Below, piece after piece: positions 1-24,000 of a stretch of DNA of 24,000 nucleotides. Below the pieces are notes generated by a model that had not been told where the DNA came from, ran no database searches, and was given only the letters and a program-made list of their open reading frames with translations. Position 1 is the first letter of the stretch; each line of letters starts with the position of its first letter. Position numbers and translations under genes: made by a program. The stretch is taken from assembly GCF_000963705.1 (NCBI RefSeq), contig NZ_LAJY01000137.1:1-24000 (forward strand), given 5' to 3'. The stretch comes from Elstera litoralis. Lineage in GTDB: Bacteria > Pseudomonadota > Alphaproteobacteria > Elsterales > Elsteraceae.

Positions 1-1
1 T

Positions 2-427
2 CTCGCCGATGTCGCCAAGGCGCTGCTGCATCAGGTGCCGCACGTCGGCCTGACCATCGATCCCATCGAAGGGCGCGGCTTTGAGTATCACACCGGCGTC
101 GGCTTCACTCTTTTCGCCCGCACGGTGCGCGGCGAATTGGGGCGTGGCGGGCGCTATCGGGCCGGGCCGGAGCAGAGCGAGGCTTCGACCGGCGTGACGC
201 TGGAGATGGACGCGATCCTGCCCGCCGTGCCCGCACCGCCGCCGCGCAAGCGCCTCTTTTTGCCTGTTGGAACGCCAATCGACGTAGGCCCCCGCGCCCG
301 CGCCGAGGGCTGGATCACGATTGCCGGGCTTGACCCGTTGGAAGCGGTTGACGAAACCGCAAAGCGCCTAAACTGCCACGCAATTTTCCGGGGCGGTCGT
401 ATTATCGAGCTTGAGGAACGCGCATGA
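2..427 (+). CDS. hisZ: ATP phosphoribosyltransferase regulatory subunit HisZ, C-terminal part (5' end lies outside the window)
   Basis: The frame is open from the window edge. The translation ...[25 protein letters not shown]...GRGGRY resembles the HisZ/HisRS-like core. Stop TGA 425-427 overlaps the purA ATG (ATGA), a typical hisZ-purA arrangement. Confidence 0.75.
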
Positions 428-1715
428 GCCACGTTGTTGTAGTCGGCTCCCAGTGGGGAGACGAGGGGAAGGGCAAGATCGTCGATTGGCTGTCGGAACG
501 CGCCGATGTGGTCGTGCGCTTCCAGGGCGGCCATAACGCCGGTCACACGCTGGTTATCGACGGGACCGTCTATAAGCTCTCGCTGTTGCCCTCGGGCGTC
601 GTGCGCCAGGGCAAGCTGTCGGTGATCGGCAATGGCGTCGTCGTCGATCCCTGGGCCTTGCTCGCCGAAATCGAACGCATCGCCGCCCAAGGCGTGAAAC
701 TGACACCGGAAAACCTGCGCGTCGCCGATAATGCCGCCCTCATTCTGCCGCTGCACGGCGCGATTGACCGGGCGCGCGAAGAGGCGAGCGGCGCGTCGAA
801 AATCGGCACCACTGGGCGCGGTATCGGCCCGGCCTATGAAGATAAGGTTGCCCGCCGGGCGATCCGCGTCTGCGATCTGGCCGATCCGGCGGAACTGGGT
901 CAGAAGCTCGACCGGCTGCTGACCCATCATAACGCGCTGCTGCGCGGCCTGGGCGCGGCGGAGATGGACAAGGCCGAGCTGCTTCAGCAGTTGCTCGATC
1001 TCGCCCCGCGCCTACTGCCCTTCGCTGGGCCGGTCTGGCGCTTGCTGGACGCCGCCCATAAGGCCGACAAGCGCATTCTGTTCGAAGGCGCGCAAGGGGC
1101 GATGCTGGATGTCGATCACGGCACCTATCCCTTCGTCACCTCGTCCAATACGGTTGCCGGGCAGGCCGCCGCCGGATCGGGCCTCGGGCCGTCGGCGCTG
1201 TCCTATGTGCTGGGGATCACCAAAGCCTATACCACCCGCGTCGGCTCCGGCCCCTTCCCGACCGAGCTTACCGATGCCATCGGCGAGCGGATCGGCGCGA
1301 CGGGTAAGGAATTCGGCGTCGTTACCGGGCGCAAGCGCCGCTGCGGTTGGTTCGATGCCGTCATGGTCCGGCAAGCCATCAAAGTGGGCGGCATCACCGG
1401 CATCGCCCTGACCAAGCTGGACGTGCTGGACGGGTTCGACGAACTCAAAATCTGCACCGGCTATCGGTTGGACGGCGAAGAACTGGACTATCTCCCGGCG
1501 CTGGCCAGCGCCCAGGCGCGGGTCGAGCGATCTATGAAACCCTCGAAGGTTGGGCCGAAAGCACGCAAGGGGCGCGCTCCTGGGCCGATCTGCCCGCGAC
1601 GGCGATTAAATACATCCGCCGCCTCGAAGAACTGATCGAAGCGCCGGTCGCCTTGCTCTCCACTAGCCCGGAGCGCGATGATACGATTTTGGTCCGCGAC
1701 CCGTTCCACCCGTAA
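424..1715 (+). pseudogene. purA: adenylosuccinate synthetase PurA, frame broken as sequenced by a 1-nt deletion near 1528-1529
   Basis: The N-terminus [21 protein letters not shown]...GGHNAGHT is the canonical PurA P-loop. ORF 424..1635 loses similarity after ...AQARVE. ORF 1347..1715 (frame -1) carries the canonical C-terminus IYETLEGW...[45 protein letters not shown]. Restoring one C (GAG CCG ATC) gives about 430 aa. Confidence 0.9.
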
Positions 1716-1747
1716 AAGGGACGCTACGTGCCCTATACAAGCCCTTG

Positions 1748-1786
1748 TTTCGTGTCAGATTTTAAGTAATACAGTCTGACACGAAA
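1748..1786. repeat. perfect 12-bp inverted repeat (TTTCGTGTCAGA / TCTGACACGAAA) with a 15-nt AT-rich spacer
   Basis: Read directly: 1748-1759 is the reverse complement of 1775-1786. It sits in a local AT-rich island between purA and the kinase-like gene and is flanked by direct CTTGTT copies (1744-1749, 1789-1794). No T-tract follows on either strand, so it is not a classical terminator. Confidence 0.6.
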
Positions 1787-1945
1787 AACTTGTTGGAACC
1801 TAAAGCGATTCCACACAGAATAGGGTCGCACGGGTCTACCCAGTTCCCGCGAAATGCGTTGGGGGAATCAGGATGGCCGTGATGGCAGAATGTGGCACGC
1901 GGACGGTGATCGCCGTCGGCCGCCTCTCAGAATGAGTGGCACACG

Positions 1946-4040
1946 ATGGATTTGGCTGAGACGGAAACGCTTGATCTCGAAAACCCTATGGATGCGGCAG
2001 CCCCCGCGCCCGTAGAGGAGCGAGACGAGGATACGGAAGGACGCTCGGACGCGGTTGTCGAGCTGAAGCAACGCTTTCTGATCTATTCGGATCAGGCGCT
2101 GCCCCAGCTCGATTCAGGCGATTCCTTTGCGTTCCACGCCCAATTGAAGGCAGATACCGCCCGGCCTTTCTTCGCTCTCCTACCGCCCGCCGAAATGCCG
2201 GCGCGGACGGAGATGCTGGAGGCGATGCGGAACCTCAATGTGCCCGGCATGCTGAAACTTGCCGAATGGGGCAAGATCTATTGGCCGCCGGAAAAGCGCT
2301 ACCGCTTCGTTATCGTTCTGGAGCGTCCGGGCGGGGTGCGGGTTTTCCCCGACATCACCGTGCCGCAAGCACCGCTGCAAGAAGAAGAGTTGATCTCGGG
2401 CTTCTTGACACCGCTGCTCCCGACGGTCCGCGAGTTTACCGGGCGCATGCTGTCGCACCGGGCCATCCGCCCCAATAATATCTTCTATGCCGATGCGGGC
2501 CGCCGCTCGATGGTTTTGGGTGAATGCGTTTCCTCGCCGCCCGCCTACGATCAACCGGCAGTTTTTCGAAACCATCGAAAGCGCGATGGCGCACCCGAGC
2601 GCGCGCGGCAATGGCAATAATACCGACGATCTTTACTCGTTGGGCATTACCATGCTGTTCCTGGTTCTGGGCCGTAACCCGGTTTCGGACCTCGATGATG
2701 ATCGTATTCTCGCCAATAAGATCGAGTTCGGCACTTATGCCACGCTCGTCGGCCAAGCCCGGTTGCCGCTGGCGCTGATGGAGCCCCTGCGCGGGCTGCT
2801 CACCGACGATCCGCGTGAGCGCTGGACGCTGCAAGACCTCGATATGTGGCTGGCCGGGCGGCGGCAGTCGCCGAAACAGCCCAAGCTGCCGCAGCGCGCC
2901 TCACGCCCCTTCGTCTTCAACGAAGTTGAATATTTCAACACGCGCAGCCTCGCCAATGCTTTGGCGAAGGACTATATCAATGCCGTCACCGTCGTGCGCT
3001 CCAAGCAGCTCGACGCCTGGTTGCGCCGCAGCCTGAACGACGAGCCGCGCGCCGAAGCGATGCAGCAGGCGGTTTCCTCCACTGCCAATCACATTAGCGC
3101 TGGGCGCGGGTCGGAAGACCGGCTGGTGGCGCGCGCTTGTGTGCCGCTCGATCCGGCAGCCCCGATTCGCTATCGCGGGTTCGGCCTGAACGTCGATGGT
3201 ATCGGCCCGGCGCTGGCCTCGGCGATGAGCCATCGCGAGCGGCGGCAGTTGATCGCCGAAGTCATTTCCTCGCGCCTGCCGATCCATTGGATTTCGGCGC
3301 AAGCCAAACCGCGCCCGGAAGACCTGCGCGCGGTGCAATTGCTCGACCGGCTTCCGGCGATGATCGATAATCCCGCCATCGGGTATGGCGTCGAGCGCTG
3401 CCTCTACGAACTCAATCCCGGCGAACATTGCCATAGCCCGATTTTCGAGCGGGAATATGTCGCCGATCTTTCGCACATCGTTCCGGCGCTGGAACGGATG
3501 GCGCGGCGCTCCAACCGGCCCGAATCGCCGCTCGATCGCCATATCGTCGCCTTCATCGCCGCCCGCGCGCGGCGGATGAATGAGGATGTGGTGAAATCGC
3601 TGCAAAATCCCGATACGGCCACGCGCGCGCTCGCAACCTTGCGCTTGCTCGCCTCCGTGCAGGATCAGACCAATAGCGGCCCGGCCCCAGCCTTGGCGCA
3701 GTGGATGGCGGGAATGCTCGGCGGGGTTGTCGGGTCTTTCCACCACCGCAAGCGCCGCGAAAAAATTGGCGAGCGGGTGCGGCGTGCGGCGATGGACGGG
3801 CAAATGTCCGAACTTCTGTCGGTCGTCGACGATGAAGCGGAACGCGCCTCCGATACGCGCGGCTTTAACGAAGCCGCCTCGGAATATCGCGCCATCGAAT
3901 ATCAGCTCAAGCAGTTCGAAACCGAAAAGCCGCGCCGGGACGATGAATCCCGCCACTTCGGGGAACAGTTGGCGGCGGCTATCGGTGGATTGCTGGTCAG
4001 TGTGGTGACGGCCGTCACCATTTTTGCGACGATGATGTAA
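1946..4040 (+). pseudogene. tail-anchored protein-kinase-fold protein (predicted pseudokinase), frame broken as sequenced by a 1-nt insertion in the T5 run 2562-2566
   Basis: ORFs 1946..2620 and 2487..4040 join as ...SSPPAYDQPAVF|ETIESAMAHP.... Kinase-like subdomains are visible: HRAIRPNNIF (HRDxKxxN-like with Asp replaced by Ala), VLGE in place of DFG, DDLYSLGITMLFLVLGRNP, and DPRERW. A long non-kinase region follows, ending in a hydrophobic C-terminal helix LAAAIGGLLVSVVTAVTIFATMM. About 697 aa once corrected. Confidence 0.7.
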
Positions 4041-4053
4041 AGGGGCTGTTCCG

Positions 4054-4542
4054 ATGGCTGATATGCTGCGACGCCCAGGCCTGAACCGTGGGCAGAAGAA
4101 GAAAACCTCCTCCGTGGCACTCTTGGCCTGGATCATCGTGCCGGTGCTGATGGTTTTTGCCTGGAAGGTGGCCATTCTGGTAACGCTCGGCATGCTGCCG
4201 ACCTTGGTTGCCCTGGTGATCGACCGCCGCCCGGAAAAATATGCGGCCTATTGCGTCGGCGGTTTCAACCTCTGCGGCCTGGTGCCGTGGGTGGTGAAGC
4301 TTTTCGTTGATGGTCAAACCGGCCTTGCGCTGCAACATATTATGACCAACCCCTTCTCGTGGCTGGTGATCTATGGGGCGGCGGCAATGGGCTGGTTGGT
4401 CTTCTCCTGGACGCCGGAGCTGGTACTGCGCATGACCGCCTTCCGCGACCGCCAGGAAATTTCCTCGCTGCAAAAGCGCCAGGAAACCTTAGTGGAAGAA
4501 TGGGGGCCGGATATTATTCCGCCGCGTGCCGAAGAGTTCTAA
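4054..4542 (+). CDS. small integral membrane protein (about 4 TM segments), function unknown
   Basis: 162-aa ORF starting 13 nt after the kinase-like gene. It has four hydrophobic stretches (LLAWIIVPVLMVFAW, VAILVTLGMLPTLVALVI, YCVGGFNLCGLVPWVV, WLVIYGAAAMGWLVFSW) and is followed by a strong terminator. I recognise no family. Confidence 0.6.
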   Translation: MADMLRRPGLNRGQKKKTSSVALLAWIIVPVLMVFAWKVAILVTLGMLPTLVALVIDRRPEKYAAYCVGGFNLCGLVPWVVKLFVDGQTGLALQHIMTNPFSWLVIYGAAAMGWLVFSWTPELVLRMTAFRDRQEISSLQKRQETLVEEWGPDIIPPRAEEF

Positions 4543-4553
4543 ACACTGATATG

Positions 4554-4595
4554 AAAAACCCCCGCCGAACCTATGTTCGGCGGGGGTTTTCCTTT
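4554..4595. terminator. bidirectional rho-independent terminator
   Basis: 12-bp perfect GC-rich stem CCCCCGCCGAAC (4559-4570) / GTTCGGCGGGGG (4575-4586) with a 4-nt loop. An A-run lies upstream and a T-run downstream on both strands. It sits between the convergent membrane-protein gene (+) and the rsr/Y-RNA unit (-). Confidence 0.85.
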
Positions 4596-4609
4596 TCAGC
4601 CGCTTTTCA

Positions 4610-4723
4610 GTGCGACGAGGAAAGATTGAGTAGCAGCTTTCCCGTTTCCAGGAGCCGGGCTTGAACCGACATCTTCCCCCGCATTGGGGGCTGCTGTCCC
4701 AGGAACTCAACCCGCATTCGCAC
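4610..4723 (-). ncRNA. Y-RNA-like RNA with tRNA-like core (YrlA-type candidate), unit 2
   Basis: Minus-strand read. The closing helix is GTGCGA/TCGCAC and the inner helix is GGTTGAGT/ACTCAATC. A hairpin CCCCC-AATGC-GGGGG (4676-4690) follows, then a T-arm GTCGG-TTCAAGC-CCGGC (4654-4670), then a GAAA-tetraloop helix CCTG-GAAA-CGGG (4641-4652). It is co-linear with unit 1, with compensatory changes. It lies downstream of rsr, as known bacterial Y RNAs do. Confidence 0.6.
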
Positions 4724-4732
4724 CGAAGCGAA

Positions 4733-4857
4733 GGTGAGACGACGAAAGCCGATTGGGTAAGAGCTTCCCAGTTTCCCAGGACCGGATTTGAACCGGCACC
4801 CTTCCGCCCGTAAAGGCGGCTGCTCTACCAAGGAACCCAACCGATATTCGTCTCACC
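4733..4857 (-). ncRNA. Y-RNA-like RNA with tRNA-like core (YrlA-type candidate), unit 1
   Basis: Minus-strand read. The closing helix is GGTGAGAC/GTCTCACC and the inner helix is CGGTTGGG/CCCAATCG. It has a D-arm-like GTTCCTTGGTAGAGCA and a hairpin CCGCC-TTTACG-GGCGG (4804-4819). A T-arm GCCGG-TTCAAAT-CCGGT (4781-4797) follows, then a GAAA-capped helix CCTGG-GAAA-CTGGG (4767-4780). There is no canonical acceptor stem or CCA end. Confidence 0.65.
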
Positions 4858-4863
4858 CAACCG

Positions 4864-4981
4864 CGGGCGACGAAGGCTGGATTGAGGAAATGTGGGTCTG
4901 GTCTTAGGGGTGGGATGGCAAATGCCCCCCGCCCCCGGCCAAACTGGTCACAATCCCAGTACCCCAATCCGCATTCGCCCG
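4864..4981 (-). ncRNA. Y-RNA-like RNA without a tRNA-like core (YrlB-like candidate), unit 0
   Basis: Minus-strand read. The closing helix is CGGGCGA/TCGCCCG and the inner helix is GGATTGGGG/CCTCAATCC (one G-U). It shares the 5'-side CGAAT and 3'-side TTCGTCG loop motifs with units 1 and 2, but its central module differs: an ACTGG-GATTGTGA-CCAGT hairpin plus a G-run/C-run hairpin. Confidence 0.45.
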
Positions 4982-4990
4982 ATGCTCTAG

Positions 4991-5015
4991 CGCGCCTTGG
5001 CAAACTCAAGACGCG
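4991..5015 (-). other. 9-bp stem-loop immediately after the rsr stop codon
   Basis: Minus-strand CGCGTCTTG-AGTTTGC-CAAGGCGCG. One pair is a U-G wobble on the minus transcript but would be a C-A mismatch on the plus strand, so it folds better in the rsr sense. No U-tract follows. Confidence 0.5.
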
Positions 5016-6554
5016 CTAAACCGAAGTCTCCTTAATCAAACCCACCCAATCGCCCCCAGACTCCCGGGCGACAAAGCGGTGCATTGCCCCGAACATCCCA
5101 TCGGTAAAACCGCCGAGGTTGAGAATATCGGCGCGTTCCGGCGCTTGGGACGTCCCCAGGGCCTGAAGATCGATGCAGATCAACCGGGCTTCCGGGTTGC
5201 GCGCCTTCACCTCCTCCCAGGCCGCCAACAGCGCGGTACGCTCCGGCTGCGGCGCATCCGCCCAAGATTGATTATCCGAGAGGATAATCACCAGATCCAC
5301 CGCCGTCCGCAGTTCCACCAACGCCCGCAACGGCGCCGAAACCGCCGTGCCATTACCCTTCAGAGCCGCCAGCCGTGCGTGATTCGTCCCGAAATTCGCC
5401 TGCGGATCGAGCGTGATCGGCTGTACCCCCAAATCGAACGGCAGCACGCCAGCCTGCGGATTCTTGCGCAGAATCGCCACCGTCAGCAGCGCAGCCACAT
5501 CGATGCAGAGGAGCTTCGAACTGGCCGACTGCCGGTCTCCGGTCACGGGCGTCTGCATCGAGGGTGAAATATCCGGGCAAATCACTACCCGCCCCGGCAG
5601 TGCCGGAACTTCGGCCAGCGATTCCTCCAAAACCCCCAAGAGGGCAGCCTTGATCAGTTTCGGCACACGGGATTTAAGCGAGGCCAGGGCGATGAGCGCC
5701 TGGTGCGGCATGAGCTTGGCTTTCCGCGCCGCTGCCAGATTGCCCAGACGCGCGGCAACCCGCTCGGTCACGCCTGGAACGGCAAAGGCTCCATGCGCCG
5801 TCAGCGCATTCAGGTTCACCCGCAGCCCGTGCCAGCCCATCCGCTCGCTAAGCTCGGCCCACTGCGCCCCGGTCAACGGACGATGGGTGAGCCATTCGAA
5901 GGGAACCGGCGGCAAAGGCTGCGTCGAGTCCCGCTTCCAGGCCTCAAAGGCGGCAACTTCGGGCGGAAGCGCGGCAAGATCATAAGGCTTGCCGATCAAC
6001 CACCCGTAGAAGGCGCGCCGCGTCGCATCGGCGGGGCGCGGATGAACCAGCCGCACAATGTCGGCCAAGGACGGGTCTTTTCCCGTCGCCGCCTGAAGCA
6101 AAACCGGCATTGGGACTTCCTCCAGCCAGCGCTGCACTAGCCGCTTCGGGCGGGTGCCGAAGGATTTGCGGCCAACCCGGCCCGAACGCACAATCTGAAC
6201 GAAGGTCCGCAGCATCCGCCCGCTATCGATAACGGCGCGAAACACCGGAACCGACAAATCCGGCGCGGCGCGGGTGAGATAGGCCGTTAACAGGGCCGGC
6301 ATATCCTTCATCCGGGCCGTGTGGCGGGCGTAAATCGCCGTTTGCGCCACAAAGATCGGATCGACCTGCGCCGCCGCCGCCAGAACCGCCGTAAGTTGAT
6401 CCTCCGCCTTGCCGTAAAAGCCATCATAGAGCGTGCCTGTGCAGGCCATCTGCGCCAGAAGATGCTCCGCCCCATAGGCATAGGCCAGCGCCCCTTCCTG
6501 GTTACGCGAATGCCCTGTCGGCACTGCCGGGGCAAAAAGCTGGGGATTGGCCAT
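5016..6554 (-). CDS. rsr: Ro60-related protein Rsr (TROVE domain plus C-terminal vWA domain)
   Basis: The ORF is 518 aa in the track. I prefer the ATG at 6554, which has AGGAGG 7 nt upstream, giving 512 aa (MANPQLFAP...). The TROVE-like N-terminal two thirds include GALAYAYGAEHLLAQMACTGTLYDGFYGKAEDQL and FVAQTAIYARHTARMKD. The C-terminal vWA has the MIDAS-type motif DISPS. The gene is adjacent to structured RNAs and divergent from rtcR. Confidence 0.85.
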   Translation of the reverse strand: MANPQLFAPAVPTGHSRNQEGALAYAYGAEHLLAQMACTGTLYDGFYGKAEDQLTAVLAAAAQVDPIFVAQTAIYARHTARMKDMPALLTAYLTRAAPDLSVPVFRAVIDSGRMLRTFVQIVRSGRVGRKSFGTRPKRLVQRWLEEVPMPVLLQAATGKDPSLADIVRLVHPRPADATRRAFYGWLIGKPYDLAALPPEVAAFEAWKRDSTQPLPPVPFEWLTHRPLTGAQWAELSERMGWHGLRVNLNALTAHGAFAVPGVTERVAARLGNLAAARKAKLMPHQALIALASLKSRVPKLIKAALLGVLEESLAEVPALPGRVVICPDISPSMQTPVTGDRQSASSKLLCIDVAALLTVAILRKNPQAGVLPFDLGVQPITLDPQANFGTNHARLAALKGNGTAVSAPLRALVELRTAVDLVIILSDNQSWADAPQPERTALLAAWEEVKARNPEARLICIDLQALGTSQAPERADILNLGGFTDGMFGAMHRFVARESGGDWVGLIKETSV

Positions 6555-6587
6555 CGGAACCTCCTGTCTCACGAATGTGATGAGAAC

Positions 6588-6603
6588 TGCAGGCGGCGTG
6601 CCA
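6588..6603 (-). promoter_or_regulatory. sigma54 (-24/-12) promoter for rsr
   Basis: The minus strand reads TGGCACG-CCGC-CTGCA, against the consensus TGGCACG-N4-TTGCW. GG is at 6602-6601 and GC at 6590-6589, which is exact spacing. The GC dinucleotide is about 35 nt upstream of the rsr ATG. The divergent gene encodes a sigma54 activator. Confidence 0.75.
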
Positions 6604-6620
6604 ACCTCCGAACCTTCCCC

Positions 6621-6735
6621 CCATAATTCTATAAACCATTGTTTTATAGAGAACTATTTTATCGACGGGCGATGCAGGGTGATGACGGGTTTTGAAAATA
6701 ACGATATAGATTTATCGTATTTTATAGTATGAGAT
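6621..6735. promoter_or_regulatory. AT-rich divergent control region with repeated TTTTATAG-type motifs (candidate RtcR UAS and rtcR promoter)
   Basis: There is a sharp AT-rich island in a GC-rich context. An inverted repeat TCTATAAA (6628-6635) / TTTATAGA (6643-6650) has a 7-nt spacer. A second inverted repeat is ACGATA (6701-6706) / TATCGT (6713-6718). Another TTTTATAG copy sits at 6720-6727. It lies 30-140 nt upstream of the sigma54 promoter, the usual position for an enhancer. Confidence 0.4.
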
Positions 6736-6739
6736 AATC

Positions 6740-8349
6740 ATGTCTCGCCCAACCTGCGTTATTGGCTTTCTGGGGTCCAATCTGGACGCGCGCGGCGGAA
6801 CCCGCTGGTCCCGCTGGCGGCCCACCATCGGCCTCTGTCATCAGCCGATCTGCGGGTGGACCGGCTGGTTCTTCTGTATCGAACGCCCCATACCGCGCTA
6901 GCGAACCAGGTTGTTGCCGACCTTGCCGAGGTTTCACCGGAAACGCGCGTTGACCTGCGCTGCCTGGATTTCGACGACCCGTGGAGTTTTGAGGAGGTTT
7001 ATGGGCGGCTGCTGGATTTCGCCCGCGCCTATCCTTTCCAGCCCGACCGGGAGGATTATTTAGTCCACATCACGACCGGAACCCATGTTGCGCAGATCTG
7101 CCTGTTCTTGCTAACCGAGGCGCGGTTTATGCCGGGGCGCTTGGCGCAGACCTTTCCCGATACCGATGGGCGCGGAGGCGGGCGCGGCAAGTGGGCGGCG
7201 ATCGATCTTGATCTGTCGCGGTACGATAGCATCGCCCGCCGTTTTGCTGAGGCGGCGCAGGCCGATGCCTCCTTCCTGAAGTCCGGCATTGCCACGCGCA
7301 ACCCCGCTTTCAATCGGCTGATTGCCGATATTGAAACCGTAGTGTTGGGCAGCCGCGCCCCGATCCTGCTGACAGGGCCGACCGGGGCGGGAAAAACCCA
7401 ACTCGCGCGCCGCATTTATGCGCTCAAAAAGCTGAAACATCAGGTTTCCGGGGCTTTTGTTGAGGTCAATTGTGCCACCTTGCGCGGCGATGGGGCGATG
7501 TCCGCCCTCTTCGGGCATCGGCGCGGGGCTTTCACGGGGGCTATCCAGGACCGCCCCGGCCTGCTGCGCACCGCCGATAAGGGCCTGCTGTTTCTCGACG
7601 AGATCGGCGAACTTGGGCTGGACGAGCAGGCCATGATGCTGCGCGCGCTGGAGGAAAAGCGCTTTCTGCCCGTGGGGGCCGATCTCGAAGTCGGTTCGGA
7701 GTTTCAGTTGATCGCCGGGACCAACCGCGATTTGGGGACCGCCGTTGCCGCCGGGCGGTTCCGCGAGGATCTCTATGCCCGCCTCAATCTCTGGACCTTC
7801 CGTCTGCCCGGCCTTGCCGACCGGCGCGAGGATATCGAACCCAATTTGGCCTATGAGGTGGCGCGGTTCGCCGAGCGCGAGGGCCGCAGCCTGCGCTTTA
7901 CCCGTGAGGCGGAAGCGCGCTACCTGCGCTTTGCCCTGTCGGATGGGGCGCGCTGGACCGGCAATTTTCGGGATCTTGCGGCAAGCCTCACGCGCATGGG
8001 AACCCTTGCCCCCGCCGGACGGATCGATCTTGAAACCGTGGAGGCCGAAATTCTACGGCTAACGGCCTTATGGCAGGGCAGCAGCGGGGGGGCTGCGGAG
8101 GATTCGTTAAGCACGCTCGGCTTTGGCCCCGATGCCTTGGATTTGTTCGACCGGGTTCAATTGGCCGAAGTCGTGCGCGTCTGCCGGGCCGCGCGCAGCG
8201 CGTCGGACGCGGGGCGCACCCTGTTTTCCGCCTCGCGCAGCCAGCGGCGCAGCACCAATGACGCCGACCGGCTACGCAAATATCTCGCGCGCTTCGGGCT
8301 CGATTGGGCAGGGATCACCAGCGGCGGGGCCGCACCACCAGGGCCTTGA
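6740..8349 (+). pseudogene. rtcR: sigma54-dependent transcriptional activator RtcR (CARF domain + AAA+ + HTH), frame broken as sequenced by a 1-nt deletion near 6847
   Basis: ATG 6740 gives MSRPTCVIGFLGSNLDARGGTRWSRWRPTIGLCHQP, an RtcR-type N-terminus, and then runs to a stop. The -1 frame continues DLRVDRLVLLYRTPH... into ORF 6856..8349. That ORF has Walker A GPTGAGKT, the sigma54-contact motif GAFTGA, and the C-terminal NDADRLRKYLARFGL. Restoring one G (CCG GAT) gives about 536 aa. Confidence 0.85.
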
Positions 8350-10912
8350 AGGCTTCCATCAGCGGGATAATAGAAAAACCAATCGCGGCCATCAGCAACC
8401 AGTCGGCAAACGGCAGGGGCTGGAGCCCGAGAAGATCACGCGACCAGGGCACCAATCCCGCCCCGATCTGCAAAACCTGCGTGCCGAGAATGCCCAAAAG
8501 CAGCACAGGGTTACTGGCGAACGGGATCGCCAGAACCGAGCGGCGCTCCGAGCGGCTATTGAGGCAATGGGCGTTTTCGAAGCACAACATCAGCCACAGC
8601 AAGTTAGTTTGCGCCAGCGCCGGGCTGGCCCCCAAGCTCAGAAGAAGCTGATAGGTTGCAAACGCCACGCCGCCAATCCACAGTCCCGAGAGGCTGACCT
8701 GCGTAATCATCAGCGGATCGAACAAAGCCTCGCCGGGCGGGCGCGGGCGACGGTTTAGAATATCCGGCGCGCCTTTCTCGAACGCTAAAGCCACGTCTTG
8801 AATGCCGTTGCTCACCAGATTGAGCCACAGCAATTGCACCGCCGTCAGCGGTGGCGGCGTGTTAGTCGCGGTCGCCAGGACGAACAGCAGCACTTCGGCA
8901 ACGCCGGTTGCAACGGAAAGTTGGATGATTTTGCGGACATTGTCATAGGCCACGCGGCCTTCGGCGATGCCGTTGAGGATGGTGGCGAAACGATCATCGA
9001 CCAGCACCAGATCGGCCGCTTCCCGCGCCACATCGGTGCCATTGCGGCCCATAGCGATGCCGATATCGGCGGCGCGCAAGGCGGGCGCATCATTCACCCC
9101 GTCCCCCGTTACGGCGACCTGATGGCCCAAGCGGCGCAAAGCCTCGACGATTTCCAGCTTTTGCAGTGGCTCAATGCGGGCGAAGACTTTTGCCCGTGCA
9201 ACGGTTGCATCGAATTCCGCCGTTTCCATCGCGGTCAAAGCGGACCCCGTCACAACCTCGCTGTCCGCCTCGGCGAGCCCCAGGCGGCGGGCAATGGCGA
9301 GCGCCGTCAGCGGGTGGTCGCCGGTAATCATCCGCACGTCGATTCCTCCAGTACGGGCGGTTGCAATCGCGCCCGCCGCATCGGGACGGGGCGGATCGAT
9401 GAGCCCGATCAGGCCGACGAGACGATTTCCCTCAAGATGCGCGGCCCCCAACGGCCCGCTAGGCGCGCCCTCCCCTTCCGCAACGGCAATAACTTTATAG
9501 CCCTCAGCGGCTAACCGATTGGCTTCGCCAGACCAGTAAGCGGCATCGCTCTCGGGGCAGAAGCTTAGCAGGGTTTCGAGCGCACCCTTGACGATCACCT
9601 GCCCCGCTCCGGCCTTGTCGCGCAGCACTGCCGCAAATTTCCGTTCGGATTCATAGGGTAAGGTTGCAACCACCGCCGAGGCGCTAAAGCCATGATCGGG
9701 GCCGGAAGCATCGCCGGTCAGCGTTTCGGACCAGGCCAGCAACGCCACATCCACCGCATCGCCCACCGCCCCAACGCGGCGATTCGCGTCATCCGGGCCG
9801 AGCGACGCATCGGTACAATGGCGGGCGAGGGTCGCAAGATCCGTCTCCGAAACGCCCTCCGCCGTCACCACCTCGCCCACGCTCAACTCGTTCAGCGTCA
9901 GCGTGCCGGTTTTGTCGGAGGCGATCAGCGTGGCCGACCCCAGCCCCTCCACCGCCGGTAACGCCCGAACGATCACATTGCGCGCCGCCATTCGCCGCAC
10001 GCTGAGGGAGAGGGCGACGGTAATCGCTACCGGCAAGCCTTCGGGAATGGCCGAAACCGCCAGCGCAATCGCCACCACCATCACCTCGATCAAAGGCGCG
10101 CCGCGCAGGGTTTCTACCAGCGCGATCAGCGCGATCACCCCCAAAATCGCAATCCCGAACACGCGGGTGAACTGGGCGAGGCGCGCGGTGAGCGGCGGTT
10201 GCGGGGCCGGGGCCAAGCGCAGGGAGGCTGAGATTTTACCGATTTCCGTGGCTTCTGCCGTCGCCACCACCAGCCCCAGCGCGCGGCCCGTTTGCACGAG
10301 GCTTCCGGCATACAGCAGACTGGCGCGGTCGCCCAAAGCCGCGTCGGGCGCATCGACGCCGGGGGCTTTGGCCGTGGCGACCGATTCGCCCGTGAGCAGG
10401 CTTTCATCGGCCTGCAAGCCGGTGGCGGTGAGCAGTTTCAGATCGGCGGGCACGCGCATCCCGGTTTCGAGCTTCACCCGGTCGCCGGGGACGAGATCGA
10501 TCACGGGGAGCGTTTGCTCCCGCCCATCGCGGATCGCCACCGCCTGCCCGCCGACCATATGGCGCAAGGCATTCGTTTGCCGTTCGGCCCGCCATTCTTG
10601 GATCGAGCCGATAAGGGCATTCGTGACGAGCACAAATGCGATAAACCCGGCGTCGGTCACATCGTCCAGAAACACGGCAAGCGCCGCCGCCCCCGCCAGA
10701 AGCGCGATGAACGGGCTAACGAACTGGGCGAGGAACACGCGCCAGAACGGCTTTCCCGGCGGTTGCGGTAGTTGATTGGGGCCAACCGCGATCAAGCGTT
10801 GGGCGGCCTCATCCGAACTCAGCCCCTCCGCCGGGCTGACGAGCGCGCTTTGGCACGCCTCGGGGGTTTGGGAAAAAGCGGTGGGCAAAAAAGCGGGGGG
10901 CGTTTGGATCAT
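8315..10912 (-). CDS. cation-transporting P-type ATPase (P2-type, Ca2+/Mg2+-like)
   Basis: Intact 865-aa ORF with a cation-ATPase N-terminal domain (GLSSDEAAQRL). It carries TGES, the TM4 motif AIPEGLP, the phosphorylation site SDKTGTLT, TGDHPLTA, and the hinge motif VTGDGVNDAPAL. Its 3' end overlaps rtcR convergently by 35 nt. Confidence 0.9.
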   Translation of the reverse strand: MIQTPPAFLPTAFSQTPEACQSALVSPAEGLSSDEAAQRLIAVGPNQLPQPPGKPFWRVFLAQFVSPFIALLAGAAALAVFLDDVTDAGFIAFVLVTNALIGSIQEWRAERQTNALRHMVGGQAVAIRDGREQTLPVIDLVPGDRVKLETGMRVPADLKLLTATGLQADESLLTGESVATAKAPGVDAPDAALGDRASLLYAGSLVQTGRALGLVVATAEATEIGKISASLRLAPAPQPPLTARLAQFTRVFGIAILGVIALIALVETLRGAPLIEVMVVAIALAVSAIPEGLPVAITVALSLSVRRMAARNVIVRALPAVEGLGSATLIASDKTGTLTLNELSVGEVVTAEGVSETDLATLARHCTDASLGPDDANRRVGAVGDAVDVALLAWSETLTGDASGPDHGFSASAVVATLPYESERKFAAVLRDKAGAGQVIVKGALETLLSFCPESDAAYWSGEANRLAAEGYKVIAVAEGEGAPSGPLGAAHLEGNRLVGLIGLIDPPRPDAAGAIATARTGGIDVRMITGDHPLTALAIARRLGLAEADSEVVTGSALTAMETAEFDATVARAKVFARIEPLQKLEIVEALRRLGHQVAVTGDGVNDAPALRAADIGIAMGRNGTDVAREAADLVLVDDRFATILNGIAEGRVAYDNVRKIIQLSVATGVAEVLLFVLATATNTPPPLTAVQLLWLNLVSNGIQDVALAFEKGAPDILNRRPRPPGEALFDPLMITQVSLSGLWIGGVAFATYQLLLSLGASPALAQTNLLWLMLCFENAHCLNSRSERRSVLAIPFASNPVLLLGILGTQVLQIGAGLVPWSRDLLGLQPLPFADWLLMAAIGFSIIPLMEAFKALVVRPRRW

Positions 10913-10940
10913 CCCGCCAGTCTAACAGGAGTCCAAGACG

Positions 10941-11435
10941 CTATGATTGATCTTGCTCAAATTCCGCGAGATAGGTGCCGATCAATCGATCCAGCGTTGC
11001 AAAATCCGCCTCGGCGAGCCCCGCGACCAAGCGCGATTGGGTTGCCACATGGCTCGTTACCGCCGCCTCGATGAGATCAAAGCCAGTCGGCGTGAGGCTA
11101 ACGATCACGCTGCGCCCGTCCTGCGGGTTGGCCGTGCGTGCCACCAGCCCCATTTTTTCAAGTTGATCGATTCGGCTGGTCAGCGTGCCGGAGGTAATCA
11201 TCATCGTCGCCAGCAAATCGCCCGGCGAGAGCGCAAAGGGCTCCCCCGAACGGCGCAAGGTGGCGAGCACGTCGAAATTAGCCGCCGTCAGCCCGTGTTT
11301 TGCCAGATTGGCGTCAATCGCGCCGCGCAAATGGCCCATCAGCCGCGCCATACGACCAAAGAGCCCCATCGCGCTTACGTCCAAGTCGGGACGTTCGGCC
11401 CGCCATTGGGCCAGAATTTTATCGACATGATCCAT
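10941..11435 (-). CDS. MarR family transcriptional regulator
   Basis: 164-aa ORF with a winged-helix MarR pattern (FDVLATLRRSGEPFALSPGDLLATMMITSGTLTSRIDQLEKMGLVART...DGRSVIVSLTPTG). It lies 28 nt upstream of the ATPase on the same strand, and palindromic operators sit in its own upstream region. Confidence 0.85.
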   Translation of the reverse strand: MDHVDKILAQWRAERPDLDVSAMGLFGRMARLMGHLRGAIDANLAKHGLTAANFDVLATLRRSGEPFALSPGDLLATMMITSGTLTSRIDQLEKMGLVARTANPQDGRSVIVSLTPTGFDLIEAAVTSHVATQSRLVAGLAEADFATLDRLIGTYLAEFEQDQS

Positions 11436-11456
11436 CGGGGTAGTTGAGCGGTGATT

Positions 11457-11500
11457 TATCTTGATGTCAAGATATTTGAAACTATCTTGACATCAAGATA
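11457..11500. promoter_or_regulatory. pair of 18-bp perfect palindromes (candidate MarR operators)
   Basis: TATCTTGATGTCAAGATA (11457-11474) and TATCTTGACATCAAGATA (11483-11500). Each is self-complementary, and they are reverse complements of each other. Centres are 26 bp apart. They lie between divergent marR (start 11435) and the EamA gene (RBS AAGGAG 11502-11507, ATG 11517). Confidence 0.7.
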
Positions 11501-11516
11501 AAAGGAGCCCCCCACC

Positions 11517-12364
11517 ATGCCCCGCAGCGCCGACTTGGCCCTGACTGCCCTCGCCCCGGCGATCTGGGGCAGCACCTATATTGTGACGACGCAACTGCTG
11601 CCGCCCGATCATCCGCTCTGGGTGGCCTTAGTGCGCGCGCTCCCGGCAGGGCTCCTGCTGCTGCTGATCGTGCGGCACCTGCCGCGCGGGATTTGGTGGG
11701 GCCGGGTGTTTATTCTCGGCGCACTGAATTTTTCGATCTTCTGGGCGCTGCTGTTCGTCAGCGCCTATCGGCTGCCGGGCGGTGTGGCGGCGACGGTAGG
11801 GGCGATCCAGCCGTTGATCGTGATTGGATTGGAGCGGCTGTTCTTCAAAGCGCCAGTGCGGGGACTGTCGATTCTTGTTGGGTTGATCGGGATTACGGGG
11901 GTTGCCCTGCTGGTCTTAACGCCGAACGCCGTGCTCGACCCGATTGGCGTCGCTGCCGGGCTGGGCGGCGCGCTGTCGATGGCGGCGGGAACCGTCTTCA
12001 GCCGCTATTGGCGACCGCCCGTCTCGGCCCTCACCTTCACCGCCTGGCAACTCACGGCGGGTGGGCTGCTGCTGGTGCCCCTCGCGCTGCTGTTCGAACC
12101 CACCCTACCGCTGCCGACGGGCCGAAACCTTCTTGGCTTTGCTTACCTCGGCCTGGTCGGCGCGGCGCTGACCTATCTGCTCTGGTTCCGGGGCCTTGCG
12201 CGGCTGAAACCCTCAATCGTCGCGCCCCTGGGCTTCCTCAGCCCCTTGATGGCCGTGCTGCTCGGTTGGAGCCTACTCGGCCAAGCGCTCACCCCGGCGC
12301 AACTGGCGGGGGTGGCCGTGGTCTTGGGCAGCGTTTGGCTCAATCAGCGCCTGAGCGTGAAAAA

Positions 12365-12368
<4 letters not shown>
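11517..12368 (+). CDS. EamA/DMT-family transporter (PecM-like)
   Basis: 283-aa ORF, about 10 TM segments, two EamA-like halves. The N-terminus [22 protein letters not shown]...[13 protein letters not shown] is typical of PecM-like DMT exporters. Good RBS. Confidence 0.85.
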
Positions 12369-13762
<1,394 letters not shown>

Positions 13763-13809
13763 ACCTATGCGCCTTTCTTAAACCGGGGAGCGGTTACAAG
13801 GCACCGGGC

Positions 13810-14748
13810 TTAAACGTCCGTCAAGCGCTTCCGAAACGCCGTTAAGGTCTTTTCCACCCAAGCGACCATGAAGTCGGAAAACTCCTGAATCAACGGCGAG
13901 ACGGGTACCCCCGCCAGCGTGACCAAATCGAACACCTGCCGGTCGCCCTCAATCTCGAAGGGGCGCAGCACGACGCCCGGCGTTTCGAACTGCATTGCCA
14001 TCAACTCATTCACCACGGCTACGCCCAGCCCCGCCGTCGCAAAACCGCAGCAGGCGGCGACTGTCATCGCCTCCACTTTCACGCGCGGGCGCACGCCGGC
14101 GGTAAGCAACGCCTGTTCGAGCAGATGCCGGGAGGGGCTGTCGCGGCGCAGCATCACCAGCGGCGCATCCTTCAAATCCTCCGGCCCGAAAACCCCTGGT
14201 TGCTGCGCCAGCGGGTGTTTGGCCGGAATGATGCAGACCGAGCGCGCTTCGAAGCTGCACAGAATATCGGTCCCCGGATGGCGCACCGGGCGTTTCAGAA
14301 TGGCCAAATCAAGCGCCCCCGCCGCCACCTGCCCGCCCACGACCTCGTAACGCCCGGCTTGATGTTCGAAGGCGAGCCCCGGATAGCGCGCGCTGAAAGC
14401 CCCGCAGATTTGCGGCAATACCTGGAAGCCCAAACTATGGGGCGCGCCAATCCGTAAAGTGGCGGGCGCATCGGCGCGCAGGCGGCTGGCGAGATTAACG
14501 ATCCGCTCGATACTATCGAAAGCGTTGGCGACCTCGCGGTGCAGTTCCACGGCTTGATCGGTGGCGACCAAGCGCCCGGCCTTGCGCTCGAACAGGCGCA
14601 AATCCAACGCCTCCTCCAGTTGCGCCAACTGCTGACTAACGGCGGGCTGGGTAATCGCCAGTCTATCGGCCGCCGCCGTGGCGCTGCCGGTCGCCATAAT
14701 CGCGCGGAAAACCCGCAGGTGCCGGAGGGTAAGGGTTAGATTTTCCAT
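13810..14748 (-). CDS. LysR family transcriptional regulator
   Basis: 312-aa ORF with an N-terminal HTH (LRHLRVFRAIMATGSATAAADRLAITQPAVSQQLAQLEEAL) and a LysR substrate-binding domain. It is divergent from the ABC operon. Confidence 0.9.
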   Translation of the reverse strand: MENLTLTLRHLRVFRAIMATGSATAAADRLAITQPAVSQQLAQLEEALDLRLFERKAGRLVATDQAVELHREVANAFDSIERIVNLASRLRADAPATLRIGAPHSLGFQVLPQICGAFSARYPGLAFEHQAGRYEVVGGQVAAGALDLAILKRPVRHPGTDILCSFEARSVCIIPAKHPLAQQPGVFGPEDLKDAPLVMLRRDSPSRHLLEQALLTAGVRPRVKVEAMTVAACCGFATAGLGVAVVNELMAMQFETPGVVLRPFEIEGDRQVFDLVTLAGVPVSPLIQEFSDFMVAWVEKTLTAFRKRLTDV

Positions 14749-14897
14749 AAAAACTCGCCAAACAAGGGAGAGGGCGACGGCGAATAATCTCCCCTAATGG
14801 GAGCATCAGAACAAACGATTTCCGCATCGGCATGGTCGGGAGCAATAATCTTTCTTACGGGCTCACGCCATCGTTATAAAAGAAGGGCCGGGGAAAA

Positions 14898-15872
14898 TTG
14901 CTCGTTTTCATTATTCGGCGGCTGCTGCAAAGCTGCGTCGTTATCCTGGCGGTCTCGCTGATCGTTTTCGTCGGCCTCTACGGCGTCGGCGATCCGAGCC
15001 TGCTGCTGATCGACCCCGATGCCAGCGCCGCCGAGCGCGACCAGGCGATTGCCATGCTCGGCCTCGATAAGCCGCTTTATGCCCAATATGGCACCTTCCT
15101 ATGGAACGCGCTGCACGGCGATTTGGGCCGCAGCTTCGTTTATAACGAGCCCTCCATCAGCCTTATTCTCAACCGCCTGCCCGCGACGCTGGAACTGGCG
15201 TTCGTTGCGCTGATTCTGGCGGTCGGCATCGGCATTCCGCTTGGGCTGTGGGCGGGGTTGAAGGGTGATGGGCCGGTGGACCGCACCATCGTGACGGGCT
15301 CGATTTTCGGCTTCAGCCTGCCGAGCTTCTGGCAAGGCATGATGCTGGTGTGGATTTTCGCCGTGCTGCTCGGCTGGTTGCCCTCCAACGGGCGCGGCGA
15401 ATTGGGCGAGATTTTCGGGATCAAAACCAGCCTTGCCACGCTGGACGGTTGGCGGCACCTGATTTTGCCCGCGATCAACCTCGCCCTGTTTAAAACCGCC
15501 CTCCTCATCCGCCTCACCCGCGCCGGGGTGCGTGAAGCCCTCGTGCTGGATTTCGTGAAATTCGCCCGCGCTAAGGGCCTGCGCGAGAACCGCATTATCG
15601 GGGTGCATGTGCTGAAATATATCCTTGTGCCCATCGTGACCGTCACCGGGCTGGAGTTCGGGCAGTTGGTGGCCTTTGCCACCGTGACCGAAACCGTTTT
15701 CGCCTGGCCGGGCTCGGGCAAGCTCATCATCGACAGTATCTATAAGCTCGACCGGCCCGTGGTGGTCGCTTACCTGATGGTCGTGGTGGCGATGTTCATC
15801 ACCATCAATCTGCTGGTCGATATCCTCTATTCCGCGCTCGATCCGCGCGTGCGCTTGGCGGAGAAACGCTGA
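14898..15872 (+). CDS. ABC transporter permease, peptide/nickel (DppB/OppB-like) family
   Basis: 324-aa ORF with a TTG start preceded by GGGGA. The N-terminus MLVFIIRRLLQSCVVIL and the C-terminus DILYSALDPRVR are typical of the family, as are the multiple TM segments. Confidence 0.9.
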   Translation: MLVFIIRRLLQSCVVILAVSLIVFVGLYGVGDPSLLLIDPDASAAERDQAIAMLGLDKPLYAQYGTFLWNALHGDLGRSFVYNEPSISLILNRLPATLELAFVALILAVGIGIPLGLWAGLKGDGPVDRTIVTGSIFGFSLPSFWQGMMLVWIFAVLLGWLPSNGRGELGEIFGIKTSLATLDGWRHLILPAINLALFKTALLIRLTRAGVREALVLDFVKFARAKGLRENRIIGVHVLKYILVPIVTVTGLEFGQLVAFATVTETVFAWPGSGKLIIDSIYKLDRPVVVAYLMVVVAMFITINLLVDILYSALDPRVRLAEKR

Positions 15873-16747
15873 TGGCCGGAAATATCGCCCGCGTCGCCCG
15901 CCAGTTCGCAGGCTCGCCCTTCGCCGTGGTCGCCGCCACGATTGTCGCCCTGCTGCTGCTGACCGCCGTTTTCGGCCCGTCGCTAGTGCCGCAGAACCCC
16001 TATAATCTCGCCGAACTGGGTATGGCCGATAATATGCTGCCCCCCGGCGCGCAGGCCGAAGCGGGCTTTACCCTGCTGCTCGGCGCCGACGGCCAGGGCC
16101 GCGATATGCTCTCGACGATGGTGTACGGGTTGCGTACCAGCATCGCCGTGGGCATTTCGGCCTGTTTTGTCGCCGTCGCTTTCGGCACGATCCTGGGCCT
16201 GATCGCGGGCTATGTCGGCGGGCGCACCGAGACGGTCATTATGCGCCTTGTCGATTTCATGCTGAGCTTTCCGACCATTCTGATCGCGTTGATGATTATG
16301 GCGATGCTCGGCCAGGGCTTGGCGAAACTCATCTTCGCGCTGATCTTGGTGCAATGGGCCTATTTCGCCCGCGTCGTCCGGGGGGCCGCCCTAGTCGAGC
16401 GCTCGAAGGATTATATCGAAGCCGCGCGCTGCCTGCGGTTGGGGCCGGTGCGCATCATCCTCGGGCATTTGCTGCCCAACTGCCTGCCGCCGGTGATTGT
16501 GGTGGGAACACTGCAAATCGCCTCGGCGATTGCCACCGAAGCCACTCTTTCTTTCCTCGGCATTGGCTTGCCGATCACCGAACCCTCGCTGGGGCTGCTG
16601 ATTGCCAATGGCTATGAGCATCTGCTGACCGGCAAATATTGGGTCGCGGTCTTCCCCGGCGTGCTGCTGCTGGTGCTGATTTTCAGCATCAATATCGCGG
16701 GCGACCGGCTACGCGAGATCCTTAACCCACGCCTGCAAGGACGTTAG
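15872..16747 (+). CDS. ABC transporter permease, DppC/OppC-like
   Basis: 291-aa ORF whose start overlaps the previous stop (TGATG). It has a BPD-transport core and a C-terminal GDRLREILNPR motif. Confidence 0.9.
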   Translation: MAGNIARVARQFAGSPFAVVAATIVALLLLTAVFGPSLVPQNPYNLAELGMADNMLPPGAQAEAGFTLLLGADGQGRDMLSTMVYGLRTSIAVGISACFVAVAFGTILGLIAGYVGGRTETVIMRLVDFMLSFPTILIALMIMAMLGQGLAKLIFALILVQWAYFARVVRGAALVERSKDYIEAARCLRLGPVRIILGHLLPNCLPPVIVVGTLQIASAIATEATLSFLGIGLPITEPSLGLLIANGYEHLLTGKYWVAVFPGVLLLVLIFSINIAGDRLREILNPRLQGR

Positions 16748-16751
16748 AGCG

Positions 16752-17729
16752 ATGGGCGAAACCCTTCTTTCCGTTCGCGGTCTTGTGACCGAATTTCCCA
16801 CGGCCAAGGGCCCGGCCCGCGCGGTCGATCATGTTTCCTTCGATCTTCAGCGCGGCGAAATCCTTGGGTTGGTGGGCGAAAGCGGCTCCGGCAAAAGCGT
16901 TACCGGCTTTTCCATTATGGGGCTCGTGGAGCCGCCGGGACGGGTTACGGCCGGTAATGTGTTCTTCAACGGCCAAGACCTGCTAACGCGGCCCAAGGAG
17001 GCGATGCGCCAATTGCGCGGCAACCGCATCGCCATGATCTTCCAAGACCCGATGATGACGCTGAACCCCGTGTTGCGCATCGACACGCAGATGATCGAAA
17101 CCTTGCAGGCCCATAGCGACATCAGCCGCGACGCCGCCCGCGCCCGGTCCCGCGAGGTATTGGCGAAAGTCGGCATTCCCTCGCCGGACGAACGGCTGCT
17201 GTGCTACCCGCACCAACTTTCGGGCGGGATGCGACAGCGGGTGGCGATTGCCATTGCCCTGCTGCTCGACCCCGATCTGATTATCGCCGATGAGCCGACA
17301 ACCGCGCTGGACGTGACCATTCAGGCGCAGATTCTGTTCGAAGTGCAAAACCTCTGCCGCGTCACCGGAACCGCGCTCATCTGGATCAGTCATGATCTCG
17401 GCGTCGTCGGCGGGCTCGCGGATCGAATCGCGGTGATGTACGCCGGGCGAATCGTGGAACTCGGCCCGACCGACGCCACCCTCGCCGCGCCGCTGCACCG
17501 CTATACGGAAGGGCTGCTGCACTCGCTGCCGGGGCGCAATCGGCGCGGGGAGCGGCTGCGGCAGATTTCCGGCATGACCCCGGCCTTGATCGATCTGCCG
17601 AAAGGCTGCGCCTTCGCCCCCCGCTGCGCCCAAGCCGATGGTGCCTGCGACGCGCGGCCCCCGCTGCTCGATTTTCCGGGGCAGCGCCAGGCCGCTTGCT
17701 TTCATCCCGTTGCTTTGGAGGCGTTATGA
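16752..17729 (+). CDS. ABC transporter ATP-binding protein, DppD/OppD-like
   Basis: 325-aa ORF with Walker A GESGSGKS, the signature LSGGMRQR, Walker [13 protein letters not shown], and the C-terminal oligopeptide-type extension with GCAFAPRC. Confidence 0.92.
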
Positions 17730-18708
17730 CCGCCCCGATTTTAGAGATTGAGCGCGTTACCAAGCGTTTCGAAAATAAACTCGATCTTGCCGGTAAACTC
17801 GCCCGCCGCCTCGGCGCGACGGTGGAGGAAAACACCGTTCACGCCCTCGATAGCGTCTCCCTCACGGTTCAGCCCGGCGAAGTGGTCGGGTTGGTGGGGG
17901 AAAGCGGGTGCGGCAAGTCTACCTTGGGGCGCATCGCCGCCGGGATCATGCCGCTGTCCGAAGGCGCGGTGCGCTACCACGGCAAGCCGGTGGGGGCGGA
18001 TAAGTCGGGCCTTGGGATTCAGATGATTTTCCAAGACCCGATGTCCTCCCTCAACCCGCGCAAGAAGGTGATCGACGCCATTGGCGAGGCGGCCCTGTAT
18101 CATGGGTTGGTGGCGCGGCGGGAGCTGGAAGCCTATGTGGTCGATCTGATGGATCAGGTCGGGCTCGACCCCAATTTTCGCCACCGCTACCCGCATCAAT
18201 TCTCCGGCGGCCAGCGTCAGCGCATCGGCATTGCGCGCGCGCTGGCGGTGAAGCCCGATTTTCTGGTCTGCGACGAATCGGTCGCCGCGCTCGATGTCTC
18301 CATTCAAGCCCAAGTGCTGAACCTATTTATGGATTTGCGCGCAGCGCGCGGGCTAACCTATCTGTTCATCAGCCATGATCTTGCCGTGGTCGAACATATC
18401 GCCGACCGCGTGGCGATCCTCTACCTTGGGCGGTTGGTAGAACTGGCGCGGACCGAAGATTTGTTCGCCAATCCCCGCCACCCCTATGCGCAGGCGCTAC
18501 TGTCGCAAATCCCGCGCGTCGATGGCGGGCGGCAGGTGTTTGCGCCGGTGAAGGGCGAGATTCCCTCGCCGCTGCACCCGCCCCCCGGCCTGCCATTTTC
18601 ACCCCGCGCTGCCCGCTGGCGACCGACCGCTGCCGGATCGAAGCCCCGGCCCTGCGTACCCTCGCCCCCGGCCATCAAGCCGCCTGCCATCTGGCGACTG
18701 CCGCATGA
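17726..18708 (+). pseudogene. ABC transporter ATP-binding protein, DppF/OppF-like, C-terminal frame broken as sequenced near 18590-18605
   Basis: ATG 17726 follows GGAGG and overlaps the dppD-like stop (ATGA). It has Walker A GESGCGKS, the signature FSGGQRQR, and Walker B FLVCDESVAALD. After ...SPLHPPPG the track ORF runs on as Pro/Arg-rich nonsense to 18871. Other frames give CHFH (18591-18602) and then PRCPLATDRCRIEAPALRTLAPGHQAACHLATAA, ending at TGA 18706-18708. That matches the family motif GCxFxxRC and overlaps the next ATG. Confidence 0.85.
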
Positions 18709-20603
18709 CGCCCGACATCCTCGATGGGGGCCGAATCCTCCGCTATGCAAACGTGATGGTGCCGATGCGCGACGGCGTGCGCCTGGCCACCGATCTTTAT
18801 TTGCCCGCGCAAGAGGGCGTTGCGGTCGAAGCGCCGCTACCGCTTCTGCTGGAGCGCACGCCCTACGATAAAACCGCAGCGCCGCTCTCTGAAATCTCGG
18901 TCGCCGACCGCACGCCAATGCCGCGCGCCGCTATCGCCGGCCATTTCGCCCGTGCCGGCTATGCCGTGGCGATTCAGGATTGCCGGGGCCGCTATGCGTC
19001 GGAAGGCAGTTTTAGCAAATATACCGGCGAGGCCGCCGATGGGGCCGATACGCTGGCCTGGGCGGTTGCGCAACCTGGTGCGACGGGCGGATTGCGACCT
19101 GGGGGCTGTCCTACGGAGCCCACGCGCAAATGGCCCTCGCCTGCCTCAATCCCCCCGGTCTGGTGGGCATGCTGCTCGATAGCGGCGGTTTCGCCAATGC
19201 CTTTCAGGGCGGCATTCGTCAGGGTGGCGCGTTCGAGTTGAAGCAAGCGACCTGGGCGTTTAAGCACGCGCGCCTCAGCCGAACCGCAAAGGCCGATCCC
19301 CTGATCGCCGCCGCCCTGGACGCCGAAAACATCACCGACTGGTTCCACCGACTGCCCTGGAAGCCGGGCCACAGCCCGTTACGCTGGGTGCCGGAGTATG
19401 AAGACTATTTCTTCAGCCAGTGGCAGGCGGAAAGCTTCGATGAAAGCTGGCAGAAACCCGGCCTTTACGCCCTCGGCCATGTCGACGCGATCCCCGATGT
19501 TCCGATTCTGCTGATCTCAAGCTGGTACGATCCCTACCCGCGCTCGGCGGCGGAGAATTTCGTAGCCCTCACGGGCAGCAAGCGCACGAGTCCCGCCTTT
19601 CTGGTGCTCGGCCCCTGGCTGCACGGTCGGCGCAGTGAGACCCATTCGGGCGATGCCGATTTCGGCCCGGCGGCAACACTCGACGGCACCCTGGCGGAAA
19701 ATTTTCTTCAGTTTAGGCTGGCGTGGTTCAATCGGCTGTTTGACCGCGCCGCGCCGCCGCCGCCGCCCGCCGTGCGCTACTTCCGCATGGGGGGCGGCAC
19801 GGGCCGCAAAACCGCTGAAGGCCGCTTGGATCACGGCGGCACGTGGATGCAGGCCGACACCTGGCCGCCGAGCGCAACGACGCAGGATTTCTTCCTAACC
19901 AAAGACGGCGGCTTTTCCCGCGAGGCACCTGAAGACGTCGTGCGCTATCGCAGTTACCTGTCCGACCCCGCCCATCCGGTCCCCAGCATCGGCGGGGCGA
20001 TTACCTCCGGCGCGCCGATTATGGAGGGCGGCGGCTTCGATCAGCGCGAAGAAGCGCGCTTCTTCGGCTCCCGCGCCCCCTATCTACCCCTCGCCAGCCG
20101 CGCCGACGTGCTGGTGTTCGAAACCGCGCCGCTCGCCGAGGATTTAGACGTGACCGGGCCGATTGTGGTCGAGCTTTTCGTACAATCTTCTGCCCCGGAC
20201 GTGGACCTGTGTATTAAGCTCATCGACGTGTACCCGCCCTCGCCCGATTATCCGCAAGGGTTCGCCCTCAATCTGACCGACGGTATTCAACGCTGCCGCT
20301 TTCGCGACGGCTGGGAGGTGCCTCAGCCGATGGAGCCTGATCGTATCTACCGCGTGCGGGTCGAAGCCTTTCCCACCGCCAACCTGTTCAAAGCCGGGCA
20401 CCGCCTGCGCCTCGATATTGCCAGTTCCAACTTCCCCCATTTCGACGTGAACCCGCAGACCGGCGCCCCCCGCCTGGAAAAGCGGCCCGACCCAAACCGC
20501 CACCGTGCGGATCTATCTAGACGCGGCGCACCCGTCGCGCCTGCTGCTGCCCGTCAATCCCACTGCAACGCCGCTGCTTAACCAAACTCAGGGAGATGAA
20601 TGA
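18705..20603 (+). pseudogene. CocE/NonD-family (peptidase S15, X-Pro dipeptidyl-peptidase-like) hydrolase, two 1-nt indels as sequenced (about 19075 and the C6 run 20466-20471)
   Basis: The N-terminal MVPMRDGVRLATDLYLP...PLLLERTPYDK and AGYAVAIQDCRGRYASEG are typical. After AVAQP the conserved sequence continues in the -1 frame as WCDGRIATWGLSYGAHAQ, which holds the GxSYxG nucleophile motif. Near the end, ...FDVNPQTGAP continues in the +1 frame as AWKSGPTQTATVRIYLDAAHPSRLLLPV, the family C-terminus. The gene then ends at TGA 20601-20603, overlapping the next ATG. Confidence 0.85.
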
Positions 20604-22189
20604 TGAATTTTCGATGGATGCGCCCGCTGGCCCTCGGCATCGGCCTCACCGCCGCCCTGACCGGCGGCACGGCCTTGGCCCAAGCCCCCGACCTGATTAT
20701 CGCGCGCGGCAACGAGCCCGTCTCGATGGACCCGCAGTTCGCCCGCACCGGCAATAACCAGATGACCGCCGCCCATATTTTCGAGCGCCTCGCCGGGGTC
20801 GATGAGAATATGCGCGCGACGCAGCAGTTGGCGCTGTCGTGGAAGGCGCTCTCGCCGCTGGTGTGGGAAGTAAAACTTCGTCCCGGTGTGACTTTCCACG
20901 ATGGCAGCCCGTTTACGGCGGAAGACGTGGTGTTTTCGCTCCAACGCCCGCCAACCATTCCGAATTCTCCTGCGTCCTTCGCCCCCTCGGTCGCCGGGAT
21001 CGAGAAAATGGAGATTATCGACCCGCTTACCCTGAAGATCACCTCGAAAACTCCCGATCCTTTGTTCGTGAACGAAATCGGCCGGGTGTTCATCGTTTCG
21101 AAAAAGGCCGCCGAGGGCGCTACCAACGATCAATTCAACAAAGGCACCGCCACCATTGGCACCGGCCCCTATAAGTTTGTCGATTGGACGCCGGGCGGGC
21201 AGCTCAACCTCGTGCGCTACGATGGCTACTGGGGCAAAAAGGCCGAGTTCGAGCGGGTACAACTGCGCTTCATCAGCAATGCCGCCTCCCGCGTGGCCGC
21301 GCTGAAGGCGGGCGACGTGCAGATGATCGATCTGGTCCCGCCGAACTTTGTGGAAGAGCTGAAGAAAGACGCGAATATTCAGGTCGCCGAAGCCGATTCG
21401 CTGCGCCTAATCTATCTCGCCCTCGATAGCGCCCGCGACGTCAGCCCCTTCCTCACCGATTTGGATGGAAAGGCGTTGACCAGCAACCCGCTCAAAGACG
21501 TGCGCGTGCGCCAAGCCCTGTCGAAACTGATCGACCGGCCCCGCCTGATCGAGCGCGTGTTGACCAATGCCGGAACCGCGTCCGGGCAAATGGTGCCGGA
21601 AGGCGTATTCGGCTATAATCCCGACCTGAAGCCGACCGCCTTCGACCCCGAGGGCGCAAAGAAACTGCTGGCCGACGCAGGCTGGCCGAAGGGGTTCGGC
21701 ATAACTTTGCACGGCTCCAACGACCGTTTTGCGCAAGACAGCAATATCACCCAAACCATCGGCCAGCTTTTCGCGCGCGGTGGATTGAAGGTGAACGGCA
21801 TTCAAAGCCTGCCCTATAGTGTTTTCGCCAAAGCGGCGACGGCGGGCGAGTATTCCGCCTTCCTCTTCAGCTACGGTTCGACCACCGGCGAAGCCTCCGC
21901 CGGGCTCGATAGCGTGCTGCACAGTTTCGATAAGGAAAAGGGCCTCGGCGGCAACAACCGCACGCGCTATTCCAATGCAGCTTTCGATGCGCTGCTCGAA
22001 CAGGGCATGGCCGAGTTCGACGATGCGAAGCGCGAAAAGCTCCTGCAGCAGGCCAGCAAAATCGTCTTCGACGACGTCGGCATTCTTCCGCTCTACTGGC
22101 AGAAAGTGGCCTGGGCGACGCGCAAGGGCTTCGTTTACCAGGGCCGCCGCGACGAACATACGGTTGCCATGAATGTTAGCCGCCAATAG
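20600..22189 (+). CDS. ABC transporter substrate-binding protein, family 5 (DppA/OppA-like), secreted
   Basis: 529-aa ORF with the signal peptide MMNFRWMRPLALGIGLTAALTGGTALAQA. Family-5 SBP features include WEVKLRPGVTFHDGSPFTAEDVVFS and GTGPYKFVDWTPGGQLNLVRYDGYWG. Confidence 0.92.
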   Translation: MMNFRWMRPLALGIGLTAALTGGTALAQAPDLIIARGNEPVSMDPQFARTGNNQMTAAHIFERLAGVDENMRATQQLALSWKALSPLVWEVKLRPGVTFHDGSPFTAEDVVFSLQRPPTIPNSPASFAPSVAGIEKMEIIDPLTLKITSKTPDPLFVNEIGRVFIVSKKAAEGATNDQFNKGTATIGTGPYKFVDWTPGGQLNLVRYDGYWGKKAEFERVQLRFISNAASRVAALKAGDVQMIDLVPPNFVEELKKDANIQVAEADSLRLIYLALDSARDVSPFLTDLDGKALTSNPLKDVRVRQALSKLIDRPRLIERVLTNAGTASGQMVPEGVFGYNPDLKPTAFDPEGAKKLLADAGWPKGFGITLHGSNDRFAQDSNITQTIGQLFARGGLKVNGIQSLPYSVFAKAATAGEYSAFLFSYGSTTGEASAGLDSVLHSFDKEKGLGGNNRTRYSNAAFDALLEQGMAEFDDAKREKLLQQASKIVFDDVGILPLYWQKVAWATRKGFVYQGRRDEHTVAMNVSRQ

Positions 22190-22199
22190 GCGGCGGGGA

Positions 22200-23408
22200 A
22201 TGTCAGCCGCAAATAAGGCTGCGGTTCGCGTTGCGCTGGCGGGTCAGTCCCTGATCCGCCACGATCCGCTTCCGGGGGCCGGGGCTGAAACCCTGGCTCT
22301 CGCAGAGCTGCTGCGCGGCTGCGATGCCGCCTTCACCAATTTCGAAGGCAGCATCGCTGGCCGCTTCGGCGGTTGGCCGATGAAGGATAAGGCCGCCCAC
22401 GGGATCGCCCCAGCGCTGCTGGACGTTCTCAAGAACTTCGGCTTCACTCATCTCTCCCTCGCCAATAATCACGCGGGCGATTTGGGGCCGAACGGTATTC
22501 TCTCGACCCTGGAAGAGACCCACGCGCGCGGCTTTACCGTCGCGGGCACGGGGCCGACGCTAACGGCGGCAACCCAGGCCGGCTTGGGCGGAGGGCTCGC
22601 CGTGGTGGCGATGGACGCCGGGCCGTGGGACGCCTCGGTCTATGCGAGCGATGGGGTTGAGGGCGGGCCGGGCCGCCCTGGTGTCAATCGCTTGAAAGTC
22701 TCGCGGCGCTTGGGATTACCGCCGGAAGTTCTGGCACAATTCGCCACATTGGCCGCGCAGATGGGGGATAGCCAACGCCTAAAAACCCGTGTGGCCGTGG
22801 GCTTCCAGACGCCAACGCCGCCGGGCTGCCAAAGTTTCTTCGGCCTCACGCTCGAAGCCGCCGCTGCGCCGGAAGAGCGTTGGACGATCGATGAGGTCGA
22901 TCTCGCCCGCCAAGAAGCCGCCATCGCCGCCGCCAAAGCCACGGGCGCGCTGGTCATCGCGTCGCTCCACACGCACCATTGGCCCGCCGATTGGGAGAAG
23001 CCCGCGCCCTGGATACCCGGTCTCGCCCGCCACCTGCTCGCAGCGGGGGCCGATCTTTTCGTCGGGCATGGTGCGCCGGTACTGCACGGAATGGATTTGA
23101 TCGATGGGAAACCCGCCTTCTATGGCCTCGGGAATTTCATGTTCCACTCACAACGCCAAAGCGTGCGCCCGCACCCGTCGCTATGGCGCAGCATTCTCGC
23201 GGTGCCAAGCTTTGCGGGCGGGCGATTGATCGGTCTCGACATTCACGCCCTGCGCCTCGGCGGCGGCGATCAGGCCCGCAGCGACGACCGACCGGGGCTG
23301 TGGCGCGGCCCCGAGGCGGCGGCATTTCTGCGCGCGTGGCGTGAGGAGACCCCGCCCGCCGGATGGAACGGCGGGGATGGCCTCTTGTCGCTTGCGTTGG
23401 GCGGTTAG
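22200..23408 (+). CDS. CapA-family (poly-gamma-glutamate CapA/PgsA-like, metallophosphatase-fold) protein
   Basis: I prefer ATG 22200 (GGCGGGGA upstream) to the track start at 22173. Motifs TNFEGS, LSLANNHAGDLG, SLHTHHW and FYGLGNF resemble the CapA family. It is the last gene of the ABC operon. Confidence 0.7.
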   Translation: MSAANKAAVRVALAGQSLIRHDPLPGAGAETLALAELLRGCDAAFTNFEGSIAGRFGGWPMKDKAAHGIAPALLDVLKNFGFTHLSLANNHAGDLGPNGILSTLEETHARGFTVAGTGPTLTAATQAGLGGGLAVVAMDAGPWDASVYASDGVEGGPGRPGVNRLKVSRRLGLPPEVLAQFATLAAQMGDSQRLKTRVAVGFQTPTPPGCQSFFGLTLEAAAAPEERWTIDEVDLARQEAAIAAAKATGALVIASLHTHHWPADWEKPAPWIPGLARHLLAAGADLFVGHGAPVLHGMDLIDGKPAFYGLGNFMFHSQRQSVRPHPSLWRSILAVPSFAGGRLIGLDIHALRLGGGDQARSDDRPGLWRGPEAAAFLRAWREETPPAGWNGGDGLLSLALGG

Positions 23409-23600
23409 CTAAAGCGCCGGTTGGCCGTAGCCGCGCGTCAAAAGCACGATCAACGCAAGACCGGTGGGGGCCAGAACCAATGCCCCGTAAAAAATCACCT
23501 GCGGGCCAAAGAAGAGCGCGCTTGCAATCAGCGCGAGCAACAGATTGATAACAAAGAGCGTAGGATTATCGATCTGGTCGCGATGGGGTTCGTGCTGCAT
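23409..23600 (-). CDS. possible small two-TM membrane protein
   Basis: 63-aa ORF with two clear hydrophobic helices (LFVINLLLALIASALFF, IFYGALVLAPTGLALIVLL). The RBS is weak and I recognise no homology, so it could be spurious. Confidence 0.35.
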   Translation of the reverse strand: MQHEPHRDQIDNPTLFVINLLLALIASALFFGPQVIFYGALVLAPTGLALIVLLTRGYGQPAL

Positions 23601-23698
23601 GGCAAATATCTCAGGCTGATTGCGGCGGTAAGGCGGGGGTTGTAGCAGAGGTGCAGTGCAAAATCACGCCCGATCACAGCCCCCGAGCAAAGCCAGCG

Positions 23699-24000
23699 TC
23701 AGGCCGCCTTCACCCCGCGCAAAAAGCCATCGACCACATCGCGCAGGGCCGCGGCTTGGGTCGTCAGCCCCTGGGCTGCGGCGAGCACCCGACCGGCGGT
23801 TTGGCCGGTTTGGCCTGCAACATCGGTAACGCCGCCAATCGTATCGCTGATTTCCTGGGTTCCTTCGGCGGCCTGTTGGACGTTTCGGGCGATTTCTGCG
23901 GTTGCGGCGGACTGCTGCTCGACGGCAGCGGCAACGGTTGCCGCAATCTCATTAATATCGGTAATCCGCGTCAGGATGCTATTGATCGCCGCCACCGCTT
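23699..24000 (-). CDS. methyl-accepting chemotaxis protein, C-terminal end (5' part outside the window)
   Basis: The frame is open to the window edge. The translation includes IAATVAAAVEQQSAATAEIARNVQQAAEGTQEIS, the highly conserved MCP signalling-domain hairpin, followed by a C-terminal tail and a stop at 23699. Confidence 0.85.
   Translation of the reverse strand, partial: AVAAINSILTRITDINEIAATVAAAVEQQSAATAEIARNVQQAAEGTQEISDTIGGVTDVAGQTGQTAGRVLAAAQGLTTQAAALRDVVDGFLRGVKAA

Follow-up and report, generated by a model that had tools for sequence, protein, structure and literature searches.

Two adjacent genes and a shared terminator

The window analysed here is a 24,000-nucleotide stretch of an Elstera litoralis contig (NZ_LAJY01000137.1). 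It carries a gene for a large pseudokinase-like protein and, directly behind it, a gene for a small membrane protein (Table 1); the neighbours are hisZ-like, purA, rsr, rtcR, rpoH and rluD genes. As assembled, the first gene is split: open reading frames at 1946–2620 (224 aa) and 2487–4040 (517 aa) are halves of a single gene, which part at a run of five Ts where the window reads GCAGTTTTTCGAA and three genomes of the same genus read ...GTTTTCGAA. With one T fewer the two halves join into one frame of 697 aa, the same corrected protein that the original prediction had proposed.

The second gene starts at an ATG (4054) that lies 13 nt past the stop codon of the first and has an AAGGGG Shine-Dalgarno-like motif 5′ of it. 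No hairpin lies between the two genes, while a strong one with a U tract follows the second; this hairpin is probably a bidirectional intrinsic terminator that closes a two-gene unit. The close spacing, the small four-helix membrane protein and the shared terminator that had been read from the letters by eye were thus all recovered.

Table 1. Features of the pseudokinase–partner unit (positions within the window).
Feature	Position	Strand	Details
Whole pseudokinase-like gene	1946–4040	+	697 aa after removal of the extra T; stop codon 4038–4040
Hanks-type pseudokinase domain	2054–2867	+	Residues 55–325 of P0003, the orthologue in genome G002; profile, AlphaFold, Foldseek and motif statistics
HRAIRPNN catalytic loop	2456–2479	+	HRAIRPNNIF spans 2456–2485
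VLGE at the DFG position	2513–2524	+	Profile alignment to MAPKAP kinase 2
T5 run, one T more than in relatives	2562–2566	+	Splits the gene into two ORFs
Basic linker RRxSPKQPKLPxRASRPF and helical C-domain of about 310–320 aa	2865–3842	+	AlphaFold pLDDT 90.6; conservation
Long charged helix, a stalk that may be a coiled coil	3834–3962	+	Residues 648–714 form one helix in the AlphaFold model
C-terminal membrane helix (tail anchor), no residue after it	3966–4037	+	Hydrophobic segment 692–715
Partner protein, 162 aa, four hydrophobic segments	4054–4542	+	Basic N-terminus, DRRxEKY loop, YGAAAxGW motif, C-terminal LVEEWG motif
Strong hairpin, A tract before and U tract after	4555–4597	.	dG −31.7 kcal/mol, z −7.6

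A kinase fold that has lost its catalytic residues

The N-terminal part of the large protein has a Hanks-type kinase fold that lacks, family-wide, the Gly-rich loop, the beta3 Lys and the catalytic Asp. A kinase-like layout had been suspected from the sequence, and fold searches bear it out. The family profile, compared with solved kinases, matched MAPKAP kinase 2 (E 4e-11) over profile positions 53–324, nearly the whole domain, and the AlphaFold model (pLDDT 86) retrieved PknB, Stk1 and PknA in Foldseek with target TM-scores of 0.69–0.75. Against Pfam PF00069 the scores stayed below the cut-off (11–17 bits vs 31.7).

The state of the motifs was read from an HMM alignment of 212 family members. 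Where the beta3 (VAIK) Lys should stand, 188 of the 212 have V, I or L, 11 have R and a single one has K. The position of the HRD catalytic Asp is taken by A (143 members), G (22), S (17) or N (9), with D in only eight; the window has Ala there, in the HRAIRPNNIF stretch where its loss had been proposed. The MAPKAP kinase 2 profile alignment likewise sets the loop Ala on the HRD Asp. Confirmed by the HMM alignment and holding throughout the family, the loss of Lys and Asp is not a misalignment by eye. As predicted, there is no GxGxxG Gly-rich loop, the consensus at that place being L-P-x-L-D/N-S-P-x-A-x-A-F-x-A.

On the other hand, not every functional position has been lost. The loop has the form H-R/G-A/G/S and its His is kept in 89% of the 212 members; the catalytic-loop Asn, a metal ligand (Asn196), is kept in 198 of them. 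VLGE does occupy the place of DFG, as the original prediction had it, but an acidic residue is kept there: it is the Glu, not the Leu, that falls on the DFG Asp in the MAPKAP kinase 2 alignment. Across the family this position is acidic in 197 of the 212 (Glu 130, Asp 67), the Phe-Gly that follows is not kept, and the register is uncertain in so divergent a loop. Further along, an RGxG at 238–241 is conserved in 93–98% of 208 members. With the RGxG and both metal-ligand positions kept, the domain may still bind a cation or a ligand, or have some unusual activity.

A helical C-domain on a tail-anchored stalk

Behind the kinase fold, a basic linker leads into the region of about 330 residues that the original prediction could not assign. 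It is a conserved helical domain, confidently folded in the model and without recognisable relatives. Pfam, NCBIfam and PADLOC returned nothing at cut-off for this domain or for either whole protein, and Foldseek gave no match below E 0.1 among solved structures. In a VIA-align comparison with 48,161 chains the best Z was 6.2 (OrfY, 86 residues), which is under the chance level for helical models, and the sequence profile of the domain matched only stretches of 23–62 residues of designed armadillo repeats. Its last 80 residues resemble a generic four-helix bundle. LDPxxP and DGxG motifs, together with structural leads from the Atlas to parts of bacterial kinases (TM 0.41–0.52), had raised the idea of a second degenerate kinase domain here; it was rejected at a profile–profile probability of 0.1%.

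Conservation in the C-domain centres on W376, P424, G497, G499, E501, R502, Y505, C513, S515, D548, R549 and H550 (P0003 numbering). E501, R502, Y505, C513, S515, D548 and R549 are each conserved in 93–98% of 208 members, and smaller alignments show no variation at H550.

The large protein is cytoplasmic, and its last helix is all that ties it to the membrane. The charged, coiled-coil-like stretch and the single C-terminal membrane helix that had been described by eye are both present: the charged stretch EYRAIEYQLKQFETEKPRRDDE precedes a hydrophobic segment that ends on the last residue, and in 186 of 208 family members this segment likewise runs to the C-terminus. Conserved residues of the stalk helix are D654, A661 and G690, and the tail-anchor helix has conserved small residues at G690, A694 and A695.

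The small partner has conserved cytoplasmic motifs of its own, the DRRxEKY loop and the LVEEWG tail. A search of the ESM Atlas with it returned only its own unnamed family. One genome (G032) has three extra partner paralogues, with unrelated neighbours that offered no clue (a hybrid histidine kinase, a DUF3224 protein and ORFs without assignment).

Co-inheritance, distribution and gene neighbourhood

The small partner is inherited together with the pseudokinase. The two genes agree across 41 related genomes, both being found in 30 and both missed in the other 11. Of 80 named genomes, 74 have the partner directly downstream, and in four of four genomes without a downstream copy a single copy is found elsewhere. 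That the pair should co-occur across genomes was thus upheld, also where the genes are unlinked. The divergence of the two proteins is correlated (r 0.91, a value reached in none of 2000 permutations; partial r 0.75 given purA). Since purA changes at roughly half the pace, saturation may have raised this result. A search for naturally fused forms of the pair came up empty, which is weak evidence in itself.

The pseudokinase family comprises 1610 clusters at 50% identity and is present in at least 504 species genomes, with the same domain architecture in the best 150 of the 1610 clusters. Since the pair recurs in hundreds of genomes, it is not a chance pattern. The pseudokinase gene is present in all 16 genomes of its own taxonomic family, and in a phylum-wide sample all nine matches fell within its own class; it occurs in Azospirillum brasilense and Magnetospirillum, both tractable as model bacteria, and is vertically inherited. 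What the window holds is therefore one instance of a real two-gene unit that Rhodospirillales-type alphaproteobacteria keep in hundreds of genomes. The pseudokinase is retained even in genomes of 1.4–2.1 Mb. In two small and nearly complete genomes (G037 and G038) its gene is the sole PF00069 match, so a canonical Hanks kinase is not needed; kept where there is no other Hanks-type kinase, it cannot be merely the regulator of an active sister kinase.

The neighbourhood is that of housekeeping genes. In 8 of 15 diverse loci purA lies directly upstream, and in many rpoH and rluD lie downstream. Clustering of the genes around 80 loci returned only purA, an rpoH-like sigma factor, an rluD-like synthase, a 2-hydroxyacid dehydrogenase and antisense ORF artefacts, and gave no functional clue from the neighbouring genes.

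Comparison with known bacterial kinases and pseudokinases

The commonest layout of bacterial Ser/Thr kinases is a cytoplasmic kinase domain followed by a single membrane helix (10.1101/2025.01.12.632604). PknB, PknA and Stk1, the best structural matches, share with the present protein both the fold and the placement of the kinase domain N-terminal to one membrane helix. In contrast to them, it has neither a Gly-rich loop nor the beta3 Lys nor the catalytic Asp; it has a further cytoplasmic domain, about 310 aa long, and comes with an obligate four-helix partner; and since nothing follows the membrane helix, there is no sensor domain outside the cell.

Seven families of bacterial pseudokinases are described in a 2025 atlas (10.1101/2025.01.12.632604) and a review (PMC12599244), and beyond isolated examples like EssB and MviN no function is known for any of them. 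The GLW pseudokinases resemble ours in being proteobacterial, in having a hydrophobic residue for the beta3 Lys and in having a membrane segment behind the pseudokinase domain (10.1101/2025.01.12.632604; PMC12599244). However, in that family GLW replaces HRD and the DFG Asp is wholly lost (PMC12599244), whereas here the loop reads H-R-A/G-I-R-P-x-N, with His and Arg kept and without GLW; at the DFG-Asp position 93% align a Glu or Asp, in a register that is uncertain. In the Mycobacterium pseudokinase linked to MviN/MurJ (ActPs3 family; PMC12599244), a cytoplasmic pseudokinase domain likewise sits on a membrane protein as a regulatory platform, but there it is fused to the flippase and has a shortened activation loop, while ours is a separate tail-anchored chain with an activation segment of full length and a four-helix partner encoded by its own gene.

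The nearest functional analogy is EssB/YukC of Firmicute type VIIb secretion (PMC9600267), a membrane-embedded, non-catalytic kinase-fold scaffold that works with membrane proteins. In EssB the membrane helix is central, the C-terminal domain lies outside the cell, and the gene belongs to a secretion cluster; the present protein is tail-anchored, cytoplasmic apart from its anchor, alphaproteobacterial and encoded beside purA. No type VII secretion genes (EssC ATPase, WXG100 proteins) were found near the locus, and no EssB chain was among the Foldseek matches listed.

Proposed function and alternative explanations

The original prediction, of a membrane-tethered pseudokinase with a dedicated membrane partner, is supported overall. 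No publication on this family turned up in literature searches. We consider it probable, though by no means assured, that the two proteins form a non-catalytic scaffold or switch complex at the inner membrane; that they interact physically and serve as a scaffold or signalling pair is what we infer from the features above. In such a complex the large protein would phosphorylate no substrate and would act as a scaffold or a conformational switch. Its tail-anchor helix, with the small residues G690, A694 and A695, would pack on the membrane helices of the partner, and the DRRxEKY loop and LVEEWG tail of the latter would dock onto the soluble domains. The conformational state may be set by a cation or nucleotide bound at Asn196 and Glu/Asp211, and the E-R-Y, C-x-S and D-R-H residues of the C-domain would make up a putative site for a ligand or client.

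This same set of Cys, Ser, His, Asp and Glu residues could be catalytic instead of a binding site, which leads to the alternative that survives best, if as a clearly less likely one: that the protein is an unconventional enzyme. Either the kinase fold would use Asn196, Glu/Asp211, Arg193 and other conserved arginines in a non-canonical way, as in AMPylation by SelO or glutamylation by SidJ, or the C-domain would be catalytic (Cys513, Ser515, His550, Asp548, Glu501) under regulation by the pseudokinase. The metal-binding pair is retained in at least 93% of members, the RGxG and C-domain residues are as strongly conserved, and SelO, whose HGVMNTDN loop is without the HRD Asp, is listed as an active kinase-fold enzyme (PMC12599244). 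Unlike SelO, however, the present family is also missing the beta3 Lys and the Gly-rich loop; moreover, its C-domain is almost wholly helical and matched no enzyme fold, and no substrate-related gene is linked to the pair.

That the gene is truly broken, a pseudogene from which 224 N-terminal residues and perhaps a C-terminal piece with a new start would remain, is improbable. The assembled frame is indeed interrupted, but the lesion is a change in the length of one homopolymer and nothing else. Beyond that point the protein sequence shares 96% identity with the G002 orthologue and shows neither a stop nor any further lesion; the gene is intact in five of five genomes of the same genus, as single open frames of 709–718 aa from stop to stop (form of about 700 aa). 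Two conserved neighbours carry similar one-base errors: purA, a purine-synthesis housekeeping gene, is one base short at about 1528, some 1 kb from the T5 run, and rtcR appears to be shifted in frame at about 6847, its match beginning at model position 42. We therefore read the break as probably an assembly error; the source assembly is in 1012 contigs, and homopolymer errors of so fragmented an assembly most likely account for the split gene in the window as well as for the shifts in purA and rtcR close by. It follows that the organism most likely makes the full-length protein.

An ordinary active Ser/Thr kinase, or the kinase part of a mobile anti-phage defence system, is largely refuted: some NCBI records do name members ‘serine/threonine protein kinase’, and the MADS6 kinase (E 5e-4) and PD-T4-6 (E 2e-5) are matched weakly, but the catalytic Lys and Asp are missing family-wide, the two matches score far under the cut-offs (MADS6 18.6 bits against 460, PD-T4-6 at most 22 bits) and cover only a generic kinase C-lobe, and the housekeeping synteny is conserved and the distribution follows taxonomy.

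Implications for the alphaproteobacteria

Bacterial pseudokinases have barely been studied, and the present pair is a variant within this already known kind. What distinguishes it is that a degenerate kinase fold is joined to a confidently modelled domain without a known fold, and that its membrane partner is obligate. We regard it as a speculative and rather unlikely possibility that E501-R502-Y505, C513-x-S515 and D548-R549-H550 constitute a new ligand-binding or catalytic module, gated by the kinase domain with its metal ligands and coupled to the membrane by the four-helix partner, in what would be a hitherto unrecognised membrane machine with a housekeeping role, specific to Rhodospirillales-type Alphaproteobacteria. 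That the pseudokinase is kept in genomes of reduced size, and in genomes without another Hanks kinase, fits a core function rather than accessory signalling, and the pair may serve a core function of the envelope or membrane.

Gene structure and the frame break

The pseudokinase gene lies in the window as two ORFs, followed by the ORF of its putative membrane partner. The frame switches at a run of five Ts that numbers four in three genomes of the same genus, and deletion of one T gives a protein of 697 aa that is, over the part compared, 96% identical to P0003, the intact orthologue in a sister genome (715 aa counted from an upstream GTG; its residue numbers are used below). The two ORFs are a single gene. 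Judging from the sequence, we take the break to be an assembly error, because the gene is intact in 5/5 same-genus genomes and without further lesion past the shift, because the genome consists of 1012 contigs, because purA, the next gene, has a one-base deletion of its own (at ~1528), and because the rtcR match starts only at position 42 of the family model (Pfam position 40), its N-terminus being absent from the frame. Owing to the purA deletion (GAGC-GATC versus GAGCCGATC in a same-genus genome), the match gets no further than position 368 of the 430 in the model. The deletion is itself a probable assembly error and speaks for one in the kinase-like gene. That this copy is truly broken, as the frame switch taken by itself would have it, is most improbable. 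The partial second copy on contig C810 of the same genome reflects assembly redundancy or strain heterogeneity, and the frameshift site falls outside its span. Upstream of purA, a probable HisZ gene matches the C-terminal part of a histidyl-tRNA synthetase-like fold and accompanies purA in most related loci.

Features of the locus and related positions in the genome
Feature	Position	Remark
HisZ-like ORF	35-427	5' of purA
purA	424-1635	5' of pseudokinase gene
One-base deletion in purA	1520-1536	
Pseudokinase gene, first ORF	1946-2620	same strand as second ORF
Catalytic loop HRAIRPNN	2456-2479	
Pseudokinase gene, second ORF	2487-4040	
VLGE	2513-2524	
T run with frame switch	2562-2566	
Partner ORF	4054-4542	162 aa
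Hairpin	4555-4597	flanked by an A tract and a U tract
rsr/Y-RNA/rtcR module		convergent, 3' side of gene pair
RtcR ORF	6856-8349	
Partial second copy	contig C810, 3-660	last 52 pseudokinase codons and entire partner gene, 100% identity
Pkinase-universal stress protein fusion	L114 (contig C61), 212-1717	502 aa

A degenerate kinase domain

In Pfam searches the kinase-like half stays below the cut-off. A profile of 26 family members matched solved protein kinases with E 4e-11 over nearly the whole catalytic domain, and the structures most similar to the AlphaFold model of the orthologue (mean pLDDT 86, pTM 0.78) were PknB, Stk1, PknA, Pim-1 and CDPKs (target TM-scores 0.69-0.75).

In the HMM alignment the Ala of the catalytic loop falls on the HRD Asp, as originally predicted, a hydrophobic residue takes the place of the beta3 Lys, and the Glu of VLGE coincides with the DFG Asp. 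Among 212 distinct members, the beta3 position holds V/I/L in 188 and K in one; the HRD Asp position holds A in 143, G in 22, S in 17, N in nine and D in only eight; and the GxGxxG of the Gly-rich loop, for which the original prediction saw no clear candidate, is absent throughout. The catalytic-loop Asn (198/212), the Arg before it (202/212) and the alphaC acidic residue (168/212) are retained, and an RGxG motif located after the APE-like Glu and ahead of helix F occurs in 94-98% of members. The original prediction had put VLGE in the right place but listed it among the replaced residues; its Glu aligns with the DFG Asp, a position that is Glu or Asp in 197/212. Because both metal ligands are retained, room is left for cation or ligand binding. 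By the usual criteria, applied here to residue identities, the family are pseudokinases; the profile match, the model and the member statistics speak against both the absence of a kinase fold and an active kinase misaligned by eye. The database names, 'hypothetical protein' or 'serine/threonine protein kinase', are in the latter case misleading.

C-terminal domain and tail anchor

A conserved basic linker (RRxSPKQPKLPxRASRPF) joins the pseudokinase domain to a C-domain of ~310 residues which, modelled alone (pLDDT 90.6, pTM 0.85), consists mainly of helices, plus two small hairpins. No Pfam family matched it in any of 21 members, Foldseek against solved structures gave nothing below E 0.1, profile searches of the PDB gave spurious matches only, and the best hit of an exhaustive structural comparison (Z 6.2 over 86 residues) fell short of what is quoted as chance for helical models. 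A second, tandem kinase domain was rejected (hhalign probability 0.1% against the kinase domain). Conservation is highest at W376, P424, G497, G499, E501, R502, Y505, C513, S515, D548 and R549, each in 93-99% of 208 members, with H550 grouped among them; the pattern looks like a candidate binding or catalytic site.

From residue 648 to the C-terminus the model is one continuous helix. The final 24 form a hydrophobic segment that runs to the end of the chain, a feature shared by 186/208 members. This bears out the single membrane helix proposed earlier; the protein is therefore tail-anchored, with the remainder cytoplasmic.

The partner and its linkage

The partner ORF begins 13 nt past the pseudokinase stop and is preceded by an AAGGGG motif. 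No terminator separates the two genes, and the partner is followed by a strong hairpin (dG -31.7 kcal/mol, z -7.6) and its U tract, in agreement with the shared terminator originally described; with its flanking tracts this hairpin could serve the convergent minus-strand Y-RNA/rsr transcripts as well. The N-terminus of the partner is basic, and four hydrophobic segments are present, as predicted. Its conserved motifs are GMLPTLVA, DRRxEKYAA, VGGxN and YGAAAxGW, with LVEEWG near the C-terminus; for the DRRxEKY loop and the LVEEWG tail, the positive-inside rule predicts a cytoplasmic location. Domain, family and structure-atlas searches gave no family assignment. One related genome (G032) has three extra, unlinked paralogues (L111, L112 and L113; E 1e-27 to 1e-31 to the partner profile), one of them just 3' of a gene for a 994-aa hybrid histidine kinase.

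The expected co-occurrence of the two genes was found. Searches of 41 related genomes found both in 30 and neither in the other 11. In 28 of these 30 they are neighbours, and in the remaining two they sit on different contigs, in one case at a contig end. The partner lies directly downstream in 74/80 named genomes, including Elstera, Lacibacterium, Stellaceae, Thalassobaculum, Nisaea, Azospirillum, Magnetospirillum, Caenispirillum and Roseospira; of the six exceptions, two are truncated at the locus or contig end and four have a single partner copy elsewhere (E ~1e-50). Pairwise divergences of the two proteins are correlated (r 0.91, 54 loci), and after removal of the share of purA the partial r is 0.75; 0/2000 permutations reached this value, which saturation differences could inflate.

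Distribution and genomic setting

The C-domain profile found 1610 clusters at 50% identity, 993 of them at E 1e-30 or better, and the best 150 of the 1610 all share one architecture, some of them as fragments. A relative is encoded in at least 504 species genomes. When 200 genomes were sampled evenly across the phylum, nine matches resulted, 9/9 in the window's own class; among relatives, the gene is present in 16/16 same-family genomes and in 13/24 other families, including nearly complete genomes of 1.4-2.1 Mb. Several metagenome bins carrying the pair (among loci L027-L106) are titled Comamonadaceae, Flavobacteriaceae or Rhodobacterales, probably through mis-binning or mislabelling.

purA is directly upstream in 8/15 diverse loci, and genes for an rpoH-like sigma factor and an rluD-like synthase often lie downstream in convergent orientation; none of these three hints at function. 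In the window's own genome, one canonical Hanks-type kinase was found, the Pkinase-Usp fusion; a PP2C-Pkinase fusion (L115) occurs in a sister genome as well. Two small genomes, 99% complete, have no PF00069 match other than the pseudokinase gene, and the protein can therefore do without an active Hanks kinase as partner or upstream kinase.

Relation to known pseudokinases and proposed working

The bacterial Ser/Thr kinase atlas (10.1101/2025.01.12.632604) and a review (PMC12599244) recognize seven pseudokinase families. GLW is nearest by taxon and C-terminal membrane segment, but is set apart by its description: its defining features are a GLW that replaces HRD, which does not occur here, and loss of the DFG Asp, a position to which an acidic residue aligns here in 93% of members, in a loop so divergent that the register is uncertain. 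EssB/YukC (PMC9600267), a membrane pseudokinase scaffold, is the nearest functional analogy, although topology, taxon and gene context all differ. Our literature search found no paper on this pseudokinase and partner family.

The original prediction is upheld overall, and the finding is real: a cytoplasmic, tail-anchored protein of degenerate kinase fold, with a further domain without known fold, is co-inherited with a small membrane protein of several passes. That either domain has an unconventional enzymatic activity, for which the retained metal ligands and the C-domain site might be cited, seems rather unlikely to us beside the near-universal loss of the beta3 Lys and the lack of a Gly-rich loop. 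We lean instead towards a single inner-membrane complex of the two proteins, in which the tail anchor (G690, A694, A695) would pack against Gly/Ala-rich helices of the partner and the partner's cytoplasmic motifs would touch the soluble domains. Such a complex would be a scaffold or switch, not a phosphotransferase, and the C-domain site may take a ligand or client.

Follow-up and report, generated by a model that had tools for sequence, protein, structure and literature searches.

The locus described here, from Elstera litoralis, is probably a reduced, lineage-specific derivative of the known rtcR/rsr–Y RNA–rtcB–rtcA RNA-repair operon, carried by Elstera-like alphaproteobacteria. It is a variant of a known, stress-inducible system and not a novel type, one whose operon has lost the genes for the RNA ligase (rtcB) and the RNA 3'-phosphate cyclase (rtcA). 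Its parts are real, comprising a divergent rtcR, a sigma54 promoter, rsr (Ro60), three tandem Y RNAs and a bidirectional terminator. By analogy with the described operons, RtcR appears to activate only Ro60 and the three Y RNAs at this locus.

Organization of the locus

The window is the whole stretch of DNA analyzed, 24,000 nucleotides of contig NZ_LAJY01000137.1, and all coordinates refer to it. The features of the module are as follows.

6740–8349, plus strand: rtcR, sigma54 enhancer-binding protein with CARF-like, AAA+ and HTH domains, interrupted by a 1-nt deletion at 6847
6740–6901 and 6856–8349, plus strand: the two pieces of rtcR, an N-terminal fragment and the main ORF
7375–7398, plus strand: Walker A motif GPTGAGKT of the RtcR AAA+ domain
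7525–7542, plus strand: GAFTGA sigma54-contact loop of RtcR
7597–7608: DEIG motif of RtcR
6701–6718, strand-neutral: inverted repeat ACGATAAATCTATATCGT, candidate RtcR upstream activating site (UAS), about 100–115 nt upstream of the -24 element
6628–6650, strand-neutral: inverted repeat TCTATAAAACAATGGTTTATAGA with an IHF-like site, between the candidate UAS and the promoter
6588–6603, minus strand: sigma54 promoter TGGCAC-GCCGC-CTGCA, 49 nt before the rsr ATG, with the -24 GG at 6601–6602, the -12 GC at 6590–6591 and a predicted transcription start near 6578
6560–6565, minus strand: AGGAGG Shine-Dalgarno sequence of rsr
5016–6554, minus strand: rsr, Ro60 ortholog of 512 aa, from profiles and an AlphaFold fold match
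4989–5017, minus strand: 11-bp hairpin, read from the sequence, that takes in the final A and G of the rsr stop codon TAG
4862–4983, minus strand: Y RNA unit Ya, a long terminal helix with no tRNA-like T loop
4733–4858, minus strand: Y RNA unit Yb, a Ro-binding-type terminal helix and a tRNA-like four-way junction
4608–4726, minus strand: Y RNA unit Yc, with the architecture of Yb
4554–4595, strand-neutral: bidirectional intrinsic terminator, with a predicted 18-bp stem, a G+C-rich core and U runs on both strands

An initial sequence-only reading of this DNA had described rsr followed by structured RNAs and a strong terminator, and profiles, folding and alignment confirm all three. The synteny comparison that it proposed recovered the same rtcR/sigma54/rsr/Y RNA/terminator layout, without rtcBA, in four Elstera-like genomes (L001, L002, L005 and L085) at about 90% DNA identity. 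The region of the hairpin at 4989–5017 is conserved in the multi-genome alignment of Elstera-like loci. The convergent neighbors (697 aa and 162 aa) gave weak Ser/Thr-kinase-like matches only, and profile searches found no evidence tying them to the module.

The RtcR regulator

The sequence-only reading had taken 6740–8349 for a single rtcR reading frame with CARF, Walker A and GAFTGA elements. Pfam matches and motif positions support the domains and motifs, but the interval of 1610 nt does not form a single ORF: loss of one nucleotide at 6847 (CCC to CC) moves the frame, and the initiating frame stops at 6899–6901. Pfam PF06956 (cut-off 23.1) matches both pieces, with its positions 2–36 on the 6740–6850 fragment at 36.7 bits and its positions 40–183 on the 6856–8349 ORF at 197.9 bits, while Sigma54_activat (PF00158) scores 160.8 bits on rtcR. 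Restoring one C yields a 536-aa RtcR that is identical to the L001 RtcR at 519 of 536 residues. This intact ortholog passes the RtcR equivalog NCBIfam NF038308 (771.7 versus a cut-off of 650) and scores 810 bits with the PADLOC RtcR model. The proposed HMM classification of 6740–8349 as RtcR was thus borne out, by PF06956 on both pieces and by NF038308 via the ortholog.

Four genes in the window are split, namely purA (1529), a 697-aa gene (2566), rtcR (6847) and an S15 peptidase (near 19130–19241). The three inspectable frameshift sites are homopolymer-length changes found in the window only, and L001, L005 and L085 are intact at all three. Because purA and two more genes are likewise split, the relatives are intact and dN/dS (omega) is about 0.06, the rtcR frameshift is most likely a sequencing or assembly error. 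A true pseudogene was rejected as the leading reading, given genes split in the window only, the homopolymer sites and the low omega.

In Elstera-like comparisons at dS 0.2–0.4, omega is 0.05–0.08 for rtcR, 0.05–0.10 for the CARF domain and 0.02–0.04 for the AAA+ domain. The window rtcR compared with three relatives gives 0.053–0.069, and relaxation was not seen. Purifying selection acts on each of the CARF, AAA+ and C-terminal domains. Judged by these substitution ratios, rtcR, including its CARF domain, is under strong purifying selection in a lineage without rtcBA.

The Ro60 protein

Judged by profiles and a structural model, rsr (5016–6554) encodes a full-length Ro60. Its product matches Pfam vWA_Ro60 (PF25045) at 52.2 bits (cut-off 27.7), and the MIDAS DxSxS residues D328, S330 and S332 are invariant in the family alignment. 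The family profile aligns with Deinococcus radiodurans Rsr (2NVO, residues 18–499, E 4.5e-20). The top 13 fold matches of the AlphaFold model (pLDDT 80.7) are all Ro60/Rsr/TROVE structures (TM 0.58–0.65, E 1e-12 to 1e-17) and span their full length. According to the 2NVO profile alignment and the predicted model, the N-terminal HEAT-repeat (TROVE) ring is present. The earlier assignment of this ORF as TROVE/Ro60 therefore holds for Ro60, on vWA_Ro60, the 2NVO profile and the fold, but not for the Pfam TROVE model, which stays below threshold (15.2 bits versus 23). The NCBIfam Rsr equivalog NF041674 was not reached (47.1 bits versus a cut-off of 900, over the C-terminal half only); such a score, far under the cut-off, places the protein in what is, by profile, a divergent Ro60 subfamily. 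In Elstera-like comparisons, omega for rsr is 0.05–0.18.

Promoter and upstream elements

TGGCAC-N5-CTGCA at 6588–6603 is the sole such site in the window, where 0.12 would be expected by chance. It is conserved in four related Elstera-like loci aligned or scanned there, and lies at -49 from the rsr ATG in L001, L002 and L005. Its uniqueness and conservation corroborate the near-perfect -24/-12 promoter that had been proposed before rsr, and the suggested scan for further sigma54 sites found none in the 24-kb window. More broadly, a strict regular expression finds this promoter motif type ahead of rsr at 53 of 84 loci.

The core CGATAAAT.T.TATCGT of the 6701–6718 repeat is invariant in four aligned Elstera-like loci, and repeats of the GGATAAAAGACTATCC type adjoin the rtcR start in relatives, making this repeat a candidate RtcR upstream activating site. 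The consensus for IHF binding is WATCAANNNNTTR. The 6628–6650 repeat contains the IHF-like site AAACAATGGTTTA, and relatives have IHF-like matches at an equal relative position (e.g., AATCAATGGCTTG in L075), from which we infer a role for IHF at this element. Both the UAS-like and the IHF-like elements lie at the expected distances from the promoter. A weak sigma70-like site (9/12 matches) occurs upstream on the rsr strand at 6746–6719. The rsr 5' leader is very short at this locus.

Y RNAs and the terminator

Y RNAs are recognized by their location within 4 kb of rsr on the same strand (Chen et al. 2014), which is where the units lie. Three tandem units of about 125 nt (4608–4983, period about 128 nt) begin 33 nt past the rsr stop on the minus strand. 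Helices and covariation support the earlier view of the structured RNAs as Y RNAs, although that view had overlooked the third one. Ya has an exact GNCGAAN0-1G motif in its terminal helix (GGCGAAUG, 4972–4979). Yb (GACGAAUA) and Yc (UGCGAAUG) are each one position off this motif, and the L002/L005 version of Yb matches it exactly. The central part of Ya differs between genomes; the unit folds at an MFE of -58.1 kcal/mol (z -3.4), and model R1, whose input excluded Ya, detects it at 30 bits (E 3e-5). For Yb, the MFE structure equals the centroid (-57.3 kcal/mol, z -3.7). In its predicted junction the D stem is split (GAGC/GCUC), one hairpin is anticodon-like, the T arm reads GGUUCAAAUCC and GAAA closes the acceptor-like stem. 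The D stem of Yc, CAGC/GCUG, is a compensatory change relative to Yb. The tRNA-like domain is present in Yb and Yc, as a predicted four-way junction, and absent from Ya; the Rfam tRNA model scores 27.8 bits on Yb at 4773–4834, under its gathering score of 29.

The T and acceptor-like stems covary, and terminal helices 1 and 2 each have changes on both sides in 5 of 10 pairs. Across nine Elstera Yb/Yc copies, 92.5% of cells pair versus 35–48% with partners slid, 15 pairs change on both sides, and none of 500 shuffles reaches the observed covariation score. A model built from these nine copies gave 166 matches in 81 sources, all on the rsr strand; the coordinates inspected by eye sit in the rsr–rtcB gap, and 150 aligned matches show strong covariation. 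By this covariation, the Y RNA helices are under structural selection. Rfam at gathering thresholds gave zero matches in the window, and a scan with ARAGORN was likewise negative for tRNA and tmRNA genes. With the Rfam limit relaxed to E <= 10, the near-threshold tRNA match on Yb was the sole relevant one. The Rfam YrlA model RF02553 (gathering score 69 bits) is absent even at E <= 10 on 4450–5100, and it does match Variovorax L075 at 73.3 bits. These model searches show that RF02553 misses what is, by predicted structure, a widespread Y RNA sub-architecture.

The terminator directly after the RNAs also proved to be strong as proposed, folding at -35.2 kcal/mol (z -7.9) with U runs on both strands, and it is kept in five genomes with compensatory changes. 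A generic terminator scan missed this hairpin, which direct folding confirmed. It closes both the rsr–Y RNA unit and the convergent 162-aa gene (4054–4542, plus strand).

Absence and probable loss of rtcB and rtcA

With this convergent gene next in line, rtcB and rtcA have no room, and the claim that the transcription unit lacks space for them is sustained by the terminator, the convergent gene and the tblastn results across the whole window. Seeds of RtcB, RtcA and RlaP searched against the 24 kb gave noise only (E > 0.1), with no match at E <= 2 for RtcB and none at E <= 0.9 for RtcA. Pseudogenized rtcBA was rejected as well, as relaxed tblastn (E <= 10) for RtcB, RtcA, RlaP and a 147-aa operon gene returned noise. 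Neither rtcB nor rtcA was found within +/-10 kb (less where the contig ends) in L001, L002, L005 and L085, nor was RtcA in the 10 kb downstream of the L001 and L085 loci. A literature search for Elstera together with RtcB gave no match.

Among 111 informative loci, defined as relatives with enough downstream DNA and counting the window among those without rtcB, 106 have Y RNAs directly followed by rtcB. The remaining five, which lack it, are the window and the same four genomes, all Elstera-like. Since the RtcR tree nests the Elstera clade among lineages with rtcBA, its topology indicates a derived loss of rtcBA from an ancestral rtcR/rsr-Y-rtcBA operon. The sequence-only reading had overlooked that the arrangement is a derived loss.

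Comparison with known systems

The nearest described operon type is rtcR/rsr-yrlB-yrlA-rtcB-rtcA of Salmonella enterica Typhimurium (Chen 2013; Hughes 2020, PMC7790460). Both loci have a divergent RtcR (CARF, AAA+, HTH), a sigma54 promoter, rsr in first position, and Y RNAs that follow rsr immediately on its strand and combine a tRNA-like domain with a terminal helix of the GNCGAA type. Unlike Salmonella, the Elstera locus has no rtcB or rtcA, a terminator right after the Y RNAs, three Y RNAs rather than two, another tRNA-like topology and a very short 5' leader. The reciprocal subset is found in Escherichia coli, whose rtcR-rtcBA likewise has an RtcR-type activator and divergent sigma54 control, but comprises the enzymes without rsr or Y RNAs.

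The closest homologs are rtcR/rsr-(2–6 Y RNAs)-rtcB-(rlaP)-rtcA loci (L003–L118) in Sphingomonadales, Nitrospirillum and other alpha- and betaproteobacteria. Their Rsr proteins are 49–62% identical, and their RtcR proteins 54–98% identical to whichever of two seeds, L001 and Nitrospirillum L004, matches better. They have the same promoter motif, similar UAS-like repeats and the same Y RNA superfamily, with split-D-stem units scoring up to 83 bits in the Elstera-only model. All of these relatives keep rtcB and nearly all keep rtcA, and most add classical YrlA-type units with an intact D-arm hairpin. A GC-rich leader hairpin conserved in 80 of 114 relatives is absent in Elstera.

Like Rfam YrlA (RF02553) and the classical YrlA of Chen et al. 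2014, the units here adjoin rsr on the same strand and have a CGAA-motif terminal helix, a T arm with a tRNA-like loop and an acceptor-like closed stem. Classical YrlA has the Ro-binding helix in place of the anticodon stem, and its D arm forms an intact hairpin. In Yb and Yc, by contrast, the D loop is where the helix enters, and the units possess an anticodon-like hairpin. Yb and Yc resemble the published description of D. radiodurans Yrn1, in which the anticodon-like arm has a stem of 5 bp and a loop of 6 nt and the D-arm features are only partial (PMC4201824). The Deinococcus Rsr-Yrn1-PNPase RNP (RYPER) also shares a Ro60 ortholog, an adjacent Y RNA and the absence of linked rtcBA. It differs in having no RtcR/sigma54 control, and identity is about 20% over the structural alignment. 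Tethering of PNPase is a feature of RYPER that would extend to this locus by analogy.

Proposed mechanism and alternative explanations

Following Salmonella and Deinococcus work, RtcR would sense RNA damage through its CARF domain; the Salmonella ligand is 5' tRNA halves with a 2',3'-cyclic phosphate end (PMC7790460). RtcR would then oligomerize and bind the upstream inverted repeat, with IHF bending helping to open the sigma54 promoter. The resulting transcript would span about 2 kb (roughly 6578 to 4555), and the Y RNAs would be processed out of its 3' part. Their GNCGAA-containing terminal helices would bind Rsr, and the RNP, with an exonuclease such as PNPase probably tethered to it, would degrade or sequester damaged structured RNA. 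RtcR dependence of the promoter, Y RNA co-transcription and processing, Rsr binding and PNPase tethering are all proposed by homology. In an operon with Ro60 and Y RNAs but without rtcBA, the sensor would thus drive RNA surveillance and decay, with neither ligation nor end-healing co-expressed. Because RtcA helps to make the activating ligand in Salmonella under some conditions (PMC7790460), a module without RtcA may sense differently. Only tentatively do we extend this to an Elstera without any RtcB or RtcA, in which RtcR would answer broken tRNAs with a Ro60/Y-RNA particle alone, degrading or sequestering them, with repair absent.

A different situation would arise if rtcB and/or rtcA had been relocated, for example behind a second RtcR-dependent sigma54 promoter, so that damage sensing is still coupled to ligation. 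Bacterial RtcA and RtcB homologs are usually genetically unlinked, the rtcBA operon being the exception (Das and Shuman, PMC3854526), which makes rtc genes elsewhere plausible, and the strong purifying selection on rtcR would equally fit a larger regulon. We nevertheless consider relocation unlikely, as the window holds a single sigma54-type site, the genes are missing from its 24 kb and from the surveyed flanks of four relatives, and they lie in cis in all 106 informative relatives that have them, so relocation would itself be unusual for the clade.

Still less probable is a module decaying in this strain, in which the frameshift is real, RtcR is inactive, or truncated from the GTG at 6856 and deregulated, and rsr and the Y RNAs are silent or constitutive. 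The deletion is present in the sequence as given, and in both E. coli and Salmonella RtcR becomes constitutively active once the whole CARF domain is removed (PMC7790460, PMC3854526). Against decay, frameshifts of this kind also affect purA, a housekeeping gene, and two further genes in this window only, all comparators are intact at the 6847 site, and the window rtcR gives no sign of relaxation. We give very little credence to rsr and Y RNAs that are RtcR-independent, e.g., driven by a sigma70 promoter, with rtcR a leftover serving another target. Deinococcus and Mycobacterium smegmatis do express rsr and Y RNAs without RtcR (PMC4201824), and the weak sigma70-like site at 6746–6719 lies on the rsr strand; however, the sigma54 promoter, UAS-like repeat and IHF-like site hold fixed positions in four aligned Elstera-like loci and have homologous counterparts in rtcBA-carrying relatives, and all three RtcR domains are under purifying selection.

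Biological significance

In Salmonella, the role of Ro60 and Y RNA is hard to separate from RtcB and RtcA, two enzymes that use up as well as produce the RtcR ligand. A reduced operon of the kind favored here would offer a simpler natural circuit for asking what the RNP acts on, how signaling ends without RtcB and whether the ligand needs RtcA. Because the sensor, promoter, Ro60 and Y RNAs have been kept under selection after rtcBA left the operon, the comparisons provide evidence for an independent function of the Ro/Y RNP in RtcR-sensed stress. If Elstera does lack RtcB and RtcA, Rsr and the Y RNAs would stand as an RtcR-pathway output that is self-sufficient and selectable, instead of serving as ligase accessories, and the split-D-stem tRNA-like Y RNAs retained here would be the functionally essential type.

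Results

The sequence-only reading had claimed that rtcB and rtcA are absent from this locus, and synteny bears this out. Within the window, tblastn searches for RtcB, RtcA and RlaP with seeds from the closest relatives returned noise only. We compared the locus with a survey of 118 related rsr loci, of which GTDB species genomes contributed 80, metagenomes 34 and an exact-protein look-up 4; 111 of them had enough downstream DNA to judge rtcB. In 106 of the 111, rtcB lies directly 3' of the Y RNAs; rtcA is present as well in nearly all 106, often with rlaP between the two. rtcB is missing from five loci, namely the window, L001, L002, L005 and L085, all of them Elstera-like, with flanking genes in common. 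As the Elstera RtcR clade is nested among rtcBA-carrying lineages in a neighbour-joining tree, the parsimonious reading is that the ancestral operon was rtcR/rsr-Y-rtcBA and that rtcBA was lost from it. Many related operons hold an RlaP nucleotidyltransferase gene (PF10127) between rtcB and rtcA (e.g., 13385-14625 in L003, from Sphingomonas sp. LM7), and some also a 147-aa gene without detectable family at that place.

Features of the locus
424-1715, plus strand: purA
1946-4040, plus strand: 697-aa gene without assigned function
4054-4542, plus strand: 162-aa gene without assigned function
4554-4595, both strands: bidirectional terminator, from direct folding
4608-4983, minus strand: three tandem small RNAs between the terminator and rsr
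5016-6554, minus strand: rsr
185 nt between the divergent genes: AT-rich rsr-rtcR intergenic region
6628-6650: conserved inverted repeat with an IHF-like site, between the 6701-6718 repeat and the promoter
6701-6718: conserved inverted repeat adjoining the rtcR start, resembling GGATAAAAGACTATCC-type repeats beside rtcR in relatives
6740-8349, plus strand: rtcR
3' of rtcR and convergent with it: P-type ATPase gene

The strong terminator proposed after the RNAs was likewise recovered, its hairpin folding at -35 kcal/mol (z -7.9). Elstera is placed in Rhodospirillales; the closest named relatives are Elstera sp. MAGs (Rsr 83% identical, DNA 87-89%), and two metagenome contigs share about 91% DNA identity with the window. 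The remaining open reading frames encode transporters, a fumarase, a peptidase and similar genes according to Pfam annotation. The 697-aa and 162-aa genes are a conserved pair whose orientation is convergent with the rsr unit. In the 697-aa protein, the N-terminal domain is divergent and Ser/Thr-kinase-like, and its matches, to the LanL kinase region, PD-T4-6 and twitchin kinase, were all weak; family searches with the 162-aa protein gave no detectable family, and a connection of the pair to the RtcR-Rsr-Y RNA module was sought and none was found.

Rsr is a genuine yet divergent Ro60. Failure of HMM searches to classify it as TROVE/Ro60 would have counted against the sequence-only reading. It matched Pfam vWA_Ro60 (52 bits), while the TROVE match was weak and sub-threshold (15 bits) and the NCBIfam Rsr model gave 47 bits against a cut-off of 900, which prompted further comparisons. 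A family profile built from ten members aligned with human and Xenopus Ro60 as well as with Deinococcus radiodurans Rsr (2NVO, residues 18-499, E 4.5e-20). All 13 significant full-length structure matches of the AlphaFold model (pLDDT 80.7) were Ro60/Rsr/TROVE proteins, and the MIDAS DxSxS motif is invariant in the family alignment.

In RtcR, the proposed CARF domain (residues 1-188), Walker A and GAFTGA were recovered, together with the sigma54-interaction AAA+ domain; what required correction was the reading frame. The stretch 6740-8349 is discontinuous: loss of one C at 6847 puts the first 36 codons in a different frame from the remainder. Restoring it yields a 536-aa RtcR identical at 519 of 536 residues to the intact orthologue of L001, which itself passes the NCBIfam RtcR equivalog (772 bits, cut-off 650). 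Uncompensated single-base homopolymer changes occur in purA (1529), the 697-aa gene (2566) and rtcR (6847), none of which is shared by L001, L005 or L085; a fourth split gene, an S15 peptidase, lies near 19130-19241. Since purA is also broken and selection on rtcR is unrelaxed, the frameshifts point to errors in sequencing or assembly, not to a biological cause. With the C lost immediately 5' of GATC at two of the three compared sites, the pattern looks like systematic sequencing error.

Selection was estimated by pairwise Nei-Gojobori omega among the window, L001, L005 and L085. For rtcR, omega was 0.05-0.08 at dS 0.2-0.3; by domain it was 0.05-0.10 for CARF and 0.02-0.04 for AAA+, similar to purA, fumC and the adjacent ATPase gene, and for rsr it was 0.05-0.18. 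Conservation extends to the promoter, the repeat resembling an upstream activating site (UAS), the Shine-Dalgarno sequence and the terminator. Together, the low omega and the conserved elements indicate that the RtcR sensor is maintained by selection in a lineage whose sole visible RtcR target is rsr with its Y RNAs.

The claimed sigma54 -24/-12 promoter of rsr, TGGCACGCCGCCTGCA (6588-6603, minus strand), is the sole TGGCAY-N5-YTGCW site in 24 kb (chance expectation 0.12). Its distance of 49 nt to the rsr ATG is kept in L001, L002 and L005, and most relatives have a motif of this type ahead of rsr. The repeat at 6701-6718, of the pattern CGATAAAT-N-TATCG, is a candidate RtcR binding site, and the intergenic order would correspond to the usual UAS-IHF-promoter layout of a sigma54 promoter. 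On the plus strand, a sigma70-like candidate promoter for rtcR (6598-6627, GTGCCA-18-CATAAT) overlaps the opposite-strand sigma54 promoter, which could tie rtcR expression to promoter occupancy.

The rsr leaders of relatives hold further elements. Between the sigma54 promoter and rsr, 80 of 114 related loci share a GC-rich hairpin, GGGGCGGCCGG-AAUGGG-CCGGCCGCCCC, that is conserved and has a covarying stem (e.g., about 9945-9975 in L011 and about 9937-9966 in the Nitrospirillum locus L004). Among the loci tested, no Rfam family matched this hairpin, and it is absent from the window and all Elstera-like loci. The Sphingomonas locus L003 has a tRNA or tRNA-like element (9903-9978, Rfam tRNA model 55.5 bits) inside the leader, 3' of the sigma54 promoter; such elements were found in several Sphingomonadales, and T-loop motifs occur in the leaders of 22 loci.

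The structured RNAs noted after rsr are Y RNAs, and their number is three. CGAA at 4977, 4850 and 4720 and CGUCG at 4872, 4744 and 4617 define units Ya, Yb and Yc, which repeat about every 128 nt; in every unit, the 5' and 3' ends pair in a long helix (z -2.5 to -3.7 by folding). Ya lacks a T loop and carries the exact GNCGAAN0-1G motif, a proposed Rsr-recognition element (PMC4201824). Yb and Yc are predicted to fold into a tRNA-like four-way junction inside the terminal helix, in the order GGUAGAGC (D loop and 3' D stem), anticodon-like hairpin, T arm with GGUUCAAAUCC, GAAA-closed acceptor-like stem and AGCUC (5' D stem). The D stem is CAGC/GCUG in Yc versus GAGC/GCUC in Yb, and the Rfam tRNA model scores Yb at 27.8 bits (gathering score 29). 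Pairing holds in 92.5% of cells over nine Yb/Yc copies, compared with 35-48% when partners are slid; 15 of 41 pairs changed on both sides, and no shuffle reached the observed covariation score. A covariance model seeded with these nine sequences alone, Ya being left out, recovered Ya and gave 166 matches (E <= 0.01) from 81 sources, all on the rsr strand; those whose coordinates were inspected by eye lie in the rsr-rtcB gap. Covariation was strong over the 150 aligned matches, although their alignment was fitted to that model. Folding, covariation and these matches thus place the window RNAs in one superfamily with the Y RNAs of rsr-rtcB gaps.

Classical YrlA identity was ruled out for the window RNAs because Rfam YrlA (RF02553) found no match in the window even at E <= 10, whereas it does match the Variovorax locus L075, and because the topology differs. 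Classical YrlA has an intact D-arm hairpin and, in place of an anticodon stem, the Ro-binding helix, whereas in Yb and Yc this helix enters via the D loop; they are nearer to Deinococcus Yrn1 as described in the literature (PMC4201824). The sub-architecture of split D stem and anticodon-like hairpin, missed by Rfam YrlA, is shared by Yb and Yc (4608-4858) and many units of relatives (e.g., L047 8273-8398 and L012 12071-12198). By a rough regular-expression classification, relatives mix split-D-stem and classical units, the latter in almost all that carry rtcBA, whereas Elstera loci are without the classical type. Immediately before the first Y RNA, the final two bases of the rsr stop codon form part of an 11-bp hairpin (4989-5017, minus strand), which could serve in RNA processing or stability.

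Two haplotypes of the small RNAs, differing by many compensatory changes, occur among the five Elstera-like genomes. Over 4600-6000 (rsr codons about 185-512, Yb and Yc), identity to L001 is 97-100% per 200-nt bin at 4601-4800 and 5001-6000, and identity to L085 is about 99% at 5000-5999, against only about 90% in the flanks; L002 and L005 match the segment at 66-80%. It appears that recombination among related species exchanges two divergent haplotypes covering the 3' part of rsr and its Y RNAs. The Ya centre (4858-4954) has a further, different mosaic pattern.

Discussion

The operon is a known one, and this locus represents a new, conserved variant of it that arose by gene loss. Published surveys describe rtcR-rtcBA and rtcR-ro-rtcB-rtcA arrangements (PMC3854526, PMC4201824, PMC7790460); an rtcR-ro-only arrangement is not described in these three. 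The main rival explanation places rtcB and rtcA elsewhere in the genome, and a location apart from the locus is common among bacteria generally. The sequence-only reading was essentially correct apart from the rtcR frame and the Y RNA number, and its interpretation that RtcR controls only a Ro60/Y-RNA ribonucleoprotein is a reasonable proposal.

In Salmonella, the RtcR ligand is 5' tRNA halves with 2',3'-cyclic phosphate ends, upon which RtcR oligomerises and activates the sigma54 promoter (PMC7790460); by homology, Elstera RtcR would be expected to do likewise. The predicted output would be one transcript of about 2 kb, starting near 6578 and ending at 4555, that comprises Rsr and three Y RNAs, with stable species of about 120 nt expected for Ya, Yb and Yc. 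Going by the homologues in Deinococcus and Salmonella, the Y RNAs would form a complex with Rsr and may link it to PNPase, which would degrade structured or damaged RNA (PMC4201824, PMC7790460). Without RtcB, the ligand would not be removed by ligation, and without RtcA, 3'-phosphate ends would not be turned into the activating cyclic form; the signal would then have to be generated and shut off by other enzymes. While unsurprising to a specialist, the locus offers a clean natural case of RtcR sensing tied solely to Ro and Y RNA.

What the first reader, a model, noticed from the sequence alone, without database searches (positions are those of the whole stretch)
4610..4857. Two tandem tRNA-like Y RNAs supported by compensatory base changes
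On the minus strand, units 1 (4733-4857) and 2 (4610-4723) are co-linear, with helices kept by covariation. The inner helix is CGGTTGGG/CCCAATCG in unit 1 and GGTTGAGT/ACTCAATC in unit 2 (G-C becomes A-T). A 4-bp helix is GAGC/GCTC versus CAGC/GCTG (G-C becomes C-G). The hairpins are CCGCC..GGCGG versus CCCCC..GGGGG. The T-stems are GCCGG/CCGGT versus GTCGG/CCGGC. Both units carry a T-loop matching GGTTCRANYC. Unit 1 has a D-loop-like TTGGTAGAGCA and unit 2 a more degenerate CTGGGACAGCA. In both, a GAAA-tetraloop-capped helix directly after the T-arm takes the place of an open acceptor stem, so there is no CCA end. In my fold the long closing stem enters through the D-arm side of the junction, but my memory of the published YrlA topology is not firm enough to say whether this matches it. 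Two tRNA-like copies in tandem next to rsr is notable.
Basis: partly seen in the sequence, partly recalled or inferred. Interest (0 to 1): 0.8.

Follow-up and report, generated by a model that had tools for sequence, protein, structure and literature searches.

The report
Rearranged tRNA-like Y RNAs beside rsr
Just downstream of the bacterial Ro60 gene (rsr) lie two tandem small-RNA genes that imitate a tRNA rearranged differently from the published YrlA Y RNAs, and about 56 of 80 related alphaproteobacterial rsr loci carry the same rearranged design.

Summary
On the minus strand, units 4857-4733 and 4725-4608 are co-linear and fold into the same six helices.

They lie between rsr (6554-5016) and an intrinsic terminator, downstream of a sigma54-type promoter and opposite a divergent rtcR. 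A third Y-like unit without a T-loop (4980-4865) precedes them.

A covariance model built only from 14 units in other genera hits both window units end to end (68.6 and 67.0 bits, E about 1e-17). A structure-blind alignment of 60 units gives 96.4% paired cells and 21 of 32 pairs with double changes. Slid controls give 34-48% paired cells and 7-10 such pairs.

The interpretation "tRNA-like Y RNAs" holds, but they are not YrlA as defined. Rfam RF02553 finds nothing here, although it finds canonical YrlA in sister loci. In YrlA the Ro60-binding stem stands in for the anticodon stem. Here it enters the D-loop between tRNA positions 15 and 18, the D-stem forms from distant strands, and both the anticodon-like and acceptor-like arms are capped hairpins.

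Tandem copies are ordinary, since relatives carry 2-6 units. The topology seems undescribed, making this a new variant of a known kind. Expression, Rsr binding and function are inferred.

The parts
6856..8349 (+). rtcR: sigma54-dependent activator with RtcR (CARF-type) N-terminal domain, divergent from rsr
   Evidence: Pfam PF06956 RtcR 1.3e-58 and PF00158 Sigma54_activat 3.1e-47. A divergent rtcR is present in 78 of 80 related loci.
6588..6603 (-). sigma54-type promoter element TGGCACGCCGCCTGCA (-24 GG / -12 GC), about 35 nt upstream of the rsr ATG
   Evidence: One mismatch to TGGCAC-N5-TTGCW. The window-wide count of such matches is not above chance, but the same element lies upstream of rsr in 57 of 67 full-flank loci.
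5016..6554 (-). rsr (Ro60 orthologue). Probable start ATG 6554 with an AGGAG Shine-Dalgarno sequence; the mechanical ORF list starts at GTG 6572.
   Evidence: PF25045 vWA_Ro60 8.9e-14. It is 83% identical to a protein of an Elstera sp. MAG that NCBI names 'vWA domain-containing protein', and about 60% identical to proteins named 60 kDa SS-A/Ro ribonucleoprotein or TROVE domain-containing protein. Sequence.
4989..5015 (-). Hairpin directly after the rsr stop codon (GCGCGUCUUG...CAAGGCGCGC)
   Evidence: Read. L001 and L201 keep it with compensatory changes. Function not tested.
4865..4980 (-). Unit 0: a third Y-RNA-like unit. It has a perfect GGCGAAUG motif and two closing stems (GGGCGA/UCGCCC; CGGAUUGGGG/CCUCAAUCC) but no T-loop.
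   Evidence: R1 gives 22.5 bits, E 1.8e-4, through the stems only. Fold. In L202 the stems are conserved but the inner module is replaced by unrelated sequence.
4733..4857 (-). Unit 1: D-loop-permuted tRNA-like Y RNA. Outer stem GGUGAGAC 4857-4850 / GUCUCACC 4740-4733, with the GACGAA motif at 4852-4847. Inner stem 4843-4835 / 4758-4750.
   Evidence: R1 68.6 bits over model positions 1-120. Minimum-free-energy fold z = -2.75. Covariation.
4822..4829 (-). Unit 1: 3' half of the D-arm. G18 G19 equivalents 4829-4828, A21 at 4826, D-stem 3' strand GAGC 4825-4822.
   Evidence: Sequence. In the 60-unit alignment these columns are G 52/60, G 59/60 and A 60/60.
4804..4819 (-). Unit 1: anticodon-arm-like capped hairpin CCGCC(U) UUAC (G)GGCGG, with a 4-6 nt loop and no 7-nt anticodon loop
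   Evidence: All 5 pairs of this helix show double changes across the family.
4781..4797 (-). Unit 1: T-arm GCCGG UUCAAAU CCGGU
   Evidence: U54, C56, A58 and the G53:C61 pair are invariant in all 60 units.
4761..4780 (-). Unit 1: acceptor-like hairpin CCUGG-GAAA-CUGGG (4780-4767) stacked directly on the T-stem, then AA (positions 8-9), then D-stem 5' strand GCUC (4764-4761)
   Evidence: There are zero nt between the T-stem and this hairpin, and exactly 2 nt before the D-stem strand, as in tRNA numbering.
4608..4725 (-). Unit 2: second D-loop-permuted tRNA-like Y RNA.
- Outer stem CGGUGCGA 4725-4718 / UCGCACUG 4615-4608.
- Inner stem 4713-4705 / 4631-4624.
- GG 4700-4699, then CAGC 4696-4693.
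- Anticodon-like hairpin 4690-4676.
- T-arm 4670-4654.
- Acceptor-like hairpin UCCUG-GAAA-CGGGA 4653-4640.
- GCUG 4637-4634.
   Evidence: R1 67.0 bits over model positions 1-120. Fold. The D-stem pair is G-C in unit 1 and C-G in unit 2, in the window and in L001, L201 and L202.
4554..4590 (.). Intrinsic terminator hairpin CCCCCGCCGAAC-AUAG-GUUCGGCGGGGG followed by UUUUU. It closes the rsr-Y RNA transcription unit and is usable from both directions.
   Evidence: Sequence. It matches terminator portions of several Rfam models. There are compensatory changes in L001 and L201 (CCGGAC/GUCCGG). The simple terminator scan missed it.

Best explanation
Units 1 and 2 are genes for Ro60 (Rsr)-associated Y RNAs of a distinct topological class.

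[quoted passage not shown] It carries the GNCGAA-type motif that Ro60 proteins contact.

Module 2 is a tRNA mimic that is circularly permuted in the D-loop. In tRNA numbering the chain runs:
- G18 G19 .. A21, then the D-stem 3' strand;
- a capped anticodon-like arm, then the variable region;
- the T-arm, then a 5-bp acceptor-like helix capped by GAAA;
- two nt (positions 8-9), then the D-stem 5' strand and positions 14-15, then back into the closing stem.

The D-stem therefore forms from two distant strands. The Ro60-binding stem leaves the tRNA body at D-loop positions 16-17, not at the anticodon end as in YrlA.

Inferred mechanism:
- RtcR, activated by damaged-tRNA signals, drives the sigma54 promoter.
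- rsr and the three Y units are made as one transcript ending at the terminator, and the units are cut out.
- Rsr binds each closing stem.
- The capped tRNA-like body, which has no free ends, recruits or competes for a tRNA-recognising factor, such as PNPase, a tRNA-modifying enzyme, a tRNA nuclease or an RNA ligase. It thereby tethers or gates Rsr.

The sequence, structure, conservation, synteny, promoter and terminator motifs are shown. Transcription, processing, Rsr binding and the effector are inferred.
For: - Location and strand: the units lie between the rsr stop codon and a terminator, with rtcR divergent.
- A sigma54 element lies upstream of rsr here and in 57 of 67 relatives.
- Model R1, built from 14 Sphingomonadales and Nitrospirillum units without window sequence, matches both units full length at 68.6 and 67.0 bits.
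- The same class occurs once, at 101 bits or more, in 56 of 80 rsr loci, always downstream of rsr on its strand.
- RNAalifold finds the six-helix structure de novo on the seed alignment and on the Elstera-type alignment.
- On a structure-blind MAFFT alignment of 60 units, 96.4% of cells pair and 21 of 32 pairs have double changes, against 34-48% and 7-10 in slid controls.
- Orthologue comparison shows compensatory changes in the inner stems, the acceptor-like hairpins and the T-stem.
- The split D-stem covaries within units: GAGC/GCUC in unit 1 and CAGC/GCUG in unit 2. This fits pairing within a unit, not between neighbouring units.
- tRNA tertiary-interaction nucleotides are kept in the class: U8 56/60, A9 60, A14 56, G15 56, G18 52, G19 59, A21 60, G46 60, C48 56, G53/U54/C56/A58/C61 60.
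- Frame-breaking indels between orthologues rule out coding.
- Literature: bacterial Y RNAs lie next to rsr, carry GNCGAAN0-1G and a tRNA-like domain, and are co-transcribed with rsr under RtcR (PMC4201824, PMC7790460).
Against: - No expression, processing or Rsr-binding data exist for this organism or for this class.
- The GNCGAAN0-1G motif is only partly met in unit 1 (GACGAA then UAUCG) and unit 2 (UGCGAAUG).
- The window units have lost several tertiary-interaction nucleotides that the class otherwise keeps. They have A8, U or C at 14, U15 and U48, so their tRNA fold may be looser.
- R1 scores of 67-69 bits overlap those of other unit types that share only the stems and the T-arm. Class assignment therefore rests on the alignments, not on the score.
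- The D-stem is nearly invariant, and only one of its four pairs covaries.
- The locus lacks rtcB and rtcA, so the functional setting may differ from the Salmonella operon.
Confidence: 0.8

Rival explanations
1. The units are cis-acting parts of the rsr mRNA rather than independent Rsr-bound RNAs. They would be tRNA-like 'punctuation' that directs endonucleolytic processing, or that protects the rsr 3' end from exonucleases.
For: - They are co-oriented with rsr, with no promoter of their own detected.
- In most relatives they sit between rsr and rtcB.
- M. smegmatis YrlA is cleaved by RNase P (PMC4201824).
- A conserved hairpin follows the rsr stop codon.
Against: - Each unit has its own closing stem with the Ro60-type motif, which a processing signal would not need.
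- The acceptor-like helix is a closed 5-bp hairpin with a GNRA loop, a poor RNase P substrate by the criteria in PMC4201824.
- In Salmonella, Y RNAs at the same operon position are stable and Rsr-bound (PMC4201824, PMC7790460).
- The two roles do not exclude each other.
Confidence: 0.1
2. They are ordinary members of the published YrlA family (Rfam RF02553) that merely look unusual.
For: They share the Ro60 motif, the T-arm, the capped acceptor-like helix and the D-stem sequence with YrlA. RF02553 gives a sub-threshold 37 bits to a Sphingomonas unit of the same class.
Against: - RF02553 (gathering score 69) gives no hit in the window at gathering threshold, nor at E up to 10 on 4500-5100.
- The same model scores 70-77 bits on canonical units in L015, L052, L068 and L076.
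- The defining order V-T-AS-full D stem-loop, with the closing stem as anticodon stem (PMC4201824; 10.1101/312249), is not present.
Confidence: 0.04
3. They are decayed tRNA genes or tRNA pseudogenes that happen to lie near rsr.
For: The Rfam tRNA model gives 27.8 bits (gathering score 29) at 4773-4834. Genuine tRNA genes flank rsr in some relatives.
Against: - ARAGORN finds no tRNA.
- Unit 2 has no tRNA-model hit.
- There is no open acceptor stem and no 7-nt anticodon loop.
- The same permuted architecture with Ro60-type stems is conserved with covariation across genera, always downstream of rsr.
Confidence: 0.03
4. A recent tandem duplication of non-functional DNA whose similarity and apparent helices reflect common descent only.
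For: The two units are 79% identical.
Against: Differences between the paralogues, and between orthologues, fall in compensating pairs: 11 of 32 pairs, against 1-3 in slid controls. An independent model from other genera matches at E about 1e-17.
Confidence: 0.02

Closest known systems
YrlA (Y RNA-like A; Rfam RF02553; Chen et al. 2014, PMC4201824; crystal structure PDB 6cu1, 10.1101/312249)
   Same: - Encoded beside rsr on the same strand, under RtcR/sigma54 control.
- 5'/3' closing stem with the GNCGAA-type Ro60 motif.
- T-arm GGUUCRAnnCC.
- Acceptor-like helix closed by a loop, with no CCA end.
- D-stem sequence GCUC/GAGC and G18 G19 equivalents.
- A circularly permuted tRNA mimic.
   Different: - In YrlA the permutation point is the anticodon loop: the closing stem is the anticodon stem, and the D-arm is a local stem-loop 3' of the acceptor-like helix.
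- Here the permutation point is the D-loop, between positions 15 and 18. The D-stem is long-range and the anticodon-like arm is a capped hairpin.
- RF02553 does not detect the window units.
Deinococcus radiodurans Yrn1 (PMC4201824)
   Same: As described in the paper, the order along the RNA is D-loop-like features, then a 5-bp 'anticodon arm', then the T-arm. This is the same 5'-to-3' order as the first half of the window units, and it differs from YrlA.
   Different: Yrn1 is described as lacking a full D-arm and a variable arm, and as having no acceptor-like hairpin after the T-arm. Here a capped acceptor-like helix and the missing D-stem strand follow the T-arm and complete the cloverleaf. 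No sequence comparison with Yrn1 was made here.
Circularly permuted tRNA genes of red and green algae and an archaeon (cited in 10.1101/312249: Soma 2007, Maruyama 2010, Chan 2011)
   Same: The 3' part of the tRNA is encoded before the 5' part, joined through a closed acceptor stem.
   Different: Those transcripts are processed into real tRNAs. Here the acceptor-like helix is only 5 bp with a tetraloop, the anticodon loop is absent, and the opening carries a Ro60-binding stem. From memory only, some algal permuted genes also break in the D-loop. This was not checked.
Other unit types in the same arrays
   Same: They share the closing stems (GGCGAAUGCC..GGGACUACA / GUCUCGCC..CUCGUCGCC) and the T-arm. 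Type C also has its D-stem strands on either side of the T-arm.
   Different: - Type A is canonical YrlA.
- Type D has only a T-arm.
- Type C has an extra helix GGUCC/GGACC and a minimal acceptor-like element.
- The window carries none of these three types. It has two class-B units plus unit 0.

Membership tests
Bacterial Y RNA (Rsr/Ro60-associated ncRNA, functional class) | Encoded within a few kb of rsr, on the same strand | tested here: met
   Units at 4857-4608(-) begin 158 nt after the rsr stop at 5016(-).
Bacterial Y RNA (Rsr/Ro60-associated ncRNA, functional class) | 5' and 3' ends pair into a stem carrying GNCGAAN0-1G near the 5' end (PMC4201824) | tested here: inconclusive
   The stems are present and covary. 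The motif is exact in unit 0 (GGCGAAUG). It is partial in unit 1 (GACGAA then UAUCG) and unit 2 (UGCGAAUG).
Bacterial Y RNA (Rsr/Ro60-associated ncRNA, functional class) | Accumulates as a discrete small RNA bound by Rsr | not testable with these tools
   Needs Northern blot or small-RNA-seq, plus Rsr immunoprecipitation.
YrlA (Rfam RF02553) | Reaches the curated gathering score (69 bits) of the family model | tested here: not met
   There are no RF02553 hits in the window at gathering threshold, or at E up to 10 on 4500-5100. As a positive control, canonical units in L015, L052, L068 and L076 score 70-77 bits.
YrlA (Rfam RF02553) | Module order V - T stem-loop - acceptor-like stem-loop - D stem-loop, with the closing stem in the place of the anticodon stem | tested here: not met
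   There is no local D stem-loop. GAGC lies 5' of the T-arm and GCUC lies 3' of the acceptor-like hairpin. The anticodon-like arm is a closed hairpin.
YrlA (Rfam RF02553) | tRNA-like T-arm and D-loop GG able to form the elbow | tested here: met
   GGUUCAAAUCC and GGUUCAAGCCC are present, with GG at 4829-4828 and 4700-4699. The matching columns are conserved in the class. The tertiary contacts themselves are not testable here.
tRNA gene (Rfam RF00005 / ARAGORN) | Detected by tRNA models; open 7-bp acceptor stem; 7-nt anticodon loop | tested here: not met
   ARAGORN finds none. RF00005 gives 27.8 bits, below the gathering score of 29, for unit 1 only, and by deleting the D-arm. The acceptor-like helix is a closed 5-bp hairpin, and the anticodon-like loops are 4-6 nt.
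D-loop-permuted Y RNA class defined here (model R1) | Full-length match to a covariance model built from members in other genera, with all six helices formed | tested here: met
   68.6 and 67.0 bits over model positions 1-120. 96.9% of cells pair in the Elstera-type set. However, scores of 55-67 bits also occur for other unit types, so the alignment, not the score, carries the assignment.
D-loop-permuted Y RNA class defined here (model R1) | Class-wide tRNA core nucleotides U8, A14, G15:C48 | tested here: not met
   The window and Elstera-type units have A8, U or C at 14, U15 and U48, where 56 of 60 class members have U8, A14, G15 and C48. They form a divergent subgroup.

The most novel reading that the evidence does not exclude
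The units represent an unrecognised second architecture of tRNA-mimicking Y RNA. The Ro60-binding stem is inserted in the D-loop (positions 16-17) of an otherwise complete cloverleaf with both ends capped. The class is conserved across alphaproteobacterial rtcR-rsr-(rtcBA) operons alongside canonical YrlA. In the Elstera lineage it is duplicated and is the only tRNA-like Y RNA, in an rsr locus that has no rtcBA. Ro60 would then sit near the hinge or elbow of the tRNA mimic rather than about one anticodon arm away. This implies either a different effector or a different geometry for the same effector. It would also fit the dimeric-tRNA origin model, with a second permutation frame.
Probability: 0.5. 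Interest if true: 0.65.

Novelty: new variant of a known kind. Interest (0 to 1): 0.55.

Why it matters
Y RNAs are thought to work by tethering the Ro60 ring to an effector. For the tRNA-like YrlA class the effector is still unknown.

A second, naturally occurring permutation keeps the T-arm, the D-stem sequence and the elbow nucleotides, but attaches Ro60 at a different point of the tRNA body. This gives a built-in comparison:
- Whatever both designs expose (elbow, D and T stems) is the likely recognition surface.
- Whatever differs (a free versus an occupied anticodon arm, and the distance to Ro60) can be tested directly.

It also shows that the curated YrlA model misses a widespread class, so surveys of which bacteria have Y RNAs are incomplete.

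The Elstera-type locus (rtcR, rsr and Y RNAs only, without the ligase and cyclase genes) is a minimal system. It could separate Rsr/Y RNA function from RNA repair by RtcB and RtcA.

Tried and rejected
It returned only chance matches, because model R1 finds nothing in L081-L160. The single metagenome scan was thus spent without gain.
2. A viral-contig scan with a class-specific pattern likewise gave only chance matches. Presence in phages remains untested.
3. The T-loop motif count in the window is not significant on its own.
4. The simple terminator scan missed the obvious terminator at 4554-4590, so it was read from the sequence.
5. MAFFT mis-registered the anticodon-like arm by one column in the seven-sequence Elstera-type alignment. 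I used the model-based alignment for that set, which leans towards the structure. I relied on the structure-blind 60-sequence alignment and on RNAalifold as independent checks.
6. Burroughs and Aravind 2016 and the supplementary tables of Chen et al. 2014 are not held. I could not check whether class-B coordinates were already listed there as 'YrlA-like'.
7. Considered and rejected: the 100-aa ORF at 4707-5009(-) as a gene, because of frame-breaking indels between orthologues. Also rejected: D-stem pairing between neighbouring units, because the covarying pair matches within units only.
Full report
**What is there**

Read on the minus strand, the region between the stop codon of a 512-aa gene (6554-5016) and a strong hairpin-plus-U-run terminator (4590-4554) holds no conserved reading frame. 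Orthologous regions differ by indels of 1, 2, 3 and 4 nt.

The gene is an Ro60/Rsr orthologue. It hits Pfam PF25045 (Ro60 vWA domain). Its closest homologue, at 83% identity, is a protein of an Elstera sp. MAG that NCBI names 'vWA domain-containing protein'. At about 60% identity come Sphingomonas and Nitrospirillum proteins named 60 kDa SS-A/Ro ribonucleoprotein or TROVE domain-containing protein.

Divergently transcribed is rtcR (6856-8349; PF06956 plus a sigma54-interaction domain). A sigma54-type element, TGGCACGCCGCCTGCA, lies about 35 nt upstream of the rsr ATG.

**The observation**

Units 1 (4857-4733) and 2 (4725-4608) align co-linearly at 79% identity.

Each folds on its own into the same architecture: outer stem, inner stem, then a four-way junction of a 4-5 bp helix, a capped hairpin, a T-arm and a GAAA-capped hairpin (z = -2.75 and -2.13).

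The T-loop motif count alone is not beyond chance. The whole units are.

**Independent evidence from relatives**

I fetched 80 genomic loci encoding Rsr relatives, mostly Sphingomonadales and Rhodospirillales.
- In almost all of them, 2-6 T-loop-containing units follow rsr on its strand at spacings of about 110-220 nt, mostly 120-140.
- rtcR is divergent in 78 of 80 loci.
- rtcB follows the array in 76 of 80 loci.
- The sigma54 element is upstream of rsr in 57 of 67 full-flank loci.

The units fall into several types. One type has the same module order as the window units.
- I aligned 14 such units from other genera. RNAalifold recovered the six-helix structure de novo.
- I built covariance model R1 from that alignment, without any window sequence.
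- R1 matches both window units over all 120 model positions, at 68.6 and 67.0 bits, E about 1e-17.
- R1 finds exactly one unit scoring 101 bits or more in 56 of 80 loci.

On a structure-blind MAFFT alignment of 60 such units, including the window's, 96.4% of cells form standard pairs and 21 of 32 pairs show changes on both sides. Slid controls give 34-48% and 7-10 pairs, and none of 500 shuffles reaches the observed values.

For the four Elstera-type loci (window, L001, L201, L202), 96.9% of cells pair and 11 of 32 pairs have double changes, against 1-3 in slid controls. RNAalifold again finds the same helices.

**What it is**

Each unit has two modules.

The first is the closing stem with a GNCGAA-type motif on its 5' strand. 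Chen et al. (PMC4201824) describe this as the likely Rsr contact in bacterial Y RNAs.

The second is a tRNA mimic. In tRNA numbering, the class consensus reads as follows.
- After the stem comes UACA, then G18 G19 nn A21, then GAGC (22-25) and R26.
- Next is a 5-6 bp hairpin, then AGGUC (44-48).
- Next is the T-arm, GGCGG UUCAAnU CCGCC.
- With no spacer, a 5-bp helix capped by a GNRA loop follows.
- Then come U8 A9, GCUC (10-13), A14 G15 and an A-rich linker back into the stem.

The nucleotides that build the tRNA core and elbow are nearly invariant across the 60 units. These are U8, A9, A14, G15/C48, G18, G19, A21, G46, G53, U54, C56, A58 and C61.

The anticodon-like hairpin has loops of 4-9 nt, often GNRA or UUCG. 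It is therefore a structural arm, not an anticodon loop.

The D-stem is made from two strands about 60 nt apart. It is almost invariant (GAGC/GCUC, the same sequence as in canonical YrlA D-arms). Its first pair is G-C in unit 1 and C-G in unit 2, in all four Elstera-type loci. That matches pairing within a unit and not pairing between neighbouring units.

**Comparison with the known family**

Published YrlA has the order V region, T stem-loop, acceptor-like stem-loop, D stem-loop. Its 5' and 3' ends form the stem that corresponds to the anticodon stem (PMC4201824). In the Salmonella crystal structure these elements are AS 50-64, TSL 33-49, DSL 67-81 and AC 15-27 plus 83-93 (10.1101/312249). 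Both designs are circularly permuted tRNAs with a closed acceptor end. YrlA is opened at the anticodon loop, whereas the window units are opened in the D-loop between positions 15 and 18.

Rfam's YrlA model RF02553 (gathering score 69) behaves accordingly.
- It scores 70-77 bits on canonical units in L015, L052, L068 and L076.
- It scores only 37 bits on a Sphingomonas unit of the permuted class, and 27.6 bits on another split type.
- It finds nothing in the window, even at E up to 10.

The Rfam tRNA model reaches 27.8 bits (gathering score 29) on unit 1, by deleting the D-arm. ARAGORN finds no tRNA.

So the units work like YrlA-type Y RNAs but fail the membership tests for YrlA and for tRNA.

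D. radiodurans Yrn1 is described as having D-loop features, an anticodon-like arm and then a T-arm in that order. It lacks a full D-arm and the capped acceptor-like helix (PMC4201824). The window units look like a complete version of that order. I did not compare sequences with Yrn1.

**How the window differs from the rest of the class**
- It has two class-B units. So do the Elstera MAG loci L001 and L201 and the metagenomic contig L202.
- It has no canonical YrlA.
- It has no rtcB, rlaP or rtcA. The transcription unit appears to be rsr, unit 0, unit 1, unit 2 and the terminator.
- Its units are a divergent subgroup. They have A8, U or C at 14, U15 and U48 in place of U8, A14, G15 and C48, and they lack the A-rich linker.

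**Mechanism**

The following are shown:
- the architecture and its covariation;
- the conserved position and strand;
- the promoter and terminator motifs.

The following are inferred from the Salmonella, Deinococcus and Mycobacterium work (PMC4201824, PMC7790460):
- RtcR, activated by tRNA fragments ending in a cyclic phosphate, drives sigma54 transcription of rsr plus the Y units.
- The units are excised.
- Rsr binds the closing stems.
- The end-less tRNA-like body engages a tRNA-recognising factor.

Because the Ro60 stem leaves the tRNA body at the D-loop rather than the anticodon end, Ro60 would sit close to the hinge or elbow. This is a geometric difference that should matter for any tethered effector. 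It rests on general knowledge that tRNA positions 16-17 are variable and solvent-exposed, and it was not modelled here.

**Novelty**

Tandem Y RNAs next to rsr are already known, and they are the rule in these lineages. The D-loop-entry topology is what appears new.
- It is not covered by Rfam 15.
- I found no description of it in the searchable literature.

There is a caveat. Some Sphingomonas copies would probably have passed the E-value cut-off of the 2014 survey, and may be listed there as 'YrlA-like' without comment. I could not read that supplement, nor the 2016 and 2018 papers that discuss Y RNA diversity.

I therefore rate this a new variant of a known kind. Interest is moderate.

Noticed in passing
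window 4865-4980 (-): A third Y-RNA-like unit (unit 0) sits directly after rsr. It has a perfect GGCGAAUG motif and two closing stems but no T-loop. In L202, whose Rsr is 98% identical, the stems are kept, but the inner 70 nt or so are replaced by unrelated sequence and 39 nt are inserted before unit 1. The effector module behaves like a swappable cassette.
   Followed up: partly
window 4989-5015 (-): A 10-bp hairpin (GCGCGUCUUG..CAAGGCGCGC) starts right after the rsr stop codon. L001 and L201 keep it with compensatory changes. It may be a processing or mRNA-stabilising element.
   Followed up: no
window 1-24000; L001, L201, L202: The Elstera-type loci have rtcR, rsr and Y RNAs but no rtcB, rlaP or rtcA. 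By contrast, 76 of 80 related loci have rtcB immediately after the Y array. This is an RtcR-controlled locus without the repair enzymes.
   Followed up: partly
window 1892-4037 (+) and 4054-4542 (+): Two genes converge on the Y RNA terminator. One encodes a 162-aa protein with no family match. The other is a homologue of a 715-aa protein that is a single ORF in L001. In the window it is split over two frames near 2541-2566, so it is either a frameshift or a sequencing error. Its only family signal is a weak kinase-like NCBIfam hit.
   Followed up: partly
L052:5561-5704, L015:5574-5723 and the first unit after rsr in most Sphingomonadales loci: Another unit type (type C) also has its D-stem strands split around the T-arm..GAGUAAAGC.. 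lies upstream and UAGCUU downstream. It has an extra helix GGUCC/GGACC that covaries (UA 8, CG 7). RF02553 gives it only 27.6 bits. Split-D designs are therefore recurrent in these arrays.
   Followed up: partly
L015:6150-6224; L069 around 3920-3995; many loci near position 3955: In some relatives, genuine tRNA genes (proline-like, anticodon UGG by eye) lie between the sigma54 promoter and rsr, or at the end of the Y array. The Rfam tRNA model scores 61 bits in L015. This fits the idea that Y RNAs arose from neighbouring tRNAs.
   Followed up: no
A5 column 70 (for example L039, L002, L019, L031, L047): Eleven of 60 class-B units have C instead of U at the position equivalent to U55 (GGUCCAAC). 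Those copies cannot carry the T-loop pseudouridine.
   Followed up: no
window 6552-6572 (-): The mechanical ORF call starts rsr at GTG 6572. The ATG at 6554, preceded by AGGAG, matches the N-terminus MAN.. of homologues and the 512-aa length of the Elstera MAG protein.
   Followed up: partly
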